In this document: positions 1-64,000 of the stretch, one piece after another | Position numbering within the stretch: the stretch's first letter is position 1 | How the letters are laid out: every line of letters begins with the position of its first letter | Assembly (NCBI GenBank): GCA_964583105.1 | Contig: CAZOUV010000003.1 | Location: forward strand, 14,946-78,945 | Length of the DNA stretch: 64,000 nucleotides | Direction of reading: 5' to 3' | Origin: an uncultured Gammaproteobacteria bacterium | GTDB lineage: Bacteria; Patescibacteriota; Microgenomatia; UBA8517 | Program-made: the position numbers and the translations under genes | The notes under the pieces: generated by a model | Told to the model about the DNA's origin: nothing | The model's database searches: none | What the model saw: only the letters and a program-made list of their open reading frames with translations

Positions 1-89
1 CAAAATGTCACCTTTCGTAACATCAAAGATTCTTGTAAGCATGGGGATATGGGTTCCCGGCCTTACTTTTTTATTAACCTTATCAATAT

Positions 90-641
90 TCATTGTTTTA
101 CCCACCAATATGTTGGCGGCTCAAACATACCCCGGTCCCTAATGCCGTATGGTCTTGGATCAATAATATTGGGAGTAATTTTATGGGCTTTGGTATAAGC
201 ATCCACCGCATCGGGGACTTGAACTCTGAAAGTTGAATAGTAATCATCTCCGGAGACAATTCCCCCAGTTTTTACTTTTTTGCTCCAGATAATGAGGTCC
301 TGGATAACATAATCAAACGAATGGTTCGCGTCGATGAATACAAAATCCAGGCTGTTATCGGGAATATCGTTGGCCGCATCCAAACTCATTTTATTTATAA
401 TAACAGCGTTATATTTGGAGAGTTTCTGAGAGGCAATAGCTTTAAAATTTTTATTCCTTTCCCAACTCCCCGAAAGACGGTTCCCGTGGTAGGGTCTCCA
501 GATGTCAATGCAGTAAAGTTTAAGGTTAGGAATTGCCTTAAACATACTTTCGGAAAACTCTCCCTGGGCAACGCCGATTTCTGCCCCAATGGTAAATTTA
601 AGTTCGGCAAAATATTCTAAAAGTTCATATTTAGATTTCAT
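90..641 (-). CDS. class I SAM-dependent methyltransferase
   Basis: 183-aa ORF with 'GAEIGVAQGEFS' (motif I-like), 'LDFVFIDANHSF' and 'GGIVSGDDY', typical of Methyltransf_24-like enzymes. It overlaps the next gene by 4 nt. Confidence 0.7.
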   Translation of the reverse strand: MKSKYELLEYFAELKFTIGAEIGVAQGEFSESMFKAIPNLKLYCIDIWRPYHGNRLSGSWERNKNFKAIASQKLSKYNAVIINKMSLDAANDIPDNSLDFVFIDANHSFDYVIQDLIIWSKKVKTGGIVSGDDYYSTFRVQVPDAVDAYTKAHKITPNIIDPRPYGIRDRGMFEPPTYWWVKQ

Positions 642-1366
642 TTTGGTTTAAAGTATAATTTTAAAATATCTTCGGCACGGCCCCAATATGGAATCTCATA
701 GGCGCGGATGTCGCCAAGCCTTTTTCTTTCTCCCCGGCTTAAATAGCCAAACGCTTCCGGATGACTAAAAACAATATTTGTTCCGACGGTATAAAATTCT
801 TCCGACGGCCGAACTGTTACCCCCAATTTTTCTTCATAGCGGCCGGGGTCTCCCCAATAATGAAGCGGAACTTTTTCATCGGGAACCCCCTTAAATTTAT
901 TAAAACGTTCTTCAAGGGCTTCCACGAGCATATTGCGCGGCGCAATCAAACTATTTACGACTTTTCTTTTATTTCTGAATGAAAAAATAGGAGGATCGCT
1001 CCAGGTAAAAAGTGACCACTTGGCCATGTTAAACGAAAAAATATCGGATTGGGGGAGGTGATAATGAAAATGCTCATACGAATATAGAATGTCATCTTCA
1101 GCCATAGCTACATATTTTGTTTTGGCTTCTTTGCATCCAATTAAAATTTGCCGATAAAGATTTAAATGAGATCGGCCGATTTCGCCTACGCAAATATTTT
1201 TACCAAAAACAATCGGTTTTTGGGAAACCGAAATTAAGGGAAGATCTCCAATCGCCTTAAGAAGTTGTTTTTTGGTATTTTCCAAGAAGTAAGGATTATG
1301 AGCATCAAGCCAATTACTAGTATAATAAACAACTGTCAAGTCGTCTTTTGTTACTTTCACTCCCAT
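638..1366 (-). CDS. putative glycosyltransferase-like protein (GT-A-like, weak)
   Basis: 242-aa ORF with acidic 'AMAEDDILY' (DxD-like). It sits between a methyltransferase and GT2 genes. No firm family recognised. Confidence 0.4.
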   Translation of the reverse strand: MGVKVTKDDLTVVYYTSNWLDAHNPYFLENTKKQLLKAIGDLPLISVSQKPIVFGKNICVGEIGRSHLNLYRQILIGCKEAKTKYVAMAEDDILYSYEHFHYHLPQSDIFSFNMAKWSLFTWSDPPIFSFRNKRKVVNSLIAPRNMLVEALEERFNKFKGVPDEKVPLHYWGDPGRYEEKLGVTVRPSEEFYTVGTNIVFSHPEAFGYLSRGERKRLGDIRAYEIPYWGRAEDILKLYFKPK

Positions 1367-1435
1367 ATTACGCCGCCCTTTTTTTAATTCGAATATACAT
1401 CACACTGTGCCAGTAGTCTTGTTGAGCGAAGTTGT

Positions 1436-2152
1436 TCACAACAGTTTAATAAAACCGCCCTTTTTGATCGTTAAGACCCCGTATTCGTAACGGTCCAAGG
1501 CAATCCTTAAGTTTTTGATTAACATGGGATCATGGCCCTGGGGCGGATGATAAAGCAGTCGTTTTAGGTTTGATTCGAGGGAAAGATAGCGATAATTAAG
1601 AAGAAGTATTTTAGCCCTGACCCACCCTACGCCTTTAGGTAAGAAGGTTTCGTAGCGGCCGCGTCCAAATTTGATGTTGATGGTCGGATTAAAAACAATG
1701 GTTTTGTCAAAAAGACGGGTTCTGGCTCCAAATTTACATTCATCATAAATTTGACCTTTAGTGGTCGGAAATTTTTCCGAGTACATGGTGTAGCCGCAGG
1801 TTTTAATTGCTTTCGTACCACGTTTTTTTTGTTCATGTAAAACTTTTATGAGATACCGATTATAAATAAATTCGTCTGCATCGACGCACATCACCCAGTC
1901 AGCTTCCCTGCGGCTGTATTTTTTATAGAGTTTTTCGAAACAGGCATTGTATTCCGCTTCAACCGGCCAACCGGGGGAAAATTTGTAATTTAATAATCGG
2001 ACTTTTCTATTAGCTTTGGCAATTTTGACGGTGTTGTCGGTGCTTCCGTTATCAATGATGAAGATTTTATCGGCGAAAGTGGAATAGTGTTTTAAAAAAT
2101 AAGGCAGTAGATCTTCTTCGTTCCTCATGATGCTGTAAATATGAGTTTTCAT
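1436..2152 (-). CDS. glycosyltransferase family 2-like (Glyco_tranf_2_4 type)
   Basis: 238 aa with 'IFIIDNGSTDNT' and 'VMCVDADEFIY' (DxD). Confidence 0.65.
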   Translation of the reverse strand: MKTHIYSIMRNEEDLLPYFLKHYSTFADKIFIIDNGSTDNTVKIAKANRKVRLLNYKFSPGWPVEAEYNACFEKLYKKYSRREADWVMCVDADEFIYNRYLIKVLHEQKKRGTKAIKTCGYTMYSEKFPTTKGQIYDECKFGARTRLFDKTIVFNPTINIKFGRGRYETFLPKGVGWVRAKILLLNYRYLSLESNLKRLLYHPPQGHDPMLIKNLRIALDRYEYGVLTIKKGGFIKLL

Positions 2153-2195
2153 TTCGTCTAAATATTATCACATTTTTTCCAAAGTAGAATCTTCT

Positions 2196-2361
2196 TTATG
2201 GCTGACATACTACCACAACCAGGCCTTTTCTGCCAGTTGAAGGGGAATGTTCGATGGTTTCGAAAGAAACAATAATGTCTATCGGTTCTAGGGTGGGGGG
2301 GGAGATTGCCGGCATCGGAAAAAGTCACTGTTTGACCGTTACCATGGACTTTGCACAGGGG
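2196..2361 (-). pseudogene. C-terminal relic of a SAM-dependent methyltransferase, frame broken at a C8 tract
   Basis: On the minus strand, frame A reads '..TVTFSDAGNLPP' and frame A+1 reads 'PTLEPIDIIVSFETIEHSP..' (the MTase 'DxxxSxxxxEH' block). The two frames join if the C8 run (2295-2302) were C7. The N-terminal motif I part is absent. Confidence 0.4.
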
Positions 2362-2389
2362 TCAAGACGATATCTGTTGAGAATAAAAT

Positions 2390-3244
2390 TTAGGGTGTCC
2401 ATTTGTTTCTGTCCTCCGGCCAGCCCGGAACCGGCCAAAATCTTTCTATGAGCCAAGTAAAAGGAAGAGTTTGTTTATGCCAGGCGGTATTTGTCAGCCA
2501 CCTATTGGTATAATTTGCTCCTTTTTCAGATTCTCCTTTCTCCAAGGAATAGCCTCTTCCTTGGGTCTTGTGAAGATGGGCGTACCAGGTCTTTTTGTTG
2601 GTGACCACTCTTCCTCCCGATAGCCAGCATTTTAAACCAATTTCCTGAAATTCATTACTGAATGTCCCGTAATTTTCTTCGTCTTCAAGTTCAAGTTCGT
2701 AAAAATAATCTTTATTCATAAACCAACAAGATCCTTGAGCAGACATATTGTCATCAATCATTATTTTAGCTCTTTTTTTAGCTCTTTCCTCCCATATTCT
2801 TCCGTGCAGGCCATCTTGCCAATTACCACTTGCATTTGGATATGTTAGATATTCGTAATCAACATCCGGCTTTCCTACGTCCAGAATTTTCCATTTTTCC
2901 GCATCAAGTCTTTTTCTGCGGGGAATAACAACCCAATTGTCATTACAGTAGGACATGAGTTCTTTATCAAATCCCTCGGCAAACATGCAGTGGGCATCAC
3001 ATTTTAAGATATATTTACCCTTTGCTATGGCAACTGCGGAATTAATTGCTGCTCTCATTCCCTGAGGCTTTCCTCTATGAATAGTTACAATTCTATCATT
3101 CTTATCAAGTGGGGGATTGGGCCAGTATCCGTCAAGAACTACAACCACCTCTATTTCATCTTTCGCTTTTGACAAAATATCATTAACGGTTTTTCCTAAA
3201 TACTGCTCGTTTCTTGAAGGAATGATTATTGATAATTTCGGCAT
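2390..3244 (-). CDS. glycosyltransferase family 2
   Basis: 284 aa with 'LSIIIPSRNE', 'VVVLDG' and 'KCDAHCMF'. Confidence 0.8.
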   Translation of the reverse strand: MPKLSIIIPSRNEQYLGKTVNDILSKAKDEIEVVVVLDGYWPNPPLDKNDRIVTIHRGKPQGMRAAINSAVAIAKGKYILKCDAHCMFAEGFDKELMSYCNDNWVVIPRRKRLDAEKWKILDVGKPDVDYEYLTYPNASGNWQDGLHGRIWEERAKKRAKIMIDDNMSAQGSCWFMNKDYFYELELEDEENYGTFSNEFQEIGLKCWLSGGRVVTNKKTWYAHLHKTQGRGYSLEKGESEKGANYTNRWLTNTAWHKQTLPFTWLIERFWPVPGWPEDRNKWTP

Positions 3245-3322
3245 ATAAATTTGAAAAACAATTACAACTTTCTCTTAGCGGTATTAAACCAGAAATTAAT
3301 GCGGTAATCAATCAACTCTTTA

Positions 3323-3943
3323 TTAATGGAATATGTTATGGAAGTAGTCGTAGGAAAGAGTTTGGCGATTTTTCCAACTAATAGGAAAGTTTGAATCCCC
3401 TTTGGTGTAACGGAAAGAACCCGACATAGTATCTTCTTTCATTATGTACCAACCCCCGTATTTATCTACAAATCCGTAAAAAGAAACCTCTCCATAATTA
3501 TCAATTTCGCTTATTTTATAACTGTCAGTTGGTTTTAGCGATGAATTTTGGTTTGATGGTCCACTATCAAGTAGCGTTGCACCTTGATTAACAGATCTTC
3601 CTAGGAGCAAACTTTCAACCTTTTTGGTAAACAAGGAAAAAAGGAAAAAAGAAAATCCGGCCGCTCCGACAAGTTTCAGAAATGCTCTTTTGTCTATATC
3701 CACAATATCAACAGCTTTTCTCTCTGCACCATTATCCTGTTCAACGGCAACGACAAATTTCTCGGGGTTTGGGTTTTCACTTTTACGCCCGATGAATTTA
3801 AAAGCAAAATAAATAAGTGGGGGATAAAGCAAACTTGCAATTGCAAGTTGTGTGTAGTTTGATGCTGTTATAAAGGATATAACAATCATGGTTGCAACTA
3901 AAGCTACACAGATATAGGAGATAATTTTATTTGTTATTGTCAT
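3323..3943 (-). CDS. hypothetical membrane protein
   Basis: 206 aa with two or three hydrophobic segments. Its start overlaps the stop of the upstream gene (ATGA). Confidence 0.5.
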   Translation of the reverse strand: MTITNKIISYICVALVATMIVISFITASNYTQLAIASLLYPPLIYFAFKFIGRKSENPNPEKFVVAVEQDNGAERKAVDIVDIDKRAFLKLVGAAGFSFFLFSLFTKKVESLLLGRSVNQGATLLDSGPSNQNSSLKPTDSYKISEIDNYGEVSFYGFVDKYGGWYIMKEDTMSGSFRYTKGDSNFPISWKNRQTLSYDYFHNIFH

Positions 3944-5172
3944 ATGTTTTCGTTTTCTACAACTTCCACCAGATCTGAAAAAATATACCCTAGACCATCC
4001 TCAAGTTTTATTTGATACCAGCTGTTGGTAAGAGAAACATATTCAAATATCTCTCCGTCTTTGGCACTAGCAACTATTTTGGAGTCGAAAGAGGGGTTCT
4101 CACGAACATTAACGGATGAAAGCTCTTTATCATTAATTTTGACCGTTACTAATTTTGTATCTTTTTCTGTTTCAGTTCTTATCCCCGCAACAGATTCTTT
4201 AGGTATTGCTAGAGAAGTGTCTATATTTTGAGTTTCGATTTCGGGTGTTACCGGGGTTTGTCTATTTTTAAATGCAGTTTGAGCTATTCTTAGATACTTT
4301 GATACTATATCTGTATTGTTTGATCCTACAGTACTGCGTACATTGTTAAAACCGAACGAAAAAAGCAAAATATAGATAGATGTAGCCAGAGAAAACTTAA
4401 AAAAAGAATATCCAAACGACCCGTTTGACTTATTTTTTCTGTTTGAATAAGGATTATCCTTTTTATTTGGAGGCTGTCTCCTCACAAGATGAGCGTATTC
4501 TTTATCTAAAAATATACACTCGCAGAGTTTGAGATCTTTTTCATCCAAATCGTAATTTTCAACAAATTTTTGATAATTTTCGATACTTTTTATTTTGGAG
4601 TGTTGACTGTTGTTAAAAATTGTCAAAACCAAATTGCTATTTAGCCACGGAAGCTTGTTTTTTCCTGTATATACATCATAAGAAGAATATTTACTACTTT
4701 CTAAAGCCTCACGGTGTAAATAGTTGCTTAAATAAAGAAGAGAAGATTCATTTTCGATAAGGGCGGACTTATAGGGCCCCGCAAATAGGGGGCCTTGATG
4801 GTTGTATTTTTTATTGTAATACATAGAGTATCTTGTAGAAAGAGATCTCATAAATTTTTCCAAAAAACCACCAGCCAATTGACACAAAACAAGATGAAAA
4901 TGATTGGGGAAAAGTGTATATACTATAAGATCAATTTTATTATGGTAATTCTGGGGTTGATATGATATACCCCGGTATTTTTTACCACGGATCTCAAACT
5001 CTTTTTGAAAGAAATTCGGATCAGTAATGGGACTAAGATATTCCTTTAAAAAACCCAGGAAAATTTCGTAGTCTTGCTTGTCGTTAAAGATATTATTTCC
5101 GGAAATACTCTTGTTTGATATATGAAAGAATCCATTTTCTTTATCAATACGTTTGATATACTTGGCAGGCAT
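3940..5172 (-). CDS. HUH (IS200/RAYT-like Y1 transposase fold) domain fused to a TM segment and a C-terminal SH3b-like domain
   Basis: 410 aa. HUH 'NHFHLVL' and Tyr helix 'YLSNYLHRE' lie in the first ~170 aa. There is a hydrophobic 'FFKFSLATSIYILLFSFGF' segment. The C-terminal 'VNVRENPSFDSKIVASAKDGEIFEYV..WYQIKLEDGLGYIF' is SH3b-like. Confidence 0.6.
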   Translation of the reverse strand: MPAKYIKRIDKENGFFHISNKSISGNNIFNDKQDYEIFLGFLKEYLSPITDPNFFQKEFEIRGKKYRGISYQPQNYHNKIDLIVYTLFPNHFHLVLCQLAGGFLEKFMRSLSTRYSMYYNKKYNHQGPLFAGPYKSALIENESSLLYLSNYLHREALESSKYSSYDVYTGKNKLPWLNSNLVLTIFNNSQHSKIKSIENYQKFVENYDLDEKDLKLCECIFLDKEYAHLVRRQPPNKKDNPYSNRKNKSNGSFGYSFFKFSLATSIYILLFSFGFNNVRSTVGSNNTDIVSKYLRIAQTAFKNRQTPVTPEIETQNIDTSLAIPKESVAGIRTETEKDTKLVTVKINDKELSSVNVRENPSFDSKIVASAKDGEIFEYVSLTNSWYQIKLEDGLGYIFSDLVEVVENENI

Positions 5173-5637
5173 ATTTTCACAATACCTTTAAAGGATATAG
5201 ATTTCAAGTACCTTTTTGTGCCTAAAAAATGTACTTTAAAGCAGATAGCCTGTGTAAAAATTATTATAAGGTGTCTAAATAATAAGTTACCTAAGCGTTT
5301 TCTTGATATTCGATACAGAATTGTGTTCGGTTTCAAATTATTTAAAATTTAGCCTTGAAGTATAAGCTCCTTGGTGTATAAAATATGCAACATCAAAAGT
5401 GTTAAAAGAGTTTTTAATTACATTTGAATTATCTACATTTTTCTTTTAAAAACGGACACTTCCTTACTTATAAAAAATATAAATATACAAAATTTTTGTT
5501 AACCGTTTTTAAATAAACGTAGCGTTTAAATATTAATTTATATATTAAATCTATAGGTCTTTAAACAACCACCTTATGGTGTATTTTCTTAAAAACATGT
5601 TATATTTGTTGTAAGAGTATTTAAGGAGGTGAGTATA

Positions 5638-6147
5638 TTGATAAAAAAGAATTCAAAAATAATACTGATAATCATAGGTGTTATAGTTCTTTCATTGATT
5701 GCGTTTTTCCTACTTAAATCAAAAAACTCGGGCTCAGATAATACATCTCAAGGGACTGTTTTTGGTTCGATCAAGGATGCAATTTCCAAATCATTAAGTA
5801 TTAAATGCGAATATAAAGTAGGGGAGAGCACAACCATTGCCTATGTTAGGGGCAAGGAAATGAGAATTGATGGAAATTGGCAGGGACAAAGTAACTCCTC
5901 CGTAATTATCAAGGAAGACAAAATCTGGTCTTGGGATAATCTAAAGAAAGAGGGGGCCATTATTCCTATTAACAAAGACGAACAGGATCAAACCATATCG
6001 GAAGATTTCATAGATAGTCTTGAAGAACAGAGAGATTTCTGTAAAGTTTCCGTTTATTCCGATTCCGTATTCACACCCCCGGAAGACGTTAGCTTTCAGG
6101 ATTTGGGAGACTTAAATAATCTCATGGTTCCAGGGATTTCCGAATAA
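5638..6147 (+). CDS. hypothetical membrane-anchored/secreted protein
   Basis: The track ORF begins at GTG 5629, which abuts the AAGGAGG at 5623-5629. TTG 5638 has 8-nt spacing from that SD, so I prefer it as the start. There is an N-terminal signal-anchor 'IILIIIGVIVLSLIAFFLL'. Confidence 0.55.
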   Translation: MIKKNSKIILIIIGVIVLSLIAFFLLKSKNSGSDNTSQGTVFGSIKDAISKSLSIKCEYKVGESTTIAYVRGKEMRIDGNWQGQSNSSVIIKEDKIWSWDNLKKEGAIIPINKDEQDQTISEDFIDSLEEQRDFCKVSVYSDSVFTPPEDVSFQDLGDLNNLMVPGISE

Positions 6148-6169
6148 TTGGTTGTGATACTATAAAATA

Positions 6170-7630
6170 ATGTTGGTTTTAGTAGCGGTTTTTCCGCTTT
6201 TGCTGTTTGTAGTTCTTCTTTTGCTGGGGAAGCTTAAGGTTCTTTGGGCTTCAGTAATTTCTTTATTGGCCACGTCTGTCCTTACGTTTTATGTCTGGAA
6301 AATAGATTTAAAACTGTTTTTATCCAGTATATTAAAAGGTGGTTTTATATCTTTTGATATACTTTTAATCGTTTTCGGAGCGATCCTTTTTATAGGACTT
6401 CTAAAAAAGATAAATATTATAGAAAATCTTTGCTACTATCTCGGTACTTTTTCCCAGGATTTAAGAATTCAGGTAATACTTCTTGCATGGTTTTTGGAAA
6501 ATTTTCTGGAAGGAACGGCAGGGTTTGGAACTCCTTCTGCGGTTGTTGCCCCTATCCTTATAGGACTTGGAATAACTCCGATTTGGGCAGTTGCCATAGC
6601 GATGTTGGGGAACAGTGCAAGTGTTGTCTTTGGCGCGGCAGGAACTCCCATAAGGGTGGGATTTTCAGGACTTGATATTTCCCGGGTTCCATATTATTCG
6701 GGACTTTTTAATTTAGTCGGAATTTTAGTTCCCGTCTTTATGCTTTTTGCGGTGACTTATAAAAAGGAAAACTGGAAAAAGTATTTTTGGGAAGGACTTC
6801 CTTTTTCTGTTTTTTCGGGAGTTGCCTACAGTATTCCCGCTTTTTTGATAACTTATTTGGGACAGGAATTTCCCGCTATTTTAGGGTCTATAGTAGGAAT
6901 ATTATTTGTCATTCTTGCCATTAAATTTAAGTTTCTTCTTCCAAAAAATATAATGAAATCTAATAAACAAGAATTTACGGGTGAAAAAATTCCCTTGAAA
7001 AAAGTTATCTTTCCATATCTTCTTCTGGTTTCACTTTTGATTTTAGGAAAATTCCTTTTGGAAAAAGTAGGCTACAGTTTCTATTTCGGCCTTAACCATA
7101 GATTTAGTCTTTTTAATCCGGGAATTATATTTTTACTTACTTCTTTTATAGTTTTTCTTATTTGGAGGAAACACCTAAATGCCACAAAAATATTGATAAC
7201 AAATTCCATCAAAAAATCCATAGAACCCTTTTTGGTTGTTTTTTCCATGTCTGCCCTTGCCCAAATAATGATTAACTCTGGACAAACCGAGGTCATTGCT
7301 CAAAACCTGAAGACAAACCTGCTTCCTGTTATCTCTCCCTTTCTTGGAGCATTTGGTAGCTTCATGACAGGTTCCGCAACGGTATCTAACATAATGTTTG
7401 GTGGACTTCTTGCTAAAGCAGCAGTTGATCTGGGAATGATTCCTTCAATTATTCTTTCTTTGGGGGTTGTGGGTGCCGCCGCGGGAAATATGATTGCCCT
7501 AGCCGATATAATGCCGGCTCTGGCAGTTGTAAACTTAAAAGGCAAGGAAAGGAGTATTTTAAAAAGGGTGTTCGTTCCCTGTCTTATATATATTGCCTTG
7601 GTAGGTATTATTGGCCTTGCAGTAGTATAA
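6170..7630 (+). CDS. L-lactate permease (LctP family)
   Basis: 486-aa polytopic protein. 'LEGTAGFGTPSAVVAPILIGLGITP' and 'GSFMTGSATVSN' are LctP hallmarks. Confidence 0.75.
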   Translation: MLVLVAVFPLLLFVVLLLLGKLKVLWASVISLLATSVLTFYVWKIDLKLFLSSILKGGFISFDILLIVFGAILFIGLLKKINIIENLCYYLGTFSQDLRIQVILLAWFLENFLEGTAGFGTPSAVVAPILIGLGITPIWAVAIAMLGNSASVVFGAAGTPIRVGFSGLDISRVPYYSGLFNLVGILVPVFMLFAVTYKKENWKKYFWEGLPFSVFSGVAYSIPAFLITYLGQEFPAILGSIVGILFVILAIKFKFLLPKNIMKSNKQEFTGEKIPLKKVIFPYLLLVSLLILGKFLLEKVGYSFYFGLNHRFSLFNPGIIFLLTSFIVFLIWRKHLNATKILITNSIKKSIEPFLVVFSMSALAQIMINSGQTEVIAQNLKTNLLPVISPFLGAFGSFMTGSATVSNIMFGGLLAKAAVDLGMIPSIILSLGVVGAAAGNMIALADIMPALAVVNLKGKERSILKRVFVPCLIYIALVGIIGLAVV

Positions 7631-7641
7631 TTCCCCAAAGA

Positions 7642-8604
7642 ATGAAAACCTGGCAAAAGATAAAAAGAAATCCTGAATTAATATCCAAATATTTAATCAG
7701 GGAAGAAGTAATTGATAAAATTCGAAGTTTTTTTAAAGCCCACGGTTTTCGTGAGGTTTTTACTCCGATTTTAGTACCAGTTCCCTCAATAGAGCCAAAT
7801 TTGGAAGTTTTTGAAACGCAGTTAAAAACTTTAAGAGGATTAAAAAGAAAAGGATTTTTAATTATGAGTCCTGAGTATTCTATAAAGAAACTTTTAGCTG
7901 CAGGGATAGGGAACTGTTTTGAAATAACCAAATGTTTCAGAAATGAAGAAGAAATTTCCCCACTTCATAATCCGGAATTTACAATGCTTGAGTGGTACAG
8001 AGTAGGGGTGGACTACAAAAAAATAATGCAGGATTTTGAAAATTTGTTTTTACAAATAATCGGCAAAGACAAACTTACATATCAGGATGTAACTTATGAC
8101 TTGAGTTTGCCTTGGCCAAGAATAAGTTTTAAGGAAGCTTTCAAAAAATATGCAAATAAAGATATTGAAAAGATAAAAGACGAGGATTTCTATAAAATAT
8201 TTTTTAATGAGGTGGAACCGAATATTAAAAAACTTAAAAAACCTGTAATTTTATACGATTATCCGGTTTCTCAGGCATCTCTTGCAAGAAAATGTAAAGA
8301 GAATCCTAAATTTGCCGAAAGGTTTGAAATATTTTTGGCCGGTATTGAACTCGGAAACTGTTTTTCGGAACTAACGGATTACAAAGAACAAAGAAAAAGG
8401 TTCGAAAAAGATCTTCTGAAAAGAAGAAAAAAGGGAAAAACTAATTACCCAATTGATAATGATTTGATCGAAGCGTTGAGAGAGGGCATACCTGAAGTTT
8501 CCGGTATTGCAGTAGGAGTTGACAGGCTTATCATGCTTGCAACAGATGTACCTAGTATTTCCGAGACATTATTTTTCTCCGACAAGGAGTTGTTTGATTT
8601 GTAG
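7642..8604 (+). CDS. epmA: EF-P lysine aminoacylase EpmA (GenX/PoxA, truncated class II LysRS paralogue)
   Basis: 320 aa with 'CFRNEE..HNPEFTMLEWY', 'AERFEIFLAGIELGNCFSEL' and 'SGIAVGVDRLIMLAT'. It lies directly upstream of efp. Confidence 0.85.
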   Translation: MKTWQKIKRNPELISKYLIREEVIDKIRSFFKAHGFREVFTPILVPVPSIEPNLEVFETQLKTLRGLKRKGFLIMSPEYSIKKLLAAGIGNCFEITKCFRNEEEISPLHNPEFTMLEWYRVGVDYKKIMQDFENLFLQIIGKDKLTYQDVTYDLSLPWPRISFKEAFKKYANKDIEKIKDEDFYKIFFNEVEPNIKKLKKPVILYDYPVSQASLARKCKENPKFAERFEIFLAGIELGNCFSELTDYKEQRKRFEKDLLKRRKKGKTNYPIDNDLIEALREGIPEVSGIAVGVDRLIMLATDVPSISETLFFSDKELFDL

Positions 8605-8629
8605 GTCAAAATTAGGGTAAAATACACTA

Positions 8630-8660
8630 ATCGACCTTTTTGCGGGTCGATATATTTTTT
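8630..8660 (+). terminator. hairpin plus T-run between epmA and efp
   Basis: ATCGACC(8630-36)/GGTCGAT(8645-51) form a 7-bp stem followed by 'atatttttt'. The hairpin ends 5 nt before the efp ATG. Confidence 0.4.
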
Positions 8661-8664
8661 AAAT

Positions 8665-9228
8665 ATGGAAACGGTTAATGCGGGCAATATCACCAAAGGA
8701 AGCTATATTATTTTTAAGAGTGCTCCCGTAATGGTTACTAAAGCAGAGTTTATGTCTCCGGGAAAAGGCTCTCCCGTAATGAGAGTTAAATTTAAAAATG
8801 TACAAACAGGTTCTGCGGGGGAATATACCTATAAAACCAGCGAACAGGTTGAAGTTGCTGATATCTCCAAAAAAGAGATGCAGTTTCTTTACAGGGACGG
8901 AGGCGAACTTGTTTTTATGGATCCAAAATCTTACGACCAAGTATCAATCCCGGTTGGGCTTGTTGAAAAAGTCGGATATCTAATACCCAACCTTAAATGC
9001 TGGATTGTTTGGTACAAGGAAAAAGCAATAGGGGTAAATCTTCCTTCCCACGTAACCTTAAAAGTAGTCGAAAGTCCAAATGATGTTGCGGGAAACCGAG
9101 TAAATGCCCCCAAAAAGACGGTAAAATTAGAAACTGGAGTCGAAGCCCAAGTTCCACTTTTTATCAAAGTAGGAGAAAGTATTACACTAGACACTGAGAC
9201 AGATTCCTATCTTTCAAGAATACAGTGA
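8665..9228 (+). CDS. efp: elongation factor P
   Basis: 187 aa with the 'SPGKGSPVMRVKFKN' loop carrying the modifiable Lys, and an OB-domain C-terminus. Confidence 0.95.
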   Translation: METVNAGNITKGSYIIFKSAPVMVTKAEFMSPGKGSPVMRVKFKNVQTGSAGEYTYKTSEQVEVADISKKEMQFLYRDGGELVFMDPKSYDQVSIPVGLVEKVGYLIPNLKCWIVWYKEKAIGVNLPSHVTLKVVESPNDVAGNRVNAPKKTVKLETGVEAQVPLFIKVGESITLDTETDSYLSRIQ

Positions 9229-9232
9229 TTCC

Positions 9233-9616
9233 TTATACGTGATCTTCTTCGTCAGCCATTGCTTCAGCCTTTGTTGCATGAATTTTCCCGTCCGGATGAT
9301 TTGGAGGGGAGTAGATCGTGTAAAGTTTTAACTCCTCGGTTTCGGATGTATTAATCAAATTATGTTCTGTTCCTGCTGGAACAACAATTGAAATCCCATC
9401 TGAAAGAGCATTTTCTTCACCGTTCATAATAATTTTTCCCTGACCTTTCTCAACTCTAAAAAATTGATCGACTGTGTTATGTACTTCAACTCCGATATCT
9501 TCCTTCGGAAGAAGATTCATTACAACCAGCTGACAATATTTTCCTGTAAAAATAACCTGTCTGAAATTTTTGTTAGCTAAAGTAAGTTCTTCGATATTTC
9601 CTACGTATCCCGTCAT
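9233..9616 (-). CDS. cupin domain protein
   Basis: 127 aa with 'GVEVHNTVDQFFRVEKGQG' and 'VVPAGTEHNLIN' (cupin motifs 1 and 2). Confidence 0.7.
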   Translation of the reverse strand: MTGYVGNIEELTLANKNFRQVIFTGKYCQLVVMNLLPKEDIGVEVHNTVDQFFRVEKGQGKIIMNGEENALSDGISIVVPAGTEHNLINTSETEELKLYTIYSPPNHPDGKIHATKAEAMADEEDHV

Positions 9617-9620
9617 ATAA

Positions 9621-10154
9621 TCACCCCCTTACTAATTTATATTTATAGTACCATGAATTAGTCAGCCTGTAGCTTGCAAAGATGATACCCGTATAGAAAA
9701 GATCTCCCAACAAAGTATTTCGGAAAAATGGAAGAGCCATAATAAAACACTCAATAAGCCCGTTAATGTTTTTAAGATAAAGAGGAGTAAAAGCCCAAAC
9801 CGCGAAATTGGTAACAACAAAAAAAACTACCGATGAGGCAAATGAAGCAAGAATAATGTTTTTGTAGTTTAGATTCTTTTTGACAAATCTTCCTATAAAA
9901 ACCGTAATTAAAAAGCTTGCATATACAAAAATTCTCATTTGAATACTGTCAAAACCTATAAACATATCCGAAAGAAACATGATTAAAAGGGGAACGATAA
10001 ATGCCTGCCTTTTACTTAAGTAGGTTCCTCCAAATAAAGCCATGGCTCCCACGGGAGTAAAGTTGGGAACGTGGGGAATAAGTCTTGCCAAAGCTCCCAA
10101 TAATATAAAACTTACAGGGTTTATTAGTTTTTTTAAAATGTGTTTATTTGCCAT
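9621..10154 (-). CDS. small polytopic membrane protein (candidate vitamin-uptake substrate component)
   Basis: 177 aa with 5-6 TM segments. It is co-oriented with, and overlaps, the DUF4430 gene downstream of a B12-riboswitch-like leader. Confidence 0.45.
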   Translation of the reverse strand: MANKHILKKLINPVSFILLGALARLIPHVPNFTPVGAMALFGGTYLSKRQAFIVPLLIMFLSDMFIGFDSIQMRIFVYASFLITVFIGRFVKKNLNYKNIILASFASSVVFFVVTNFAVWAFTPLYLKNINGLIECFIMALPFFRNTLLGDLFYTGIIFASYRLTNSWYYKYKLVRG

Positions 10155-10540
10155 ACAATTTTATCTCCCGCCTTAATAATATAGCTTCCGGCACCTACTT
10201 CAGATGGTTTGTCATTGATAATAAGTTCCCAAAATTCGTTCTTTTTGGTATCCGCCATCCTTCCTTCAATAGATACGACATATGCATTTATTCCAGATCC
10301 TTCTGTTTTAATTTCTTTTACGGAAGTTTCGGTTGCATCAAGTGCGGTTTTTCCGATAAAGCCAGATATGTCAACAAGGGAGTATTCCGAAGAAGTTTTA
10401 ATAGTAAGAGTAGTTTCCTGATTTTGAACTTGATTCGTATTATCTTGATTTTTTTCAGATTTTGAAAAAGTTAAGAAGCTAATTACTGCAAATAGCAGAA
10501 TAACCGACAGGATTTTTAGAAGTTTTGTATGGTTTTTCAT
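10133..10540 (-). CDS. DUF4430 (transcobalamin-like) domain protein, membrane anchored
   Basis: 135 aa with an N-terminal anchor. 'YVVSIEGRMADTKKNEFWELIINDKPSEVGAGSYIIKAGDKIVWQ' matches the DUF4430 pattern. Confidence 0.6.
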   Translation of the reverse strand: MKNHTKLLKILSVILLFAVISFLTFSKSEKNQDNTNQVQNQETTLTIKTSSEYSLVDISGFIGKTALDATETSVKEIKTEGSGINAYVVSIEGRMADTKKNEFWELIINDKPSEVGAGSYIIKAGDKIVWQINTF

Positions 10541-10632
10541 ATATTCTGTGCTCGCAGTTTATCCTTTGGGTTCTGGGTATACAGTAGCGGCACTCCTGCA
10601 GATTTACGCTGCAATTCACCAAGTTACCCAAT
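10541..10632 (-). promoter_or_regulatory. putative cobalamin riboswitch (boundaries approximate)
   Basis: The minus strand reads 'GGGUAACUUGGUGAAUUGCAG..CUGCAGGAGUGCCGCUACUGUAUACCC..AAGGAUAAACUGCGAG' and runs up to the ATG. The elements 'GGUGAAUUGC', 'CCGCUACUGU' and a B12-box-like 'AAGGAUAAACUGC' are present. It is preceded by TTGACT(10659..10654)-17-ATAAAT(10636..10631). Confidence 0.6.
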
Positions 10633-10659
10633 TTATCTTAGTTAAGTATCTAAAGTCAA

Positions 10660-10689
10660 GCGGTAATATTGCGGTAAATATGCGGTAAT
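10660..10689. repeat. three direct copies of GCGGTAA(A)T at 11-bp phasing
   Basis: Copies start at 10660, 10671 and 10682. In minus-strand reading (ATTACCGC) they abut the -35 TTGACT of the riboswitch operon. Confidence 0.7.
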
Positions 10690-10707
10690 AGCTGAAGCTA
10701 AAAATGC

Positions 10708-11985
10708 TTAATCAAATAATGTTATTGTTTCGGGAGTAGGTTTAAAAACAATAGTTTCAAGAATAGATTTAACTTCTTGAAGCGTAGTCTCCGATTCAGT
10801 CTTAATATTTATCCAACCAATTTCTGTAGTATCGATATATCTCTCTTTGGTCTTTCCACAGACAATATATGATTTATCACTAGAATCTTTTGGTTCGCTT
10901 ATTCTCCAAAAATTGGGTTTACTAAGTTGAATATAAGATGAAAAAAATTTGCCAGCACCCATAAAAGTTGTGTAATCAACATCGTCATAATAAATGCAAT
11001 TTCCACCACCACCGACACCTTGAGTAATTGTAATTGTTTCACCATTCTGGTTTGTGAGAATGAGGGTTAAAGATTTTGTGGGTTCGGCTGAAACTAATTG
11101 TTCTTTAGCAGTCCATGAGGAAGGGTAATTTATTTGAAAAGGAGAAATATAATTTCCAGTTTCTGGAGAATTATATATTTTCCAATTTGAAACATCTTCT
11201 GTTTGGATAGAGAACTTAAATGTGGAGAGTATTTGGTCAAAAATATCAAAAATTGTATTTGCTCTGCTCGTTGCAGTTGAAATATGTATATTGTAGGCAT
11301 TTTCCTGATAAACAAAATAAATATATTTCCATGTTTGTGAATATAGATTCGTTGTTTTTTGATAAGTAAATTCTATTGCTGGTTGACCCAAAAATGTAGT
11401 TGCCACCTTTTCAATTTTAGTATCTGCCAATAACCAACTGAAAGTTTTGGAAAAACATTCGTCTAATGTTGTACATTTTTTATTGATGCTTGTAGGATCG
11501 AGCTCGTTTATTAGTATGTTGAAACCAGTTCCCGGATCTTCTCCCGGGAGATTTGGGTCAAAAAAATCGGCAACATTTTGTTCAGATATTTGTTCATCTG
11601 TTAAGTTACCGGGACCTCTATTAGGCTCCCAACCGTTGGGATATTTTATTGAATATCCATATTTAGTATTTGAATAGGTTTTCCAGTTTGCGGTTGGATC
11701 TGTGGTGGCAATAGGGATTGGGGTGGATTCTATGATTGGTCTTCTAGATGTCAAATAATTTTTGTATACCCAATAACCCACTAAGCCAAGTCCTAAAATC
11801 GCAAATAAAATAATTAAGACAGGTAATAGTTTACTTTTTGTTTTGGGTACTTCCGGTACAATAGGTTGTTCTGGCGGTGGGGGAGGAATCGGTTGTTGTT
11901 CGGTTTTCATCCCGGTTTGAAGAATATCGGGAGTTTGCGGTACCGACGTGCTTTGTTGTAAAGGTTGATTCTCGTTCATACTCAA
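10708..11985 (-). CDS. hypothetical secreted/anchored protein (Pro-rich N-terminus, TM, repeated beta-rich domain)
   Basis: 425 aa with 'QPIPPPPPEQPIVPEVP' followed by a TM. The motifs 'NWKTYSNTKYGYSIKYPNGW' and 'FDQILSTFKF' are shared with ORF 19330..19983. Confidence 0.6.
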   Translation of the reverse strand: MSMNENQPLQQSTSVPQTPDILQTGMKTEQQPIPPPPPEQPIVPEVPKTKSKLLPVLIILFAILGLGLVGYWVYKNYLTSRRPIIESTPIPIATTDPTANWKTYSNTKYGYSIKYPNGWEPNRGPGNLTDEQISEQNVADFFDPNLPGEDPGTGFNILINELDPTSINKKCTTLDECFSKTFSWLLADTKIEKVATTFLGQPAIEFTYQKTTNLYSQTWKYIYFVYQENAYNIHISTATSRANTIFDIFDQILSTFKFSIQTEDVSNWKIYNSPETGNYISPFQINYPSSWTAKEQLVSAEPTKSLTLILTNQNGETITITQGVGGGGNCIYYDDVDYTTFMGAGKFFSSYIQLSKPNFWRISEPKDSSDKSYIVCGKTKERYIDTTEIGWINIKTESETTLQEVKSILETIVFKPTPETITLFD

Positions 11986-12074
11986 ATAATATCACAGATC
12001 TAAAATTTTTAATTAACAAAGAGTGTTTTATAAGTATGTTGACTTTTGTGAACCAAGGTGTTAGCCTACGGCTA

Positions 12075-12533
12075 ATGAAAAGAGGACAGGTTCTTTTAGG
12101 CATATTTATAGTACTAGTTGTATTGGGAATTTTCTTTGGAACTAAAAAAGCCAGAGAACCTAAATTAAAAGTTACCGATACTGATACTGTTGAAACTCAG
12201 GAATTTGAAAACAGATTTAATATTACAATTCCTGATGATGTAGAAAAAATTGATCTTCAAGCCTCTTCCGGCTTTGAAGGTGCTGGAGTAGCTACAAGAA
12301 AGTTTGATAGAGGAAATTTTTCCCATGTAGTAATTGCTGATCTACCTGATCCCTCCTCTGGGAATTATCAAGCATGGCTTGTAAAAGACGATACTACAAA
12401 TATTTTTACCGGTTTGTTAAGGCTTGCTAAGGGGGGATATATTTTGGAATTTAATTCAAAGATAGATTATTCGGATTATAATAAAGTTGAGATAAGACTT
12501 CAGGATAAAATTGTGCTTTCGGGTTCATTCTGA
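12075..12533 (+). CDS. hypothetical membrane-anchored protein
   Basis: The track ORF starts at 11877 and overlaps the divergent gene. ATG 12075 ('MKRGQVLLGIFIVLVVLGIFF') gives a signal-anchor and is preceded by TTGACT-17-TAGCCT. Confidence 0.5.
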   Translation: MKRGQVLLGIFIVLVVLGIFFGTKKAREPKLKVTDTDTVETQEFENRFNITIPDDVEKIDLQASSGFEGAGVATRKFDRGNFSHVVIADLPDPSSGNYQAWLVKDDTTNIFTGLLRLAKGGYILEFNSKIDYSDYNKVEIRLQDKIVLSGSF

Positions 12534-12556
12534 TCAAAAAATGATAGAATGAAGTA

Positions 12557-13216
12557 ATGCTTTTTGTAAACTTCAAAACTTATCAAGAGGGAACGGGAAA
12601 AAACGCACTGGAACTTATCAAAGTATTGGAGGAAGTTGCGGAGAGCTCTCAGATAAAAATAATACCGGTAGTTCAGGCAACGGATATCAAAGAAGCGGTA
12701 GGAATATGCAAGCTTGAGATATGGGCCCAAAACGTAGATCCCGTAACATTCGGATCCCATACGGGATCTATTCTTGCTGAATCTGTCCTTGAGGATGGAG
12801 CTTTCGGAACATTTCTTAACCATTCAGAAAAGAAATTTACGGATTTAAATCTGCTTCAGGAAACGGTAAATAAATGTACAGAACTTGGCTTAAAAACTTT
12901 AGTATTTGCTTCAAGCCTTGAGGAACTGGGAAGTGTTTCTTCATTTAGTCCCACCTTTGTTGCATATGAGCCTCCGGAATTTATTGGAAGTACAACTTTA
13001 TCGGTTACATCTGCACAACCGGATGTGATTTTAAAAGCAGTCGAAATTGCTAAAACTCATAATTTACCATTAATAGTAGGTGCTGGAATTCATTCAAGAA
13101 ACGATGTTCAAAAAAGTTTGGAACTCGGGGCAACCGGAATTGCGGTTGCCAGGGATATTTTAAAAGCCGAAGATCCTAAAGCCGAACTTTTGGATCTAAT
13201 TGAAGGCTTTAAATAA
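12557..13216 (+). CDS. tpiA: triosephosphate isomerase, short archaeal-type
   Basis: 219 aa with 'FVNFKTYQEGTG', 'LNHSEKKF', 'VAYEPPEFIGS' and 'GAGIHSRNDV'. Confidence 0.85.
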   Translation: MLFVNFKTYQEGTGKNALELIKVLEEVAESSQIKIIPVVQATDIKEAVGICKLEIWAQNVDPVTFGSHTGSILAESVLEDGAFGTFLNHSEKKFTDLNLLQETVNKCTELGLKTLVFASSLEELGSVSSFSPTFVAYEPPEFIGSTTLSVTSAQPDVILKAVEIAKTHNLPLIVGAGIHSRNDVQKSLELGATGIAVARDILKAEDPKAELLDLIEGFK

Positions 13217-13241
13217 GGAAAACTTGTTAGGATATCAAAAA

Positions 13242-13691
13242 ATGAAAGTATTTTTGGGAGCCGATCACAGAGGTTACTACCTTAAAGAGAAAATTTCCAA
13301 ATGGTTATTTGAGTGGAAATATGATTATTTTGATGTGGGAGCTCAAAGCCTGGAATTGGGAGATGACTATACCAAATATGCTTCCGAAGTTGCTTCTTTG
13401 GTTGCAGATAACAAGGGGTCAAGGGGAATTGTTCTTTGCGGCTCGGGTGTCGGGGTTGATATTGTTACCAATAAATTTGACGGCATAAGAGCGTCTATGG
13501 GTAAAACCAAGGAGCAGATAAAAGAGGGAAGGGAAGATGATGATATGAATATTCTGGTTATTGCGGCAGATTACACAGACGAGTATGAAGCGAAGGATAT
13601 GCTTAAGGCGTTTTTGGAAACGAAATTTCTGGGAAAAGAAAGACATAGAAAAAGATTAAAGGAAATTGAGAAAATAGAGGTAAACAATTAA
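13242..13691 (+). CDS. rpiB: ribose-5-phosphate isomerase B
   Basis: 'MKVFLGADHRGYYLKEKI' and 'GIVLCGSGVGVDIVTNK'. I chose the internal ATG 13242 over the track start 13200. Confidence 0.85.
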   Translation: MKVFLGADHRGYYLKEKISKWLFEWKYDYFDVGAQSLELGDDYTKYASEVASLVADNKGSRGIVLCGSGVGVDIVTNKFDGIRASMGKTKEQIKEGREDDDMNILVIAADYTDEYEAKDMLKAFLETKFLGKERHRKRLKEIEKIEVNN

Positions 13692-13871
13692 TTAAACACC
13701 ATACTTCTCACTTATTTGTATACAATTGTCCCAAAAAGTGTCTACTGTGTCTTGGAAAACCCTGTTGACGTTTGGTCTACATTTACCTCCCTGTTGTCTT
13801 AGAATTTCAATTACCCTAATTCGTGCATCCAAAATAGCTTCAGGATTTCGGCCTCTTATGTATCTTTCCAT
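13692..13871 (-). CDS. possible 59-aa small protein (below the track threshold)
   Basis: An ATG..TAA ORF, 'MERYIRGRNPEAILDARIRVIEILRQQGGKCRPNVNRVFQDTVDTFWDNCIQISEKYGV', fills an otherwise empty 234-bp gap. No homology recognised. Confidence 0.25.
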   Translation of the reverse strand: MERYIRGRNPEAILDARIRVIEILRQQGGKCRPNVNRVFQDTVDTFWDNCIQISEKYGV

Positions 13872-13925
13872 ACTAACATTATAGGATTATTTACCTAAAA
13901 GTCAAACTTCTGCTAAACTAAACTG

Positions 13926-14897
13926 ATGATTGACCTGCCTCAAGTTGGTGATTTAGACGTATTAAATAAAAAAGTTATTGTTCGTGCAGACTTAGACATA
14001 GACATTGGAGAAAACTACCGTCTTGAAGCTCTTCTTCCTACACTTAATTATTTATCTTCCAAATCTGCAAAAATAATTATTATCGGACATCTTGGAAGAC
14101 CTCGGGGTAAAGTTGTTGAAGAACTTAAAATGAAGCCAGTTGAAGAGAGTTTAAGAAAAATTGCCGTGGGAATTGAATTTGAAGTATTAGAAAATCTTAG
14201 GTTTGATATTGGAGAAGAAGAAAGTAATTTAGATTATGCCAAAAAACTTGCATCTTTGGGGGATGTCTATGTTAATGAAGCTTTTGCCTCTTCCCATAGA
14301 AATTCCGCTTCAATAACTGTTCTTCCCACGCTTCTTCCGCATGCTGCGGGAGTAAGGTTTGTTGAGGAAGTAAATAATTTATCTAAAGTTTTTGAAAATC
14401 CCCAAAGACCAGTGCTTTTAATAGTCGGAGGAAGTAAAAAAGATAAACTTGATTATATTGAGGCCCTTAAAAGTGTTACCGATAAAATCTTGGTTGGAGG
14501 AAGACTTCCGGAATATTATGGCGATAAAGCTTTGGAAAGCGTAAGAATGACAATTAACGAAAAACTGGTTATAGCCAACCTTATTATGGATAAGGAAGAC
14601 ATAACTCTTCACTCAGTCGAAAGATTTGAAAAAGAAATAAAAAGTGCTGGAACAATTATTCTTGCTGGTCCCATGGGTAGATATGAAGACGAAGGACACA
14701 GACAGGGAACCGAAAGAATATTTAGGGCAGTTGCAAATTCCAATACTTTTAAGATTGTAGGCGGGGGAGACAGTTTATCTGTTCTTTCAATGTTTAATCT
14801 TAAAGATAAATTTGATTGGATATCGGTTGGGGGAGGATCTATGCTTGAATTTTTGGCAAAAGGTACTTTGCCCGGAATAGAGGCACTACTTTCTTAA
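13926..14897 (+). CDS. pgk: phosphoglycerate kinase (compact, 323 aa)
   Basis: 'VIVRADLDI', 'IIGHLGRPRG', 'NEAFASSHR', 'GGGDS' and 'VGGGSMLEFL'. Confidence 0.85.
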   Translation: MIDLPQVGDLDVLNKKVIVRADLDIDIGENYRLEALLPTLNYLSSKSAKIIIIGHLGRPRGKVVEELKMKPVEESLRKIAVGIEFEVLENLRFDIGEEESNLDYAKKLASLGDVYVNEAFASSHRNSASITVLPTLLPHAAGVRFVEEVNNLSKVFENPQRPVLLIVGGSKKDKLDYIEALKSVTDKILVGGRLPEYYGDKALESVRMTINEKLVIANLIMDKEDITLHSVERFEKEIKSAGTIILAGPMGRYEDEGHRQGTERIFRAVANSNTFKIVGGGDSLSVLSMFNLKDKFDWISVGGGSMLEFLAKGTLPGIEALLS

Positions 14898-14938
14898 TAC
14901 ATAAGTATGTTATTCTTAATTGGAAGGGGGTGAGAATA

Positions 14939-15139
14939 ATGAAGTTGAAAAATATTTCAAAATGGTTGGTGGTTATAGGGGCAGCTAATTGGGGATTGGT
15001 AGGACTTTTAAATTTTAATTTAGTTACGTTTTTATTCGGTGGCTGGCCAGTGATTGAGAGGATTATCTATATACTTGTTGGTATTGCAGGTTTTTGGGCC
15101 ATATACAACAAACTAACCAAACCCTCAAAGAAAAAATAG
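14939..15139 (+). CDS. DUF378 family small membrane protein
   Basis: 'VVIGAANWGLVGLLNFNLVTFLFG'. The SD GGAAGGGGG lies ~9 nt upstream of ATG 14939. Confidence 0.7.
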   Translation: MKLKNISKWLVVIGAANWGLVGLLNFNLVTFLFGGWPVIERIIYILVGIAGFWAIYNKLTKPSKKK

Positions 15140-15183
15140 CTATAGATACAAAATCGGAGCGAAATTGATGATATCATGAATAT

Positions 15184-16290
15184 ATGATTAAAGTTGGTAT
15201 TAACGGATTTGGACGTATCGGAAGAATTGCTTTTAGGATCGGAATAGTAAAACATTCAGACGAAGTTATTTTTTCTGCAATAAATACTTCTGGAAGTATG
15301 GATACGGCCGGATGGGCGCATTTGGTAAATTATGATTCGACTTACAGGAAGTTTGACTATGAAGTTAGGGGAGAGGAGGCAAAAACCCCAGATAAAGTAA
15401 CAGATGAGGACCCTCTGATTGGTTATCTTTCAGTTCAAGAAAGGGGAATAAAAGTTCCCTTGTTGGCACAAAAAGATCCCGAAAAAATTCCCTGGGGAAA
15501 ATATGGAGTAGATGTTGTTATTGAATCAACCGGAAAATTTGTGACAGAGGAAGATGCTAAGAAGCATGCAAGGGGGGGGGCTAAAAGAGTTGTAATTTCG
15601 GCGCCAACTAAAGGTGAAAATGTAGGGACATATGTCATAGGTGTTAATGAAGTTAAAGGTTCTCCGGAGGTTATTTCAAATTCTTCATGCACCACAAATT
15701 GTGTAGCACCTGTTATGGCTGTTCTTCATTCAAAATTTGGGGTTGAAAAAGCGGCCATGACAACAATTCATGCCTATACTGATGATCAGAATCTTCAGGA
15801 CGGATCTCACAAAGATTTAAGGAGGGCCCGTTCTGCTGCTCAAAATATAGTTCCCACAACAACTGGTGCCGCAATTTCAACAACGGAAACAATTCCTGAA
15901 TTAAAAAACATCTTTGATGGACGTGCCCTAAGAGTTCCGGTTATTTGTGGTTCCATTACCGACTTTGCAATTGTTACAAAAAGAAATACTACGGTTGAAG
16001 AGGTAAATAAAGCCTTTATTGATGCTTCTAATAATGTCTTGTATAAGGGAATATTAACTATTTCCGATCAACCTTTGGTATCAACAGACATTATAGGTAG
16101 GAGTGAATCTTCTATCGTTGATTTGTCATTAACTCAAGTAATTGGGGGAAATTTAATTAAGGTTTTTTCCTGGTACGACAATGAATGGGGTTATGCAAAT
16201 CGTTTGGTAGAGCAGGTAATAAGAATTGGTAGAAACATGACGGGAGGAAAAGTTCCAACCGACCCTTTAACATTATCCTTTAATTCTTAA
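15184..16290 (+). CDS. gap: glyceraldehyde-3-phosphate dehydrogenase, type I
   Basis: 'VGINGFGRIGR', 'SNSSCTTNC' and 'WYDNEWGY'. Confidence 0.95.
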   Translation: MIKVGINGFGRIGRIAFRIGIVKHSDEVIFSAINTSGSMDTAGWAHLVNYDSTYRKFDYEVRGEEAKTPDKVTDEDPLIGYLSVQERGIKVPLLAQKDPEKIPWGKYGVDVVIESTGKFVTEEDAKKHARGGAKRVVISAPTKGENVGTYVIGVNEVKGSPEVISNSSCTTNCVAPVMAVLHSKFGVEKAAMTTIHAYTDDQNLQDGSHKDLRRARSAAQNIVPTTTGAAISTTETIPELKNIFDGRALRVPVICGSITDFAIVTKRNTTVEEVNKAFIDASNNVLYKGILTISDQPLVSTDIIGRSESSIVDLSLTQVIGGNLIKVFSWYDNEWGYANRLVEQVIRIGRNMTGGKVPTDPLTLSFNS

Positions 16291-16884
16291 ATGGAAGAAA
16301 AATATCAAAGACACCTAATGAGAAACGTAGCGTTTTTTGGTGATGCCGATGTTTCCGAAAAAGACCCCGTTTTTAAATCTGCATTTGGGACGGCCAAAAT
16401 TCTTGCGGAGAATGGTTATACGATTGTTGATGGTGGAGGCCCCGGTGTAATGCATGCCGCAACCGCAGGGGCCCAAGAAGCCGACGGTCCTACATTAACC
16501 ATTACCTTCGATCCTGTTAATGCTCCCGGATATGAAGGAAGGTATCTAAAAAATGTTCCGGATAAAGAGATTGTAACAACCAATTACATAGACAGAATGT
16601 TTAAACTCATGGAATACGGAGATATATTCGTAATATTTAGGGGAGGGAGTGGAACAATTAGCGAATTTGGTGCCGCTTGGGCATTGGCAAAACTTTATTA
16701 CGGACACCACAAACCCTTTATCTTATATGGTAATTTTTGGGCGGAAATAATTGATTGTTTAAGGCATAATATGAATTTAAGCAGTAAGGAACTTTCGGTT
16801 TTTGAAATTGTAAATTCTCCCAAAGAGGTACTTGCCGCAATTGAAAAATTTGAAAGGAAAATATCCGATGGTAAAAAACTCTAA
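16291..16884 (+). CDS. LOG/TIGR00730 family Rossmann-fold protein
   Basis: 'VDGGGPGVMHAA' and 'FRGGSGTISE'. The start abuts the gap stop codon. Confidence 0.75.
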   Translation: MEEKYQRHLMRNVAFFGDADVSEKDPVFKSAFGTAKILAENGYTIVDGGGPGVMHAATAGAQEADGPTLTITFDPVNAPGYEGRYLKNVPDKEIVTTNYIDRMFKLMEYGDIFVIFRGGSGTISEFGAAWALAKLYYGHHKPFILYGNFWAEIIDCLRHNMNLSSKELSVFEIVNSPKEVLAAIEKFERKISDGKKL

Positions 16885-17680
16885 TGATTTATCTAAAACC
16901 GCAAAGGAGATAAGACAGGATATTATCAGAATGCTTCATCAATCGGGTTCAGGACATCCTGCAGGTTCTTTAAGTATGGTTGAAATACTGGTTGCCTTGT
17001 ATTTTAAAATTATGCACCATGATCCAAAAAATCCAGATTGGGAAGATAGGGACAGGTTGGTTGTATCGAACGGACACACATGCCCCACCCTTTATTCAGT
17101 TCTTGCACATTGCGGCTATTTCCCTTTACAGAAACTAAAAACTTATGCCAAGTTAGGTTCTTCACTACAAGGACATCCCGAGCGAGAAAAACTTCTTGGA
17201 CTTGAAACAACATCTGGTCCTTTAGGTTGCGGTTTGGCTCAAGCCGCCGGAATTGCCTGGGTAGGAAAATCAGACAATTTGCACTACAGAGTTTTTTGTA
17301 CGGTATCAGATGCGGAACATGACGAGGGAAATCATTGGGAGGCAGTCCTTTTTGCAGCCAAATACAAACTTTCAAATCTGACCCTAATAGTTGACAGAAA
17401 CAATATTCAGATAGAAGGAAATATTGAAGATACGCTACCCCTGGAACCATTAAAAGAAAAATATTTGGCTTTTAATTGGAATGTTTTAGAAATTGATGGC
17501 CATGATGTTTCTGCAATTATTACTGCCGTTGAAGAAGCAAGAAGGGTGGATGATAGGCCCACGGTAATTATTGCCCGTACGGTTGCGGGAAAAGGAATTT
17601 CTTTTATGGAAGGGAAATCCGAGTGGCACGCAAGAGCTCCCAATAAAGAGGAAACTATGCTAGCACTAAAAGAATTATGA
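16868..17680 (+). CDS. transketolase, N-terminal (TPP-binding) subunit
   Basis: 'SGSGHPAGSLS', 'VVSNGHTCPTLY' and 'SDAEHDEGNHWEA'. I chose the internal ATG 16868. Confidence 0.9.
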   Translation: MVKNSNDLSKTAKEIRQDIIRMLHQSGSGHPAGSLSMVEILVALYFKIMHHDPKNPDWEDRDRLVVSNGHTCPTLYSVLAHCGYFPLQKLKTYAKLGSSLQGHPEREKLLGLETTSGPLGCGLAQAAGIAWVGKSDNLHYRVFCTVSDAEHDEGNHWEAVLFAAKYKLSNLTLIVDRNNIQIEGNIEDTLPLEPLKEKYLAFNWNVLEIDGHDVSAIITAVEEARRVDDRPTVIIARTVAGKGISFMEGKSEWHARAPNKEETMLALKEL

Positions 17681-17708
17681 AAGATATAAATATTATTAGA
17701 ATGTATTA

Positions 17709-18662
17709 ATGATTAACGGTTTTAAATCTATTAGAGATGGATTTGGGGAAGCCTTGGTTGAGTTGGGAGAGAAAAACAAAAACATTGTCGTTCTTACAGC
17801 CGATCTAAAAGAATCAACAAGGGTTCATTTGTTTGCGGAAAAATTTCCCGAACGTTTTATCCAAGTTGGAGTTGCGGAGCAGGCTCTTGTTACGATTGCA
17901 TCCGGTATGGCAAAAGAAGGTAAAATTCCCTTTACCACAAGCTATGCCGCCTTTTCTCCCGGAAGAACACTTGATCAAATAAGAACAACGGTTGCATTAA
18001 ATAACCTCCCCGTAAAAATAGTTGGAGCACATGCGGGTCTGGGGGCCGGACCCTATGGTTCTACCCATCAGGCACTGGAAGACATTGCCATTATGAGAAC
18101 TGTTCCCAATATGGTCGTTGAAGTGCCTTGCGACTATGAGGAAGCAAAAAAGGCAACTTTTGAAATATCCAAAAACAAACTTCCTTCCTATTTAAGATTG
18201 GCAAGACAGGAATCTGGAATTGTTACCAAACCAAATTCTCCTTTTAAAATTGGACGGGCGGAGATTTTAAGAGATTTCAAAAATCCCCAAGCCACAATTA
18301 TTGCTTGCGGAACTTTGGTTTATGAAGCTTTGCTTGCGGCAGAAGAATTGGAGAAGAAGGGAATAGAGGTAATTGTAATTAATAATCGTACGATTAAACC
18401 CATGGATGAAAGAACAATAATAAGAGCGGCAAAAACTACGGGGGCGATTGTTACAGCAGAGGAACATCAGATAGACGGGGGAATGGGATCGGCAGTTTCG
18501 GAAATATTATCGAGAAATTTCCCTGTTCCCATTGAATTTATAGGAGTTCCGAACATTTTTGGAGAATCGGGAAAACCTAAGGAGCTTTTTAAAAAGTTCA
18601 AACTTACTTCAAAAGATATTGCTGAAGCCGTAAAAAGGGTTATTTCGCGCAAAAATTCTTGA
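17709..18662 (+). CDS. transketolase, C-terminal (pyrimidine-binding) subunit
   Basis: 'FIQVGVAEQALV', 'GSTHQALEDIAIMR' and 'VTAEEH'. Confidence 0.9.
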   Translation: MINGFKSIRDGFGEALVELGEKNKNIVVLTADLKESTRVHLFAEKFPERFIQVGVAEQALVTIASGMAKEGKIPFTTSYAAFSPGRTLDQIRTTVALNNLPVKIVGAHAGLGAGPYGSTHQALEDIAIMRTVPNMVVEVPCDYEEAKKATFEISKNKLPSYLRLARQESGIVTKPNSPFKIGRAEILRDFKNPQATIIACGTLVYEALLAAEELEKKGIEVIVINNRTIKPMDERTIIRAAKTTGAIVTAEEHQIDGGMGSAVSEILSRNFPVPIEFIGVPNIFGESGKPKELFKKFKLTSKDIAEAVKRVISRKNS

Positions 18663-18675
18663 CACAGGACCCGTG

Positions 18676-18697
18676 TTGTACTAACATTGTACTAACA
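18676..18697 (+). promoter_or_regulatory. perfect tandem 11-bp direct repeat TTGTACTAACA x2 abutting the antitoxin ATG (operator candidate)
   Basis: Copies at 18676-86 and 18687-97, with TTGACA at 18659-64 upstream. Confidence 0.5.
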
Positions 18698-18936
18698 TGC
18701 AAACACAGACTGTTTTTAGGGCCGGCAACAGCAAAGTAATGTCTCTTCCAGATGAATTAGGATTTAATTTTGGTGACAAAATTGTGGTAAATAGGGGACT
18801 TAAAAGGGGAACGGCGTTTATTAGTAAGGTTGGAACTGGTGTCTCCGTTTCTTCTGTAACTCCCGAATTTATCAGCATTCTTAATGGTATCAACAAAAGG
18901 TATGGCAAAGTACTTTCTGAACTTGCCAAAAGATAA
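18697..18936 (+). CDS. AbrB/MazE/SpoVT-type antitoxin
   Basis: 79 aa with 'VFRAGNSKVMSLPDEL'. It lies 4 nt upstream of the doc toxin. Confidence 0.7.
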   Translation: MQTQTVFRAGNSKVMSLPDELGFNFGDKIVVNRGLKRGTAFISKVGTGVSVSSVTPEFISILNGINKRYGKVLSELAKR

Positions 18937-18940
18937 ATAA

Positions 18941-19333
18941 GTGATTAATACAGTTTTTCTAACCTTCGAACAAATTTTGGCAATTCATGATAGTCAGATC
19001 GAAATGTATGGTGGCAGTCATGGTATAAGAGAACTTTCCCTTCTTGAATCAGCAGTTATGCGTCCCCAAACAACTTTTGCGGGACGAGATCTTTATTCTT
19101 CCTTATTTGAAAAAACGGCCGTTTTGACATACTCATTGATTATAAATCATCCCTTTGTTGACGGAAACAAAAGAACGGGGATAGTTGCTGCACTTATATT
19201 TACTGAGATCAATGGTTTCAAAATAGTCTGCAGTGACAAAGAATTGTTATCATTATCTTTACGCGTAGTATCAAAAAAGATTAATTTACAGAATTTGGCG
19301 GATTGGTTTAAAAAACATTCAAAAAAAATCTAA
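18941..19333 (+). CDS. doc: death-on-curing (Doc/Fic-fold) toxin
   Basis: 130 aa with 'GIRELSLLESAVMRPQ' and 'HPFVDGNKRTG' (Doc motif). Confidence 0.85.
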   Translation: MINTVFLTFEQILAIHDSQIEMYGGSHGIRELSLLESAVMRPQTTFAGRDLYSSLFEKTAVLTYSLIINHPFVDGNKRTGIVAALIFTEINGFKIVCSDKELLSLSLRVVSKKINLQNLADWFKKHSKKI

Positions 19334-19983
19334 TCAGTTGTGGGTGTTGCTACATCTTTTGTTTCTACAAAATTAAAAGTCGAAAGGATTTGATCAAAAA
19401 TTTGCAGTTCTGAAGATTCAGTCACTGTTGTTTCCATTTTGATTGCAGCTTCGTTATATTTAAAAAGTGCAGTTGTAACTTGCTGTCCTTGACCATATCC
19501 CGGCCCCAGTTCTCCCGATATTTTAATTCCGTTTTCAAATTCTTCCTTTTTAACTTTTATGAGATTTTCTTCTGTTATTTCAATAGCTTGATCATAATTT
19601 TTGTAGCTTCCTGCAAGCCTCGCGTCTATTGAGACAAAAACACTTGAAGGGTTTTCAAAATCCGTCAGTAAAACAAAATAATCTTTTTCTCTTTCATCTA
19701 AAAAAAGGTTTGGAGGATAACTGAAACTGAATAGTTTTGAGTTAGATATCTTCCAGTCAGAAATTGGGTTTGTGGATGGGGAAGGAATTGGGGTTAATTG
19801 TGTTTGGTTTTGCGAAATTTGTTTGGAAAGTTTCTGAATCTGGACGTAAAAAAGACTGGCAATGGCAACCGAAACCATAAGAAGGATGGACATAATAATT
19901 ATCAAAGAACCTTTAGAATATCTGTTTGACGTAGTAATAGACGCAATTTTTATTTTCGATTGCTCTCCGATTTGAGATTCCAT
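19330..19983 (-). CDS. hypothetical membrane-anchored secreted protein (paralogue of 10708..11985)
   Basis: 217 aa with a TM ('LIIIMSILLMVSVAIASLF'), 'DWKISNSKLFSFSYPPNLF' and 'IFDQILSTFNF'. Confidence 0.55.
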   Translation of the reverse strand: MESQIGEQSKIKIASITTSNRYSKGSLIIIMSILLMVSVAIASLFYVQIQKLSKQISQNQTQLTPIPSPSTNPISDWKISNSKLFSFSYPPNLFLDEREKDYFVLLTDFENPSSVFVSIDARLAGSYKNYDQAIEITEENLIKVKKEEFENGIKISGELGPGYGQGQQVTTALFKYNEAAIKMETTVTESSELQIFDQILSTFNFVETKDVATPTTD

Positions 19984-20013
19984 AAGCCTATTGTATCATG
20001 ATAGAATTTATGT

Positions 20014-20985
20014 ATGAAAGAAACTGCCCAAAATTTAGCGACTTCACCAAAGGGTATTTTGGCTGCCGATGAGAGCACCAAAACAATAACAAAAAGATTC
20101 GAATCAATAGGTTTAATTTCAAACCCCGATCTTAATAAAAAATACAGAGAAATGCTTTTTACTACTCCCAAGATAGAGCAATTTATAAGTGGAGTAATTT
20201 TATATGATGAGACAATAAAACAAGGACTTGGAAAGATATTACAAAATAAAGGAATTGTTGTGGGAATTAAAGTTGACGAGGGTTTGGAACCTTTTAATGA
20301 AAGTGAAGAACAAACAACAAAAGGCTTAACGGGTTTAGAAGAAAGACTAGAAAAGTATTTGGGTATGGGAGCAAAATTTACCAAATGGAGGGGAGTATTT
20401 AAGATTTCAGATATTTATCCTTCTGATATCTTTTTAGAAGAAAATCTTAAAAGAATGGTTGAATATGCAAAAGTTTCTCAATCTGCGGGTCTTGTTCCAA
20501 TAGTTGAACCAGAAATACTTCTTGATGGAAACCACACAACAACAAGATGTGAGGAAATTGAAACAAAGGTGTTAAAACTTCTCTTTAATAGACTAATTTC
20601 CGAAAAAGTTGATTTAACCTCACTTTTGTTAAAAACAAGCATGATACTTCCCGGAAAAAATAGTGGTGTTAAGGCCGAACCTCTTGAAGTTGCCAAAGCT
20701 ACAGTAAGGACTCTTAAAAACTCTGTTCCCTCCGAAATTGCGGGAATTGTTTTTCTTTCCGGTGGACAATCTCCAGATGATGCAACTAATAATTTAAATG
20801 AAATTGAAAATAATTTGGACGGAATTACTTTCCCTGCTTCTTTCTCTTTTGCTAGAGCTCTTCAGGAAGAAGCATTAAATATTTGGAAGGGTAAAGATGA
20901 AAATATTAAAGAAGCACAGCAAGTATTTTACGATAGGGCAAGACTTGTTTCTCTTGCCAGGGAAGGAAAATTAAAAAATGGATGA
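20014..20985 (+). CDS. fba: fructose-bisphosphate aldolase, class I
   Basis: 'KGILAADESTKTITKRF' and 'VPIVEPEIL'. Confidence 0.9.
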   Translation: MKETAQNLATSPKGILAADESTKTITKRFESIGLISNPDLNKKYREMLFTTPKIEQFISGVILYDETIKQGLGKILQNKGIVVGIKVDEGLEPFNESEEQTTKGLTGLEERLEKYLGMGAKFTKWRGVFKISDIYPSDIFLEENLKRMVEYAKVSQSAGLVPIVEPEILLDGNHTTTRCEEIETKVLKLLFNRLISEKVDLTSLLLKTSMILPGKNSGVKAEPLEVAKATVRTLKNSVPSEIAGIVFLSGGQSPDDATNNLNEIENNLDGITFPASFSFARALQEEALNIWKGKDENIKEAQQVFYDRARLVSLAREGKLKNG

Positions 20986-21979
20986 AAATATAAATACATT
21001 TGATTTGCTAACTATTGGGGATGCAACCGTAGATGTATTTATGACTCCCTTAGAGACGGAAACGGTTTGTACGCTTGATAAAAAGGAATGTAAAATTTGT
21101 TTTTCCTACGGAGATAAAATTCCGGTAAGGGATTTGGAATTTACAATAGGGGGAAATGCCGCCAATAATGCGGTAGGAACATCAAGATTAGGACTTAAAG
21201 ACGCAATCGTTTTGACTTTGGGTGGAGATACTGTGGGAGATCTGATAATCGAAAGACTTATCAAAGAAAAAGTTGATACAGCATATGTTTCCAGACAACT
21301 CGCAACATCATCAAATTATTCAACAATTGTTAATTATTCCGGAGAAAGAACAATTTTTACATACCATGCCCCTAGAAGTTATGAGTTTCCCGTTTCTCTT
21401 CCCAAAACCCCATGGATATATTTAACCAGTATGGGTGAGACCTTTAAGCCTTTTTACAATCATTTTTTGGACTGGTTCAGGAAAAACCCCGGTATAAAAC
21501 TGGCTTTCAATCCTGGTACCTGGCAGATGAAAGGTGGTCTTGAGAGCATAAAAGACGTTCTTTCATTAAGTTATATTTTATATGTCAATAGAGAAGAAGC
21601 CGAAAAGTTAACTAATTTTCCAGATTCTCACGGAAAGGAAAGAGAGCTATTAACCATGGTCTCAAAACTCGGACCTAAAATATCGATTGTAACCGACGGA
21701 CCCGAAGGATCCTTGGCATATGATGGACAAAAGTTTATCAAATGCGGAATATATCCACAGGAAGTAACCGAAAGAACCGGAGCTGGAGACTCTTTTGGAA
21801 GCGGAATGGTTGCAGCACTTATTAAAGGAAAAACTCTAGATGAGGCACTTATTTGGGGAACAATAAATTCAGCGTCCGTCGTTTCTTTTGTCGGGGCACA
21901 AAAAGGACTTTTGAAAGAAACTGAAATGCGGGAGTGGCTTGAAAGAGGTAAAGATCAGGTTAAAGTTTCAGAATTTTAA
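20978..21979 (+). CDS. PfkB-family carbohydrate kinase
   Basis: 'GGNAANNAVG' and 'TGAGDSFGSG'. Confidence 0.8.
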   Translation: MDENINTFDLLTIGDATVDVFMTPLETETVCTLDKKECKICFSYGDKIPVRDLEFTIGGNAANNAVGTSRLGLKDAIVLTLGGDTVGDLIIERLIKEKVDTAYVSRQLATSSNYSTIVNYSGERTIFTYHAPRSYEFPVSLPKTPWIYLTSMGETFKPFYNHFLDWFRKNPGIKLAFNPGTWQMKGGLESIKDVLSLSYILYVNREEAEKLTNFPDSHGKERELLTMVSKLGPKISIVTDGPEGSLAYDGQKFIKCGIYPQEVTERTGAGDSFGSGMVAALIKGKTLDEALIWGTINSASVVSFVGAQKGLLKETEMREWLERGKDQVKVSEF

Positions 21980-21983
21980 CATT

Positions 21984-22970
21984 ATGAAAGTATTTGTAAC
22001 CAGAAAAATTCCAGGGGATCATTTAGACAAATTTATTGCTGCGGGGTATGACTGCGATATTTCAATATTTGCCAGACCACTTCTACCTGAAGAATTGATA
22101 CAAAAAGTAAAAGGAGTTGATGCAATAATTTCTCTCCTTAATGACAAAATTGATGGAGAAATTATGGATATTGCAGGATCAAATTTAAAAATTATTTCCA
22201 ACTATGCGGTGGGGTTTGATAATATCGAAGTTAGAGAAGCAACCGATCGAGGCATTGTTGTCACCAATACTTCCAATACTCAGGTTGATGAATCCGTGGC
22301 GGAACATACGTGGGCTTTAATATTATGCCTTGCAAGAAGAATAATTGAGGCAGATGAAGCTACCCGCAGGGGAACTTTTAAGGGTTGGGAACCGGATATT
22401 TTTTTGGGGGTAAACTTGGTGGGTAAAACTCTCGGAATAATAGGTTTGGGGAAGATCGGATCTTTTGTTGCTAAAAGGGCCAGGGGGTATGGCATGAATG
22501 TTTTATATAACAAACACAGTCCCGATATGGAAGCCGAGAAAGAACTTGGTATTAAATTTGCTTCTCTTGATGAATTATTAAGTAGCAGCGATTTCGTAAC
22601 CCTCCACGTTCCTTTAACGGAAGAGACGAGACATATGATTAATACGGCGACAATTTCCAAAATGAAAAAAGGATCCTACCTTATTAATACCGCAAGAGGC
22701 GCAATTGTTGAAGAAAGAGCCTTAGTTGACCTTCTAAGAAGCGGACACTTAGGGGGAGCGGCACTTGACGTCTTTGAAAATGAACCCGATATTCATCCGG
22801 AACTAATTAATATGCAAAATGTAATTACCACCCCCCATATAGCATCCGCAACCTATGAGGCTAGAGACATGATGAGTAAGCAAGCAGTGGAAGCTATTTT
22901 AGACTCTCTTTCCGGCAAAAAACCTCAAAATATAATTAATCCCGAGGTTTGGGAGAAAAGAAGAACATGA
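21984..22970 (+). CDS. D-isomer-specific 2-hydroxyacid dehydrogenase (glyoxylate/hydroxypyruvate reductase-like)
   Basis: 'GIIGLGKIGSFVA', 'NTARGAIV' and 'LDVFENEP'. I chose the internal ATG 21984. Confidence 0.85.
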   Translation: MKVFVTRKIPGDHLDKFIAAGYDCDISIFARPLLPEELIQKVKGVDAIISLLNDKIDGEIMDIAGSNLKIISNYAVGFDNIEVREATDRGIVVTNTSNTQVDESVAEHTWALILCLARRIIEADEATRRGTFKGWEPDIFLGVNLVGKTLGIIGLGKIGSFVAKRARGYGMNVLYNKHSPDMEAEKELGIKFASLDELLSSSDFVTLHVPLTEETRHMINTATISKMKKGSYLINTARGAIVEERALVDLLRSGHLGGAALDVFENEPDIHPELINMQNVITTPHIASATYEARDMMSKQAVEAILDSLSGKKPQNIINPEVWEKRRT

Positions 22971-23899
22971 GAATATTTGGCAGAAAAAAAGAGGAAGAAG
23001 AACCCGTCTCCAATAAAGACACGAAATCTAAACTTAAAGATTTGAAGCCGGAAAACAAAAAAAAGAGAAAAGAACCTGAAAAACCCTGGGGAAAAAAGGA
23101 AAGATTACTTATTCTTTTTCTGCTTCTAATTTCAGTTTTAATTTCCATTCTTTTTTCTTTCTCATCCGGAAATTTTAAAATTCCAAAATTCCCGGATTTT
23201 AGTTTGGATAATATTTTTAAAGGAGAAACCGTAGTTATCGGAAACAAAGAGGCGGCCGAAAGGATATTAAGTGAAAACAAGGCAAATGAAATAATTAAGG
23301 AATTTGAAGATCTGACAGATGACCTAGAAGGAATATATGCTTTTGAAGTGATCGATCTATCAAGTGGATTCAAATTTGGAATAAATCAAAACGAAATAAT
23401 GCAGGCAGCTTCTTTAATAAAACTTCCACTAATGCTTTATTCTCAAGGAAAAATTGATAATTCCAAGATAGAGCTGATGGGTAAAAGAAGTGATAACACT
23501 GTTTTTAATGAGCTTGTAACCAAGTTTGGTAAAACTGTGATTCAGGATTACATTGCTAGCTTGGATATGAAAGAAACATCCTTGGAAGAAAACACAACAA
23601 CAGCCAACGAGATAGCAGATTTGTTTCTAAAAATTTACAAAGAAGATAATCAAAAAATTCTGGATTATCTTACTGATACAATTTTCGAAAAATGGATCAG
23701 AGCAGGAATCCCCCAAGATATTAAAGTTTCCCATAAATACGGTAGGGAAACGGGGGTTGTAAACGATGCGGGAATTGTCTATTCCCAAAAACCTTTTGTT
23801 TTGGTTATTTTGAGTCAGAATGCTGATGTTATCGAGGCAGATAAAATTATACCCGAGCTTACGGAAATGATATACTTAAAACATGAGGATCTTTTTTAA
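22967..23899 (+). CDS. class A beta-lactamase-like serine hydrolase, membrane anchored
   Basis: 'AASLIKLP' (SxxK), 'SDN' and 'HKYGRETG' (KTG-like). The ATG overlaps the previous stop (ATGA). Confidence 0.6.
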   Translation: MRIFGRKKEEEEPVSNKDTKSKLKDLKPENKKKRKEPEKPWGKKERLLILFLLLISVLISILFSFSSGNFKIPKFPDFSLDNIFKGETVVIGNKEAAERILSENKANEIIKEFEDLTDDLEGIYAFEVIDLSSGFKFGINQNEIMQAASLIKLPLMLYSQGKIDNSKIELMGKRSDNTVFNELVTKFGKTVIQDYIASLDMKETSLEENTTTANEIADLFLKIYKEDNQKILDYLTDTIFEKWIRAGIPQDIKVSHKYGRETGVVNDAGIVYSQKPFVLVILSQNADVIEADKIIPELTEMIYLKHEDLF

Positions 23900-24791
23900 G
23901 GCAATTTTAAGAAAACCAAAAACATTTGCAAGAACTTATTGGAAAAGCTTAACCAATCCTTCTTACTACAAAGACATTAAAGAAGCAAAGCTTTCTTTTT
24001 CAATAAAATATCTCTTTTTCCTATTTTTAATCGTCTCGTTTATTGTCGGACTTGGAATATCGTTAAGAATATTAGGTTTTATTTCCCAATCTCCGAAATT
24101 TGTTGGAGACACGAAAAATTTTGTTATTGAAACATATCCGGATGAACTCAAATTAACCCTGAAAGAAAATAAGATTACAACCAATGTTAAAGAACCTTAT
24201 TTTATAGACTTGAAGGAAGATAAAAAAACTTCAATTCAACCATTTGATCATCTAATAACTATTAATACCAAAGGTAAAGCGGAAGATATAAAAGAATATG
24301 ATTCTTTGTTTCTTATAACTGCAGATAATTTAATTGTCTCTGAAGGAAGTCCAAGCGCAAGTTATAGGGTTGTCCCGCTTAATGAAGCTCTCTCAAAAAT
24401 TCCCAATGGTATAAGTATGGATAAAACTCTTTTTACATCGGTTTTAGAAAGTTTTACCCCCTACCTTATAAAGTTTTTACCCAGAATAATCGTTGCAATA
24501 TCACTGCTAGTTCTTATCCTCTATCCTTTTTTGAGAGGAACTTTCGGTTTTATCTTTCAGGTTATTTTCCTCCTTCCAATATCGCTGCTTTTGTTTATTC
24601 TGGTTAAGATATTAAAGAAAAATCTTTCCTTTGCTAAAACCTATCAGATGTCCCTGCATGGGGCTACAATTCCGGTTACTTTATCTTTCATTTTTACTTT
24701 TCCTTCGCTTTATCCGCTTATAACAATTGTTTCCTGGTTGGTATTTTTTGTCTTTATGTTTTTGGTTATATCCAAACTCGACAAATCTTAA
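23883..24791 (+). CDS. DUF1189-like polytopic membrane protein
   Basis: 302 aa. The N-terminal 'FFKAILRKPKTFARTYWKS' followed by TMs fits the family; the assignment is tentative. Confidence 0.45.
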   Translation: MRIFFKAILRKPKTFARTYWKSLTNPSYYKDIKEAKLSFSIKYLFFLFLIVSFIVGLGISLRILGFISQSPKFVGDTKNFVIETYPDELKLTLKENKITTNVKEPYFIDLKEDKKTSIQPFDHLITINTKGKAEDIKEYDSLFLITADNLIVSEGSPSASYRVVPLNEALSKIPNGISMDKTLFTSVLESFTPYLIKFLPRIIVAISLLVLILYPFLRGTFGFIFQVIFLLPISLLLFILVKILKKNLSFAKTYQMSLHGATIPVTLSFIFTFPSLYPLITIVSWLVFFVFMFLVISKLDKS

Positions 24792-24795
24792 AAGT

Positions 24796-27078
24796 TTAAG
24801 GGAGATTTACTTCAATCATTGCTCCAGTATCAAGTATTTGGGATTGACCATCTGGATGTGGAGTTGGGGAAGGAATCGGCAAACATGCAGGAACATTTTC
24901 TTTTAAGAAGTATTCGGTTTTTCCATAGCAATTTTTAACAACAAGTCCGTTAGGAATTTCCCAATTTTGGCTTGGAGTATTTCCGAGAAGATTGGTCATT
25001 ATTTTGTTCCAAATAGGGGAAGCTCCGGTTACCCCGGAGGCAATCCTGGACATTGGAGACGAGTCGTTATTTCCAACCCAGACCGCAACCAAATAATTCT
25101 GATTGAAGCCGATTGTAAGATTGTCTTTAAGATCATTACTGGTTCCGGTTTTTACGGCAACTTCAGGATGATTTGTTATAACCAAATAAGATCTGGTTCC
25201 AAATTCGGGAGATCTTGCATTATTGTCTTTAAGGATGTCTATCAGCTGATATGCAACCTCTGGGTTTATGACTTCCTCAAAATCATGATTTTTGTTTTTT
25301 TCTAATATTTTCCCTCTGTAATTTTTAATTTCGGAAATTGCAGACAGCTCCGGTTTCTTACCCATATTGGCAAGAGTTGCAAAGGTTTGGGCAAGTTCGA
25401 TAAGTTTGACATCTCCACCTCCAAGCGTAAGAGAAAGGCCATATTTCGATGGATCCTGCCATGAAGTAATTCCCATCAGCCTTCCCTGTTCAAGCATTTT
25501 AGTAACACCGTAGGAGGCCAAAACTTTAACTGCAGGAACATTTCGCGATTGGGCCAAAGCGTTTCTTAAGGTTATTTTTCCATGGTACTCTCCGTCATAA
25601 TTTTTAGGTATGTAGGCGGGAAGCCCTGCTACTTTAAATACCGTAGGTGAGTCGTCAAGAATTGATGCCGGGGTAAATCCATGCGATAGAGCGTAGGAAT
25701 AATTTACAATTTTTATGGATGATCCGGGTTGTCTTAACCTTAAAGTTACATTTACATTTCCTCCTTGACTGTCGAAATAATCTTTGGACCCGACCATTCC
25801 CAGAATCTCTCCTGTTTGAGGGTTAATTATTAATGCCGCACCATTTCCTACTTTAAGGTTTTTGAGCCTATCTACTTCTTCCTTGACTATTTGCTGAGCC
25901 ATTTCCTGAATTTCATAGTCGAGGGTAGTTGTTACTTCCAAGCCCCCCTTTTCAACTAGATCCTCACCATATTTATCTACCAGAATTTGTCTGACGAACA
26001 TAACGAAATGTGGAGCTTTAATGTTTTTATTTCCGGGAACAATTTTAATTTCCTCGTTTTTTGCTTCTTCTTCCTGCTCAACTGTTATAAATTTATTTAT
26101 TCTCATAAGATTTAAGACATCATCCCTTCTTTGGATCGCAAGTTCAGGACTACCCCCAAAAGGAGAATATTTGGAAGGACTTTTGGTAAGTCCGGCAAGA
26201 TATGCGGCTTCAGATAAAGTTAAATTATGAAGATTTTTGTTAAAATACTCTTCTGCTCCTTCCTTGATGCCATATGCGGTTCCTCCGTAGGAAACTTCAT
26301 TTAGATACATTTCAAGAATCTGATCTTTTGTATACATTCGTTCAGTTTGCATAGCAAGAATAATTTCTTTTACTTTTCTTATTATGGTTTTTTCGGAAGA
26401 TAATAGTGCGTTTTTAACAAGCTGTTGGGTTATGGTAGAGCCACCCGATAATTCATCGGTTTTAATATTCCTGACAACTGCCCTGACAATGCCTCTAATG
26501 GAATAGCCTGAATGTGAATAAAATTCCGCATCTTCGGCAGCCAGGGTTGCAAGTCTGACATGAAGTGGGATTTCGTTTAAAGTTGCGGGAGTTCTATTTT
26601 GGTCCTTAAATATTTTATATAAAAGTACTCCATTTCTATCGTAAATTTTTGTAGATACCTCCAGTGGTCTTGAAACAAGATTCTTGGGGGAGGGAAGGCC
26701 CTTAAATATTGTTATGTAGAAAAAAAAGAAGATACAAATCAGGCAAAATAATCCAATTATTATTTTAGGTTTAAGTTTTAAGGTAGGAAATTTGATTCTA
26801 AAAGAGGGTAATTTAAATTTTGGAAATTTGAATTTGGGCAATCTAATTTTTGGAAATTTGATTTTACCTTTGGGAGCTTTGTAAACAACCTTTTTAAATT
26901 TTCGAAGTTTGAATTTGGGAAAGGTTATTTTTTTAATTTTTATTTTAAATTTTGAAAGACTAAAAAGTATATTTACAACAAAAGAAAAAAGACCCAAAAC
27001 AGAAATAGCCACAAAAGAAAGACTCCAATATAACGGGCGGCCAATTAAAAAAAGCACTTTTTTTACTGCCTTGAGCAT
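24796..27078 (-). CDS. penicillin-binding protein 1A (bifunctional transglycosylase/transpeptidase)
   Basis: 'EDAEFYSHSGY', 'GGSTITQQLVKN', 'PGSSIK', 'SRN' and 'KTGTSND'. I prefer the start at ATG 27078 (MLKAVKK). Confidence 0.9.
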   Translation of the reverse strand: MLKAVKKVLFLIGRPLYWSLSFVAISVLGLFSFVVNILFSLSKFKIKIKKITFPKFKLRKFKKVVYKAPKGKIKFPKIRLPKFKFPKFKLPSFRIKFPTLKLKPKIIIGLFCLICIFFFFYITIFKGLPSPKNLVSRPLEVSTKIYDRNGVLLYKIFKDQNRTPATLNEIPLHVRLATLAAEDAEFYSHSGYSIRGIVRAVVRNIKTDELSGGSTITQQLVKNALLSSEKTIIRKVKEIILAMQTERMYTKDQILEMYLNEVSYGGTAYGIKEGAEEYFNKNLHNLTLSEAAYLAGLTKSPSKYSPFGGSPELAIQRRDDVLNLMRINKFITVEQEEEAKNEEIKIVPGNKNIKAPHFVMFVRQILVDKYGEDLVEKGGLEVTTTLDYEIQEMAQQIVKEEVDRLKNLKVGNGAALIINPQTGEILGMVGSKDYFDSQGGNVNVTLRLRQPGSSIKIVNYSYALSHGFTPASILDDSPTVFKVAGLPAYIPKNYDGEYHGKITLRNALAQSRNVPAVKVLASYGVTKMLEQGRLMGITSWQDPSKYGLSLTLGGGDVKLIELAQTFATLANMGKKPELSAISEIKNYRGKILEKNKNHDFEEVINPEVAYQLIDILKDNNARSPEFGTRSYLVITNHPEVAVKTGTSNDLKDNLTIGFNQNYLVAVWVGNNDSSPMSRIASGVTGASPIWNKIMTNLLGNTPSQNWEIPNGLVVKNCYGKTEYFLKENVPACLPIPSPTPHPDGQSQILDTGAMIEVNLP

Positions 27079-27169
27079 GTGGCGGTATTGTAGCACTTTA
27101 CGGCTAATAAAAAAGAAATTAATCAAGTGAATCTTGACATGCAAACGATGTACATATAAGATATGTACA

Positions 27170-27475
27170 ATGAAGATCAGGGGTAAGATAGTTGGCTTTG
27201 AATGGGATAAGGGAAATTTAGATAAAAGTTACAAGAAACATGGAATTGAGCCAAAGCAGACAGAAGAAGTATTTATTGACAGCGAATCGATTGTTTTACC
27301 GGATGTTAGACACTCTCAAAAAGAGGATAGATTTATTATTATTGGCAGGACATTGGAAAAAAAACATCTTTTCATAATCTTTACGTTCAGGGGAAGCAAT
27401 GTCCGAGTAATTTCAGCAAGAAGAATGCACAAAAAGGAGGTGGAAAGATATGAAAAACTTAAAAAGAATACCTAA
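27170..27475 (+). CDS. brnT: BrnT (DUF497) ribonuclease toxin
   Basis: 'FEWDKGNLDKSYKKHGI' and 'RVISARRMHKKE'. Confidence 0.8.
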   Translation: MKIRGKIVGFEWDKGNLDKSYKKHGIEPKQTEEVFIDSESIVLPDVRHSQKEDRFIIIGRTLEKKHLFIIFTFRGSNVRVISARRMHKKEVERYEKLKKNT

Positions 27476-27710
27476 ATTTAAAACCGAAGAGGAAGAAAGG
27501 AAATTCTGGCAAAAAGCCGACTCTACTGAATATGTAGATTGGTCAAAAGCGGAGAAATGGGTATTTCCTGACCTAAAACTAACATCCACACCGATAACCA
27601 TAAGAATTCCAGAATCTCTGCTTAGCAGAGTAAAAACTAAAGCCCACCAGAGAGATATTCCGTACCAATCTTTGATAAAACAATATATTTATAGGGGTTT
27701 GGAGGTTTAA
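27450..27710 (+). CDS. brnA: BrnA (CopG/RHH) antitoxin
   Basis: 'IPKFKTEEEERKFWQKADSTEYVD' and 'ITIRIPESLLSRVKTKA'. It overlaps brnT. Confidence 0.8.
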   Translation: MKNLKRIPKFKTEEEERKFWQKADSTEYVDWSKAEKWVFPDLKLTSTPITIRIPESLLSRVKTKAHQRDIPYQSLIKQYIYRGLEV

Positions 27711-27946
27711 TTAATCTTTTCAAATTCGAGTTTTGAGATGCACTTGTCGTAGTCCGAGCTGGTCTGGGTTCCATTTCCTTTATTACAGCCTCTAGTTAAA
27801 ATTTCCTGTTTCGGTGCACATTCCCTGCTGTAGATTTCATTAACAACTGAGCCATTTTCCGAAATCTGTGTAACAGAAATCTTAATAATAGGAGGTTCGG
27901 CTAATCTTCCTGCTTTTCTGCAATTTGAACACTTTTTTTCTTGCAT
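27707..27946 (-). CDS. hypothetical Cys-rich small protein
   Basis: 79 aa with 6 Cys ('CSNC', 'ECAP', 'GCNKG', 'KC'). A promoter-like TTGACA-19-TAGACT lies 7 nt before the ATG. Confidence 0.4.
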   Translation of the reverse strand: MQEKKCSNCRKAGRLAEPPIIKISVTQISENGSVVNEIYSRECAPKQEILTRGCNKGNGTQTSSDYDKCISKLEFEKIN

Positions 27947-27963
27947 ACCCCGTAGTCTAGGCA

Positions 27964-27976
27964 GTGTGTGTGTGTG
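27964..27976. repeat. (GT/CA)6 dinucleotide repeat
   Basis: 'gtgtgtgtgtgtg' sits inside the spacer between the putative -35 and -10 of the small Cys-rich ORF. Confidence 0.9.
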
Positions 27977-27986
27977 AATGTCAAGA

Positions 27987-30194
27987 TTAGAGGGGGTATC
28001 TAATTACTGCCGAGGTTGAAGCGATGGGGCATTCCATGCAGTAAATAGTCCCTAAAGGATCTATATAAACGGCTTTGTTTTGCGTAGATATTTGATCCGG
28101 GGGGGTATCCTGAGTTGCCTGTTGTTGTGTTGAATTAAGAATTGTAATATCCATTCGTTGTCCTGTTGTTTTTTCGGGGATAGATCCTTCCATAAAGTAT
28201 TCAAATCTGGTAGGACAACCCGCAGCTTCTCCTTCACCCAGAGGTAAAAGTCCATCAACCGCGCAAACCGTTTTTCCAATAATTGAGTCCGGTTGGCCCG
28301 GCCATGAATGACCTTCCTCTTCTTTGTTATATATTCCTTTCTCGGATTTATCTAGAACAGCTTTCATAATTTTATTCCAAATAGGTGAAGCTCCTGAAAC
28401 TCCCGAAACAGCTCCTCCCATGGGGGCGTTATCGTTGTTCCCGACCCAGGTTACAACCACCGCTTGGGGAGTAAATCCAATTGTCCAATTATCACGTCTG
28501 TCGTTAGTTGTTCCGGTTTTGACCGATACTTCGGGATGGCCCTTGACATTTAAGTATGAGGATTCTCCAAAAGCCTGCATTCTAGCATTATTATCAAGTA
28601 GTGCATGAGATATTAAAAAAGTTACGTCTGGAGGAAGCACTCTTTCACCATTAAGTTCAATATCTGCGATTTTTGTTTCCTGGTAAACTTTTCCCTTCCA
28701 GTCAGTGACCTTGGTTATAGCGATTAAATCCTCTTTGATTCCACTGTTTGCAAAAACTCCGAAGGCAACTGCCATGTCGTAGGGTCTAACTTCTCCTCCC
28801 CCTAAAGTCAAAGAAAGTCCGTATTGATCAGGATCCGTTAAGGTGGTTAAACCCATTTGATTGGCAAAATAAACAAGATTGTCAACACCGTTTAAAGCAA
28901 GAATTCTGACGGCAGGAATATTGTATGAATTTCCCAATGCAAATCTTGCCTGTACAAGCCCATGGAATGTTCCGTCATAATTTACGGGACAATAATCGGG
29001 TTGGCCGGCAACCTTAAAACAAGTTGGTACATCCGCAAGAGCTGTTGCCAAATTTATTTTGTTGTCCTTTAGGGCCAAAGCGTAGTTAATAGGTTTTATT
29101 GACGAACCGGGTTGTCTTTTGGCTAAGATAACATTTACTTTCCCATCTTCGTCTTCAGCAAAGTAGTCATAAGAACCCACCATCGCCAAAATCTCTCCAG
29201 TTGCCGGTTTTGTAACAATTGCCGCACCGTTTCCAACCTTTTGTTTTTTAAGTTTTGCAACTTCAGTAGCAACTGTAGCTTGGGCCAGATCTTGTAAATC
29301 AAGATCGAGGGTGGTATTAACTCTTAATCCACCTTGTTCTACAAGCCTTTCTCCGTATTTTTCAGTTAAAAGTTCTTTTACCCAAAGGGCAAAATGCGGC
29401 GATTTTGGAGGGGTGATGTTTGCATACTTAAGTTCTTCGGCCAAAGTTTTATCAGCTTCTTCTTGGGTTATTTTTTTGTTTTCAACCATATTTTTAAGTA
29501 CTGTTTTTTGTCTCTCTTTTGCATATTCGGGATGTGCACCAAAGGGGGAATATCTTGTCGGGGATTGGGGAAGGCCCGCTAAAAGAGCCGCTTCGGCAAG
29601 ACTTAAGTCTTTGGCGGATTTATCAAAATAAAGTTCGCTGGCTGTTTCAATTCCGTATGCTGTTGAGCCATAGGGGATTTGATTTAAATACATCTCAAGT
29701 ATCTTATCTTTGGTATAGATGGTTTCAACAACTAAAGTTAATGCGAACTCCCGGATTTTTCTTCTGATAGTTCTTTCCTGAGTTAAAAGCGAATTTTTGA
29801 CAAGTTGTTGGGTCAAGGTGGAGCCTCCTTGAAGTTTTCTTTTAAAAACAATATTAAAAACACTTCTTATTATCCCTGTCGTCGAAAATCCAGAATGTTT
29901 ATAAAAGTCCTTGTCTTCAATAGATATTGTTGCATCTATTACATGTTTGGGAATATCTTTTAGGTCGATAGGACTTCTTCTTTGCTGGGTGTAAATTTCG
30001 TAAATTAATTTTCCATTTCTGTCAAATAATTTTGTTGAAACAGGAATTGCGTCCGATGAAAGTTTGGTGGGAAGCGGTATTCCCCAGAACAACCAGAGAA
30101 ATAGAGAAATTGTAACGGTAAAAAAAATTAACTTTTTTCGGTTTTTCTCTACCTTTAAAAATAATTTTACTTTTTCGAAAAAACTAACTCTCAT
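27987..30194 (-). CDS. penicillin-binding protein 1A (second paralogue)
   Basis: 'EDKDFYKHSGF', 'GGSTLTQQLVKN', 'PGSSIK', 'SYN' and 'KTGTTND'. Confidence 0.9.
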   Translation of the reverse strand: MRVSFFEKVKLFLKVEKNRKKLIFFTVTISLFLWLFWGIPLPTKLSSDAIPVSTKLFDRNGKLIYEIYTQQRRSPIDLKDIPKHVIDATISIEDKDFYKHSGFSTTGIIRSVFNIVFKRKLQGGSTLTQQLVKNSLLTQERTIRRKIREFALTLVVETIYTKDKILEMYLNQIPYGSTAYGIETASELYFDKSAKDLSLAEAALLAGLPQSPTRYSPFGAHPEYAKERQKTVLKNMVENKKITQEEADKTLAEELKYANITPPKSPHFALWVKELLTEKYGERLVEQGGLRVNTTLDLDLQDLAQATVATEVAKLKKQKVGNGAAIVTKPATGEILAMVGSYDYFAEDEDGKVNVILAKRQPGSSIKPINYALALKDNKINLATALADVPTCFKVAGQPDYCPVNYDGTFHGLVQARFALGNSYNIPAVRILALNGVDNLVYFANQMGLTTLTDPDQYGLSLTLGGGEVRPYDMAVAFGVFANSGIKEDLIAITKVTDWKGKVYQETKIADIELNGERVLPPDVTFLISHALLDNNARMQAFGESSYLNVKGHPEVSVKTGTTNDRRDNWTIGFTPQAVVVTWVGNNDNAPMGGAVSGVSGASPIWNKIMKAVLDKSEKGIYNKEEEGHSWPGQPDSIIGKTVCAVDGLLPLGEGEAAGCPTRFEYFMEGSIPEKTTGQRMDITILNSTQQQATQDTPPDQISTQNKAVYIDPLGTIYCMECPIASTSAVIRYPL

Positions 30195-30212
30195 GATATA
30201 TTGATATTATAT

Positions 30213-30698
30213 ATGGACGAGAGCCTTAAAAAGAAGTCTTGGTGGCTAAATTTGGAAACAGATATCCAAGAACTTCTAGAAGAGTCTTTTTTACTCCTCG
30301 AACTTTTTGAAAAAGAACCGGGAAAATTTAAAGATTATTCCTTCGTGGTTTTCCCTGCGGCCAAAGCATATGAGGGATTCCTTAAAAAATTGTTTTTGGA
30401 TAAAGGTTTCATTACAAAAGAGGATTACTTCGGAAAAAAATTTAGAATAGGTAAATCCCTAAATCCTTATTTGGATAAAGAACTAAGAGACGAAAGTGTA
30501 TATGACAAGATAGTAGCTCATTGCGGCGGTAAATTTCTGGCAGATCTTTTCTGGGAAACTTGGAAAAGTTGTCGAAATATTGTTTTTCATTGGTTTCCCG
30601 ATGAAAAAAATATAGTTACACTACCTGAGGCTGGGCAAAAACTGGAAATGATAGTTACTGCAATTGATGAAGCAAATAAAGCGTGCCATACTAAATAA
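30213..30698 (+). CDS. hypothetical helical protein with HEPN-like Rx4H motif
   Basis: The C-terminal 'CRNIVFHW' fits Rx4H. The start is TTG 30201 or ATG 30213. The stop abuts the start of the CPBP gene. Confidence 0.35.
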   Translation: MDESLKKKSWWLNLETDIQELLEESFLLLELFEKEPGKFKDYSFVVFPAAKAYEGFLKKLFLDKGFITKEDYFGKKFRIGKSLNPYLDKELRDESVYDKIVAHCGGKFLADLFWETWKSCRNIVFHWFPDEKNIVTLPEAGQKLEMIVTAIDEANKACHTK

Positions 30699-31346
30699 AT
30701 GCTTAAAAAAGAGAAAATAATCAAAAACATTACCGTATACGCGATTTATATACTGATTATCTGGGGTTTTTATAGAGTTTTATTTAAACTTCCCGATAAT
30801 TTAGAAGAACTGATATTAAAACCGATCATCTGGCTTACTCCACTTATATTTCTTCTTAAAAAGGAAAAACTAGGGATCGGTTCTTTGGGAGTAACCCTAA
30901 AGAACTTATTCCCTGCAGTTTATTTAAGTTTGGGTCTGGGTGCAATTTTTGCAATTGAAGCAATATTTTTAAATTTCTTAAAATATAAAACTTTTAATTT
31001 TGGATCAAACATTGGGGAGGGGGGATTGGTGCTATCGCTGATTATTTCTTTCGCAACAGCCTTTTCAGAGGAAATTTCTTTTAGGGGTTATATCTTTAAC
31101 AGATTATGGAGTGTTTTGAATAACGAATGGCTTGCCAATTTTGTTACTAGTACTATCTGGTCACTGGTTCATGTGCCGATAACCATATTTGTTTGGAAGT
31201 TAAGTTTATCTGCAGCAATTTTATACCTATTTCTGACATTTCTTTTTGGGCTTGGATCGGCCTTTGTCTTTGCTAAAACCAAAAACGTATTTTCCTCAGT
31301 TTTTCTCCATGTCCTCTGGCAGTGGCCGATTATTCTTTTTAGATAA
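30699..31346 (+). CDS. CPBP family intramembrane glutamic endopeptidase (CAAX/Abi)
   Basis: 'FSEEISFRGYIFNRL', 'LVHVP' and 'FLHVLWQ'. Confidence 0.8.
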   Translation: MLKKEKIIKNITVYAIYILIIWGFYRVLFKLPDNLEELILKPIIWLTPLIFLLKKEKLGIGSLGVTLKNLFPAVYLSLGLGAIFAIEAIFLNFLKYKTFNFGSNIGEGGLVLSLIISFATAFSEEISFRGYIFNRLWSVLNNEWLANFVTSTIWSLVHVPITIFVWKLSLSAAILYLFLTFLFGLGSAFVFAKTKNVFSSVFLHVLWQWPIILFR

Positions 31347-31406
31347 CAACTTTTCTTAATTTTGTTTGACTTAGATTGAGTAAAGAAGTAGTATTGTTAC
31401 TACCTG

Positions 31407-32048
31407 ATGTTAAAAAGGATTGCGTTAATTTTGTCCACAGTTATTTTTGCATTCTTTATTCTTTCAATTTCTGTTTTAAGATCTTCAGCAATAAGACCCA
31501 ACATTAGAGTTTATTCCGCAACCCCAAGACCCGAGTTAAACAAAGAAGGCGTAGATAATAATATTGAAGTGCTTTATATCATGCCTTATTGTGGAAGAAT
31601 CCTTCCCGATAGTCCAATTTGGCCATTAAAGGCGTTAAGGGACAGGCTTTGGATGCTTGTAACAACAAATAACATGAGGAAGGCCGAACTTTCTTTGTTA
31701 TTTGCAGATAAAAGATTAATGTCATCATATGAACTTTTCAAATTAAACAAACCCCAAATAGCTTTAACGACACTGACAAAAGCAGAAAAATACTTAGAGG
31801 AAGCAAGTATTATTGAGAAGGAAGAAAGGGCAAGGGGGGTGGATACAAAATCATTTTTAATTACTTTAGCAACTGCCTCCTTGAAACACCGTGAAGTTAT
31901 TGAAGAGATGTTAGCCTTTGTTCCTGATGACATAAAACCGAGTGTTATAAAAACAGAAGATTATGCCAAGATTATATTTAAGGAGACCCATGAAGTTCTA
32001 CAATCCTTTGGAATATCTACGCCCGAAAGCCCCTTCGATATCAACTAA
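31407..32048 (+). CDS. DUF5667-like secreted protein
   Basis: Signal-anchor followed by 'LPDSPIWPLKALRDRLWMLVT..AELSLLFADKRL'. Confidence 0.55.
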   Translation: MLKRIALILSTVIFAFFILSISVLRSSAIRPNIRVYSATPRPELNKEGVDNNIEVLYIMPYCGRILPDSPIWPLKALRDRLWMLVTTNNMRKAELSLLFADKRLMSSYELFKLNKPQIALTTLTKAEKYLEEASIIEKEERARGVDTKSFLITLATASLKHREVIEEMLAFVPDDIKPSVIKTEDYAKIIFKETHEVLQSFGISTPESPFDIN

Positions 32049-32195
32049 ATTTCTCTTTTGGTATTAATTATTTCTCCATGTATTTTTTGTTAAGTTTTGT
32101 TTTTTGATAATTACCGAAAAATTATTGCGGTAATATCAACTTTTTCAGGCATAACCTGAATTTGAAGTGATCTTTTTTGACACAATTATTGCTAG

Positions 32196-32248
32196 TTGAC
32201 TGTCCATAAGTGGTGTTGATATATGTGTACTGTAACTATAGATAGTGT
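32196..32248 (+). promoter_or_regulatory. nrdR-nrdJ promoter with candidate NrdR box
   Basis: TTGACT(32196-201)-17/18-(A)TATAT(G). 'TAACTATAGATAGTGT' (32233-48) matches 13/16 positions of the NrdR-box consensus as I recall it (acaCwAtATaTwgtgt). A weaker half-site 'ATATGTGT' ends 20 bp upstream. Confidence 0.35.
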
Positions 32249-32282
32249 TTTTTGTTTTCATTAGTGAAACCGGAAAATCAAT

Positions 32283-32741
32283 ATGAAGTGTCCTTTTTGT
32301 AAATTTAACGATTCTGAAGTTTTGGAGTCAAGGGTTACCGAAAACGGAAGTTGCATAAGAAGAAGGAGGTCTTGCCCTAAATGCAAAAAAAGATTTACAA
32401 CACAGGAAAAGATTAAAGATTCGGTTATTTGGGTGATTAAAAAAGACGGAAGACGGGAACTTTTTGATAGAGAAAAAGTAAAAAGGGGGATTGTAAGGGC
32501 TTTGGAAAAAAGACCGGTGGGAATGAACGTTGTTGACGAGATAGTTAACGAAATCGAAAGAGAGATGCTTGGAGAGGAAAAGGAAGAAATTCCCACAACG
32601 GTAATTGGAAAAGCGGTTTTAAGAAAACTTAAGAAAATCGACAAAGTAGCGTGGTTGAGGTTTGCAAGTGTCTATTTTGAATTTGAAAATTTGGATGATT
32701 TCGAAAAGATAATTGATAAAAAACAAATGGGCAAAAAATAA
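32283..32741 (+). CDS. nrdR: transcriptional repressor NrdR
   Basis: 'MKCPFCKFNDSEVLESR..RRRRSCPKCKKRFTTQE' forms a zinc ribbon, followed by an ATP-cone. Confidence 0.95.
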   Translation: MKCPFCKFNDSEVLESRVTENGSCIRRRRSCPKCKKRFTTQEKIKDSVIWVIKKDGRRELFDREKVKRGIVRALEKRPVGMNVVDEIVNEIEREMLGEEKEEIPTTVIGKAVLRKLKKIDKVAWLRFASVYFEFENLDDFEKIIDKKQMGKK

Positions 32742-32742
32742 A

Positions 32743-35307
32743 ATGTTGCAAAAAATTACAAAAGAAAAAAATAAACAAAGAAAAACCGCTATTAAAAAAA
32801 GTTATACAAACGGTACAAACGGTCACTCAAAAAATTTTCATCTTTCTCTAGATTCATTGGTTTTTTTACCCTACGAAAAGATAAAAGAAGAGATACATAA
32901 AAAAATAGGTTACATGCCAGATAAACCCAAAGATTTGAAAAAGGGTTTTTGGACAGAACAAGCTGTTAAGGTATTAAGTGAGAGATATTTAATGAAAGAC
33001 GCTAAAGGGAAGATTATTGAAACACCTGAAGATTTGTGCTGGAGAGTTGCCTGGGAAGTTGCTTCCGCTGAAGCAAGATGGGGAAAAACCAAAAAGGAAG
33101 TATTAGATATTGCTAAAACATTTTACAACCTTTTGATTGGCCATGAATTTCTTCCTAACTCTCCGACACTAATGAATGCTGGAACGGAAAACCATTTACA
33201 ATATTCTGCCTGTTTCGTGATTCCAGTTGAAGATTCAATTGAAGGGATTTTTGATGCACTGAAATATCAAGCACTGATTCATAAAACCGGAGGAGGAACA
33301 GGATTTTCTTTTTCAAGACTTAGGCCCAACGGGTCGATGGTTAAAACTTCTTCAGGTACAGCATCGGGCCCAGTTTCTTTTATGAGGATTTTTGATGCTG
33401 CCACCAATGAAGTGAAACAGGGCGGTAAAAGAAGGGGTGCAAACATGGGCATTTTAAGAGTTGACCATCCTGATATTTTGGAATTTATTCATTGCAAGGA
33501 AAATGGAGGAATAACGAATTTTAATATTTCAGTGGGGATTACAGATAAATTTATGCATGCTTACAAAGAAGGAAAGGAATATGAACTTGTTAATCCCAAA
33601 ACAAAAGAAGTTTCAGGAAAACTTTCGGCAAAAAAGGTTTTCGATGAAATTGTCAAACTTGCTTGGAAAACGGGAGACCCGGGAATAATATTTATAGACA
33701 GAATTAATACGGGTTCTGCAAATCCAATTCCTTCATTGGGACCAATAGAATCAACAAACCCTTGCGGAGAACAGCCTTTATACCCCTTTGATTCATGTAA
33801 TTTGGGAAGTATTTTTTTAAATTATTTTGTTAAAAAAGAAGAAAATAAAAGCACTATTGATTGGGATAAGTTGGAGCAGGTAACCAAAAAAGCTGTAAGG
33901 TTTTTAGATAATGTAATCGAAGTCAATCCATATACTCTTCCCCAAATAAGACAAACAACGCTTGCCATAAGAAGAATTGGGCTTGGGGTAGCCGGTTGGG
34001 CGGACCTTTTGATTGAATTAGGAATTTCCTATGGTAGTCAGGAGGCCTTAGATCTTGCTAAAAAGTTAATGAGTTTTGTTAACCAAAAAGCAAAAGAAGA
34101 GTCGTATCAGCTTGCTAAAGAAAGAGGACCGTTTCCTCTTTGGCAGGAAAGTATTTACAAAGATGATTTTCCCAGAAGAAATTCGACACTTACAACAATT
34201 GCTCCGACCGGGACAATATCAATAATTGCAGGTTCTTCTAGTGGGATTGAACCCCTTTTTGCAATTGCATATGAACATATAGTTAGGGATAAACACCTGG
34301 ATAGAAAACTTGCTTTTGTTAACCCGAAATTTGAAGAAGTATTAAGAGAAAAGGAAATTTGGTCTGATGAAATTAAGAATAAGCTGGCAAAAACAGGAGT
34401 AGTTGGGCAAATAGCAGAAATTCCTGAAGAGATAAGAAAAGTTTTTTCAACTGCCCATGAAATTGAACCCGTTTGGCATATCAAAATGCAGGCCGTGTTT
34501 CAAGAAAATACCGAGAATGCGGTTTCAAAAACAATTAATCTAAGACATGATTCTAGGGAAGAAGATGTTAAAAATGCGTATCTTCTTGCCTGGGATATGG
34601 GATGTAAGGGAATAACCATATTTAGGGACGGCAGTAAGGGAGAACAAGTTTTAAACCTTGGTTTAAACGATAAAAAAGAAACAAACGGAGTTGTCAAAGA
34701 ATCTCACAATGAGCCCTTAGTAACAAGACCATATAAAGTTTCCGGTTCAACCTACAGAATTACAACTCCGGTAGGAACAGCGTTTATTACAATTAATGAA
34801 AACGAAAGTAAAGAACCGATTGAACTTTTTATAAATATTGGGAAAGCGGGAAGTGATCTTGCCGCAATGGCTGAGGCTTTAGGAAGAACAATTTCGACCG
34901 CCTTTAGGTTTCGAGGAGAACTTTCCCCCAAAGAAAGGGCTAAAGAAATTGCCTTTCAACTTTCGGGAATTGGAGGAAGAAGGTCGATAGGTTTCGGACC
35001 CGCAAAAATTCTTTCTCTTCCGGATGCGGTGAGCATTGCTCTTTCCAGTCATTACAATTTTAAAATCAACGGAAATTTAATGGTCGGAAGTATTTTAGGA
35101 GGAAACGGGGTCTTAGCAAGCGGAACCGTACCTACTGTGAGGGCTACCCAGCATCAGGAAACTGATGCAACCTTAGACCCCGCAGCAGTTGCGATTTCGC
35201 TTAGTGAGACTCATGTAGGAGATATCTGCCCGTCCTGCGGGGCATCGGCTCTTGTCAACGAAGAAGGCTGTTCCAAGTGTCATGCTTGCGGACATTCGGA
35301 GTGTTAG
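32743..35307 (+). CDS. nrdJ: adenosylcobalamin-dependent ribonucleotide reductase (class II)
   Basis: 'LPNSPTLMNAG', 'ESTNPCGEQPL' and the C-terminal 'CPSCGAS..CSKCHACGHSEC'. I prefer ATG 32743, just after the nrdR stop. Confidence 0.9.
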   Translation: MLQKITKEKNKQRKTAIKKSYTNGTNGHSKNFHLSLDSLVFLPYEKIKEEIHKKIGYMPDKPKDLKKGFWTEQAVKVLSERYLMKDAKGKIIETPEDLCWRVAWEVASAEARWGKTKKEVLDIAKTFYNLLIGHEFLPNSPTLMNAGTENHLQYSACFVIPVEDSIEGIFDALKYQALIHKTGGGTGFSFSRLRPNGSMVKTSSGTASGPVSFMRIFDAATNEVKQGGKRRGANMGILRVDHPDILEFIHCKENGGITNFNISVGITDKFMHAYKEGKEYELVNPKTKEVSGKLSAKKVFDEIVKLAWKTGDPGIIFIDRINTGSANPIPSLGPIESTNPCGEQPLYPFDSCNLGSIFLNYFVKKEENKSTIDWDKLEQVTKKAVRFLDNVIEVNPYTLPQIRQTTLAIRRIGLGVAGWADLLIELGISYGSQEALDLAKKLMSFVNQKAKEESYQLAKERGPFPLWQESIYKDDFPRRNSTLTTIAPTGTISIIAGSSSGIEPLFAIAYEHIVRDKHLDRKLAFVNPKFEEVLREKEIWSDEIKNKLAKTGVVGQIAEIPEEIRKVFSTAHEIEPVWHIKMQAVFQENTENAVSKTINLRHDSREEDVKNAYLLAWDMGCKGITIFRDGSKGEQVLNLGLNDKKETNGVVKESHNEPLVTRPYKVSGSTYRITTPVGTAFITINENESKEPIELFINIGKAGSDLAAMAEALGRTISTAFRFRGELSPKERAKEIAFQLSGIGGRRSIGFGPAKILSLPDAVSIALSSHYNFKINGNLMVGSILGGNGVLASGTVPTVRATQHQETDATLDPAAVAISLSETHVGDICPSCGASALVNEEGCSKCHACGHSEC

Positions 35308-35319
35308 TAAAAACTTCTA

Positions 35320-35865
35320 ATGACAATCTATACCAAAAAAGGGGATAGGGGAAAAACAGGATTATATTCAACACATAAATCCAAAAATATTAGAGTTGGT
35401 AAGGATTCTTTGATAATCGAAGCAATTGGTTGTATTGATGAGACAAACACTTTTTTGGGTCTTGCAACCTCTTTTATTAAATTCGGTAAACTCAAAAACA
35501 AAGTAATTGAAATACAAAAACATCTTTTTGAAGTGGGGGCAATTCTGGCCGGAGCAAACTTAAATTTAGATGACAGAATTGTTTTACAGATGGAAAAAGA
35601 AATTGATGAAATGGATAAAACGCTCCCAACATTAAAACATTTTATTCTTCCAGGAGGGGGATATGCGGGGAGTCTTTTATTTATGGCCAGAACTTTTGTG
35701 AGACGTGCTGAAAGACGAGTGGTGACAATTTCTAAAAAAAGTAAATTAAATCCCGATTTACTAATTTATCTCAATAGGCTTTCAGATTATGTATTTACCT
35801 TAGCAAGATACTCAAATTTTAAAGAGGGCGGGAAAGAAGAGATTTGGAAGAGCTTTGGGAAATGA
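35320..35865 (+). CDS. pduO: ATP:cob(I)alamin adenosyltransferase, PduO type
   Basis: 'IYTKKGDRGKTGL' and 'FILPGG'. Confidence 0.9.
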   Translation: MTIYTKKGDRGKTGLYSTHKSKNIRVGKDSLIIEAIGCIDETNTFLGLATSFIKFGKLKNKVIEIQKHLFEVGAILAGANLNLDDRIVLQMEKEIDEMDKTLPTLKHFILPGGGYAGSLLFMARTFVRRAERRVVTISKKSKLNPDLLIYLNRLSDYVFTLARYSNFKEGGKEEIWKSFGK

Positions 35866-35880
35866 TACAATTGATGTGCC

Positions 35881-36201
35881 ATGCCCATATTTCCCGAAAG
35901 AGAAAAAAATGTAATTGAAACACCCGAAGAGGCCTCGGCCTTAACTATTGAAAGAAAAGAAGTTGTAACTCCAATTCCAGTTTCTTTTTCCAAACAAGTA
36001 AAAACCGATTCCGGAAAGCCCCTCATGGAAATTCCGGGTCAAGGGGGGAAGATTAAAATAACAATACCCAAGTCTCAGGTTGAATTAGAAACTCTTTCAA
36101 AAGGATCTGTATCAGATTCCATTACCTGGTTTGCTGCGTTTTGGATTAGAATGATTAAGAAAGCTCTGCATTTCGGATGGGAGCTTTTGGGTGGTCACTA
36201 G
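35881..36201 (+). CDS. hypothetical small protein with C-terminal amphipathic/hydrophobic helix
   Basis: 106 aa with 'ITWFAAFWIRMIKKALHFGW'. Its stop lies 1 nt before the ATPase ATG. Confidence 0.45.
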   Translation: MPIFPEREKNVIETPEEASALTIERKEVVTPIPVSFSKQVKTDSGKPLMEIPGQGGKIKITIPKSQVELETLSKGSVSDSITWFAAFWIRMIKKALHFGWELLGGH

Positions 36202-36202
36202 T

Positions 36203-38539
36203 ATGGTTACAGAAACGTTATTTGATTACAATTTAATTATTAATATTCTCCTTTTTTCGGGAGTAGCAGCTACTTTATTTGTCGCATTGTGGCAAATTGC
36301 TTTAACCTTTTTTAAACACAGGGGTAGAGAAGAAAGAAGTGTTGACTCGGTTCTTCTTCAGATTGCACTGCCAAGAAATAACGAAACCAAGATTGATGCC
36401 ATGGAACAAGTATTTTCTTCTCTATATTCGATTAAAAAAGGTGGATGGAAACAAAGATTTTCGGTTCAACCTACCGTCTCTTTTGAAATTGTGGCCATGC
36501 AGGAAGACATAAGATTCTTTGTCTGGTGCCCCAAAAAACTTCAAGATCTTTTGGAAAAGCAGATTAACGGAGGTTTTCCGGAAGCGGAAATTAAGGAAGT
36601 TCCCGAAGTTGATATTTTTAAAGAAAAAGGTAAGGTTGCCTATAAATCCCTTCAGCTTTCCAAGGCAAATTTCTATCCCCTTAAAACCTTTAAAGATTTG
36701 GCAACTGATCCACTAAGTTCGGTTACATCTACCTTGGCTAAAATGGGACCCGATGAAGCCGCATCCGTTCAGATACTTGTATCTCCTGCTGAAAGTGCTT
36801 GGCAAAAATCGGGAAGTAAATTTATTTCTGATACCAAAAAACAGGAATCCGATCCTGAGAAAGCAAAATTTTCAACCTCAGCAAAAACTTTGGAAGCGGT
36901 TGAAAGTAAAATTGCAAAACCCGGATTTGAGACATCAATAAGAATTGTTGTTGTCTCCGAAACATCGGAAATTGCAAAATCACATCTTGATAATATTGCA
37001 TCCTCCTTTAGCCAATTTGCATCAGATACAAATCTTTTAAAGAAGAGAAAAATTGTCAATAAAGGTGCTTTCATGGAAGATTTTCTTTACAGGTATCAGC
37101 CGATGTTTAATATGCCCGGCAATAGAATGTCTGTTTTAAATTCTGAGGAACTTGCAACAATATATCATTTTCCCAATAAACAAGTCACAACCCCGCATAT
37201 TTTTTGGCTTAACGCAAAAACAGCCCCGGCCCCTTCTCAAATACCCATGGAGGGAATGTTTTTAGGCAATAGTATTTATAGGGGAATTAAAAGACCAGTC
37301 TTTATTTCCAACGAGGACAGGATGAGACACGTTTATATTATTGGTAAAACCGGAACCGGAAAATCCGAACTACAAAAAGAAATGATAATTCAGGATATTA
37401 AAGATGGTAACGGCCTTTGTTTTATAGATCCTCACGGAGATGCTCTTCAGGAGATATTAAAACAGGTGCCTCCTGAAAGAGCAGAGGATGTAATTTACTT
37501 TAATCCTGCAGATACCGAGCGTCCCATGGGACTTAACCTTCTAGAGGCAAAAACAGAAGATGAAAAACACTTCGCCGCAACATCAATTATCAATATGATG
37601 TATAAACTTTTCGATCCTTATAAAACAGGTATTGTGGGTCCCCGTTTTGAACACGGAGTCAGAAACGCAATGCTCACGGCAATGAGTGAAGAAGGTAACA
37701 CCTTTGTTGAAGTAATGCGCATAATGACCGACTCGCGCTATGTCCAAGAGCTTCTTCCCAAGGTTCAGGACCCCATTGTTAGAAGATACTGGACCGATCA
37801 GATTGCCCAAACCGCGGACTTTCATAAATCCGAAGTTTTAGATTATACGGTTTCCAAATTCGGAAGGTTTGTTACAAATAGACTCATAAGAAACATTATC
37901 GGTCAATCAAAATCGGCATTTGATTTCAGGCAAATTATGGATCAGGGTAAAATTCTCCTTATCAGTCTTGCCAAGGGAGAGCTGGGAGAGGAAAACTCAA
38001 ACTTTTTGGGACTTATTTTAATTCCCAGGATTTTGATGGCGGCCATGAGTAGGGCCGATATGCCTAAGGAGCAAAGACGAGACTTTTTCCTTTACGTAGA
38101 TGAGTTTCAGAATTTTGCCACCCCCGATTTTGCAACCATTCTTTCTGAGGCAAGAAAATACAGCTTGGGTCTTTGTGTAGCAAATCAGTTTATAGGTCAG
38201 GTGGAAGAGGAAGTTAAAAATGCGGTATTTGGTAATGTCGGAACAATAGTTGCATTCAGAGTGGGAGTGACGGATGCAAACTATTTACAGCATGAATTTA
38301 CTCCGACGTTTGCGGAAGATGATTTATTAAACATTGAAAGATATCATGCTTATATAAAAACCACGGTTCATAATGAACCAGTTCCTCCTTTTTCCATGGA
38401 TTTGACCAAAGACATGGCTCAACAAAAAGCTTCCGAAAATGAAAGAGTTGCAGAAATAATAAAAGAAATGAGTAGGATAAAGTACGGTAGGGATGGGAGA
38501 ATAGTTGAGGCGGAGATTGCAAGACGTTCTAACCTATGA
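36203..38539 (+). CDS. VirD4/TraD/TraG-like (type IV coupling protein-like) membrane ATPase
   Basis: N-terminal TM 'IINILLFSGVAATLFVALWQIALTFF', Walker A 'IGKTGTGKS', Walker B 'FFLYVDEFQNF' and 'CVANQFIGQ'. The first ~330 aa are unassigned. Confidence 0.7.
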   Translation: MVTETLFDYNLIINILLFSGVAATLFVALWQIALTFFKHRGREERSVDSVLLQIALPRNNETKIDAMEQVFSSLYSIKKGGWKQRFSVQPTVSFEIVAMQEDIRFFVWCPKKLQDLLEKQINGGFPEAEIKEVPEVDIFKEKGKVAYKSLQLSKANFYPLKTFKDLATDPLSSVTSTLAKMGPDEAASVQILVSPAESAWQKSGSKFISDTKKQESDPEKAKFSTSAKTLEAVESKIAKPGFETSIRIVVVSETSEIAKSHLDNIASSFSQFASDTNLLKKRKIVNKGAFMEDFLYRYQPMFNMPGNRMSVLNSEELATIYHFPNKQVTTPHIFWLNAKTAPAPSQIPMEGMFLGNSIYRGIKRPVFISNEDRMRHVYIIGKTGTGKSELQKEMIIQDIKDGNGLCFIDPHGDALQEILKQVPPERAEDVIYFNPADTERPMGLNLLEAKTEDEKHFAATSIINMMYKLFDPYKTGIVGPRFEHGVRNAMLTAMSEEGNTFVEVMRIMTDSRYVQELLPKVQDPIVRRYWTDQIAQTADFHKSEVLDYTVSKFGRFVTNRLIRNIIGQSKSAFDFRQIMDQGKILLISLAKGELGEENSNFLGLILIPRILMAAMSRADMPKEQRRDFFLYVDEFQNFATPDFATILSEARKYSLGLCVANQFIGQVEEEVKNAVFGNVGTIVAFRVGVTDANYLQHEFTPTFAEDDLLNIERYHAYIKTTVHNEPVPPFSMDLTKDMAQQKASENERVAEIIKEMSRIKYGRDGRIVEAEIARRSNL

Positions 38540-38552
38540 TAATCTTTCCGTT

Positions 38553-39398
38553 ATGAATATTGGAGTAATTGGCTGGGGTTTTGTGGGTCAGGCAACCGGA
38601 AAAGGACTTGCCACAAACAAAAAAAACAAAATCTTTGTTTATGATAAACAAAGAACAAGCCCATTAACCTTAGAGGAAGTTGTAGAAAAATCGGAATTTA
38701 TCTTTATTTGTGTGCCTACCCCGATGTATTCAGACTACTCCGGAATGAGTATGGCTATTGTAGAAGAAGTTGCGGGACAGATTGCAAAAGTAGCCAAGGG
38801 AACGGATAAAATAGCGATTGTTAAATCTACGGTTCTTCCGGGCCTTACTCAAAGTTTCATTAAAAAATACCCCAAAGTTAATTGGGCAATGAATCCGGAA
38901 TTTCTTACACAGAACAATGCAAACTATGATTTTATGCACCCCGCAAGAACGGTTATTGGAGCCTCATCCAAGAAAGTGGGGGAAAGGATAAAAGCTCTTT
39001 ATCAAACAATTTACCCCAATGATCAAACATATTTCATAATGGACGTAACCAGCGCAGAACTTACAAAGTATATGAGCAATAACATGCTTGCCTCACAGAT
39101 AATTGTTGCAAACGAGTTTTACTTCTTAGCTAAAAAAGTAGGAGCTGATTATGAAAAAGTAAAGGAAGCCGTTGGGGCTGATAAAAGAATAGGGAGATTT
39201 TTACAAGTGCCAGGTTGGGATGGAGATTTTGGTTTTGGACAAGCTTGTTTCCCAAAGGACATGATTGGTATTTTGGGTCACGCCAAAAAATTAAAAGTAG
39301 ATATGTCAGCCTTATCTGCAATATGGCAAAAGAATTTAAAAATAAGAAAAAACAGAGACTGGGAACACATGACTTCTGCCTTCAGAAAGAAAAATTAA
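38553..39398 (+). CDS. UDP-glucose/GDP-mannose dehydrogenase family protein lacking the C-terminal domain
   Basis: 'IGVIGWGFVGQATG' and catalytic-Cys block 'GFGQACFPKD'. It is only ~281 aa. Confidence 0.7.
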   Translation: MNIGVIGWGFVGQATGKGLATNKKNKIFVYDKQRTSPLTLEEVVEKSEFIFICVPTPMYSDYSGMSMAIVEEVAGQIAKVAKGTDKIAIVKSTVLPGLTQSFIKKYPKVNWAMNPEFLTQNNANYDFMHPARTVIGASSKKVGERIKALYQTIYPNDQTYFIMDVTSAELTKYMSNNMLASQIIVANEFYFLAKKVGADYEKVKEAVGADKRIGRFLQVPGWDGDFGFGQACFPKDMIGILGHAKKLKVDMSALSAIWQKNLKIRKNRDWEHMTSAFRKKN

Positions 39399-39678
39399 TT
39401 TTTTGTTAAGGGGATGGAAAGAAGGTCATCAAATCTTATTAAACCCAACATCGTACCTCGTTCTGTGACTGAGTTACAATGGAGGGAATCCATGCTTTCT
39501 CCAGTTGTTGGGGACATCAGGTCTGGGGGAAAAATTCTTTCAGTTTGCATAAACAATGGCATGGTTTATTATAATGTTTGTATGAGTTATCGTTATTGTC
39601 GCCAATGTAGCGATCAGGATTATTGTTCGGAAAGATCAATTGGAACTTCAAATCTGCTATAATTTCATCGTAGTTTTC

Positions 39679-39749
39679 GGATCCGTCGTTTAACGGCAAG
39701 ACGGGTCTCTTATAAAGACCAAACGATAGTTCGACTCTATCCGGATCCA
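39679..39749 (+). tRNA. tRNA-Ile (anticodon UAU)
   Basis: Acceptor GGATCCG/CGGATCC, U8, D stem GTTT/AGAC, anticodon stem GGTCT/AGACC with loop CTTATAA, T arm GATAG-TTCGACT-CTATC, discriminator A, no encoded CCA. TGcTATAAT lies at 39655-63 upstream. Confidence 0.85.
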
Positions 39750-39770
39750 CTCAAAAAAGTTTTATTTTGA

Positions 39771-40013
39771 TTACTTTTTAGTATTTAATTTTGATCCAGG
39801 AAGGTGTAGTTCCAATAAACCAAATACACCTCGAAAGGTCATCTCACCCTCAACCACTGGATTAATTGCTCGACCCGGAATTGGGAGAGTTACTACTCCA
39901 GCCACAAAACCCGCTATACCTATCGCAAGATTATCTCTTGTAAAGCCTAAAAAGTTCCGTGGTTTATTTTCAAGTAATTTTTCTCTTTCAGACACTTTAT
40001 ATTTATAATTCAA
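39771..40013 (-). CDS. hypothetical small protein (uncertain)
   Basis: 80-aa ORF with a hydrophobic 'LAIGIAGFVAGVVTLPIPG' segment. It overlaps the Xer stop by 11 nt. No homology recognised. Confidence 0.3.
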   Translation of the reverse strand: MNYKYKVSEREKLLENKPRNFLGFTRDNLAIGIAGFVAGVVTLPIPGRAINPVVEGEMTFRGVFGLLELHLPGSKLNTKK

Positions 40014-40866
40014 TTAGGACCTGCCTCTTTCCTGATTCAGTTACTCCTGCAAGTTCAAGGTAACGTTCTGTTGTTGAAAGCCTTCTGTGTCCCGAAACTT
40101 GTGAAAGAAGAACAAGATCAACACCTCCTTTGATGTTTTCAATCATGAATGTTGTTCTTAAATCATTTACTGAATAATTTGGGATTTCCGCTCTTTGCAT
40201 GTACCTGTCAATTGCTGCCCTTATGTTTCTTACGGCAATGGGTTTTCCGGACTTACTTATAAATACATATTCAGATTGAACTTTTGGTCTATTTGTAAGA
40301 TATAAATCAAGCGCGTCTTTGGCGGGTTTGTTTAAAGGAATTGTCCTTTCTGCTTGTGTTGCATATGCTTCTATTTTTACGGTTCCGTCCTTGACGTCTT
40401 CGGTTTTAAGATTGGCTACTTCCGAAATTCTTATTCCGGTTTGCAATATGAGTTCAACCATGGCTGCAATTCTGGTATCGCCCCTTACAACATCTCTCAA
40501 GGCTCTGTATTCCAGTTGTGACAGAAATTTGGGAAGAGAGCTTTCAACTTTTGGGTGAGAAACCGTATTTGAGGTATCACTTGTAAGGAGTCCCTCAGAA
40601 ACAAGCCATCTGAAAAATGTTTTAACGGCATTTAGTTTTCTTGAAACCGACTTAGGAGTATATTTTTGGGTCAAAAGGGTATCTCTAAAACTTTCCAAAT
40701 CAGATGAAACAACCTGGTCTATTAAAGGTTTGTTTTTGTTTAGAAGAAATGCAACTAATTGATCAAGATCTGCTCTATAGGCAATAACCGTTGAGGGAGA
40801 TCTTCCTTTTACCTTTAAACTCTCGATAAATTTCGGAACAAGGTTTTTAACCGTTTCTTGTGTCAT
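40003..40866 (-). CDS. tyrosine recombinase XerC/XerD-like
   Basis: 287 aa with an N-terminal SAM-like 'PSTVIAYRADLDQLVAFL', 'TGIRISE' and 'GHRRLSTTERY' (catalytic Tyr). Confidence 0.85.
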   Translation of the reverse strand: MTQETVKNLVPKFIESLKVKGRSPSTVIAYRADLDQLVAFLLNKNKPLIDQVVSSDLESFRDTLLTQKYTPKSVSRKLNAVKTFFRWLVSEGLLTSDTSNTVSHPKVESSLPKFLSQLEYRALRDVVRGDTRIAAMVELILQTGIRISEVANLKTEDVKDGTVKIEAYATQAERTIPLNKPAKDALDLYLTNRPKVQSEYVFISKSGKPIAVRNIRAAIDRYMQRAEIPNYSVNDLRTTFMIENIKGGVDLVLLSQVSGHRRLSTTERYLELAGVTESGKRQVLIEL

Positions 40867-40929
40867 AATACTATTTAAACGTGGGTAGTGATCCTATATT
40901 ATAGTTACAATTTTCTTTAAGTCAACACT

Positions 40930-41316
40930 ATGGGAGAAAAACTAAAACAAAAATTTGTAAAAGCAAGAATTTACTTACTCATTCTTTTTATCATTCTTTT
41001 TACCCTTTCCCTTTTTAGAAATATTTTGAAAATCAATCGTGCTAAAGAAAGAATTGAAAACGAAAAAGAAAAAGTTGTTGAGTTGGAGAGTCAGGGCAGA
41101 ATTCTGGAAGAGGAATTAAGAAAAATGCAAGGAAACAAATATTTAGAGGATCAATTAAGGGATAAACTGGGACTTGCCAAAGAAGGAGAAAGCATAGTTA
41201 TTTTGCCGGATCCGGAAATTCTTAAAAGTCTGGTTCCTAATATCCCCGATGAAAAAGATTACTTGCCCGATCCGACTTATGTAAAATGGCTAAAGTTGTT
41301 TGATATGAAAATATGA
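40930..41316 (+). CDS. septum formation initiator (FtsB/DivIC-like)
   Basis: TM followed by a coiled coil, with 'LEDQLRDKLGLAKEGESIVILP'. Confidence 0.65.
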   Translation: MGEKLKQKFVKARIYLLILFIILFTLSLFRNILKINRAKERIENEKEKVVELESQGRILEEELRKMQGNKYLEDQLRDKLGLAKEGESIVILPDPEILKSLVPNIPDEKDYLPDPTYVKWLKLFDMKI

Positions 41317-41600
41317 CATTTATTAAAAAGGAAGAAGATTTTGTCTGCAAAGTTTGCGGAACAAAAGTAAAAGGAACGGGATATACCAACCATTGTCCGA
41401 ATTGTCTTTGGAGTTTACATGTAGATGAAGTTATCCCGGGGGATAGACTATCTGAGTGTAAAGGACTTATGGAACCAATTAATGCGGAAATGAAAAACGG
41501 AGAATACATAATTATCCACAGATGCCAGAAATGTAAAAAAACAATTAAAAACAAGGCTTCGGAAAACGACAATATTGAAGAGATAATTAAACTTCTATAA
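41313..41600 (+). CDS. RNHCP domain zinc-ribbon protein
   Basis: 'CKVCGTKV..YTNHCPNCLWSLHVD' and 'CQKCKK'. Confidence 0.7.
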   Translation: MTFIKKEEDFVCKVCGTKVKGTGYTNHCPNCLWSLHVDEVIPGDRLSECKGLMEPINAEMKNGEYIIIHRCQKCKKTIKNKASENDNIEEIIKLL

Positions 41601-41608
41601 AACTTCTG

Positions 41609-41678
41609 TTGCGGAGCCAGGAGTTGAACCTGGCCTGCGAGATTATGAGCCTCGCGTGCAGCCGTACACTACCCCGCA
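41609..41678 (-). tRNA. tRNA with CAU anticodon (Met; initiator-like weak U1:A72 pair)
   Basis: Minus strand: UGCGGGG-UA-GUGU-ACGGCU-GCAC-G-CGAGG-CUCAUAA-UCUCG-CAGG-CCAGG-UUCAACU-CCUGG-CUCCGCA-A. No encoded CCA. Confidence 0.8.
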
Positions 41679-41749
41679 TATAACTAACATGGCTATTATA
41701 ACATACGGGTTTGTGAGTAGCTTTCCTTTAAGGTAAAATACTTAATTAA

Positions 41750-41821
41750 GCCAACGTAGCTCAGTGGTAGAGCGGAGCCCTCATAAAGCTTAGGCCGAAG
41801 GTTCAATCCCTTCCGTTGGCA
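41750..41821 (+). tRNA. tRNA with CAU anticodon (elongator Met or Ile2)
   Basis: GCCAACG-TA-GCTC-AGTGGTA-GAGC-G-GAGCC-CTCATAA-AGCTT-AGGCC-GAAGG-TTCAATC-CCTTC-CGTTGGC-A. There is a C31:A39 mismatch. Confidence 0.8.
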
Positions 41822-41868
41822 CTCTTCTAGTTTTTAGTTATTGACTTATTGGCATACATTGTATTACA

Positions 41869-42153
41869 ATGAAATCTGGTAAGAGTATGAAACTGGTTTG
41901 GGACGAGTGGAACAAGGAACATATTAAAAAACATAAAGTTTCCGTTTCTGAAGTCAAACAGGCCTGTAAGAACGAGATTGTTACTAAACAATCATATCTA
42001 AACAGGCAAATGATTTTAGGAGTAACGAAAAACAAGAGACTTTTGACAGTATTTCTCTCTTTTGAGAAACAGAAAGAAGGATATGTTGTGTCAGCAAGAG
42101 ATATGAGTTTAAAAGAAAGGAAAGTTTATTATGAAAAGACCAAAACCAATTAA
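41869..42153 (+). CDS. brnT: BrnT-like (DUF497) toxin, second copy
   Basis: 'LVWDEWNKEHIKKHKVS' and 'VVSARDMSLKERKVY'. Confidence 0.7.
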   Translation: MKSGKSMKLVWDEWNKEHIKKHKVSVSEVKQACKNEIVTKQSYLNRQMILGVTKNKRLLTVFLSFEKQKEGYVVSARDMSLKERKVYYEKTKTN

Positions 42154-42412
42154 ACCATTTAAATCTTTGAAAGAAGAAGCCAATTTTTGGGATACTCACG
42201 ATGTAAGTAAAGTATTTAAAAATCCAAAAATTTCTCTTTCCGAATTATTATCCCTTGAACCTAAAAAGGAAGTAATAATGACCTTAAGGGTTCAGAAAGT
42301 GGTTAAAGAAAAAATAGACAAAGTAGCAAAAATAAAAGGGATTAACCCCGCAACTCTTTCCAGAATGTGGCTTGTGGAAAGATTGACAAGGGAAGAAGGT
42401 TTGGTATACTAA
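42131..42412 (+). CDS. brnA: BrnA-like antitoxin, second copy
   Basis: 'KPFKSLKEEANFWDTHD' with a C-terminal RHH-like 'MTLRVQKVVKEKIDKVA'. It overlaps brnT. Confidence 0.7.
   Translation: MKRPKPIKPFKSLKEEANFWDTHDVSKVFKNPKISLSELLSLEPKKEVIMTLRVQKVVKEKIDKVAKIKGINPATLSRMWLVERLTREEGLVY
42383..42410 (+). promoter_or_regulatory. sigma70-like promoter for the T-box leader
   Basis: TTGACA(42383-88)-16 nt-TATACT(42405-10), embedded in the 3' end of brnA. Confidence 0.55.
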
Positions 42413-42417
42413 CGCTA

Positions 42418-42683
42418 GTTTTATAAATGCTTTGAGAAGATCGGTTGGGATCTTTGAATAGCTGGCAAAGCTACTCGAAAGAGATGTCGAGCCCAGAGGC
42501 GAAACTGTAAAAGTCAGCAACGAGTGTCGGAAACGGAGCTCGTCAAGAATAAGGTTTTCTTATCTTAACGATCTCGCTTTGGCGAGATTTTTGATTTAAG
42601 ACAACAAAAATAGGGTGGTACCCCCGAGAGGGCCCTTGTAAATTAACGATTTGTTTCGTTGGTTTGCAAGGGCTTTTTTGTTT
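42418..42683 (+). promoter_or_regulatory. T-box riboswitch leader (predicted Trp-specific, transcription-termination type)
   Basis: K-turn-like 'UUUGAGAAGAUC'; hairpin 42437-54 with loop GGUUGG; Stem III 42571-88; T-box 'AAAUAGGGUGGUACCCCCGAGAGGGCCCU' folding as AGGG[UGGUACC]CCC-GAGA-GGG-CCCU; and a competing terminator. Confidence 0.85.
42632..42683 (+). terminator. intrinsic terminator of the T-box leader
   Basis: An 18-bp stem (42632-49 pairs with 42656-73, including 4 G:U) with a 6-nt loop, followed by TTTTTTGTTT. Confidence 0.85.
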
Positions 42684-42755
42684 GGGAATGTAGCTCAAGG
42701 GCAGAGTATCCGTCTCCAAAACGGAAGATTGAGGGTTCAAGTCCCTCCATTCCCA
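42684..42755 (+). tRNA. tRNA-Trp (anticodon CCA)
   Basis: GGGAATG-TA-GCTC-AAGGGCA-GAGT-A-TCCGT-CTCCAAA-ACGGA-AGATT-GAGGG-TTCAAGT-CCCTC-CATTCCC-A. No encoded CCA. Confidence 0.95.
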
Positions 42756-42831
42756 CATATGGAAAGAATTAAATTTATAACACCGGCTATGTTAATTAGA
42801 AAGGAAACCTCGCAAGAGGGGTATCTCTGGC

Positions 42832-44238
42832 ATGACTATGTTTGGAATAAATATATTACTTAAACATATAAATAATAACTCTTTTATTGATAGGGAAGTT
42901 TCAGGTGCCCTAAAAAGAAGAGGGGAGAAAGAAATCTTTAATAGATTTTTGGTATCAGAACTTTCTTCGGGAGATAAAGTCATCGATTTTATGCTCAAAG
43001 AAGTTAAACAAAATACTAAAAACCTTTTAAAAGAAGGAATAATTATACCTGATCAGGTTTTACTTGATTTTACTATCTCAATTTTGAAGGCGGGTGGGAG
43101 TGAGAAACTGAATACCTACGACACAATTGTCAGGAAAATTATTGAACAAGAAAGCCCAAGATTTAAAAAACTTCACAACGATATAGATAAAGGCAGGTTT
43201 GACGGCAGATTACCCTTTGGGTATCCGGATGCAAGCAAAAGGGCGGCAGGGATGTTAACTGCCAAGATAAAAGATACTGCTCAAGATGTTAGAGAAGATT
43301 ATTTGGAGCAAAAATTTGTTGGAGATAAGATTAGAGAATTTTCCAAAGAAATGTTTTACGGAATTAATAAATTGGACCTATCGGGTAATGAACTGGTTAG
43401 ATATTTGAACATTCTCTATGGACTATCTCTTGTGCAAGTTGCACCTACGGAAAACCCCATACTTTTAAAAAGTAGAATATGTGAGGCCATAAGACAAAAA
43501 GAGCCAATTGATCTTGTGTATATAAAAAGCTTACGTTATTCCTATCCAGGGGGAAAAGGCATGAAATTAGTTAACCACCTTAATGAAGAAGAGACATTAA
43601 ATTTAGACGGGACAAAAAGGAAGTATTTCAGCGAGCATTTAATATTAGAAAGATTAGGTAAATTTGTTCAAATTTTTAATAATGCAGATGTAAAAGTTCA
43701 CTTAAATATAATAATTGCAGATAATGATCTTGATATTCTTTTCCCTATCGGTAGCGGTTTTGTGCCCGACAGCGATATTTATACAGCAAAAGAAGATATT
43801 AATTATTATCTGGAAAATTTTTGTCGTACCTGTGAGAATATGCACGCTGATGTTTATCTTTTAACAGATTTTATTAAACAAAAACATCTTGAGGGTAGTT
43901 ATACAAAGATGGTTAAATTTATTTATTCGGATGTTAAAAATCAAAGAAACATCATATCTGAAAGAGAAATCGAAGAAAGAGTAAATTTCAGATATGAATT
44001 TTTTGGACAGATCTATGGAAAAAAGTATTCAAGGGAATGTGCAAGAGAGGCAATGTATAACCAAATTGCAAATGTTATGGCCCTGTCAGAAGTTTTTAAT
44101 TCTTTTAAAAAACCTCCGGTTGTGGTGATTGATTACAGGGGACTGGAGAATAAAATGATTGGTGGACTAGAACCAAATTCCAGAAGCGTGTTCTTGACCA
44201 AACTTAAAGAGCCAACGATAATAGAGAAAGTGAAATGA
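42832..44238 (+). CDS. hypothetical cytoplasmic protein, function unknown
   Basis: 468-aa ORF with no TM segments and no motif I recognise. Its stop overlaps the trpS ATG (ATGA). Confidence 0.7.
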   Translation: MTMFGINILLKHINNNSFIDREVSGALKRRGEKEIFNRFLVSELSSGDKVIDFMLKEVKQNTKNLLKEGIIIPDQVLLDFTISILKAGGSEKLNTYDTIVRKIIEQESPRFKKLHNDIDKGRFDGRLPFGYPDASKRAAGMLTAKIKDTAQDVREDYLEQKFVGDKIREFSKEMFYGINKLDLSGNELVRYLNILYGLSLVQVAPTENPILLKSRICEAIRQKEPIDLVYIKSLRYSYPGGKGMKLVNHLNEEETLNLDGTKRKYFSEHLILERLGKFVQIFNNADVKVHLNIIIADNDLDILFPIGSGFVPDSDIYTAKEDINYYLENFCRTCENMHADVYLLTDFIKQKHLEGSYTKMVKFIYSDVKNQRNIISEREIEERVNFRYEFFGQIYGKKYSRECAREAMYNQIANVMALSEVFNSFKKPPVVVIDYRGLENKMIGGLEPNSRSVFLTKLKEPTIIEKVK

Positions 44239-45218
44239 AAAAAAGAGTATTTTCAGGTACAAGAGCAACCGGAAGGTTGCATTTGGGTAATTATCTTGGA
44301 GCCGTAAAAGGTTACCTTGAACTTCAGGATAATTCCAATTATGAAACCATTTATATGGTTATGGATTTGCATGCCATAACGACACCGTTTGACAAAGAAA
44401 AACTATCCAATAATACAAAAAACGTAATTATGGATTATCTGGCCTGTGGTCTTGATCCTGAAAAATCTATAATTACTGTTCAATCTTTGGTTCCGGAACA
44501 CACTTATTTGGCCCAAATTCTTTCCTCCGAAATAACGGTTGCCAGAATGCAGCACTTGCCTACATTTAAGGACAAGGTAAAACAATACCCCAAAAATGTT
44601 TCCATGGCCCTTCTTAATTATTCGGTTCTCATGGCTGCCGATATTCTTCTTTATAAGGCATCTTTGGTTCCCGTGGGGATTGATCAGGAACCGCATTTGG
44701 AAGTTGCCCGAGAAATTGCACGAAAAATGAACGAAAAATACGGTACGGATTTTCCTGAACCAACTAGGTTTTCAACAAAAGGAGAATATGTACCCTCATT
44801 GGTTGGAGAAGGCAAGATGAGTAAGGGCGTTGAGGGAAGCTATATAAACATTACCGATGACTTAGAAACCATCAAAAGTAGATTGGCACAGGCTCCAACC
44901 GATAGCGGGAAGGGAGATAAAATTCCCAAAGAAGGGGGAGTTGCAAACCTACTTACCTTTGTTGAGCTTTTTGAAGGAGAAGATAAAAGAAAGAAATATG
45001 AGAAAGATTATATTGGAAATGGTATTAGATACGGAGAATTAAAGGAAGAACTTGCGAAAGCCATATATAAAGAACTTAAGCCAATACAGGAAAAAAGAAA
45101 AGAATTTGAAAACAATCCTTTTTTAGTAGATGAAATAATTAAAGAAGGAGCCCAGAAAGCAAGTAGAATTGCTAAAGAAACCATTAAAGAAGTAAAAAAG
45201 AAAATTGGTCTTATTTAA
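44235..45218 (+). CDS. trpS: tryptophan--tRNA ligase
   Basis: 'GRLHLGNYLG' (HIGH) and 'KMSKG' (KMSKS); 327 aa. Confidence 0.95.
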   Translation: MKKRVFSGTRATGRLHLGNYLGAVKGYLELQDNSNYETIYMVMDLHAITTPFDKEKLSNNTKNVIMDYLACGLDPEKSIITVQSLVPEHTYLAQILSSEITVARMQHLPTFKDKVKQYPKNVSMALLNYSVLMAADILLYKASLVPVGIDQEPHLEVAREIARKMNEKYGTDFPEPTRFSTKGEYVPSLVGEGKMSKGVEGSYINITDDLETIKSRLAQAPTDSGKGDKIPKEGGVANLLTFVELFEGEDKRKKYEKDYIGNGIRYGELKEELAKAIYKELKPIQEKRKEFENNPFLVDEIIKEGAQKASRIAKETIKEVKKKIGLI

Positions 45219-45219
45219 T

Positions 45220-45573
45220 ATGGATACTATTTCATTTGACGATTTTCAAAAGGTTGATATAAGGGTTGGAACCGTTATTAAGGCGGAAGTTCCTTCTTGG
45301 AGCCATTGGGTGATGAAAATTACTGCCGATTTGGGTCCCGAAATTGGCGAAAAAGTTTGTTTTTCAGGAATAATGAAGTTTTTTAAGCCCGTTAGTTTTG
45401 TAGGTAAACAGTTTCCTTTTGTTGTTAATTTAGAGCCTAAAAAGATTGGACCGGAGAAGGATTTTTCTGAGGTTATGATGATTATGGCCTGCCCCGGAGG
45501 AGATGACAACGACATTGCTCCTGTTTTATTTAAACTTCAGAAAAAGGTTCCAAATGGAACAAAAGTCTTTTAG
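45220..45573 (+). CDS. tRNA-binding domain protein (CsaA/Trbp111-like OB fold)
   Basis: 'FDDFQKVDIRVGTVIKAE' and 'VVNLEPKKIGP'. ATG 45220 lies 1 nt after the trpS stop. Confidence 0.8.
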   Translation: MDTISFDDFQKVDIRVGTVIKAEVPSWSHWVMKITADLGPEIGEKVCFSGIMKFFKPVSFVGKQFPFVVNLEPKKIGPEKDFSEVMMIMACPGGDDNDIAPVLFKLQKKVPNGTKVF

Positions 45574-47448
45574 ATGCTACAATTCCTCCGTATGAAGAAA
45601 AAGAAAGAACTCTCAAAAAGAAAGGGGGTCCAGGTTAAGATTAGAATTAATTTAAGAAGTATTCTTTTAGGCATATTTTTGCTTTTATTTATTCTTCCTG
45701 CAATTTTTTCCTTTCTTGATTTAAAAGGTGGTAGTTCCAAGGTGGAACTTTCTCAGGCCCTTTTGGATTTGAAAGAAGGAAAAATAGAAAAAGTAACCAT
45801 TCAGGAAAACAAACTTCTTTTGGGTTACAAAGATGGAAATTTAAAATATACAACCAAGGAAGAAAGCGATAGTTTTGTGTCCCTTTTAGAAAAGGTGGAT
45901 ATGGATCCTACTAAAGTAAACTACACAATTGCAGACTCAACCTTGACAAAAGCTTTTGGCGGGGTTTTGGGGACACTTCTGCCTATTCTTTTAATGATAG
46001 GGGCCTTTTATTTTATTTTTAAGCTTCAGAGTCGAGGTGCCCAGGACATTTTCTCATTTGGAAGAAGCAAAGCAAAACTTTTTGCCAAAGGAAAACAGGA
46101 TATAACTTTTAAAGACGTTGCGGGAGTAGATGATGCCAAAAAGGAACTTGAGGAAGTTGTAGATTTTCTTAAAAACCCAGCAAAGTACAGAAAGATAGGA
46201 GCAAGAACACCCAAAGGGGTGCTTCTTTTTGGTCCATCCGGAGTTGGTAAAACACTTCTTGCAAAGGCGGTTGCTGGAGAGGCCAATGTGCCGTTTTTTA
46301 GTATGGCAGGCTCTGAATTTATGGAAATGCTCGTAGGTGTGGGCGCTAGCAGAGTTCGTGATTTATTCCAAAATGCCAAAGCTTCTGCTCCATCCATTAT
46401 TTTTATAGACGAAATAGATGCAATAGGAAGGCAGCGTGGAAGAGGGCTTATGGGGGGGCACGACGAAAGAGAACAAACCTTAAATCAAATACTTGTTGAG
46501 ATGGACGGTTTTACCCCCAATGACAATGTTTTGGTAATGGCAGCAACCAACAGGGGAGATTTATTGGATCCAGCACTTCTTCGACCAGGAAGATTTGATA
46601 GAAGAGTTACTTTGGATATGCCGGACAAAGAAGGAAGACTGGCAATTCTTACGATTCACGCCAAAGGAAAGAAATTTACAAAAGGAATTAATTGGCTAAA
46701 GATTGCAGACAGAACCGTAGGTTTTTCAGGAGCAGATCTTGAAAACATGCTTAATGAAGCTGCAATTACGGCAGCAAGAAACGGCAAGGATGCAATTGAT
46801 ATGCTTGATCTGGAGGAATCTGCCACAAAGGTAAAATTAGGCCCCGCTAAGAAAAAGATTCAAACCCAAGAGGATAGAAACTTGACAGCATATCATGAAG
46901 CGGGACATGCTCTTGTTTCCCATAAACTTACTAAAACAGATCCCGTGCAAAGAATTTCCATTGTTGCCCGGGGAATGAGCTTGGGACATACGGAAATTTC
47001 TCCAGAAACGGGTGATAGAACTCACGAAACTAAAACAAGACTTACTCAGGCCATAACAGCAATGCTTGGAGGCAGGGCTGCAGAACAGATAGTATTCAAT
47101 GAACTTACCGCTGGAGCTTCTAATGACATAAAAGTTGCTACAAAATATGCAAAGGCAATGGTGGTTGATTTTGGAATGAGCCCCTTGGGACCGGTTAATT
47201 TGGGAGGAAACAGTGAAATGGGTGACTTTGGCAATTTGGAGTGGTACGAGGGCTCACAGATCTCCCCAGCCTTTGCTGAGAAGGTAGACAACGAAATATC
47301 AAAGATATTAGACAAATCCTATAAAGAAGCAGAAACGATTATTAAAAAGAACAGAAAGACTTTGGATGCAATTGTTAAAAAACTAATGGAGAAAGAAACA
47401 TTAGATAAAGATGAATTTGAGAAGATAGTTGGGAAGAAAATAGTATAA
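45574..47448 (+). CDS. ftsH: ATP-dependent zinc metalloprotease FtsH
   Basis: '[18 protein letters not shown]', 'IIFIDEIDA' and 'HEAGHAL'. Confidence 0.95.
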
Positions 47449-47459
47449 TCGAGAAAATT

Positions 47460-47678
47460 ATGGTGGAATCTGAACTTAAACCAAAACAAAAAAGGAGTGA
47501 AGAAGGTAAAAAAAATGAGAAAGCACCTGTTGATTTAACTAATCTTCGTGCAGAAGTCAGAAAAGTTATTGATTTCATTAATCCAAATCCTCTATCACAA
47601 GGATGCTGTGAACCAGTTGGTTATTCACAATATGGGTCAGTGATAGACGAAGACGGCCACGATCCAGATAATGATTGA
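47460..47678 (+). CDS. hypothetical small acidic/basic protein
   Basis: 72-aa ORF with no recognised homology. Confidence 0.3.
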   Translation: MVESELKPKQKRSEEGKKNEKAPVDLTNLRAEVRKVIDFINPNPLSQGCCEPVGYSQYGSVIDEDGHDPDND

Positions 47679-47717
47679 TTTTGTGCTTCGCTGAATTTAA
47701 GTTAAAATAACCTCATA

Positions 47718-48611
47718 ATGAGCAAGCTTGTATTAATTGATGCCTTTGCAATTCTTCACAGAGCCTTCCATGCAATTCCTCCCTTAACCAATAAAAAAGG
47801 AGAGCCTACTAATGCCATATACGGCTTTGTTTCTATGATTTTAAGAGTGATTACGGATTTAAAGCCCGATTCTTTAGCTGTTTGTTTTGATGTTAAAGTT
47901 CCCACATTCAGACATAAAGAATTTAAAAAATATCAATCCCAAAGGCCTCCAATGGCAGATGAACTTACTGGTCAAATTCAAAAAGCAAAAGATTTTTTGA
48001 TAGCTGCAAATATCCCCATTTACCTTAAAGAAGGTTATGAAGCGGATGATCTCTTGGGAACTATTGCGAAAAAGGCAAAGGTAGACGAAGTAGTTATTGC
48101 AACAGGGGATAAAGATATACTTCAGCTTGTTGACGAAAAAATAAAAATCTATATGCCGATTGTGGGACTTTCTTCTGCCAAGCTTTTCGGAAGGGAAGAG
48201 GCCAAAGAAAGAATGGGGGTAGACCCCATACAGATTCCCGACTATAAAGCTTTAGTTGGAGACCCTTCCGATAACTATCCGGGAGTAGCAGGAATTGGTC
48301 CTAAGACAGCGATAGGACTTTTAGAGAAGTATTTAAATATTGATAAAATATATGCACATTTAAAGGATATAGAACCGAAATTAAGGGAAAAACTTGAAAG
48401 GGGTAAAAAGGATGTTATTCTCTTTCATAGGCTTGCAACTATAGTTAAAGATGTTGATATTAAAATAGACTTTGAGGAAATGAAGAAGTGGAATATTAAG
48501 TCTTCCAATGTATTAAAATTGTTTGAGGAGTTTGGTTTTAAAACTTTAACCAAAAGAATTAAGGAAGTAGGAGAAAAAATAGATCAGGAGAAACAAGGAA
48601 GTTTATTTTAA
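47718..48611 (+). CDS. 5'-3' exonuclease (Pol I N-terminal/FEN-like)
   Basis: 'LIDAFAILHRAFHA', 'GYEADDLLGT', 'TGDKDILQL' and 'GVAGIGPKTA'. Confidence 0.85.
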   Translation: MSKLVLIDAFAILHRAFHAIPPLTNKKGEPTNAIYGFVSMILRVITDLKPDSLAVCFDVKVPTFRHKEFKKYQSQRPPMADELTGQIQKAKDFLIAANIPIYLKEGYEADDLLGTIAKKAKVDEVVIATGDKDILQLVDEKIKIYMPIVGLSSAKLFGREEAKERMGVDPIQIPDYKALVGDPSDNYPGVAGIGPKTAIGLLEKYLNIDKIYAHLKDIEPKLREKLERGKKDVILFHRLATIVKDVDIKIDFEEMKKWNIKSSNVLKLFEEFGFKTLTKRIKEVGEKIDQEKQGSLF

Positions 48612-48615
48612 ATAT

Positions 48616-49728
48616 ATGAAAATTGCTTTAGTTCATGATTATATAAAAGAGTTTGGGGGAGCAGAGAGGGTATTAAAAACCCTCTCCGAAATGTATCCCG
48701 ATGCTCCTATTTACACTGCATTTTGTCTAAAAGGATCCACCGCAGAAAAGGAGTTTAGAGGAAAGAAAATAATCGAAAGCAAGTTCGCTCCGATATTAAA
48801 AATCTGGAAATTATATTCTCCTTTAAGGTTTTTGATTCCTCAGATTTGGGGAAGTTTTGATTTAAGTAAGTATGACTTAGTAGTTACTTCCTCAAGTTGG
48901 TATGTTACAAGGGGTTTTAAGGTAGGGAAAAATACAAAGGTAATAGATTATTGCCACACACCCCCAAGATGGCTTTACGGATATGAAACCTCCATCGGAT
49001 TTACAAAGTACTGGCCGGTAAAGGTTTATGCCGCAATTGTTGGACATTTTATAAGAATGTTTGATTTTAAAACAGCCCAAGAAGTTAACTATTTTATAGC
49101 CAATTCAAAAAACGTTGCCGAAAGAATCAAGAAATTTTACAGGAGGGATTCAACCGTAATTTATCCTCCCTGCGATGTAGAAAAAATAATCAATTTAACC
49201 AAGGGTGTCAAAAAAGAAGATTTCTATCTTTTTGCAGGAAGAATAACGGGCGCAAAAGGAATCGAGGAAGTAATAAAGGTTTCCCAAAAAATAGGTTTTA
49301 AGGTAAAGATTGCAGGTGAAGCTTCTGGCTACTCAAAAATATTTAAGGAAAATAAAAACAAAGTTGAATTTCTGGGAAGGCTTAGTGATGAAGAACTATT
49401 TGAAACCTATGCCAAGGCAAAAGCATTTTTCGCATTGGCCCGTGATGAAGATTTCGGAATGACAGTAATTGAAGCACAAGCTGCGGGAACTCCTGTTATT
49501 GCATTTAATGGTGGAGGTTTTAAGGAAACGGTGACTAATGGGCTAACGGGTGTATTTGTAGATGAAACGAACGAAGAAGAATTAAGGAAGGCGATGGAAA
49601 GGATATCTAAAACGAAATGGAATAAGGAAAAATTAATACAAAACGCAAAAAGATTTTCCAAAGAGAACTTTATCAAAAAGATGACAAATTTTGTTAGTTC
49701 TTCTTATTATATAGCCAAGACACCTTAA
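48616..49728 (+). CDS. glycosyltransferase family 4 (GT-B)
   Basis: 'EDFGMTVIEAQAAGTPVIA' (EX7E region). Confidence 0.8.
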   Translation: MKIALVHDYIKEFGGAERVLKTLSEMYPDAPIYTAFCLKGSTAEKEFRGKKIIESKFAPILKIWKLYSPLRFLIPQIWGSFDLSKYDLVVTSSSWYVTRGFKVGKNTKVIDYCHTPPRWLYGYETSIGFTKYWPVKVYAAIVGHFIRMFDFKTAQEVNYFIANSKNVAERIKKFYRRDSTVIYPPCDVEKIINLTKGVKKEDFYLFAGRITGAKGIEEVIKVSQKIGFKVKIAGEASGYSKIFKENKNKVEFLGRLSDEELFETYAKAKAFFALARDEDFGMTVIEAQAAGTPVIAFNGGGFKETVTNGLTGVFVDETNEEELRKAMERISKTKWNKEKLIQNAKRFSKENFIKKMTNFVSSSYYIAKTP

Positions 49729-49778
49729 AAATCACAGTTACCCTTCATATTTTAAAAAAATGGGTTATGAGGAGAAAT

Positions 49779-50288
49779 TTATTTATGAGTAATTGTTCTT
49801 TGACCAAATATCCACAACCAATTTTTAATATGATCCAGTTGTTTAATATCATCCAACAGATCGAATATTAAATGAGTTAAGATACCTCCCGAAGAAAGAA
49901 GCAGAAAACGGTTTTGCGTAGAAGTTGAGTAAATAAAAACGATGACGGTTAAAGTTAACCCTGCCAGATTATGAAAGATCAAACGGTTAAATTTTTTGTG
50001 ATGTATTGTGGCAAGCTCTGCGGCCTCTTTATATTTTCCTTCTTTAATTGTTTTAAAAATGAGTTTAGCTTCCGGAATACCTTTGCATGTTGTGGAGAGT
50101 GATACTAACGAGTCAAGATCAACCAAGTATGTTCCAAAAATGAATATCAAAACATTCTTTAAAAGAAGGGGGATATTAAATACAAGACTTAAAAAAAAGA
50201 ATCCCAATATTGCTATGAAGAAATGTTGGCTATAATGCCTCAAAGCCTTGTCTTTGGCAAAGTATTTGGTGTATAAAGTAGTAAACAT
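49779..50288 (-). CDS. hypothetical His-rich membrane protein (YdjM/DUF457-like?)
   Basis: 169 aa with 4-5 TMs and conserved-looking His residues ('IHHKKF', 'FHNLAG', 'THLIFDLLDD'). Confidence 0.4.
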   Translation of the reverse strand: MFTTLYTKYFAKDKALRHYSQHFFIAILGFFFLSLVFNIPLLLKNVLIFIFGTYLVDLDSLVSLSTTCKGIPEAKLIFKTIKEGKYKEAAELATIHHKKFNRLIFHNLAGLTLTVIVFIYSTSTQNRFLLLSSGGILTHLIFDLLDDIKQLDHIKNWLWIFGQRTITHK

Positions 50289-51042
50289 GTCCGTAACCAG
50301 TTCAATTATAGATTCTAAGGATGATCTTGTAAAACCGAGTAAAAAGAGTTATTGGGGTTATGATTTGTCGGTTGAGATTGTTGACAGCAATAAAATATCC
50401 CAAAAAGTCAGACTCCTACCATCCGAAGAAAGGGCCGTCGCTCACGAACTTTCCGGAAAAGAACCTGTAGAGGAGGTAATTATTCTTAAAAACATCAAAA
50501 AGTCCTTAGGAAGGCTTACCACAAACCAAATAAAAGAAATCTTGGATGATATGGGTTTTAATGTGGACCCCACATTTTCGGGTAAACATTTTGCCGATTT
50601 CGAAGCGGTTATGAACATAGGCGGATATTCCGTTCCCGGGTGGGTAAAGTTTGCAAGAGCGGTTGCCAAAATTTTTCCTTCACAGGAGAAGGATTTACTT
50701 TTAAAACTTGCACCAGGTAAGGACAGACTTCATTTAAGAGTTTTTGAAATGAACGATGGAAGTTGGATGATAATTTCCCACACCGATTTTAATTGGATTA
50801 ATTTGAACATACCTAGAATATATAAAGCTCATATAAATTCCGGAGGACCGGTGGGGAGTGGAGATTATATAACAGGAACCATCATGCTCTTTGTACTTTT
50901 TAAAAAATTTGTGGAGTTTCTTAAAAGAGATAAAAACCTTCCCTATGCCGAAATAGAAATGCTCACCAGATGGGCATATAACCGAAGCCTTTCTCAAAAA
51001 CTGGGAAGAATTTTAAACATTTCTCCTGCCCTAAGTCTATAA
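50287..51042 (+). CDS. hypothetical protein
   Basis: ORF with no recognised motif. The start is uncertain (50248 or 50287). Confidence 0.45.
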   Translation: MSVTSSIIDSKDDLVKPSKKSYWGYDLSVEIVDSNKISQKVRLLPSEERAVAHELSGKEPVEEVIILKNIKKSLGRLTTNQIKEILDDMGFNVDPTFSGKHFADFEAVMNIGGYSVPGWVKFARAVAKIFPSQEKDLLLKLAPGKDRLHLRVFEMNDGSWMIISHTDFNWINLNIPRIYKAHINSGGPVGSGDYITGTIMLFVLFKKFVEFLKRDKNLPYAEIEMLTRWAYNRSLSQKLGRILNISPALSL

Positions 51043-51049
51043 TATTTGT

Positions 51050-51892
51050 ATGCCTGAACTTCCAGAGGTAGAAACAATAAAACTACAGCTTGAAAAATAC
51101 CTTAAAGGAAAGAAAATTATATCGGTTGATGTAAAAAACAGAAAACTATTTCGGGGGGATGAAAGTAATTTAGTTGGTGGAGAGGTTTCCACTGTTAGGA
51201 GATTTGGAAAGGTTACTTCAATTGATTTATCAAACGGTTATTCGATTCTTACACATGTTAAATTAACAGGACAATATATTTATCGTGGCCCTGAACTTAA
51301 AAACACAATTCTTTCTAAAAAAGTTATCGGCGGTATTCCGGGATTCCACACGCATGTAATTTTTAAATTTAATAAAGGCGTTCTTTACTATAATGACGTC
51401 AGACGTTTCGGTTGGGTAAGGGTAGTCAAAACACTTGATGTGGAGACAGAGCCTTTTATTAAAAAACTCGGTCCGGAACCCTTTAAGGATTTAACTCTTG
51501 ATATGTTTTCCGAAATTCTTTCCAAAACAGGACGTGCCATAAAACTTGTTCTGATGGATCAGGAAAAAATCGGGGGGGTGGGCAATATCTATGCCAATGA
51601 TGCCCTTTGGTTTGCAAAGATTAATCCTAAAAGGAAATCAAATACATTGAATCAGAAAGAAAAAGGAGACCTTTATGATGCAATACTTGAAGTTTTAAAA
51701 AACGGGCTTAAATATGGAGGAGCCAGTGAACTTGCCTTTGTTACTCCTGACGGAAAAGAAGGGGAATATCAAAAACATACGCTTGCATATGGAAACGAAG
51801 GAAGTCTGTGTCAAAGGTGTAAAAAGGAAAAAATAGAGAAATTCTTTTTGTCGGCTAGGGGAACTTACTTTTGTCCCTCGTGTCAAAAATAG
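51050..51892 (+). CDS. mutM: formamidopyrimidine-DNA glycosylase
   Basis: 'MPELPEVE' and a C-terminal zinc finger 'CQRCKK..YFCPSCQ'. Confidence 0.9.
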   Translation: MPELPEVETIKLQLEKYLKGKKIISVDVKNRKLFRGDESNLVGGEVSTVRRFGKVTSIDLSNGYSILTHVKLTGQYIYRGPELKNTILSKKVIGGIPGFHTHVIFKFNKGVLYYNDVRRFGWVRVVKTLDVETEPFIKKLGPEPFKDLTLDMFSEILSKTGRAIKLVLMDQEKIGGVGNIYANDALWFAKINPKRKSNTLNQKEKGDLYDAILEVLKNGLKYGGASELAFVTPDGKEGEYQKHTLAYGNEGSLCQRCKKEKIEKFFLSARGTYFCPSCQK

Positions 51893-53000
51893 TATATTTC
51901 TTAAATGTGGTGTATAAATCAAGAAGTTTTTGAGCTGTTGCCTTAGCTGAAAAACTTAAAGAATATTCATAAGTTTTTTGTGAAAGGTTGTAATAGTATT
52001 CCCTGTTTTTTAACATTTCACTTATTTTTTCGGCGATTTCTCTTGAATTCTTTTCGCAAATAAATCCCGATTTATTATCAATTACTATTTCCTCAAGACC
52101 TGAATTTTTTAAGGCTAAGGTTGGAATTCCCGATGCCATAGCTTCCAGAATGGAAAGCGGCATGACTTCGGAAAGTGAAGGTGTCACAAAAAGATGAACC
52201 GATTTGTATATTTCCGGAATAAGCTTCCTGTCGACGGTTCCCGTAAAAGTTATATTTTCTTCAAGACCCATTTTTAAAGTTTGATCCTGCATTTTTTGAA
52301 AGAGAAGTCCTGAACCCAAAATCCAGAATTTAAAATTCGGAGTTGTCTTTTTAAGATCTCTGGCAATTTTAATAAGTTCAAAAGGATTCTTTTCTCTTTC
52401 AAGCCTTCCCGTAAAAGCTAGAGTCGGGGGATTAAGAGGTTTTTCTTTAGGTTTAGCAAAAAAGTAATCTTCAACACCGTTATTTATGACAATAGTGTTT
52501 TTAATTCCGTGTTTAAGTAATCTTTTTTCGGTATTAACGGAAGGACAAATTACTCTCTTTGATTTTTGAGACATCTTAATAAGATCTTTAATTAACATCT
52601 TTGAAGTTAGGTCATAACCTCTGGGGAAATAGTAATTAAGATATTGTTCGTATTGGGTATGGGCGGTAAAAAAAAGAGGTTTATCCAGTTTTTCTGCCAT
52701 CTGCGAAGCTGCTTGCCCGATTACCAAAGGGTGATGTGTATGAATAACGTCTATTTTTAATCTTTTTAATTTTCTTAAGGATAAAAAGGGAATTCCAACA
52801 GGGTAGTTTTTGATGAATGGATTGGGCAAAGACGGATAACGGATTACGTCTTTATCTAAATCTCGATATCCAGGAAAAGACGGGGCAAGAATATATACCT
52901 TGTGACCCATTTTTCTTAAAGCCTGAGCCGTCGACGAAATATGAAAGGTTACGCCGTTTGCGGTTGGTAGATAAGACGCTGTAACAAACAAAATACGCAT
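51855..53000 (-). CDS. glycosyltransferase family 4 (GT-B)
   Basis: 'MRILFVTASYLPTANGV' and 'SEVMPLSILEAMASGIPTLA'. Confidence 0.8.
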   Translation of the reverse strand: MRILFVTASYLPTANGVTFHISSTAQALRKMGHKVYILAPSFPGYRDLDKDVIRYPSLPNPFIKNYPVGIPFLSLRKLKRLKIDVIHTHHPLVIGQAASQMAEKLDKPLFFTAHTQYEQYLNYYFPRGYDLTSKMLIKDLIKMSQKSKRVICPSVNTEKRLLKHGIKNTIVINNGVEDYFFAKPKEKPLNPPTLAFTGRLEREKNPFELIKIARDLKKTTPNFKFWILGSGLLFQKMQDQTLKMGLEENITFTGTVDRKLIPEIYKSVHLFVTPSLSEVMPLSILEAMASGIPTLALKNSGLEEIVIDNKSGFICEKNSREIAEKISEMLKNREYYYNLSQKTYEYSLSFSAKATAQKLLDLYTTFKKYTIFDTRDKSKFP

Positions 53001-53023
53001 AAGGTGTATTATACTTCTTAAGT

Positions 53024-54079
53024 ATGATTAAAAGCATAAATTTGGTCAATTTTAGAAATTTTAAGAAAAAATCAATTGATTTTTCCAATGAGTTGACTGT
53101 TATTGTTGGTCCTAATGCCAGCGGTAAAACAAATATTTTGGAATCTCTATTTCTTCTTTCGTCAGGTAAAAGTTTTAAGGCACAAATTGAAGAGGAGGTG
53201 GTTAATTATTCCGCAGATATAGCAAGAGTAAAAGGGAAAACCGAAAAGGAAATATTGGAATCTGTTGTAACCAGAGGTTTTTTGGATCCGGGAAACGGAA
53301 ATCCCGAGAAAATTGCCAGAAAGAAACTGTTGGTTTCGGGAGTTCCCAAACGTTTAATTGATTTTGCTGGAAATTTCAAAGTTGTTCTATTCGGCCCCTG
53401 GGATTTGGATTTGGTTACCGAAAGCCCTTCCTTAAGAAGAAAATTTTTGGATATGGTTTTGTCTCAAGTGGATAGAGAGTATAGAAGAGCCATTCTTTCC
53501 TACGAAAAGGGCTTAAGACAGAGAAACAGACTTCTTTTTAGGATTAGAGAAGAAGGACTTTCCAGAAGCCAGCTATTATTCTGGAATCAACTTTTAATCA
53601 AAAATGGAGACTACATATCAGAAAAAAGAGAAGGCTTAATTAGTTTTATCAATTCCGAAAAGGATTTAAACAACACCAAGTTTGAAATATCTTACGATAA
53701 AAGTTCAATATCAGAAGGAAGATTAAATGAATATGCGGAAGAAGAAATTGCTGCGGCGACAACTTTAGTAGGGCCCCATAGAGATGATTTTTCTTTTAGG
53801 ATTCAAACAAATAAAAAAGAAACAAGAGACCTTGCAACTTACGGGTCACGCGGAGAGCAGAGAATGGGGATTCTCTGGTTAAAATTGAGAGAACTGGCAT
53901 ATGTTGAAGAAAAAACAAACGAAAAACCAACTCTTCTTTTAGACGATATTTTCTCAGAACTTGACCACCAGCACCGCGAAGTAGTACTATCGTTAGTAGA
54001 TAACCAACAAACCATAATAACAACAGCCGATGAACATTTTATCAAGGGTTTTGGAAAGAAAAATGTTATAAAATTATGA
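53024..54079 (+). CDS. recF: DNA replication and repair protein RecF
   Basis: 'NFRNF..VIVGPNASGKTNILE', 'GSRGEQR' and 'LLLDDIFSELD'. Confidence 0.9.
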   Translation: MIKSINLVNFRNFKKKSIDFSNELTVIVGPNASGKTNILESLFLLSSGKSFKAQIEEEVVNYSADIARVKGKTEKEILESVVTRGFLDPGNGNPEKIARKKLLVSGVPKRLIDFAGNFKVVLFGPWDLDLVTESPSLRRKFLDMVLSQVDREYRRAILSYEKGLRQRNRLLFRIREEGLSRSQLLFWNQLLIKNGDYISEKREGLISFINSEKDLNNTKFEISYDKSSISEGRLNEYAEEEIAAATTLVGPHRDDFSFRIQTNKKETRDLATYGSRGEQRMGILWLKLRELAYVEEKTNEKPTLLLDDIFSELDHQHREVVLSLVDNQQTIITTADEHFIKGFGKKNVIKL

Positions 54080-54336
54080 TGTCAGGAGAAAGACCTCTTT
54101 ATAAAAGAAATTGGTGGAATGGTAAAAAGATAAGGATTGGGTCTTATGGAAGTGGACATAATGATCCAATAGACGAAAATCCTCCACCCGGTTTAAGTAA
54201 GGATCAACTTACTACCCAGCCTCCACGCACATTGGCTGGCGTAACTTCAGAACAACTGGAACGTTCGGTGCAAAAAGGGGGTCCTTCTACTTCAGCAGCC
54301 CACATAGAGGAAGCTCTAGAGAAAAAAGAGGACTGA
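54076..54336 (+). CDS. hypothetical small protein
   Basis: 86-aa ORF with an ATGA overlap with recF. No homology recognised. Confidence 0.35.
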   Translation: MMSGERPLYKRNWWNGKKIRIGSYGSGHNDPIDENPPPGLSKDQLTTQPPRTLAGVTSEQLERSVQKGGPSTSAAHIEEALEKKED

Positions 54337-54376
54337 TCTATTGTATTTCCCGCATTATTTGCGGTATATTTAAAGC

Positions 54377-55438
54377 ATGTATTCTCCAAAGTATGTGATT
54401 TCGAATAAAATTCTTAAAAATATCGGTGCTATTGAGGCCTCTAAGGAAGTTATTGAATCTGCTCCTTTGGTTCCTACATTTCAAAAACAGTTTCAAACAG
54501 ACGCTGTTATTAAAACAGTTCATCACGGAACACATATTGAAGGAAACGACCTAACCCTACTTCAAACTAAAAAAATTCTTGAGGGAGGAGAAGTTTACGG
54601 CAGACCCAGAGATATTCAGGAAGTTATCAATTACAGAAATGTTGTTACCCTTCTTGACGAACTTGCTTTTAAAAGGGGAGGCTATGAATCCGAAATGCTC
54701 AAGGAAATACATAAATTAACTGTGGAAAAAATAGTTGCTTCCGAGAAAGTTGGAGTTTTTAGGACTTCTCAGGTAGTAATTAAAGATGAAGTAACTGGAG
54801 AAGTTGTTTTTTCCCCACCCCCATTTGTGGAAGTTCCTTACCTGTTGGACGATTTCTTTGCCTGGCTTAATTCGACAGAAGCCTTGGAGGTACACCCCAT
54901 CTTAAAAGCCGGAATTACGCACTATATCTTAGTTGCAATCCATCCTTTTGTGGAAGGAAACGGAAGAGTCTCAAGAGCATTCACCACATTAATTCTTATT
55001 AGAGACGGATATGATATCAAAAAATTCTTTTCGATCGAGGAACACTTTGATAATGACCCGGCTTCTTACTATCAGGCATTTTCCCAGGTTGACAAACAAT
55101 CAAGTAATATTGGAGCCAGGGATTTAACGGCTTGGCTCGAATACTTCACACAAGCTGTTGCTTCCGAACTTTCAAAAATAAAAGAAAAGGTTAAAAAACT
55201 CTCAATCGATACAAGACTTAAGGTAAAAATGGGGGAGCAGGTGTCACTTAGCGAAAGACAGGTTAGGCTTTTTGAGTATGTTTCAGACCAGGGATCAGCC
55301 GGAATGCTTGATCTTAAGAAGGTTTTACCTATGGTTTCAGATGACACAATTTTAAGGGACGTAAGAGATTTATTGGAAAAGGGTATTATCAAAAAAACAG
55401 GAAGCACGAAAGCGTCGCGTTATGTAATTGCAAAATAA
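54377..55438 (+). CDS. Fic family protein (AMPylase-type) with C-terminal wHTH
   Basis: Fic motif 'HPFVEGNGRVSRAF'. There is also an N-terminal 'THIEGNDLT' (Fic_N-like). Confidence 0.85.
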   Translation: MYSPKYVISNKILKNIGAIEASKEVIESAPLVPTFQKQFQTDAVIKTVHHGTHIEGNDLTLLQTKKILEGGEVYGRPRDIQEVINYRNVVTLLDELAFKRGGYESEMLKEIHKLTVEKIVASEKVGVFRTSQVVIKDEVTGEVVFSPPPFVEVPYLLDDFFAWLNSTEALEVHPILKAGITHYILVAIHPFVEGNGRVSRAFTTLILIRDGYDIKKFFSIEEHFDNDPASYYQAFSQVDKQSSNIGARDLTAWLEYFTQAVASELSKIKEKVKKLSIDTRLKVKMGEQVSLSERQVRLFEYVSDQGSAGMLDLKKVLPMVSDDTILRDVRDLLEKGIIKKTGSTKASRYVIAK

Positions 55439-55439
55439 T

Positions 55440-55646
55440 ATGTCAGCACTTGATCCGCAGTTTATGTACATGATTCTTATTTTACCCTCTATTTTTGGTC
55501 TTACTTTAATCGGGGAGGGAATAAACAAGCTTATTCATGAAGAATGGGGAGGAATAATATCGGTCATCTTCGGTGTTGTTTTTGTAGGAATGGTTGTTTT
55601 TGCATACCTCTTCTTTTCAAGCTATTTAGCCAGCAAAATGGTCTAA
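55440..55646 (+). CDS. hypothetical small two-TM protein
   Basis: 'MYMILILPSIFGLTLIG' and 'VIFGVVFVGMVVFAYLFF'. Confidence 0.4.
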   Translation: MSALDPQFMYMILILPSIFGLTLIGEGINKLIHEEWGGIISVIFGVVFVGMVVFAYLFFSSYLASKMV

Positions 55647-55942
55647 TAACTTTTCATACCAAGAGTGACACAATGATAGCACTTACTATAATAACATGAA
55701 GCAGTACCTTTTGTTTCATCAACTTCGTCTAAAGGTATCGACTCGAAAGGCATACCAGAAAGAGTCGGATCTTTCCACATTTTGCACAAAACTTTATCGC
55801 CGGATCTTTCCATGGCTGGTAGAGGTACTCTCATACAACCATGAATTTGTGTGAGGTTTATAGGATTTTCTGTAGCCACGCGGTGATTATACATAATTAT
55901 AATCATAATAATCAAATTTTGGGTTTCTGGTGTTTTAAACAA
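55643..55942 (-). CDS. hypothetical Cys/His-containing protein
   Basis: 99-aa ORF. The start is uncertain and no homology was recognised. Confidence 0.3.
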   Translation of the reverse strand: MFKTPETQNLIIMIIIMYNHRVATENPINLTQIHGCMRVPLPAMERSGDKVLCKMWKDPTLSGMPFESIPLDEVDETKGTASCYYSKCYHCVTLGMKSY

Positions 55943-56021
55943 ACGTGTCGACTGTTTTTTGACATGTACTTAAAATCAATAAATAATCGTTTAAGTGTTT
56001 TCGAAGGGGTATAATAGGCAT

Positions 56022-57725
56022 ATGCTTATTAAGGAACTTTCGGAATATCTTGAAAGACTTGAAAAAACGTCTTCCCGTATTGAAATAACCGAGATCCTTT
56101 CAAAACTTTTTAAAAAGACTCCGGTTGATGAAATAGATAAAGTCTGTTATTTGGTCTTAGGGGGTCTTGCTCCAAGCTATGAAAGTGTAATTTTAAATAT
56201 TGCCGAAAAAATGATGTTTAGGGTTATTGCCATGGCATATGGTAAAGATATTTCAGAAATAATAAAAACTTATAAAGAAAAAGGAGATTTGGGAAACACC
56301 GCCTTTAGTTTAGCCAAGAAAAATGCAGACAAATTAAGCGTTTTACGGGTTCATGAAGAGCTTGTGAAGGTTGCAAAAGAAGGTGGAGAGGGAAGTCAGG
56401 AAAGAAAAGTGGACCTTTTAGCAAATCTTCTTAAAAATCTTGATCCACTCTCGTCTAAATATGTCTCCAGAATTCCTGTAGGCCGTCTTAGACTGGGCTT
56501 TTCTGATAAAACGGTACTTGATGCTCTTTCGTGGATGCAGACGGGAAATAAAAGCCTAAAACCATTATTGGAAAAGGCATATCAGGTTCTTCCGGATGTT
56601 GGACTTTTAGCTCGTAGTGTAAAAGAAAAGGGAGTAGAGAAAGCTTGTAAGGGAATTGTACCTGTCGTCGGAATTCCGGTTTTACCCATGCTTGCCCAAA
56701 GAATTAAATCACCCTCCGAAATGATTGAAAAAATGGGAGAGGTTGATGTAGAACCCAAACTGGATGGCCTTAGAATACTGATCCATTTTGTCAGAGGTAA
56801 ATTTATTAAAGCTTTTACTAGAAACTTAAATGAGACTTCCCATATGTTTCCTGAACTGACAAGGATGGAAAAATTTGTTGACTGCGATTCGGCTATTTTT
56901 GACTGTGAGGCTGTTGGACTTGATGAAAAAACTAAACTTATGGCCAACTTTCAGACAACCATGACAAGAAGAAGAAAGCACGATATAGGAGAAACCTCAA
57001 AAAAAGTTGCAATTGAATTTTTTATTTTTGACATCATTTCCAAAGACGGGGAGAGCTTGATGGATAAGAACTATCCTGAAAGAAGGAAGTTTATGGAAGA
57101 AACCATAAAGTTTGGGGGACCTTTCAAATTGGTTCCCTATGAATTAACCAAAAGCCCAGAAAGAATTGGAGAGCTTTATCTACAAAGAATAAAAGAAGGA
57201 TATGAAGGAATTATGGTCAAGAAAGTTACCTCAGGCTATATTCCGGGACGTACAGGTTGGAGATGGGTAAAAATGAAGCAGGGGGAAGAAGCTAAGGGAA
57301 AACTTGCAGATACCATGGACGTTGTTGTCATGGGCTATACCGTTGGTCGGGGAAAAAGAGTAGGTTTCGGGGTAGGACAGTTTTTGATAGGAGTAAGAGA
57401 CGGAGAAAGAATAAAAACCGCTTCAAAAATAGGAACGGGACTAACAGATGAACAGTTTAGGGAAATGAAGAGAAGACTTACAAAATTGGAAGTAAAAAAT
57501 AAACCCAAAGAATATGAAGTACATAAAAACTACACTCCGGACTACTGGGTAACCCCATCTTTGGTTGTAGAGATTGCAGCCGATGAAATAACCAAAAGCC
57601 CAACCCATACCGCAGGAATTGCCTTAAGATTTCCAAGACTTGTAAGGTTCAGAGATGACAGAAGCCCAAATGATGTAACAACCCTAAAAGAACTTAAAAG
57701 GCTTTTTGATTTGCAAAAGTCATAA
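56022..57725 (+). CDS. ATP-dependent DNA ligase (archaeal/eukaryal Lig1-like)
   Basis: 'VEPKLDGLR' (KxDG), 'EGIMVK' and 'LRFPRLVRFRDD'. TATAAT lies 6 nt before ATG 56022. Confidence 0.9.
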   Translation: MLIKELSEYLERLEKTSSRIEITEILSKLFKKTPVDEIDKVCYLVLGGLAPSYESVILNIAEKMMFRVIAMAYGKDISEIIKTYKEKGDLGNTAFSLAKKNADKLSVLRVHEELVKVAKEGGEGSQERKVDLLANLLKNLDPLSSKYVSRIPVGRLRLGFSDKTVLDALSWMQTGNKSLKPLLEKAYQVLPDVGLLARSVKEKGVEKACKGIVPVVGIPVLPMLAQRIKSPSEMIEKMGEVDVEPKLDGLRILIHFVRGKFIKAFTRNLNETSHMFPELTRMEKFVDCDSAIFDCEAVGLDEKTKLMANFQTTMTRRRKHDIGETSKKVAIEFFIFDIISKDGESLMDKNYPERRKFMEETIKFGGPFKLVPYELTKSPERIGELYLQRIKEGYEGIMVKKVTSGYIPGRTGWRWVKMKQGEEAKGKLADTMDVVVMGYTVGRGKRVGFGVGQFLIGVRDGERIKTASKIGTGLTDEQFREMKRRLTKLEVKNKPKEYEVHKNYTPDYWVTPSLVVEIAADEITKSPTHTAGIALRFPRLVRFRDDRSPNDVTTLKELKRLFDLQKS

Positions 57726-59214
57726 CTCGAATTCCGTCGAAGCTCTTTTCTTCCAGTAATTTTCCTGTTTTATTTATATTTTTAATTGCATTATCTTTGT
57801 ATAAAGAAGGAATTCTTGGTGTTTCGTCTACTATCAAAAACATGTATTTTTCTTTCCCTGTGGTTTTTTTGAGTGTGTTATAGGGTGTAAGTTGATCTCC
57901 TCCCAACCATGAGGGCTTATAACCCCATTTATTTCCATACCAGTCATAGTTCCATGCCCAAACGGCATTTATATAAAGAGGATTTGTGACAGTATCTATT
58001 GCAAAAAGTTCACCTTCCGATTTTTCATAAGTGTATTTCATTGCCTCAATTTGTCTTGAAAGAATAGCTGCTTTATCTGGTTCCAATAAAGGTTGTCCCG
58101 ATCCATATGAGTTTTTAATTGCGGAAAGATTCATATAAATAAAAAATAAAATAACGGGAATAAATATAAGCTTTGGTTTTATCTTGGAAATTAAGTATAC
58201 CCCCATGATAATTCCTGCCCCCTGCCTTCCTATTAAAAACCATGGTGCATTGTGAGATCCTAATATCAGCATGATGATGGGGGAGAAGAGCCAGACAAGA
58301 AGAAAAAGATTTCTTTTTCTTATCTTTTTATCTTTTTTTTCTTTAATAATCTCATAAATAAAAAACAAAACTACAATTAAACCAAAAGCAAGACCAAACC
58401 CTTTATTTTGAGGCCAGAAGTTTAAATAAAAAGTTTCCCATTTGGTAAGCAGGAATTCTTTTAAAAGTGGGATAAACCCCGCATGGGTTTCTCCTACAAG
58501 TTTCCCTGCCCCTAATAAGCTTAATATTCCTGTAAATCGAAATTTAATTTCGGTTGCGATCATTGTCGAAAGTGATGCAAGAAGAATAAACACGGAAATA
58601 AATATTGTTTTTATGTTTGGAAACCTAGGTTTAAGAACGAACCATAAAATAAAAAATACTGGAATTAAATAAATAAAGAAAAGTTCAAGTTGAATCGAAA
58701 GTCCCAAAGAAACCATTGAAAGAAAAAGTCCCCATTTTTTCTTTTCGTAATATTCCCAAATTCCAAAAAAGAATAGAGGAACGGAAAGAAGAGTAAGAGT
58801 TGGGTTTGAAAGCCAGCCCGCAAAGGAAACATAGTAATATGAAACTGCAGTTAGGATACCTGCAGTTATTCCTACTTTTTTACTCTTAAATAAATCCTTG
58901 GCAAGTAAAAAAATTACAACTGCAGAGAAGGCATTAAAAAGAGAGTTCCATAAAACAATGTATATGGGATTATGGGAGAAAATAAGGGGAATTGCCGTAA
59001 AATACAGCCAGAAAACTCCATGATGTAGATTTGGGTTATTACCTGCAGTAGGACCTATTATTTTCAAATCTCCCTGAAGAATTTTTAAAGAATCAAACAA
59101 ATCTCTTGCCTGATCGAAACCTATTATTGTATTTGCGGGCCAGACGGAAATAAACCTGACCGCAAATGCAAAAAGAAATATTAAAAGTGAAATGGTTAAT
59201 ACTTTTTTATTCAT
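57694..59214 (-). CDS. ArnT/PMT-like (GT39/GT83) membrane glycosyltransferase
   Basis: 506 aa, about 11-13 TMs, with an N-terminal loop 'GFDQARDL'. Confidence 0.7.
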   Translation of the reverse strand: MNKKVLTISLLIFLFAFAVRFISVWPANTIIGFDQARDLFDSLKILQGDLKIIGPTAGNNPNLHHGVFWLYFTAIPLIFSHNPIYIVLWNSLFNAFSAVVIFLLAKDLFKSKKVGITAGILTAVSYYYVSFAGWLSNPTLTLLSVPLFFFGIWEYYEKKKWGLFLSMVSLGLSIQLELFFIYLIPVFFILWFVLKPRFPNIKTIFISVFILLASLSTMIATEIKFRFTGILSLLGAGKLVGETHAGFIPLLKEFLLTKWETFYLNFWPQNKGFGLAFGLIVVLFFIYEIIKEKKDKKIRKRNLFLLVWLFSPIIMLILGSHNAPWFLIGRQGAGIIMGVYLISKIKPKLIFIPVILFFIYMNLSAIKNSYGSGQPLLEPDKAAILSRQIEAMKYTYEKSEGELFAIDTVTNPLYINAVWAWNYDWYGNKWGYKPSWLGGDQLTPYNTLKKTTGKEKYMFLIVDETPRIPSLYKDNAIKNINKTGKLLEEKSFDGIRVMTFANQKAF

Positions 59215-59299
59215 TCGAACTTAAAAAGATTGTAACATGTTCTTGACTAGTATAAGCATCTTGTGAAAAGATGAAAACAGAATTGGGGGTGAGAAGAAA

Positions 59300-59620
59300 A
59301 TGAAGGGAACAGGTCTTAAAAAAGAAACAGCAGCCGCTCTTTCCTATGTATTGGGTCCTATTACGGGTATTATCTTTCTTGTTTTAGAGAAAGATCCATT
59401 TGTTAGATTCCACGCAATGCAGTCGATAGTTGTTTTTGTAATAATGTTTGGCTTGCAGTGGGTTTTAACACTTACAATAATTTTGGTATTTCTAGTTCCT
59501 CTTATTGGAATTGTTACATTCATTCTTTGGTTACTACTTATTTACAAAGCTTGGATGGGAGAAAGCTGGGAAGTGCCAATACTTGGAAAATTAGCAAAAA
59601 AACTACTAAAGAAAGCTTAA
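59300..59620 (+). CDS. DUF4870 family membrane protein
   Basis: 'AAALSYVLGPITGIIFLVLEKDPFVRFHAMQS'. Confidence 0.65.
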   Translation: MKGTGLKKETAAALSYVLGPITGIIFLVLEKDPFVRFHAMQSIVVFVIMFGLQWVLTLTIILVFLVPLIGIVTFILWLLLIYKAWMGESWEVPILGKLAKKLLKKA

Positions 59621-59989
59621 GGAGTAGGATGTTTGGTTCTTGGGTGTATTTTTTTTCTAAAGTTATTGTGTCTGTATAGTTGTCTAACACAAGTCTTATT
59701 TTTTGTTGCAGTATTGGTTCGTTTAGTTGTGGGGTGCGGGGGTTTTGCGAAGAGAACACATTTTACAACAGGCTTCATTATTTATTCCCCTGCAGTGGAA
59801 ACTGATTCCCCCCCTTTCATTAAGTTTATATTCAATAAGTCCAGAAGTTATTGCTTTACGCCGACCCCTAAGGGGACATATTGTAGGTGTCCAGTATTTT
59901 GCAAGCAATAAATATATTTCTTGGCGACCCATATTTTTCAGATTCTATTTCCCCTTCTACTTGTTGTCAAGTTCGGTTAAAATTGAAAC

Positions 59990-60463
59990 ATGAAACTAAT
60001 TATCGGTCTTGGAAACCCGGGGGAGAAGTACAAAAATAACCGTCACAATGTTGGTTATATGGTTGTTGATAGAATAAAAGAAAGGGGTTTGAGAATTAAG
60101 GATGCAGTTATAGTCAAAACCAATACGTTCATGAACGATTCGGGGACTTCAGTTGGGGAAATTATAAGTAAAAATAAAGTGGATTTAGGGAATTTATATA
60201 TTATTCACGACGATCTTGATTTACCCTTAGGAACTTGGAAAATCCAGTATGCAAAAGGGCCCAAAGATAACGGAGGAATTAACTCAATTGAGCAAATTTT
60301 GAGTACGGAAAACTTCTGGAGAATAAGAGTGGGAATTGATAACAGAAATCCCGAAAAAAGAATTTCAGGGGAGGAATATGTTTTGCAGGATTTTACCACT
60401 GAAGAGAAAATTATTTTAGATGGGGTACTTAATGAAATATGCAGCAAATTGGAGACATTATAA
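59990..60463 (+). CDS. pth: peptidyl-tRNA hydrolase (short form)
   Basis: 'LIIGLGNPGEKYKNNRHNVG' and 'IIHDDLDLPLG'. Confidence 0.9.
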   Translation: MKLIIGLGNPGEKYKNNRHNVGYMVVDRIKERGLRIKDAVIVKTNTFMNDSGTSVGEIISKNKVDLGNLYIIHDDLDLPLGTWKIQYAKGPKDNGGINSIEQILSTENFWRIRVGIDNRNPEKRISGEEYVLQDFTTEEKIILDGVLNEICSKLETL

Positions 60464-60714
60464 AAAAGTTTGAGAGCAACAAAGACAAATATATATCTCA
60501 GGAGTTTCAGAAATATGGATACGATTTGGCACAAGAGTTGGGAGATCCCAAAAACGTTTCGATGTATATAAAACTTGCCAAAATTTCTCCGAGGGCATAC
60601 CTTGAAATTGCCCGTAATTTTGTCAAGGATGCCTATAAAGTAAAAAGCAGGCCCGCCTTGTTTCTTTGGAAACTGAAAGAATTAAATAAAGAAGCTTATG
60701 GGAAATTACATTGA
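60439..60714 (+). CDS. hypothetical protein
   Basis: 91-aa ORF that overlaps the pth 3' end. No homology recognised. Confidence 0.35.
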   Translation: MQQIGDIIKKFESNKDKYISQEFQKYGYDLAQELGDPKNVSMYIKLAKISPRAYLEIARNFVKDAYKVKSRPALFLWKLKELNKEAYGKLH

Positions 60715-61657
60715 TTTAATTATTATTTTGGTTTTAATCTATTTTGCAACGGAAGCGTGGCGTCACGGCTTCTGGGTCATAATAGTTGATTTCATTTCTT
60801 TTTTAAGTTCAATACTAATATCTTTAAGTCTATATAAATACGTATCCGTTTTTTTAAGAAGCAATTTTTCCCTTTCAAGTTCAATTTCCAATGCGGTGGG
60901 TTTTTTAGTAGCAGCAATTATTATTGAAGGGATACTGGGGTTTATTCTGGCAAGAATTCTTCATAGATTTCCGGAGAAAATTAAGGAAGGGTTTTTACTT
61001 AGAGTTATGGCAACAATCCCCGCAATAGGCGAGGGTTTTATTTTAATTGCTTTTTTCTTAACTCTTGCAGTTGCTTTTCCTTTAAAACCCTCAATTAAAG
61101 CAGATATTATCGGATCAAAAATTGGCAGCATAATTCTTAACAAAACGGTTATTGTCGAAAAGTCCGTTAATGAAATATTTGGGGGAGTAATTGAGGATTC
61201 CTTAACCTATCTTACAGTGAAGCCCGGAAGCAACGAACGGGTACAATTAGATTCACCCAATAATGTTCTTAGTAGGGATGAAAAAAGCGCAAAAGAAATG
61301 TTTAATCTAATTAATAACGAGAGAGATAGGTTGGGAATTTCAAAACTTTCATGGGATGAAAAATTGGCGGTATTATCATCAAACTACGCTTTATATATGT
61401 GGGAGAATTACTATTTTGGTCATACGGATTCATTCGGAAACGATGTTGGTGATAGACTTGAGGATTCCAAAATACAATACTCCATTGCAGGAGAAAATCT
61501 TGCCCTTGCTCCAACCTTAGTTTTTGCCCATAACGGACTTATGAATTCAGAGGGCCACAGGGAAAATATTTTGAATGAGAAGTTCGATAAAATTGGTATA
61601 GGGGTTGTTGATAATGGTGTATACGGAAAAATTTTTGTCCAAGTCTTTACCAACTGA
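60698..61657 (+). CDS. CvpA-like membrane domain fused to CAP/SCP (YkwD-like) domain
   Basis: N-terminal 4 TMs (CvpA-like). The C-terminal 'GHTDSFGN..GENLA..NSEGHRENIL' is CAP-like. Confidence 0.7.
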   Translation: MGNYIDLIIILVLIYFATEAWRHGFWVIIVDFISFLSSILISLSLYKYVSVFLRSNFSLSSSISNAVGFLVAAIIIEGILGFILARILHRFPEKIKEGFLLRVMATIPAIGEGFILIAFFLTLAVAFPLKPSIKADIIGSKIGSIILNKTVIVEKSVNEIFGGVIEDSLTYLTVKPGSNERVQLDSPNNVLSRDEKSAKEMFNLINNERDRLGISKLSWDEKLAVLSSNYALYMWENYYFGHTDSFGNDVGDRLEDSKIQYSIAGENLALAPTLVFAHNGLMNSEGHRENILNEKFDKIGIGVVDNGVYGKIFVQVFTN

Positions 61658-61672
61658 TGCTAGAATAAATTA

Positions 61673-62149
61673 ATGAAACGTATTTTCTTTATTCATGTTT
61701 CCTTTCTTGTTTCTTTTTTTATTATTCTTTCTCTTATTAATTCCTGGTTTAATTTATCTTTTTGGCCTCTTTGGCTGGGGGCTTTAATCGGAAGTTTTCT
61801 TCCTGAGCTTGACAGCCTTATTTACATATTTTTTGTTAATTCTCAGGAATTAACATCCCAAAGAGTAATCTTTTATTTTAAAAAGGGGAGTTTTTTAACT
61901 GCGTTGAAACTTTTGTTTGACACAAGCGCAGAAAGAGTTAATCTGGTGTTTCATTCTCTTTCATTTATTACTGTTTTATATATTCTTCTTTTCTGGCTTG
62001 TAACATCATCTGGAAGCATATTCGGAAAAGGGGTTGTTTTTGCCATGCTTTTACACCTGATTGTTTCCGAACTGATAAAAAGGAAATATCCTTTCTGGTA
62101 TCCGCTAATTGGCCTGGGAATACTTCTTGTGTTGGGGGTAATGGCTTAG
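61673..62149 (+). CDS. hypothetical polytopic membrane protein
   Basis: 158 aa with 4-5 TMs. Confidence 0.45.
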   Translation: MKRIFFIHVSFLVSFFIILSLINSWFNLSFWPLWLGALIGSFLPELDSLIYIFFVNSQELTSQRVIFYFKKGSFLTALKLLFDTSAERVNLVFHSLSFITVLYILLFWLVTSSGSIFGKGVVFAMLLHLIVSELIKRKYPFWYPLIGLGILLVLGVMA

Positions 62150-62165
62150 TATCATAGGACCTTGT

Positions 62166-63410
62166 ATGATTTCGGCTTATGTCAACTCTCAAAAACAACT
62201 TTCTCAGGTAGTTTCTTTTTTGGAAAAAGAATATTCGGATAAAAAAAGATTTCAAAAAGCTGTTTTACTTCTTAAAAAACCCCAAAGATTGTTATCGAAA
62301 AATTTATCAATAAAATTAGATAGTGGAAAAACAAAGTTGTTTAAGGCATATAGAAGTCAATTTAACGACGCCAGAGGCCCATTTAAAGGTGGAATAAGAT
62401 ATCACCCCAATGTTTCTGAAGATGAAGTAAAAGCCCTTTCTTTTTGGATGGCAGTTAAATGTGCCGTAGTGGGGATTCCCTATGGAGGAGCCAAAGGGGG
62501 AATTGTCGTTGACACTTCAACCTTAAGCCAAAATGAATTAAAGAGATTGTCATATGCTTATGCGGAGTTTCTTACTCCTTATATTGGCCCTTGGATTGAC
62601 GTTCCTGCTCCTGATGTAAATACAGATGGACAAATAATGGCTTGGCTACTTGAGGCCTACGAGAATAAGATCGGACACCAATCTCCCGCTACATTTACCG
62701 GAAAGCCTCTTGAACTTGGCGGTTCTCAGGGAAGAACTGAAGCAACAGGATTAGGGGGGGTGGTTGTTCTAAAAGAATACCTCAAGAAAAAAGGACTAAA
62801 TCCCAAAAAAACCACAATTGCCGTACAGGGCATAGGCAATGTAGGCTATTTTTTTGCGAAGATAGCTCAGGAAGAGGGATTGAAAGTAGTTGCCATATCG
62901 GATTCAAAAGGTGGAATTTACAATCCTAAAGGACTAAATATTGAAAAAATTAAAGAAGAGAAAGAAAAAACTGGAAAGATTAAAGCAAATATTACAAATG
63001 AGGAACTTTTAACCTTACCTGTAGATATCTTAGTTCCCGCAGCTTTGGAAAATACAATAACAAAGGAGAATGCAAATAGGATAAAAGCAAAAGTTGTATT
63101 TGAAATGGCCAATGGTCCCACAACTTCGGGGGCAGACGAAATTTTAGAAAAAAGGAAAATAGACGTAATTCCCGATGTTTTGACAAATGCAGGAGGAGTA
63201 ACTGTATCCTATTTCGAATGGGCCCAAAACCTAAACGGATATTATTGGGAGAAGGAAGATGTGCTGACAAAAGAAAGAAAAATAATGATTGAAGCATTTA
63301 ACGATATCTATGATGAGGCAAAAGAAAGAAAGATAACATACAGGAAAGCAGCTTTTATACTTGCTGTTAAAAGAATAATTGACGCAATGATACTTCGGGG
63401 GAGGGTTTAA
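62166..63410 (+). CDS. gdhA: glutamate dehydrogenase
   Basis: 'FKGGIRYHP', 'PYGGAKGG' and 'VQGIGNVG'. Confidence 0.9.
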   Translation: MISAYVNSQKQLSQVVSFLEKEYSDKKRFQKAVLLLKKPQRLLSKNLSIKLDSGKTKLFKAYRSQFNDARGPFKGGIRYHPNVSEDEVKALSFWMAVKCAVVGIPYGGAKGGIVVDTSTLSQNELKRLSYAYAEFLTPYIGPWIDVPAPDVNTDGQIMAWLLEAYENKIGHQSPATFTGKPLELGGSQGRTEATGLGGVVVLKEYLKKKGLNPKKTTIAVQGIGNVGYFFAKIAQEEGLKVVAISDSKGGIYNPKGLNIEKIKEEKEKTGKIKANITNEELLTLPVDILVPAALENTITKENANRIKAKVVFEMANGPTTSGADEILEKRKIDVIPDVLTNAGGVTVSYFEWAQNLNGYYWEKEDVLTKERKIMIEAFNDIYDEAKERKITYRKAAFILAVKRIIDAMILRGRV

Positions 63411-63667
63411 TAGATATTTCCTCTAAAATCAATCTCTCTTATATAAATTACATTCTCTTTTTGATCAATTTGATAGATGATTCTGAATTTTCTATATCTT
63501 AGTCTGTAACTCGAACGGGTATTTAATAATTTTTTAATATCCATATTACCGGTTTTGAAGGGATCTCGAGCTATTCTTTCGATTTTTGAAACAAGAACCA
63601 GAAGATCCTTTTTAGCTATTTTTTTAAAAAATTTAAAAACTGCAGGATGGTAGAGTAATTTATACAT
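63407..63667 (-). CDS. relE: RelE/ParE family toxin
   Basis: 86 aa with 'YRLRYRKFRIIYQIDQKENVIYIREIDFRGNIY'. Confidence 0.8.
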   Translation of the reverse strand: MYKLLYHPAVFKFFKKIAKKDLLVLVSKIERIARDPFKTGNMDIKKLLNTRSSYRLRYRKFRIIYQIDQKENVIYIREIDFRGNIY

Positions 63668-63926
63668 GACCTAGGAGCTTTTTGACATCTTCGTGTTTTA
63701 CCCAACCTACTTTTGAAGCATCCTCTTTCTCATATTCCTCTGCCCTGAGAGATAAATAGTAATCTTCAAGCTGCTCTGAGATTTTATTGAACTCTTCGAC
63801 AGAAAGAATTACAGCGCGGGGAGTACTTCTGTTAAATAAGAAAAGAGGGGATAGGTCGGCTTTAGCCAATACTTCTTCTGTCTTAAATCTTAAGTCGGAT
63901 ATTGTACTTATGTTTGTAGATAACAT
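63660..63926 (-). CDS. Phd/YefM family antitoxin
   Basis: 'ISDLRFKTEEVL..PLFLFNRSTPRAVILSVEEF'. It overlaps the toxin start. Confidence 0.8.
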   Translation of the reverse strand: MLSTNISTISDLRFKTEEVLAKADLSPLFLFNRSTPRAVILSVEEFNKISEQLEDYYLSLRAEEYEKEDASKVGWVKHEDVKKLLGHV

Positions 63927-64000
63927 ATTTATAACACAATTATAATCTTTTATGATAGAATGTCAAGAGTAGATAAATTTATTCCCTGCAGCAGTCAAGG

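What the first reader, a model, noticed from the sequence alone, without database searches (positions are those of the whole stretch)
39679..39749. Hidden tRNA-Ile with a genomically encoded UAU anticodon
This is a textbook cloverleaf. It has a 7-bp acceptor GGATCCG/CGGATCC, U8, A14, GG in the D loop, anticodon stem GGTCT/AGACC, loop CUUAUAA, T loop UUCGACU and discriminator A. It lies beneath two spurious track ORFs and is preceded by an extended -10, TGcTATAAT (39655-63). Most bacteria read AUA with a CAU tRNA converted to lysidine by TilS, and genomic tRNA-Ile(UAU) is uncommon (for example Mycoplasma mobile and a few other lineages). The two CAU tRNAs 2 kb downstream could then be initiator (41609-78, weak U1:A72) and elongator Met. 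That would imply TilS-independent AUA decoding in an AT-rich genome that uses ATA heavily.
Basis: partly seen in the sequence, partly recalled or inferred. Interest (0 to 1): 0.5.

Follow-up and report, generated by a model that had tools for sequence, protein, structure and literature searches.

The report
Genome-encoded tRNA-Ile(UAU) in a Woesebacterium
The window really does encode an isoleucine tRNA with a UAU anticodon; it is the standard reader of the very common AUA codon across this whole group of ultra-small (CPR) bacteria, which mostly lack the usual lysidine enzyme TilS, so it is a new large example of a known trick, not a new mechanism.

Summary
Confirmed. ARAGORN and Rfam both call a tRNA-Ile(UAU) at 39679-39749(+). 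The genome is a Candidatus Woesebacteria (Microgenomates, CPR) bacterium using code 11.

I retrieved 80 related loci with the neighbouring Xer recombinase, not the tRNA. A tRNA-Ile(UAU) sits in the same slot in 42 of 43 loci with at least 2 kb beyond Xer. There are 52 distinct sequences, all UAU. In the 33 of the window's type, 15 of 21 cloverleaf pairs show compensatory changes. A TGnTATAAT promoter is conserved.

ATA makes up 33% of Ile codons and behaves as Ile in orthologue comparisons. The two nearby CAU tRNAs are an initiator (on the minus strand) and an elongator Met. No tRNA-Ile2(CAU) or TilS was found in 870 kb of the window plus related loci.

Published supplementary tables agree. 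The TilS family occurs in 123 of 2321 CPR genomes. All 12 complete Microgenomatia genomes have two or three Ile tRNAs and at most two CAU tRNAs. TilS absence in this particular genome and the IleRS adaptation remain untested.

This is a new member of a known kind (Mycoplasma mobile type).

Unexpected extra, seen only in relatives: units of about 110-120 bp carrying a whole tRNA-Ile(UAU) or tRNA-Met are inserted at A35-U36 of the resident cognate tRNA gene.

The parts
39679..39749 (+). tRNA-Ile with genomic UAU anticodon (T34 A35 T36 at 39711-39713). 71 nt, no encoded CCA, unusual D arm (C9, U12-G23 wobble).
   Evidence: ARAGORN. Rfam RF00005 at 58.1 bits. Sequence read. Cloverleaf covariation in 33 distinct relatives.
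39655..39663 (+). Extended -10 promoter element TGcTATAAT, 15 nt upstream of the tRNA 5' end.
   Evidence: Sequence. Not listed by the consensus scanner because it lacks a -35. An exact TATAAT is conserved upstream of the tRNA-Ile unit in 62 of 64 sequences (63 related loci plus the window), 53 of them as TGnTATAAT.
41608..41678 (-). Initiator-type tRNA(CAU): U1:A72, G2:C71, C3:G70, G12:C23, A29G30G31/U39C40U41, discriminator A. It has U11:A24 instead of the canonical A11:U24. This copy has no intron.
   Evidence: ARAGORN and Rfam at 46.6 bits. Alignment. Feature table over 20 distinct orthologues, all identical at these positions. Criteria from PMC1635315.
41750..41822 (+). Elongator tRNA-Met(CAU): C3:G70, A4:U69, A5:U68, discriminator A, C31-A39 mismatch. 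It has none of the tRNA-Ile2(CAU) hallmarks.
   Evidence: ARAGORN and Rfam at 68.7 bits. Feature table: 45 of 47 orthologues have C3:G70 and 0 of 47 have C4:G69. Criteria from PMC1635315.
40003..40866 (-). Xer-type tyrosine recombinase, the conserved tail-to-tail neighbour of the tRNA. Used as the tRNA-independent anchor for retrieving related loci.
   Evidence: Pfam Phage_integrase + SAM_1. NCBIfam XerC/XerD/XerA-like, below the equivalog cut-offs. 71-92% identical orthologues in 80 loci.
38505..39398 (+). Short UDP-glucose/GDP-mannose dehydrogenase-like gene, the conserved upstream neighbour of the tRNA.
   Evidence: Pfam. 62% identical in L004. Synteny table.
44235..47448 (+). trpS - csaA-like tRNA-binding protein - ftsH. 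The position directly upstream of ftsH, where tilS(-hpt) sits in many bacteria, holds no tilS.
   Evidence: Pfam and NCBIfam. The same order is seen in all 29 related loci of at least 9 kb that include ftsH, with the CsaA hit missing in two. That tilS commonly lies upstream of hpt-ftsH is my own background knowledge.

Best explanation
The gene at 39679-39749 is the functional, chromosomally encoded tRNA-Ile(UAU) of a Candidatus Woesebacteria (Microgenomates, CPR) bacterium. It is transcribed from its own extended -10 promoter, charged with isoleucine, and reads the abundant AUA codon by U34-A pairing. tRNA-Ile(GAU), which lies outside the window, reads AUU and AUC. The two nearby CAU tRNAs serve initiation and elongator Met.

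The lineage therefore decodes AUA without the TilS/lysidine-tRNA-Ile2(CAU) system, in the manner of Mycoplasma mobile.

Shown here:
- the tRNA is real and under purifying selection
- it sits in a fixed syntenic slot across the clade
- AUA is frequent and means Ile
- no Ile2-type CAU tRNA or TilS was found in the sequence that could be examined.

Inferred:
- tilS is absent from this particular genome
- IleRS accepts the UAU anticodon
- AUG misreading is avoided, by an unknown U34 state or by the ribosome.
For: - The tRNA is called by two independent tools.
- Closely related FtsH hits (70-91% identical) are named Candidatus Woesebacteria, which belongs to the Microgenomates group.
- Retrieval through Xer, independent of the tRNA, finds tRNA-Ile(UAU) in 42 of 43 loci with at least 2 kb beyond Xer and in 26 of 26 with at least 7 kb.
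- There are 52 distinct sequences, all with a UAU anticodon. A genome-wide pattern scan that left position 34 open to C, G or T returned only T.
- Covariation in the 33 type-A sequences: 99.1% of cells paired, 15 of 21 pairs with double changes, 0 of 500 shuffles reach the observed values.
- The promoter is conserved in 62 of 64 sequences.
- ATA is 27 per 1000 codons and 32.6% of Ile codons, and TGA is a stop.
- Window ATA codons align with ATT/ATC in 45.9% of orthologue positions and with ATG in 3.4%. This matches the ATT profile (51.5% / 2.3%) and is unlike ATG positions (62% ATG).
- The CAU tRNAs fall into one initiator class and one elongator class, at most one of each per locus. None share a backbone with the UAU tRNAs beyond the generic D arm.
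- No SGGxDS PP-loop ORF occurs in 870 kb.
- trpS-csaA-ftsH synteny without tilS is conserved.
- Literature: the TilS family is in 123 of 2321 CPR genomes against 866 of 1198 non-CPR genomes (PMC6744442). The 12 complete Microgenomatia genomes have ARAGORN Ile=2-3 and Met(CAU)=1-2, against Ile=1 and Met=3 in Saccharimonadia (PMC13011429).
- The mechanism has a precedent in M. mobile (PMC3575796).
Against: - Only 64 kb of the genome is visible. The source contig could not be retrieved, so tilS, a third CAU tRNA, tRNA-Ile(GAU) and IleRS of this organism were not examined.
- The published tables give counts per amino acid, not per anticodon. ARAGORN misses intron-containing initiator tRNAs, so 'Met=2' is not strictly proof of fMet plus Met.
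- Some bacteria carry both tilS and tRNA-Ile(UAU) (PMC3575796).
- E. coli-type IleRS identity elements C4:G69, U12:A23 and C29:G41 are not present in this tRNA.
- The gene in this slot turns over unusually fast and resembles phage tRNAs. Any individual copy may therefore be of mobile origin.
Confidence: 0.8

Rival explanations
1. The UAU tRNA is merely redundant. The genome also has tilS and a tRNA-Ile2(CAU) elsewhere, as reported for Lactobacillus casei, Cyanothece and Ferrimonas.
For: Such redundant genomes exist (PMC3575796). About 5% of CPR genomes do have the TilS family. The rest of this genome was not seen.
Against: All 12 complete Microgenomatia genomes have at most 2 CAU tRNAs by ARAGORN and two or three Ile tRNAs, whereas CPR classes on the canonical system show 3 CAU and 1 Ile. 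TilS is strongly depleted in CPR. There is no tilS at the ftsH-upstream position in any relative. The UAU tRNA is kept in 42 of 43 loci under strong structural constraint, as expected for a sole decoder of a codon used 27 times per 1000.
Confidence: 0.1
2. The tRNA is an accessory gene brought in by a phage or integrative element next to its recombinase. On this reading it is cargo of a mobile element and not part of the organism's own core decoding set.
For: It lies tail-to-tail with a tyrosine recombinase. The slot is hypervariable between relatives, whereas the neighbouring initiator tRNA is 95-100% conserved. In relatives, whole tRNA-Ile(UAU) units are inserted into older copies. One relative has a serine-integrase element beside the tRNA. 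Viral contigs carry tRNA-Ile(UAU) with the same odd D arm.
Against: The recombinase and both flanks (RNR...DH-like on one side, DivIC...ftsH on the other) are conserved chromosomal synteny in about 30 long loci. The tRNA has its own conserved promoter. It occupies the slot in essentially every relative. The window copy has no flanking relics or repeats. There is no match in 50,697 phage records. Mobile origin of individual copies is compatible with the gene being the essential AUA decoder.
Confidence: 0.07
3. AUA has been reassigned (for example to Met, as in many mitochondria), or the UAU tRNA carries a different amino acid.
For: A UAU anticodon can in principle also read AUG. E. coli-type IleRS identity elements are not all present.
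Against: Window ATA codons are replaced in orthologues by ATT/ATC (45.9%), ATA (14.4%), Val codons (14.9%) and Leu codons (11.4%), and by ATG only 3.4% of the time. This is the same profile as for ATT and ATC codons, and unlike ATG positions, which are 62% ATG. The tRNA has A37, A38 and A73, as in tRNA-Ile.
Confidence: 0.02

Closest known systems
Mycoplasma mobile tRNA-Ile2(UAU) system (Taniguchi et al. 2013, PMC3575796; Silva et al. 2006, PMC1635315)
   Same: A bacterium with an AT-rich, reduced genome encodes a tRNA-Ile with a genomic UAU anticodon to read AUA. In M. mobile both tilS and tRNA-Ile2(CAU) have been lost; in the window's lineage the loss is supported but not shown for this genome. 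Only initiator and elongator CAU tRNAs are present nearby.
   Different: In M. mobile this is a single-species event inside a tilS-positive clade, with an IleRS Trp-to-Arg change and unmodified U34 shown experimentally. Here the state is clade-wide (Woesebacteria, and probably most Microgenomatia and other CPR classes). The IleRS and the U34 status are unknown, and the tRNA backbone is unrelated, with an odd D arm.
Bifidobacterium / Neorickettsia: tilS-less bacteria with tRNA-Ile(UAU) and a eukaryote-type IleRS (PMC3575796)
   Same: Lineage-level loss of tilS combined with a genomic UAU tRNA.
   Different: Those lineages use the IleRS2 (archaeal/eukaryotic) type. Which IleRS type Woesebacteria use was not determined here.
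Bacillus subtilis tilS-deletion suppressors (Kohrer et al. 2014, PMC3919564)
   Same: AUA is read by a tRNA-Ile with U34 in the absence of lysidine.
   Different: That is a laboratory G34-to-U mutation of tRNA-Ile1. Here the gene is natural, dedicated and conserved.
Phage-encoded tRNA-Ile(UAU) (T4-type and jumbo-phage tRNA clusters; own knowledge)
   Same: The same anticodon and, in several viral contigs, the same unusual D arm (TCGTTCAAYGG..AGGAC).
   Different: Phage copies supplement a host that reads AUA poorly. The window copy is chromosomal, syntenic and apparently the organism's main AUA decoder.
tRNA-dependent lysogeny (Guerrero-Bustamante and Hatfull 2024, PMC10865867). Closest known to the side-observation in relatives.
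   Same: [quoted passage not shown]
   Different: In that system a whole prophage with a tyrosine integrase is inserted. In the Woesebacteria loci the inserted unit is only 109-118 bp (leader, tRNA, trailer, small hairpin), sits exactly at A35-U36 of the anticodon, carries no gene, and can be nested repeatedly.

Membership tests
Canonical bacterial tRNA (Rfam RF00005) | Cloverleaf with 7/4/5/5-bp stems, U8, A14, G18G19, a 7-nt anticodon loop with U33, and a T loop of TTCRANY form | tested here: met
   Rfam at 58.1 bits over the full model. ARAGORN. Sequence. Covariation in 15 of 21 pairs.
TilS-independent AUA decoding by tRNA-Ile(UAU) (M. mobile type) | Genomically encoded UAU anticodon in a tRNA with Ile-type features (A37, A38, A73) | tested here: met
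   All 52 distinct orthologous sequences have UAU.
TilS-independent AUA decoding by tRNA-Ile(UAU) (M. mobile type) | AUA codons are used and mean isoleucine | tested here: met
   27 per 1000 codons. The orthologue codon-substitution profile equals that of ATT and ATC.
TilS-independent AUA decoding by tRNA-Ile(UAU) (M. mobile type) | No tilS gene in the genome | tested here: inconclusive
   None in the window or in 870 kb of window plus related loci. None upstream of ftsH. The TilS family is in only 123 of 2321 CPR genomes.
TilS-independent AUA decoding by tRNA-Ile(UAU) (M. mobile type) | No tRNA-Ile2(CAU); only initiator and elongator Met among the CAU tRNAs | tested here: inconclusive
   Both window CAU tRNAs classify as fMet and Met. 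At most 2 CAU tRNAs occur in the 12 complete Microgenomatia genomes. The whole genome of this organism was not scanned.
TilS-independent AUA decoding by tRNA-Ile(UAU) (M. mobile type) | An IleRS able to recognise UAU (Arg in place of the wobble-stacking Trp of IleRS1, or an IleRS2-type enzyme) | not tested
   IleRS is not in the window or in any fetched locus. All KMSKS-motif ORFs are TrpRS.
TilS-independent AUA decoding by tRNA-Ile(UAU) (M. mobile type) | U34 state (unmodified in M. mobile) and avoidance of AUG misreading | not testable with these tools
   Requires tRNA mass spectrometry or sequencing.
Bacterial initiator tRNA-fMet (for 41608-41678, minus strand) | Weak or mismatched 1:72 pair, G2:C71, C3:G70, R29G30G31/Y39C40Y41, G12:C23 | tested here: met
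   U1:A72 (a variant seen in 1.5% of initiators; PMC1635315) and AGG/UCU. All 20 of 20 orthologues agree.
Bacterial initiator tRNA-fMet (for 41608-41678, minus strand) | A11:U24 pair in the D stem (reported as about 100% conserved) | tested here: not met
   U11:A24 in 20 of 20 sequences. I file it as working like an initiator while being an atypical member.
tRNA-Ile2(CAU), the TilS substrate (considered for 41750-41822) | G3/A3 or C70/U70, or C4:G69 and C5:G68 (PMC1635315) | tested here: not met
   C3:G70, A4:U69 and A5:U68 in the window. 45 of 47 orthologues have C3:G70 and 0 of 47 have C4:G69.
tRNA-dependent lysogeny / disrupt-and-replace elements (side-observation in relatives) | [quoted passage not shown] | tested here: met
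   L006 is the empty site, L008 is filled and L009 is doubly nested. The same is seen for tRNA-Met in L027.
tRNA-dependent lysogeny / disrupt-and-replace elements (side-observation in relatives) | The inserted DNA is a prophage encoding a tyrosine integrase | tested here: not met
   The inserts are 109-118 bp with no ORF. Only L036 has a recombinase-bearing element (a serine recombinase) next to the tRNA, and it has no tRNA halves.

The most novel reading that the evidence does not exclude
The tRNA-Ile(UAU) slot, and the neighbouring tRNA-Met slot, of Woesebacteria may be targets of a previously undescribed miniature mobile unit. Each unit is about 110-120 bp: a short leader, a complete tRNA, a complementary trailer and a small hairpin. 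It inserts precisely at A35-U36 of the anticodon of the resident cognate tRNA gene, inactivates that gene, and replaces it with the copy it carries.

This 'selfish tRNA gene replacement' would explain three things:
- nested tRNA-in-tRNA relics
- why close relatives carry unrelated tRNA-Ile(UAU) backbones while the initiator tRNA stays 95-100% identical
- why the window's tRNA backbone resembles phage tRNAs.

The enzyme is unknown. The 2-nt AT overlap and the palindromic ends fit a serine recombinase. The target-tetranucleotide-plus-hairpin layout fits an HUH/Y1 (IS200/IS605- or RAYT-like) enzyme.

The window's own copy shows no relics, so at most it would be the clean end-product of such a replacement.
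Probability: 0.35. Interest if true: 0.7.

Novelty: new member of a known kind. Interest (0 to 1): 0.42.

Why it matters
Textbooks say bacteria read AUA with lysidine made by the essential enzyme TilS. tRNA-Ile(UAU) without TilS has been treated as a rarity: 19 species were known in 2014, with Mycoplasma mobile as the model.

The evidence here, combined with two published supplementary tables, indicates that this is the normal state in Woesebacteria. The tables suggest the same for much of the Candidate Phyla Radiation, a large share of bacterial diversity. No paper in the searchable library connects the two.

Practical and conceptual consequences:
- CAU tRNAs in these genomes should be annotated as fMet and Met only.
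- tilS should not be used as a universal or essential marker in CPR completeness estimates.
- It remains open how IleRS and the ribosome of these organisms handle a U34 tRNA-Ile without misreading AUG.

The nested tRNA-replacement units seen in relatives could, if confirmed, be a new kind of small mobile element.

Tried and rejected
- **Is the 468-aa ORF (42832-44238) or the 122-aa ORF upstream of ftsH a degenerate TilS or Hpt?** No. The 468-aa ORF has no Pfam or NCBIfam hit and no PP-loop motif. The 122-aa ORF is a CsaA/Trbp111-like tRNA-binding protein.
- **Retrieving the source contig to see more of the genome.** Four exact-protein look-ups found nothing on record.
- **Are the ORFs of about 1080 aa in L005 and L008 IleRS?** No, they are intein-containing FtsH. 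The 1093-aa ORF in L001 has no Pfam hit. All KMSKS-motif ORFs in the loci are TrpRS.
- **Is the tRNA part of a recently integrated element in the window?** No flanking tRNA halves or repeats were detected, and both flanks are conserved synteny.
- **Do the genes between the tRNA and Xer in relatives encode the mobilising enzyme?** Mostly they are TPR proteins, a PIN toxin or unknowns. Only L036 has a serine recombinase.
- **Similarity to catalogued phages.** No match.
- **AUA reassignment.** Rejected by the codon-substitution profile.
- **Sigma-70 consensus scan for the promoter.** It did not list the extended -10. Conservation across loci was used as evidence instead.
- **Literature linking CPR with tilS or lysidine.** Nothing in main texts. 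Only supplementary tables carry relevant data.
- **Two remaining homology searches were left unused.** Without a Woesebacteria TilS or IleRS seed, the top hits would come from unrelated lineages.
Full report
**1.

ARAGORN reports four tRNAs in the window:
- tRNA-Ile(TAT) at 39679-39750(+)
- tRNA(CAT) at 41608-41678(-)
- tRNA(CAT) at 41750-41822(+)
- tRNA-Trp(CCA) at 42684-42756(+).

Rfam's tRNA model matches all four above its gathering score. The Ile(UAU) gene scores 58.1 bits over the full model.

- acceptor GGATCCG/CGGATCC
- T8, A14 and G18G19
- anticodon arm GGTCT-CTTATAA-AGACC
- T loop TTCGACT and discriminator A
- no encoded CCA.

TGcTATAAT lies at 39655-39663. One detail needs correcting: the initiator-like CAU tRNA is on the minus strand.

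**2. The organism**

The window is cellular, about 36% G+C, and uses TGA as a stop codon.

Its genes are typical of a CPR bacterium:
- a B12-type ribonucleotide reductase
- PduO
- a VirD4-like ATPase
- PBP1 paralogues
- a Xer-type recombinase
- DivIC
- TrpRS
- a CsaA-like tRNA-binding protein
- FtsH
- a stand-alone 5'-3' exonuclease.

An FtsH search returns a 100% identical NCBI protein, and relatives 70-91% identical that are named Candidatus Woesebacteria. That taxon belongs to the Microgenomates group of Patescibacteria. The source record itself could not be fetched.

**3. The tRNA is a conserved core gene of the clade**

A scan of species-representative genomes for the anticodon arm, with position 34 left open to C, G or T, returned four loci. 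All four are UAU. Two are labelled as Patescibacteria MAGs, one as an unclassified bacterium and one as a Gammaproteobacteria MAG, and three of the four share synteny with the window.

To avoid circularity I then retrieved loci with the neighbouring Xer protein, not the tRNA. This gave 80 metagenomic loci with Xer 71-92% identical.
- A tRNA-Ile(UAU) lies beyond the 3' end of Xer in 42 of 43 loci with at least 2 kb of sequence there.
- It is present in 26 of 26 loci with at least 7 kb.
- The block RNR - PduO - VirD4-like - (DH-like) - tRNA-Ile(UAU) - Xer - DivIC - tRNA-fMet/Met - TrpRS - CsaA - FtsH - exonuclease - GT4 is conserved in about 30 long loci.

There are 52 distinct tRNA-Ile(UAU) sequences and none has another anticodon.

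For the 33 distinct sequences of the window's type:
- RNAalifold recovers the cloverleaf.
- 15 of 21 pairs keep pairing through changes on both sides.
- 99.1% of cells are paired.
- 0 of 500 shuffles reach any of the observed measures.
- Sliding the partners by 1-3 columns destroys the signal.

An exact TATAAT lies within 60 nt upstream in 62 of 64 sequences (63 related loci plus the window), and in 53 as TGnTATAAT. The consensus scanner missed the window's site only because it has no -35.

**4. The CAU tRNAs**

I used the criteria of Silva et al. 2006 (PMC1635315).

The minus-strand tRNA is an initiator.
- It has U1:A72, G2:C71, C3:G70, G12:C23, A29G30G31/U39C40U41 and A73.
- These positions are identical in all 20 distinct orthologues.
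- It departs from the rule at 11:24, which is U:A where A:U is expected.

The plus-strand tRNA has C3:G70, A4:U69 and A5:U68.
- Among 47 distinct orthologues, 45 have C3:G70 and none has C4:G69.
- This is elongator Met, not Ile2.

No locus has more than one tRNA of each class. No CAU tRNA shares more than the generic D arm with any UAU tRNA.

**5. AUA is frequent and means Ile**

In 37 confident genes, ATA accounts for 27 per 1000 codons. That is 32.6% of Ile codons and more than ATG.

At positions where the window has ATA, orthologues in the related loci have:
- ATT or ATC in 45.9% of cases
- ATA in 14.4%
- ATG in 3.4%.

This is the same profile as for window ATT (51.5 / 9.4 / 2.3) and ATC codons. 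It is quite unlike ATG positions, which are 62% ATG.

**6. TilS**

No protein in the window matches TilS. No ORF with an SGGxDS PP-loop motif exists in the 870 kb of window plus loci.

The position upstream of ftsH holds tilS(-hpt) in many bacteria (my own background knowledge). In all 29 related loci of at least 9 kb that include ftsH, that position holds trpS-csaA.

Two published supplementary tables extend this beyond what I could see.
- **Méheust et al. 2019 (PMC6744442, Supplementary Data 1).** The TilS family (K04075, PF01171) is listed in 123 CPR genomes against 866 non-CPR bacterial genomes and marked 'depleted'. The dataset holds 2321 CPR and 1198 non-CPR genomes. Universal families such as EF-Ts occur in 1983 and 1046 genomes.
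- **The 2026 mSystems study of Patescibacteria tRNA introns (PMC13011429, Table S2).** All 12 complete Microgenomatia genomes have ARAGORN counts Ile=2 (one has 3) and Met (that is, all CAU tRNAs)=1-2. Saccharimonadia, JAEDAM01 and some Gracilibacteria and Paceibacteria show Ile=1, Met=3.

That split is what one expects from a UAU system against a TilS/CAU system. Neither paper discusses it in its main text. Searches combining CPR names with tilS or lysidine found nothing.

One caveat applies. The counts are per amino acid, and ARAGORN misses intron-containing initiators (see section 9).

**7. Mechanism**

Shown:
- a transcribable, structurally constrained tRNA with anticodon UAU and with A37, A38 and A73
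- its fixed place in the clade
- heavy use of AUA as Ile
- no competing Ile2(CAU)/TilS components in the sequence examined.

Inferred:
- The tRNA is the sole AUA decoder.
- The lineage's IleRS accepts UAU. In M. mobile this depends on Arg865 replacing the wobble-stacking Trp. In Bifidobacterium and Neorickettsia it depends on a eukaryote-type IleRS (PMC3575796).
- AUG misreading is limited by the ribosome or by an unknown U34 modification.

IleRS was not present in any sequence I could reach.

**8. Comparison with the known**

This works like the M. mobile system and like the other tilS-less bacteria catalogued since 2006-2014 (PMC1635315, PMC3575796, PMC4013482, which listed 19 species).

It differs in being the ancestral, clade-wide state of a large uncultivated lineage, and in using a different tRNA backbone. 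I therefore rate it as a new member of a known kind.

**9. What else turned up in relatives (not in the window)**

*The slot turns over fast.* The tRNA-Ile(UAU) slot evolves much faster than its surroundings.
- Loci with Xer at least 90% identical to the window carry four unrelated backbones.
- The initiator tRNA 2 kb away is 95-100% identical across the same loci.

*Half-genes flank the intact tRNA.* In at least 13 loci the intact tRNA is flanked by halves of an older tRNA-Ile(UAU), broken at the anticodon.
- L006 is an empty site.
- L008 has a complete tRNA inside that same gene.
- L009 has a further tRNA inside that one.

*Layout of the inserts.* The eight fully nested inserts measured are 109-118 bp.
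- The common layout is ...CTTAT | leader - tRNA - complementary trailer - small hairpin | ATAAAG...
- There is a 2-nt AT ambiguity at A35-U36.
- The inner tRNA is always co-oriented with the outer one.
- The insert has no promoter of its own.

*The unit moves as a whole.* The same insert family, flanks included, lies inside different outer tRNAs in L008 and L056.

*It is not limited to tRNA-Ile.* The elongator tRNA-Met shows the same architecture at its A35-U36 in L027 and in at least six other loci.

*Closest known concept.* The nearest published idea is tRNA-dependent lysogeny (PMC10865867). Here, however, no prophage or integrase is part of the insert.

*Candidate enzymes.*
- One locus (L036) has a 5.8-kb element with a large serine recombinase abutting the tRNA. 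A 2-bp crossover would fit that enzyme class, but the link is unproven.
- An HUH/Y1-type enzyme is an alternative.
- I found no description of such units.

*Group I intron in the initiator.* In about 30 relatives the initiator tRNA carries a group I intron of roughly 190-220 nt (RF00028 at 68.5 and 64.3 bits). This is a known site for tRNA-fMet (PMC13011429). The window's copy has no intron.

**10. Verdict**

- The mechanism is of a known kind.
- The phylogenetic breadth appears undiscussed in the searchable literature and deserves a short, systematic survey.
- The nested tRNA-replacement units are the most unusual thing found. They lie outside the window and remain unexplained.

Noticed in passing
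L008:11652-11845 (minus strand); L009:11652-11913; also L003, L004, L030, L037, L056, L065, L067, L071, L076, L081, L083: An intact tRNA-Ile(UAU) is nested inside the anticodon loop (A35-U36) of an older tRNA-Ile(UAU), whose 5' and 3' halves flank it. The eight fully nested inserts measured are 109-118 bp and consist of a leader, the tRNA, a complementary trailer and a small hairpin. L006 is the empty site, L008 is filled and L009 is doubly nested. None is present in the window.
   Followed up: partly
L027:8576-8769 (minus strand); also L026, L029, L031, L038, L059, L077: The elongator tRNA-Met(CAU) shows the same tRNA-in-tRNA insertion architecture, again at A35-U36. The phenomenon is therefore not specific to tRNA-Ile(UAU).
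   Followed up: partly
L010:4141-4402 and L027:8805-9038; about 30 loci in all: In many relatives the initiator tRNA gene is split at position 32/33 by about 190-220 bp that Rfam calls a group I intron (68.5 and 64.3 bits). ARAGORN therefore misses these initiators. The window's initiator (41608-41678, minus strand) has no intron.
   Followed up: partly
window 41608-41678 (-): The initiator tRNA has a U1:A72 pair where C1xA72 is usual, and U11:A24 where the near-universal initiator pair is A11:U24. This holds in all 20 distinct orthologues. It raises the question of how, or whether, it is formylated.
   Followed up: partly
window 41750-41822 (+): The elongator tRNA-Met has a C31-A39 mismatch closing the anticodon stem. 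Across 47 orthologues, the eight commonest anticodon-stem variants (45 of the 47) all lack a Watson-Crick 31:39 pair, showing A-C, C-A, U-G or G-U instead.
   Followed up: no
L036:10862-16709: A 5.8-kb insertion between Xer and the tRNA-Ile(UAU) encodes a large serine recombinase (15004-16764) and a Toprim protein. The last 17 codons of the recombinase are antisense to the tRNA. This is probably an integrative element targeting this tRNA region.
   Followed up: partly
window 42423-42639 (+): A weak, full-length match to the T-box leader model (21 bits against a gathering score of 93, E=0.013), containing an AGGGTGGTACC motif. It lies just upstream of tRNA-Trp, the 468-aa ORF and trpS, so it may be a divergent Trp T-box.
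   Followed up: partly
window 42832-44238 (+): A 468-aa ORF between tRNA-Trp and trpS has no Pfam or NCBIfam match. It has no detectable orthologue in the related loci.
   Followed up: no
L005:1786-5031, L008:2875-6105, L009:2876-6106: FtsH of the closest relatives carries an intein of about 450 aa (with a LAGLIDADG hit in L005) inside the AAA domain. The window's FtsH (45574-47448) has none.
   Followed up: no
window 41869-42412 (+): A BrnT/BrnA-like toxin-antitoxin pair is inserted between tRNA-Met and tRNA-Trp. It is present in only a few relatives (both genes in L066; BrnA alone in L042).
   Followed up: no
window 3940-5172 (-): A 410-aa protein has a C-terminal SH3 domain and a weak IS200-like Y1 transposase (HUH) hit (E=1.4e-4). 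It is of possible interest as a candidate enzyme for the small hairpin-bearing tRNA units.
   Followed up: no
L086-L118 (IMG/VR viral contigs): 24 of 34 viral loci matching the anticodon-arm pattern encode a tRNA-Ile(UAU). Several of these, mostly within tRNA clusters of 4-11 genes, share the window type's unusual D arm (TCGTTCAAYGG..AGGAC).
   Followed up: partly

What the first reader, a model, noticed from the sequence alone, without database searches (positions are those of the whole stretch)
42383..45573. T-box (predicted Trp) riboswitch ending 4 nt before a tRNA-Trp gene, heading a tRNA-Trp / unknown ORF / trpS / tRNA-binding-protein unit
Seen directly in the sequence: (i) A promoter TTGACA(42383-88)-16-TATACT(42405-10) lies inside the 3' end of brnA. 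(ii) A K-turn-like 'UUUGAGAAGAUC', resembling the GA motif at the base of T-box Stem I, closes the hairpin AAGATC/GATCTT (42437-54). Its loop GGUUGG ends in UGG (42446-48), followed by a purine. (iii) There is a Stem III-like hairpin ATCTCGC-TTTG-GCGAGAT (42571-88). (iv) The T-box sequence AAAUAGGGUGGUACCCCCGAGAGGGCCCU (42608-36) folds exactly as the canonical antiterminator AGGG[UGGUACC]CCC-GAGA-GGG-CCCU. (v) A mutually exclusive 18-bp terminator (42632-49/42656-73) plus U6 follows. tRNA-Trp(CCA) starts at 42684, and its discriminator A73 is complementary to the U of the UGGU bulge. Downstream on the same strand are a 468-aa unknown ORF, trpS (ATGA overlap), a CsaA/Trbp111-like tRNA-binding protein (1-nt gap) and ftsH. 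T-boxes normally precede aaRS, biosynthesis or transporter mRNAs. I am not aware of a T-box whose first regulated product is the gene for its own ligand tRNA. The terminal-loop ('ultrashort Stem I') specifier architecture is known to me only from actinobacterial translational T-boxes. The specifier assignment is my inference. Alternatives are UGG at 42463-65 (loop of the TAGC/GCTA hairpin) and an asymmetric loop GUCGGAAACGG at 42526-36.
Basis: partly seen in the sequence, partly recalled or inferred. Interest (0 to 1): 0.8.

Follow-up and report, generated by a model that had tools for sequence, protein, structure and literature searches.

The report
Trp T-box riboswitch heading tRNA-Trp gene
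A tRNA-sensing RNA switch in a tiny uncultured (Patescibacteria) bacterium sits directly in front of the gene for the tRNA it senses, followed by the enzyme that charges that tRNA. I found the same layout in 12 other loci and no published description of it.

Summary
Window 42383-42683 carries a promoter and a 5' leader with a canonical T-box antiterminator (AGGG[UGGUACC]CCC-GAGA-GGG-CCCU). A strong terminator plus U6 competes with that antiterminator. tRNA-Trp(CCA) begins 4 nt later.

Rfam's T-box model scores only 21 bits (threshold 93) and misses every relative tested. Comparative data settle the question. Twenty homologous leaders from Microgenomates/Woesebacteria share an invariant UGG in the terminal loop of a very short Stem I, a covarying Stem IIA/B pseudoknot, an extra hairpin, and the antiterminator/terminator pair.

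Most relatives place this T-box directly before trpS, and one places it before trpB-trpA-trpS. Thirteen distinct loci, the window included, have T-box, then tRNA-Trp, then trpS. Twelve of them carry a homologue of the "unknown" 468-aa ORF in between. None has a promoter-like site between leader and tRNA.

The 468-aa ORF is predicted to have a TyrRS/TrpRS, cyclodipeptide-synthase or PvcA-like fold. A conserved 26-35-codon upstream ORF with Trp codons starts 3 nt after the tRNA in most loci.

Verdict: a real Trp T-box of an undescribed, transcription-terminating, ultrashort-Stem-I subclass that most likely controls its own ligand's gene. Regulation of the tRNA is inferred, not shown. Whether this is the only tRNA-Trp gene is unknown.

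The parts
42383..42410 (+). Sigma-70-type promoter: TTGACA, 16 nt, (TG)TATACT. The predicted start is near 42417.
   Evidence: 11 of 12 matches with TG, the best site in 41500-46500. Equivalent TTGACA-type promoters sit 10-25 nt before the leader in L081, L082 and L089. Others are visible in the sequences.
42429..42457 (+). Ultrashort Stem I. It comprises the K-turn 5' strand GC-UUU-GA (42429-35), the helix 42436-42 / 42449-55, the terminal loop GGUUGG (42443-48), and the 3' GA (42456-57).
   Evidence: Fold. In alignment A2 the five stem pairs all change on both sides. A textbook K-turn is present in type-1 relatives. In the window subtype the 3' C-stem is not adjacent.
42446..42448 (+). Specifier codon UGG (Trp), followed by purine G42449.
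   Evidence: Invariant T24 G25 G26 in 20 leaders. It is also present in the three mini T-boxes and in L010. It is complementary to anticodon CCA of the tRNA at 42684-42755.
42459..42483 (+). Two small hairpins specific to the window subtype: UAGC-N7-GCUA (42459-73) and CUC-GAAA-GAG (42474-83). They occupy the position of the Stem II hairpin (AGGU-CUAAAUA-ACCU) of the other subtype.
   Evidence: Alignment A2. CUC/GAG becomes CCC/GGG in L087. Their role is unknown.
42493..42518 (+). Stem IIA hairpin (CAG 42494-96 / CUG 42505-07, loop AGGCGAAA) and its pseudoknot partner GC 42517-18 (Stem IIB). The F-box-like CUGUAA follows.
   Evidence: Helix 2 is 97.5% paired. The pseudoknot pair at columns 87-127 is GC in 14 sequences, AU in 5 and CG in 1, with no mismatch.
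42520..42543 (+). Conserved extra hairpin: ACGAG-UGUCGGAAACGGAG-CUCGU.
   Evidence: helix 4: 96.9% paired, with 4 of 8 pairs changed on both sides. Several relatives carry insertions in its loop.
42571..42588 (+). Stem III hairpin: AUCUCGC-UUUG-GCGAGAU.
   Evidence: It is identical in L006 and L081, replaced by different hairpins in other leaders, and absent in L024 and L044.
42608..42636 (+). T-box sequence and antiterminator: A1 42612-15 / 42633-36, bulge UGGUACC 42616-22, A2 42623-25 / 42630-32, loop GAGA.
   Evidence: The Rfam alignment has high posterior probability here. The same A1 / 7-nt bulge / A2 fold is obtained in 23 of the 24 leaders folded (in L031 the script cut the segment too early), with A2 covarying (CCC/GGG, GCC/GGC, GUC/GAC, ACGAG/CUCGU, ACGG/CCGU).
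42629..42679 (+). Intrinsic terminator (about 20 bp, overlapping the 3' strands of A2 and A1) plus U6 (42674-79).
   Evidence: One search gives -33.2 kcal/mol against -7.4 for the antiterminator. All 24 leaders have the equivalent competing hairpin, followed by a U-tract in every leader except L069, where it is weak (CUUUAUU).
42684..42755 (+). tRNA-Trp (anticodon CCA), discriminator A73, CCA not encoded. It begins 4 nt after the U-tract.
   Evidence: 71.6 bits. The same position after the T-box terminator is seen in L069, L081-83, L086-91, L093 and L094.
42759..42863 (+). Conserved upstream ORF of 34 codons (MERIKFITPAMLIRKETSQEGYLWHDYVWNKYIT). Its ATG lies 3 nt after the tRNA discriminator, it has no Shine-Dalgarno sequence, it contains two Trp codons, and its end overlaps the ORF468 start by 32 nt.
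   Evidence: It is open in the 10 tRNA-linked loci analysed, and it is visible by eye in L093 and L094. The ATG is at +3 in 9 of those 10. The conserved Leu position uses TTA, TTG, CTG and CTA. In L084, where no tRNA precedes it, it has an AAAGGAGG Shine-Dalgarno sequence. Translation is inferred.
42832..44238 (+). ORF468, an uncharacterised protein with a predicted class-Ic aaRS / cyclodipeptide-synthase / PvcA-like Rossmann domain.
44235..45218 (+). trpS (tryptophanyl-tRNA synthetase), with an ATGA overlap with ORF468.
   Evidence: Pfam PF00579 at 4e-58. TIGR00233 at 298 bits. Sequence.
45220..45573 (+). Trbp111/CsaA-like tRNA-binding protein, 1 nt after the trpS stop.
   Evidence: PF01588. 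NF007495 'tRNA-binding protein' at 1.6e-22, below its cut-off. Sequence. The synteny trpS, tRNA_bind, ftsH is kept in L081 and L082.
45574..47448 (+). ftsH, abutting the previous gene. It is possibly still in the same transcript.
   Evidence: No convincing terminator lies between 42680 and 45574 on the + strand.

Best explanation
This is a functional, tryptophan-specific, transcription-attenuating T-box riboswitch of a structural subclass found here only in Microgenomates/Woesebacteria-type Patescibacteria.

**Architecture.** The specifier UGG sits in the terminal loop of a 5-7-bp Stem I above a K-turn. There is no distal tRNA-elbow platform. Stem I is followed by a short Stem II region, a Stem IIA/B pseudoknot, an extra conserved hairpin, Stem III, and a canonical UGGN-bulge antiterminator. 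A roughly 20-bp terminator competes with the antiterminator.

**Proposed mechanism.**
1. Transcription starts at the promoter 42383-42410.
2. When uncharged tRNA-Trp pairs with the UGG loop through its anticodon and with the UGGU bulge through its 3' ACCA end, the antiterminator is stabilised. RNA polymerase then reads through 42674-42683.
3. The first product of read-through is pre-tRNA-Trp itself, which RNase P and a 3' endonuclease would excise.
4. That excision would leave an mRNA whose 5' end lies 3 nt before the AUG of a short Trp-codon-containing upstream ORF.
5. The upstream ORF overlaps the start of an aaRS-like protein (ORF468). ORF468 is translationally coupled (ATGA) to trpS, which is followed by a tRNA-binding protein.

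**Consequence.** Charging status of tRNA-Trp would therefore set the synthesis of both the tRNA and its synthetase. This gives a positive loop through the tRNA, checked by a negative loop through TrpRS, with basal read-through needed for start-up.

**Shown versus inferred.**
- Shown: the sequence elements, their conservation and covariation, and the conserved gene order.
- Inferred: tRNA binding, read-through control of the tRNA, processing, translation of the upstream ORF, and the feedback logic.
For: **T-box core.** The T-box sequence and the 5' GA motif are the regions Rfam's model aligns. The antiterminator and a much stronger overlapping terminator plus U-tract are present.

**Homologous leaders.** Leaders were found in 19 other loci by nhmmer, E 1e-31 to 1e-64.

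**Covariation, 5' domain.** 96.1% of cells are paired against 79.0% in shuffles. Twelve of 19 pairs change on both sides. The covariation score is 0.541 against 0.204 (0 of 500 shuffles reach it). Structures slid by 1-3 columns reach at most 43% paired. The pseudoknot pair shows three Watson-Crick types and no mismatch.

**Covariation, 3' domain.** The A1 / bulge / A2 fold is obtained in 23 of the 24 leaders folded (the L031 segment was cut too early by the script), with covarying A2, and every one has a competing terminator of -13.5 to -48 kcal/mol.

**Specifier.** UGG is invariant. The regulated genes in relatives are trpS, or trpB-trpA-trpS in L044.

**Gene order.** T-box, tRNA-Trp, (upstream ORF, ORF468 homologue), trpS is present in the window and in L069, L081, L082, L083, L086, L087, L088, L089, L090, L091, L093 and L094. 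These loci were reached independently through TrpRS, through ORF468 homologues of 29-54% identity, and through the tRNA sequence. They are scattered over the TrpRS tree.

**No independent promoter.** Only 0-12 nt separate the U-tract from the tRNA, and no promoter-like site lies between leader start and tRNA in any of 11 loci.

**Bulge and discriminator.** The window's bulge N = U matches A73. Ten of the 13 loci are Watson-Crick or wobble compatible.

**Downstream coupling.** ATGA overlap and a 1-nt gap. For the upstream ORF.
Against: - RF00230 scores 21 bits against a gathering threshold of 93.
- The Stem I distal platform is absent. A 2020 review says transcriptional T-boxes 'generally require' it (PMC7583486).
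- In the window subtype the K-turn 3' strand is not canonical.
- Three tRNA-linked loci (L081, L087, L069) combine A73 with a UGGC bulge, a C/A mismatch. Either a mismatch is tolerated or another tRNA-Trp (G73) elsewhere in those genomes is the effector.
- Whether the window genome has a second tRNA-Trp gene could not be tested.
- A weak promoter-like site (TTGACC-17-GATAAT, 44194-44222) lies just before trpS. Such sites occur at chance frequency in this region (14 found, 12.9 expected).
- There are no expression data of any kind.
- The coding signature of the upstream ORF is modest: synonymous fraction 23.5% in frame against 18.7% and 10.2% in the other frames.
Confidence: 0.78

Rival explanations
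1. The T-box is real and regulates trpS, but the embedded tRNA-Trp is a specialised second copy rather than the cell's translational tRNA-Trp. It would be a dedicated substrate for the adjacent aaRS / CDPS / PvcA-like ORF468 enzyme. The effector that the riboswitch mainly senses would be another tRNA-Trp encoded elsewhere.
For: - ORF468 homologues were found only next to this tRNA, in all 13 distinct contexts examined besides the window.
- Their predicted fold matches enzymes that use aminoacyl-tRNA (cyclodipeptide synthases) or aromatic amino acids (PvcA / PIsnA).
- Three loci have a bulge/discriminator mismatch, UGGC with A73.
- The discriminator flips between A and G within the group.
- L069 carries an extra W/Y-type aaRS paralogue in the same place.
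Against: - The tRNA is a normal, high-scoring tRNA-Trp at 65-72 bits.
- All four metagenome matches to this tRNA type are T-box-linked, with no unlinked copies.
- Genomes of this group are small, and in my experience they usually carry a single tRNA-Trp gene. This rests on my own knowledge and was not tested.
- Ten of 13 loci are bulge-compatible.
- This reading still leaves the tRNA under T-box control.
Confidence: 0.12
2. The tRNA-Trp is expressed essentially independently of the riboswitch. This could be through an unrecognised promoter inside the leader or terminator, or through high constitutive read-through. The juxtaposition would then be a by-product of tRNA genes clustering upstream of trpS in this lineage.
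For: - In relatives without a T-box, trpS lies 17-50 nt after tRNA-Met (L001, L003). tRNA-trpS adjacency is therefore common here.
- Promoters of Patescibacteria are not well characterised, and the scan covers only sigma-70 consensus sites.
Against: - No promoter-like site lies between leader and tRNA in 11 loci, and only 0-12 nt separate the U-tract from the tRNA.
- The terminators are very strong, -25 to -48 kcal/mol in the tRNA-linked loci.
- The tight spacing is kept in loci whose ORF468 proteins share only 29-54% identity.
Confidence: 0.07
3. The leader is a decaying or non-functional T-box relic, or a chance resemblance, left upstream of an inserted tRNA-ORF468 cassette.
For: - The Rfam score is below threshold.
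- The cassette is absent from the closest TrpRS relatives, L001-L008.
- L084 and L085 carry a leader copy that has lost the T-box sequence.
Against: - Compensatory changes occur in every helix, which indicates selection on structure.
- The antiterminator/terminator alternation is intact in the leaders folded.
- The UGG is invariant.
- The arrangement is maintained across distant ORF468 homologues.
Confidence: 0.03

Closest known systems
Canonical transcriptional T-box riboswitches of Firmicutes (Rfam RF00230; for example Bacillus subtilis tyrS and trpS leaders)
   Same: - Promoter-proximal leader.
- K-turn/GA motif at the base of Stem I.
- Codon-like specifier matching the regulated aaRS.
- Stem IIA/B pseudoknot and Stem III.
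- A 7-nt UGGN bulge antiterminator that competes with an intrinsic terminator plus U-tract.
   Different: - Stem I is only 5-7 bp, with the specifier in its terminal loop.
- There is no specifier internal loop, AG bulge or distal loop (the tRNA-elbow platform).
- There is an extra conserved hairpin after IIA/B.
- The Rfam model scores 21 bits and finds none of the relatives.
- The first downstream gene is the ligand tRNA, not a protein gene.
Actinobacterial translational ileS T-boxes with 'ultrashort' Stem I (Sherwood, Grundy and Henkin 2015, as summarised in PMC7583486)
   Same: - Truncated Stem I that lacks the elbow-binding platform.
- The Stem II / IIA/B region is retained. In those RNAs it becomes essential for tRNA binding.
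   Different: - Those RNAs act by sequestering the Shine-Dalgarno sequence. Here the expression platform is an intrinsic terminator in all 24 leaders folded.
- The phylum, the amino acid (Trp, not Ile) and the downstream gene (a tRNA) all differ.
- That the actinobacterial specifier lies in a terminal loop is from my memory of the 2015 paper, which was not held in the library.
Mixed tRNA-mRNA operons (for example E. coli thrU-tyrU-glyT-thrT-tufB). This comparison rests on my own knowledge.
   Same: A tRNA is co-transcribed upstream of a translation-related protein gene and must be cut out of the transcript.
   Different: No riboswitch controls entry into those operons, and the tRNA is not the regulator of its own transcription.
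Trp-codon leader peptides (trpL attenuator, tnaC). This comparison rests on my own knowledge.
   Same: A short upstream ORF with conserved Trp codons near its end, placed just before or overlapping the regulated gene.
   Different: - Here it lies downstream of a T-box and a tRNA gene.
- It has no Shine-Dalgarno sequence.
- It would start 3 nt from a processing-generated 5' end.
- No alternative terminator hairpins are associated with it.
- Its function is untested.

Membership tests
T-box leader (RF00230) | Score at or above the Rfam gathering threshold (93 bits) | tested here: not met
   The window scores 21.0 bits, E 0.013 on a 501-nt search. There is no hit at gathering threshold in the window or in 12 related loci.
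T-box leader (RF00230) | Conserved T-box sequence forming an antiterminator with a 7-nt bulge 5'-UGGN-3', flanked by helices A1 and A2 | tested here: met
   AAAUAGGGUGGUACC is aligned at high posterior probability. The A1 / bulge / A2 fold is obtained in 23 of the 24 leaders folded (L031 was cut too early by the script), with compensatory changes in A2.
T-box leader (RF00230) | Mutually exclusive intrinsic terminator overlapping the 3' strand of the antiterminator | tested here: met
   -33.2 kcal/mol against -7.4 in the window. All 24 leaders have a competing terminator hairpin, with a U-tract in every one except L069 (CUUUAUU).
T-box leader (RF00230) | Specifier triplet that matches the amino acid of the regulated genes and is followed by a purine | tested here: met
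   UGG followed by G or A is invariant. Downstream genes are trpS, trpB-trpA (L044) and tRNA-Trp.
T-box leader (RF00230) | K-turn (GA motif) at the base of Stem I | tested here: inconclusive
   Type-1 relatives have a textbook K-turn (GC-NUU-GA ... GA-GC). In the window subtype the 5' strand and the tandem GA are present, but the 3' C-stem partner is not adjacent.
T-box leader (RF00230) | Long Stem I with a specifier internal loop and a distal AG-bulge/distal-loop platform that stacks on the tRNA elbow | tested here: not met
   Stem I is a 5-7-bp hairpin with a 6-10-nt terminal loop in all 20 leaders. The Rfam alignment deletes the Stem I interior.
T-box leader (RF00230) | Stem IIA/B pseudoknot | tested here: met
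   The hairpin ACRG-AGRCGAAA-CYGU is 97.5% paired. The loop-to-downstream pair covaries: GC in 14, AU in 5, CG in 1.
T-box leader (RF00230) | Antitermination induced by uncharged cognate tRNA | not testable with these tools
   This needs in vitro transcription or in vivo reporters.
Ultrashort-Stem-I translational T-box (Actinobacteria ileS type) | Truncated Stem I without an elbow platform, with the Stem II / IIA/B region retained | tested here: met
   The family description comes from PMC7583486.
Ultrashort-Stem-I translational T-box (Actinobacteria ileS type) | Expression platform that sequesters the Shine-Dalgarno sequence, with no terminator | tested here: not met
   A strong terminator hairpin plus U-tract is followed by a tRNA gene, not by a Shine-Dalgarno sequence and start codon.
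Cyclodipeptide synthase / PvcA / class-Ic aaRS fold (for ORF468) | Structural similarity of the Rossmann-type catalytic domain | tested here: met
Cyclodipeptide synthase / PvcA / class-Ic aaRS fold (for ORF468) | Sequence-level membership (Pfam/NCBIfam model, PDB profile hit) and catalytic motifs | tested here: not met
   No Pfam, NCBIfam or PDB sequence hit. Distant family members also have no Pfam hit. Catalytic residues were not examined.

The most novel reading that the evidence does not exclude
This would be a self-referential riboswitch circuit. A T-box whose first regulated product is its own RNA ligand makes tRNA-Trp abundance autoregulated by tRNA-Trp charging.

Excision of that tRNA would then create a nearly leaderless mRNA. 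Its first cistron is a Trp-codon 'tester' peptide that gates translation of an aaRS-like enzyme that uses Trp-tRNA or Trp, and of TrpRS. The same operon would thus read tRNA-Trp status twice: once through uncharged tRNA at the T-box, and once through charged tRNA at the upstream ORF.

In addition, this would be the first transcription-terminating T-box class that works without the Stem I elbow platform. The roughly 112-nt versions in L002, L004 and L007 would be the smallest natural T-boxes.
Probability: 0.25. Interest if true: 0.88.

Novelty: new variant of a known kind. Interest (0 to 1): 0.74.

Why it matters
T-boxes are the textbook case of an RNA that senses another RNA. Every described example controls protein genes: aaRS, biosynthesis or transport.

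**A tRNA gene as the regulated product.** A T-box that gates transcription of its own effector tRNA, together with the cognate synthetase, is a new circuit topology. It combines positive feedback on the ligand with negative feedback through charging. It implies that tRNA abundance itself can be riboswitch-controlled. In reduced genomes with few protein regulators this may be a main route to tRNA/aaRS homeostasis.

**A platform-less transcriptional T-box.** The current view is that co-transcriptional T-boxes need the Stem I elbow platform for fast tRNA capture (PMC7583486). This family pairs an ultrashort, terminal-loop-specifier Stem I with an intrinsic terminator, which challenges that view. 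It also offers very small natural scaffolds for structural and synthetic-biology work.

**An annotation gap.** RF00230 misses the whole family, so T-boxes in Patescibacteria are probably under-annotated.

**An uncharacterised enzyme.** The linked aaRS-like ORF468 family, and the TrpRS fusions to editing-type domains in relatives, point to unexplored tRNA-Trp biology in this group.

Tried and rejected
**RNA family and motif checks**
- Rfam at gathering threshold gave no T-box, in the window or in 12 relatives. I therefore relied on comparative analysis.
- The second GGTGGNACC in the window (8211) lies inside a coding ORF (7642-8604) and is a chance match.

**Alternative specifiers**
- UGG 42463-65 is not conserved (AGG or AGA in relatives).
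- 42526-36 is a conserved hairpin without UGG.

**Independent promoter for the tRNA**
- None was found in 11 loci.
- TTGCAA at 42664 has no usable -10 box, by inspection of the sequence.

**Foreign-insertion signature**
- GC content of 42684-44238 is like that of its flanks.

**ORF468 identification**
- No hit in Pfam, NCBIfam, PHROGs, PADLOC or a PDB profile search.
- No BLASTP similarity to the L069 ORF339.
- No homologue in the 80 TrpRS-based loci.
- Distant family members also have no Pfam hit.
- The afdb50 fold library was unavailable.

**Look-ups that failed**
- The window's own ORF468 protein (P0001) is not on record in the contig index.
- I looked for the L11/NusG/EF-Tu region in the window, using motif patterns written from my own knowledge. 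The aim was to see whether the usual tRNA-Trp neighbourhood lacks the tRNA. It is not in the window.
- The single-copy question therefore stays open.
- Vitreschak 2008 and Sherwood 2015 were not held in the library.

**Alignment and folding problems**
- The MAFFT alignment of the antiterminator has a one-column register shift between CCC/GGG-type and GCC/GGC-type leaders. I folded each leader separately instead of counting pairs on that alignment. For L031 my script cut the antiterminator segment too early, so that single fold is uninformative.
- I could not find a consistent C-stem partner for the K-turn in the window subtype.

**Literature**
- Searches for T-boxes in Patescibacteria/CPR, or for T-boxes upstream of tRNA genes, returned nothing relevant.

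Full report
**1. What is in the sequence**

The promoter TTGACA(42383-88)-16-(TG)TATACT(42405-10) is the strongest sigma-70-like site in 41500-46500, with 11 of 12 matches. It lies in the 3' end of a CopG/BrnA-type antitoxin ORF (42131-42412), which follows a BrnT-like ORF.

The 269 nt from 42415 to 42683 fold far better than shuffled controls: -94.6 kcal/mol, z = -6.0. ARAGORN and Rfam place tRNA-Trp(CCA) at 42684-42755 at 71.6 bits. This is 4 nt after the U6 tract that follows a roughly 20-bp hairpin at 42629-42676. The tRNA has A73 and no encoded CCA.

Downstream on the same strand are:
- a 468-aa ORF with no family hit (42832-44238);
- trpS (44235-45218), with an ATGA overlap;
- a Trbp111/CsaA-like tRNA-binding protein from ATG 45220, a 1-nt gap;
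- ftsH (45574-47448).

**2. Is it a T-box?**

Rfam's RF00230 does not reach its threshold. There is no hit at gathering level. A permissive search gives 21 bits against 93, E 0.013 on 501 nt. That alignment is informative, though. It matches the 5' GA motif (AUAAAUGCUUUGAG) and, at high posterior probability, the T-box sequence AAAUAGGGUGGUACC...GGGCCCUU, while deleting the interior of Stem I.

The 9-mer GGTGGNACC alone is not significant: 2 matches in the window against 0.7 expected, and the other lies inside a gene. The decision therefore rests on related sequences.

**3. Relatives**

A TrpRS-based scan of one genome per species returned 80 loci. All are Patescibacteria of the Microgenomates/Woesebacteria type (several are mislabelled in their titles), with 58-81% TrpRS identity.

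The local synteny in close relatives is tRNA-Ile(UAU), a divergent or tandem pair of tRNA-Met genes, then trpS.

A profile built from obvious leader homologues finds the same leader family in several places (E 1e-31 to 1e-64):
- upstream of trpS in L006, L016, L024, L028, L031, L032, L037, L044, L048 and L069;
- in all loci later fetched through ORF468 homologues or the tRNA.

L010, L058, L073 and L074 match in the 3' domain only. L002, L004 and L007 carry a roughly 112-nt mini version.

None of 12 related loci tested gives an Rfam T-box hit at threshold. The curated model is therefore blind to this family.

**4. Structure and covariation**

*5' domain.* In the 20-sequence alignment of the 5' domain (A2), U-G-G at window 42446-48 is invariant. 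It sits in the terminal loop of a short hairpin whose five base pairs all show changes on both sides.

Counting a hand-specified structure (Stem I, Stem IIA, a two-pair pseudoknot, and an extra hairpin with inner and outer helices) gives the following:

| Measure | Observed | Control |
|---|---|---|
| Cells forming a standard pair | 96.1% | 79.0% in column shuffles |
| Pairs with changes on both sides | 12 of 19 | mean 9.1 in column shuffles (10 of 500 reach 12) |
| Covariation score | 0.541 | 0.204 (0 of 500 shuffles reach it) |
| Cells paired when the 3' partners are slid by 1-3 columns | - | 22-43% |

The pseudoknot pair between the IIA loop (AGRCGAAA) and the downstream ..YGY is GC in 14 sequences, AU in 5 and CG in 1, with no mismatch.

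*Two 5' subtypes.* Type 1 has a textbook K-turn (GC-NUU-GA-stem...stem-GA-GC) and a Stem II hairpin AGGU-CUAAAUA-ACCU that covaries. Type 2 comprises the window, L016, L048, L082, L086, L087, L089 and, by eye, L093. It keeps the 5' strand and the tandem GA, but continues GA-AUAGC and has two extra small hairpins. I could not assign its K-turn C-stem.

*3' domain.* Twenty-three of the 24 leaders folded give helix A1 (4-5 bp), a 7-nt bulge UGGNACC (or UGGCACA, UGGCAAA) and helix A2. For L031 my script cut the antiterminator segment too early, so that one fold says nothing. A2 varies by compensatory change: CCC/GGG, GCC/GGC, GUC/GAC, ACGAG/CUCGU, ACGG/CCGU. In every leader the 3' strands are claimed by a much more stable terminator (-13.5 to -48 kcal/mol), followed by a U-tract except in L069, where it is weak.

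*Specificity.* It is corroborated by what the leader precedes in relatives: trpS, and in L044 trpB-trpA-trpS.

*Conclusion.* This is a genuine Trp T-box, but of a subclass without the long Stem I and its elbow-binding platform.

**5. The tRNA behind the T-box**

In the 80 TrpRS loci only L069 has tRNA-Trp near trpS, and there it directly follows the family leader.

The 468-aa ORF has just 15 word-indexed homologues among 5.8 billion proteins. A full profile search finds 98 cluster representatives among 1.84 billion.

Every context that could be fetched shows the same order: T-box terminator, tRNA-Trp, ORF468 homologue, trpS. These contexts are L081 (a 982-kb contig), L082, L083, L086, L087, L088, L093 and L094. 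trpS is often followed by the tRNA-binding protein and ftsH.

An exact-pattern scan of JGI metagenomes for this type of tRNA-Trp gave four contigs, three of them distinct. All have the T-box in front of the tRNA. A homologue of ORF468 follows it in L089, L090 and L092. The short contig L091 ends soon after the upstream ORF, so that gene could not be confirmed there.

Including the window, that makes 13 distinct loci.

In L084 and L085 (the most distant homologue, 34% identity) the order differs. A T-box-like 5' domain lacking the T-box sequence comes first, then tRNA-Trp (G73, CCA encoded), then a new promoter and a complete T-box, then the ORF440-trpS genes.

On a TrpRS tree the tRNA-linked loci are scattered among loci with a plain T-box or none. 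The arrangement is therefore either old and repeatedly lost, or mobile within the group.

Between U-tract and tRNA there are 0-12 nt. With the same criteria that find the upstream promoters, no promoter-like site lies anywhere between leader start and tRNA in 11 loci.

The simplest reading is that the tRNA is made only from read-through transcripts. This is an inference from anatomy.

**6. Bulge and discriminator**

The window (A73 with UGGU) is Watson-Crick compatible. So are L082, L083, L086, L088 and L093 (A/U), and L090 and L091 (G/C). L089 and L094 are G/U wobble.

L081, L087 and L069 combine A73 with UGGC. TBDB notes that Trp T-boxes often carry U opposite G73 (PMC7778990). The window's match is therefore weak evidence on its own. 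The three mismatches keep open the possibility of another effector tRNA-Trp in those genomes.

**7. What follows the tRNA**

*Upstream ORF.* All 10 tRNA-linked loci analysed have an open frame of 26-35 codons with the pattern MER..P..L[VI]RKEP..G.VWHD[YF][VI]WN. L093 and L094 show it too, by eye.

- Its ATG lies 3 nt after the discriminator in 9 of the 10 analysed, without a Shine-Dalgarno sequence.
- Its stop lies 13-32 nt inside the ORF468 gene, whose ATG (GTG in L089) sits between the two Trp codons.
- The conserved Leu position uses four different Leu codons.
- The synonymous fraction is highest in this frame: 23.5% against 18.7% and 10.2%. This is a modest signal.
- In L084, where the T-box rather than a tRNA precedes it, the same ORF has an AAAGGAGG Shine-Dalgarno sequence 6 nt upstream.

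I infer that excision of the tRNA leaves an almost leaderless mRNA that starts with this ORF. I also infer that its translation is coupled to ORF468. A covarying hairpin, CCUC-GCAA-GAGG in the window, lies in between. A role as a Trp-codon sensor is speculation.

*ORF468.* It has no Pfam, NCBIfam, PHROG, PADLOC or PDB sequence match. A confident AlphaFold model (pLDDT 88, pTM 0.82) resembles several structures:

It is therefore an aaRS-like paralogue that probably binds Trp or Trp-tRNA. Its activity is unknown.

**8. Mechanism proposed**

1. Transcription starts near 42417.
2. The nascent leader presents UGG in the Stem I loop, probably supported by the Stem II / IIA/B region. That region is known to be essential in truncated-Stem-I T-boxes (PMC7583486).
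3. Uncharged tRNA-Trp pairs through anticodon CCA and through its 3' ACCA end with UGGU, which locks the antiterminator.
4. Charged tRNA cannot do so, and the terminator forms.
5. Read-through yields pre-tRNA-Trp, the upstream ORF, ORF468, TrpRS and the tRNA-binding protein.

The circuit couples synthesis of tRNA-Trp and of TrpRS to the uncharged fraction of tRNA-Trp. It contains a positive loop (more tRNA gives more uncharged tRNA) damped by TrpRS. It needs basal read-through to start.

**9. Comparison with what is known, and novelty**

*Function versus family membership.* Functionally this is a T-box. By membership it meets the core criteria: antiterminator bulge, competing terminator, matching specifier, IIA/B pseudoknot. 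It fails the Rfam threshold and lacks the long Stem I with its platform.

*Nearest structural relatives.* These are the actinobacterial ileS T-boxes with ultrashort Stem I. Those are translational. The 2020 review states that transcriptional T-boxes 'generally require' the long Stem I.

*Literature.* Full-text searches found nothing on T-boxes in Patescibacteria/CPR or on a T-box upstream of a tRNA gene. Two key subscription papers could not be read.

*Classification.* I class this as a new variant of a known kind, with two unusual traits: a platform-less transcriptional T-box, and the ligand's own gene as the first regulated product.

**10. Limits**

- There are no expression or binding data.
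- The copy number of tRNA-Trp is unknown.
- The K-turn of the window subtype is unresolved.
- Translation of the upstream ORF and the function of ORF468 are inferred.
- Most supporting contigs are short metagenomic assemblies.

Noticed in passing
L002 5862-5975; L004 519-630; L007 5864-5975: Mini T-boxes of about 112 nt lie directly before trpS. Each has a K-turn, a 5-bp stem, a UGG-containing terminal loop, a roughly 25-nt linker, then a UGGC antiterminator and terminator. There is no Stem II, IIA/B pseudoknot, extra hairpin or Stem III. The K-turn and stem covary between L002 and L004. They may be the smallest natural T-boxes, or non-functional remnants.
   Followed up: partly
window 42759-42863 (and L081-L094 equivalents): A conserved 26-35-codon upstream ORF (MER..L[VI]RKEP..VWHDxxWN) starts 3 nt after the tRNA-Trp discriminator without a Shine-Dalgarno sequence. 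It overlaps the ORF468 start, which sits between its two Trp codons. The same ORF has an AAAGGAGG Shine-Dalgarno sequence in L084, where no tRNA precedes it.
   Followed up: partly
L084 5355-5545 (identical in L085): A promoter and a T-box-like 5' domain (UGG loop, IIA/B, extra hairpin) have no GGUGGNACC sequence and end in a plain hairpin plus U5. They are followed by tRNA-Trp (G73, CCA encoded), then a second promoter and a complete Trp T-box. This is a tandem arrangement that flanks the tRNA.
   Followed up: partly
L069 5518-6966; L086 2094-3593; L016 5524-6978; L082 2324-4042: TrpRS is fused at its N-terminus to an aminoacyl-tRNA editing domain (PF04073, YbaK-like) in L069 and L086, and probably in L016. 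In L082 it is fused to a B3_4 domain (PF03483). I know of no editing domain described for TrpRS.
   Followed up: partly
L069 3301-5483: Between tRNA-Trp and the tRNA_edit-TrpRS gene lie a 339-aa ORF without family hits and a second W/Y-type class I aaRS paralogue (388 aa, PF00579 at 7.5e-33). They stand where other loci have the ORF468 homologue.
   Followed up: partly
L044 3428-5871: The same Trp T-box family heads a small ORF, a TrpB-like gene (407 aa, GHFGQFGGRYVPE motif), a TrpA-like gene (262 aa) and trpS. This is independent support for Trp specificity.
   Followed up: partly
window 41869-42412: A BrnT-like toxin / CopG (BrnA-like) antitoxin pair is inserted between the tRNA-Met genes and the T-box promoter. 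Close relatives have no such pair there. The T-box promoter lies inside the antitoxin's 3' end.
   Followed up: no
window 44194-44222: A promoter-like site, TTGACC-17-GATAAT (10 of 12), lies inside the 3' end of ORF468, 13 nt before the trpS ATG. It could give trpS a T-box-independent transcript. Such sites occur at chance frequency in this region.
   Followed up: no
L001 5909-6001; L003 5881-5995: In close relatives without a T-box, trpS starts 17-50 nt after a tRNA-Met gene. L003 has a hairpin plus U-tract in between. tRNA-trpS adjacency seems typical of the lineage.
   Followed up: no
L007 5690-5840: Tandem repeated copies of the 3' part of tRNA-Met plus its trailer (units of about 90 nt) lie between the intact tRNA-Met and the mini T-box.
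   Followed up: no
L016 4183-4372: An Rfam group I intron hit (73 bits, threshold 50) lies next to a tRNA-Met gene, about 0.8 kb upstream of the T-box.
   Followed up: no
window 39679-39750 and relatives: A tRNA called Ile with anticodon UAU is conserved in synteny with the tRNA-Met pair across the close relatives.
   Followed up: no
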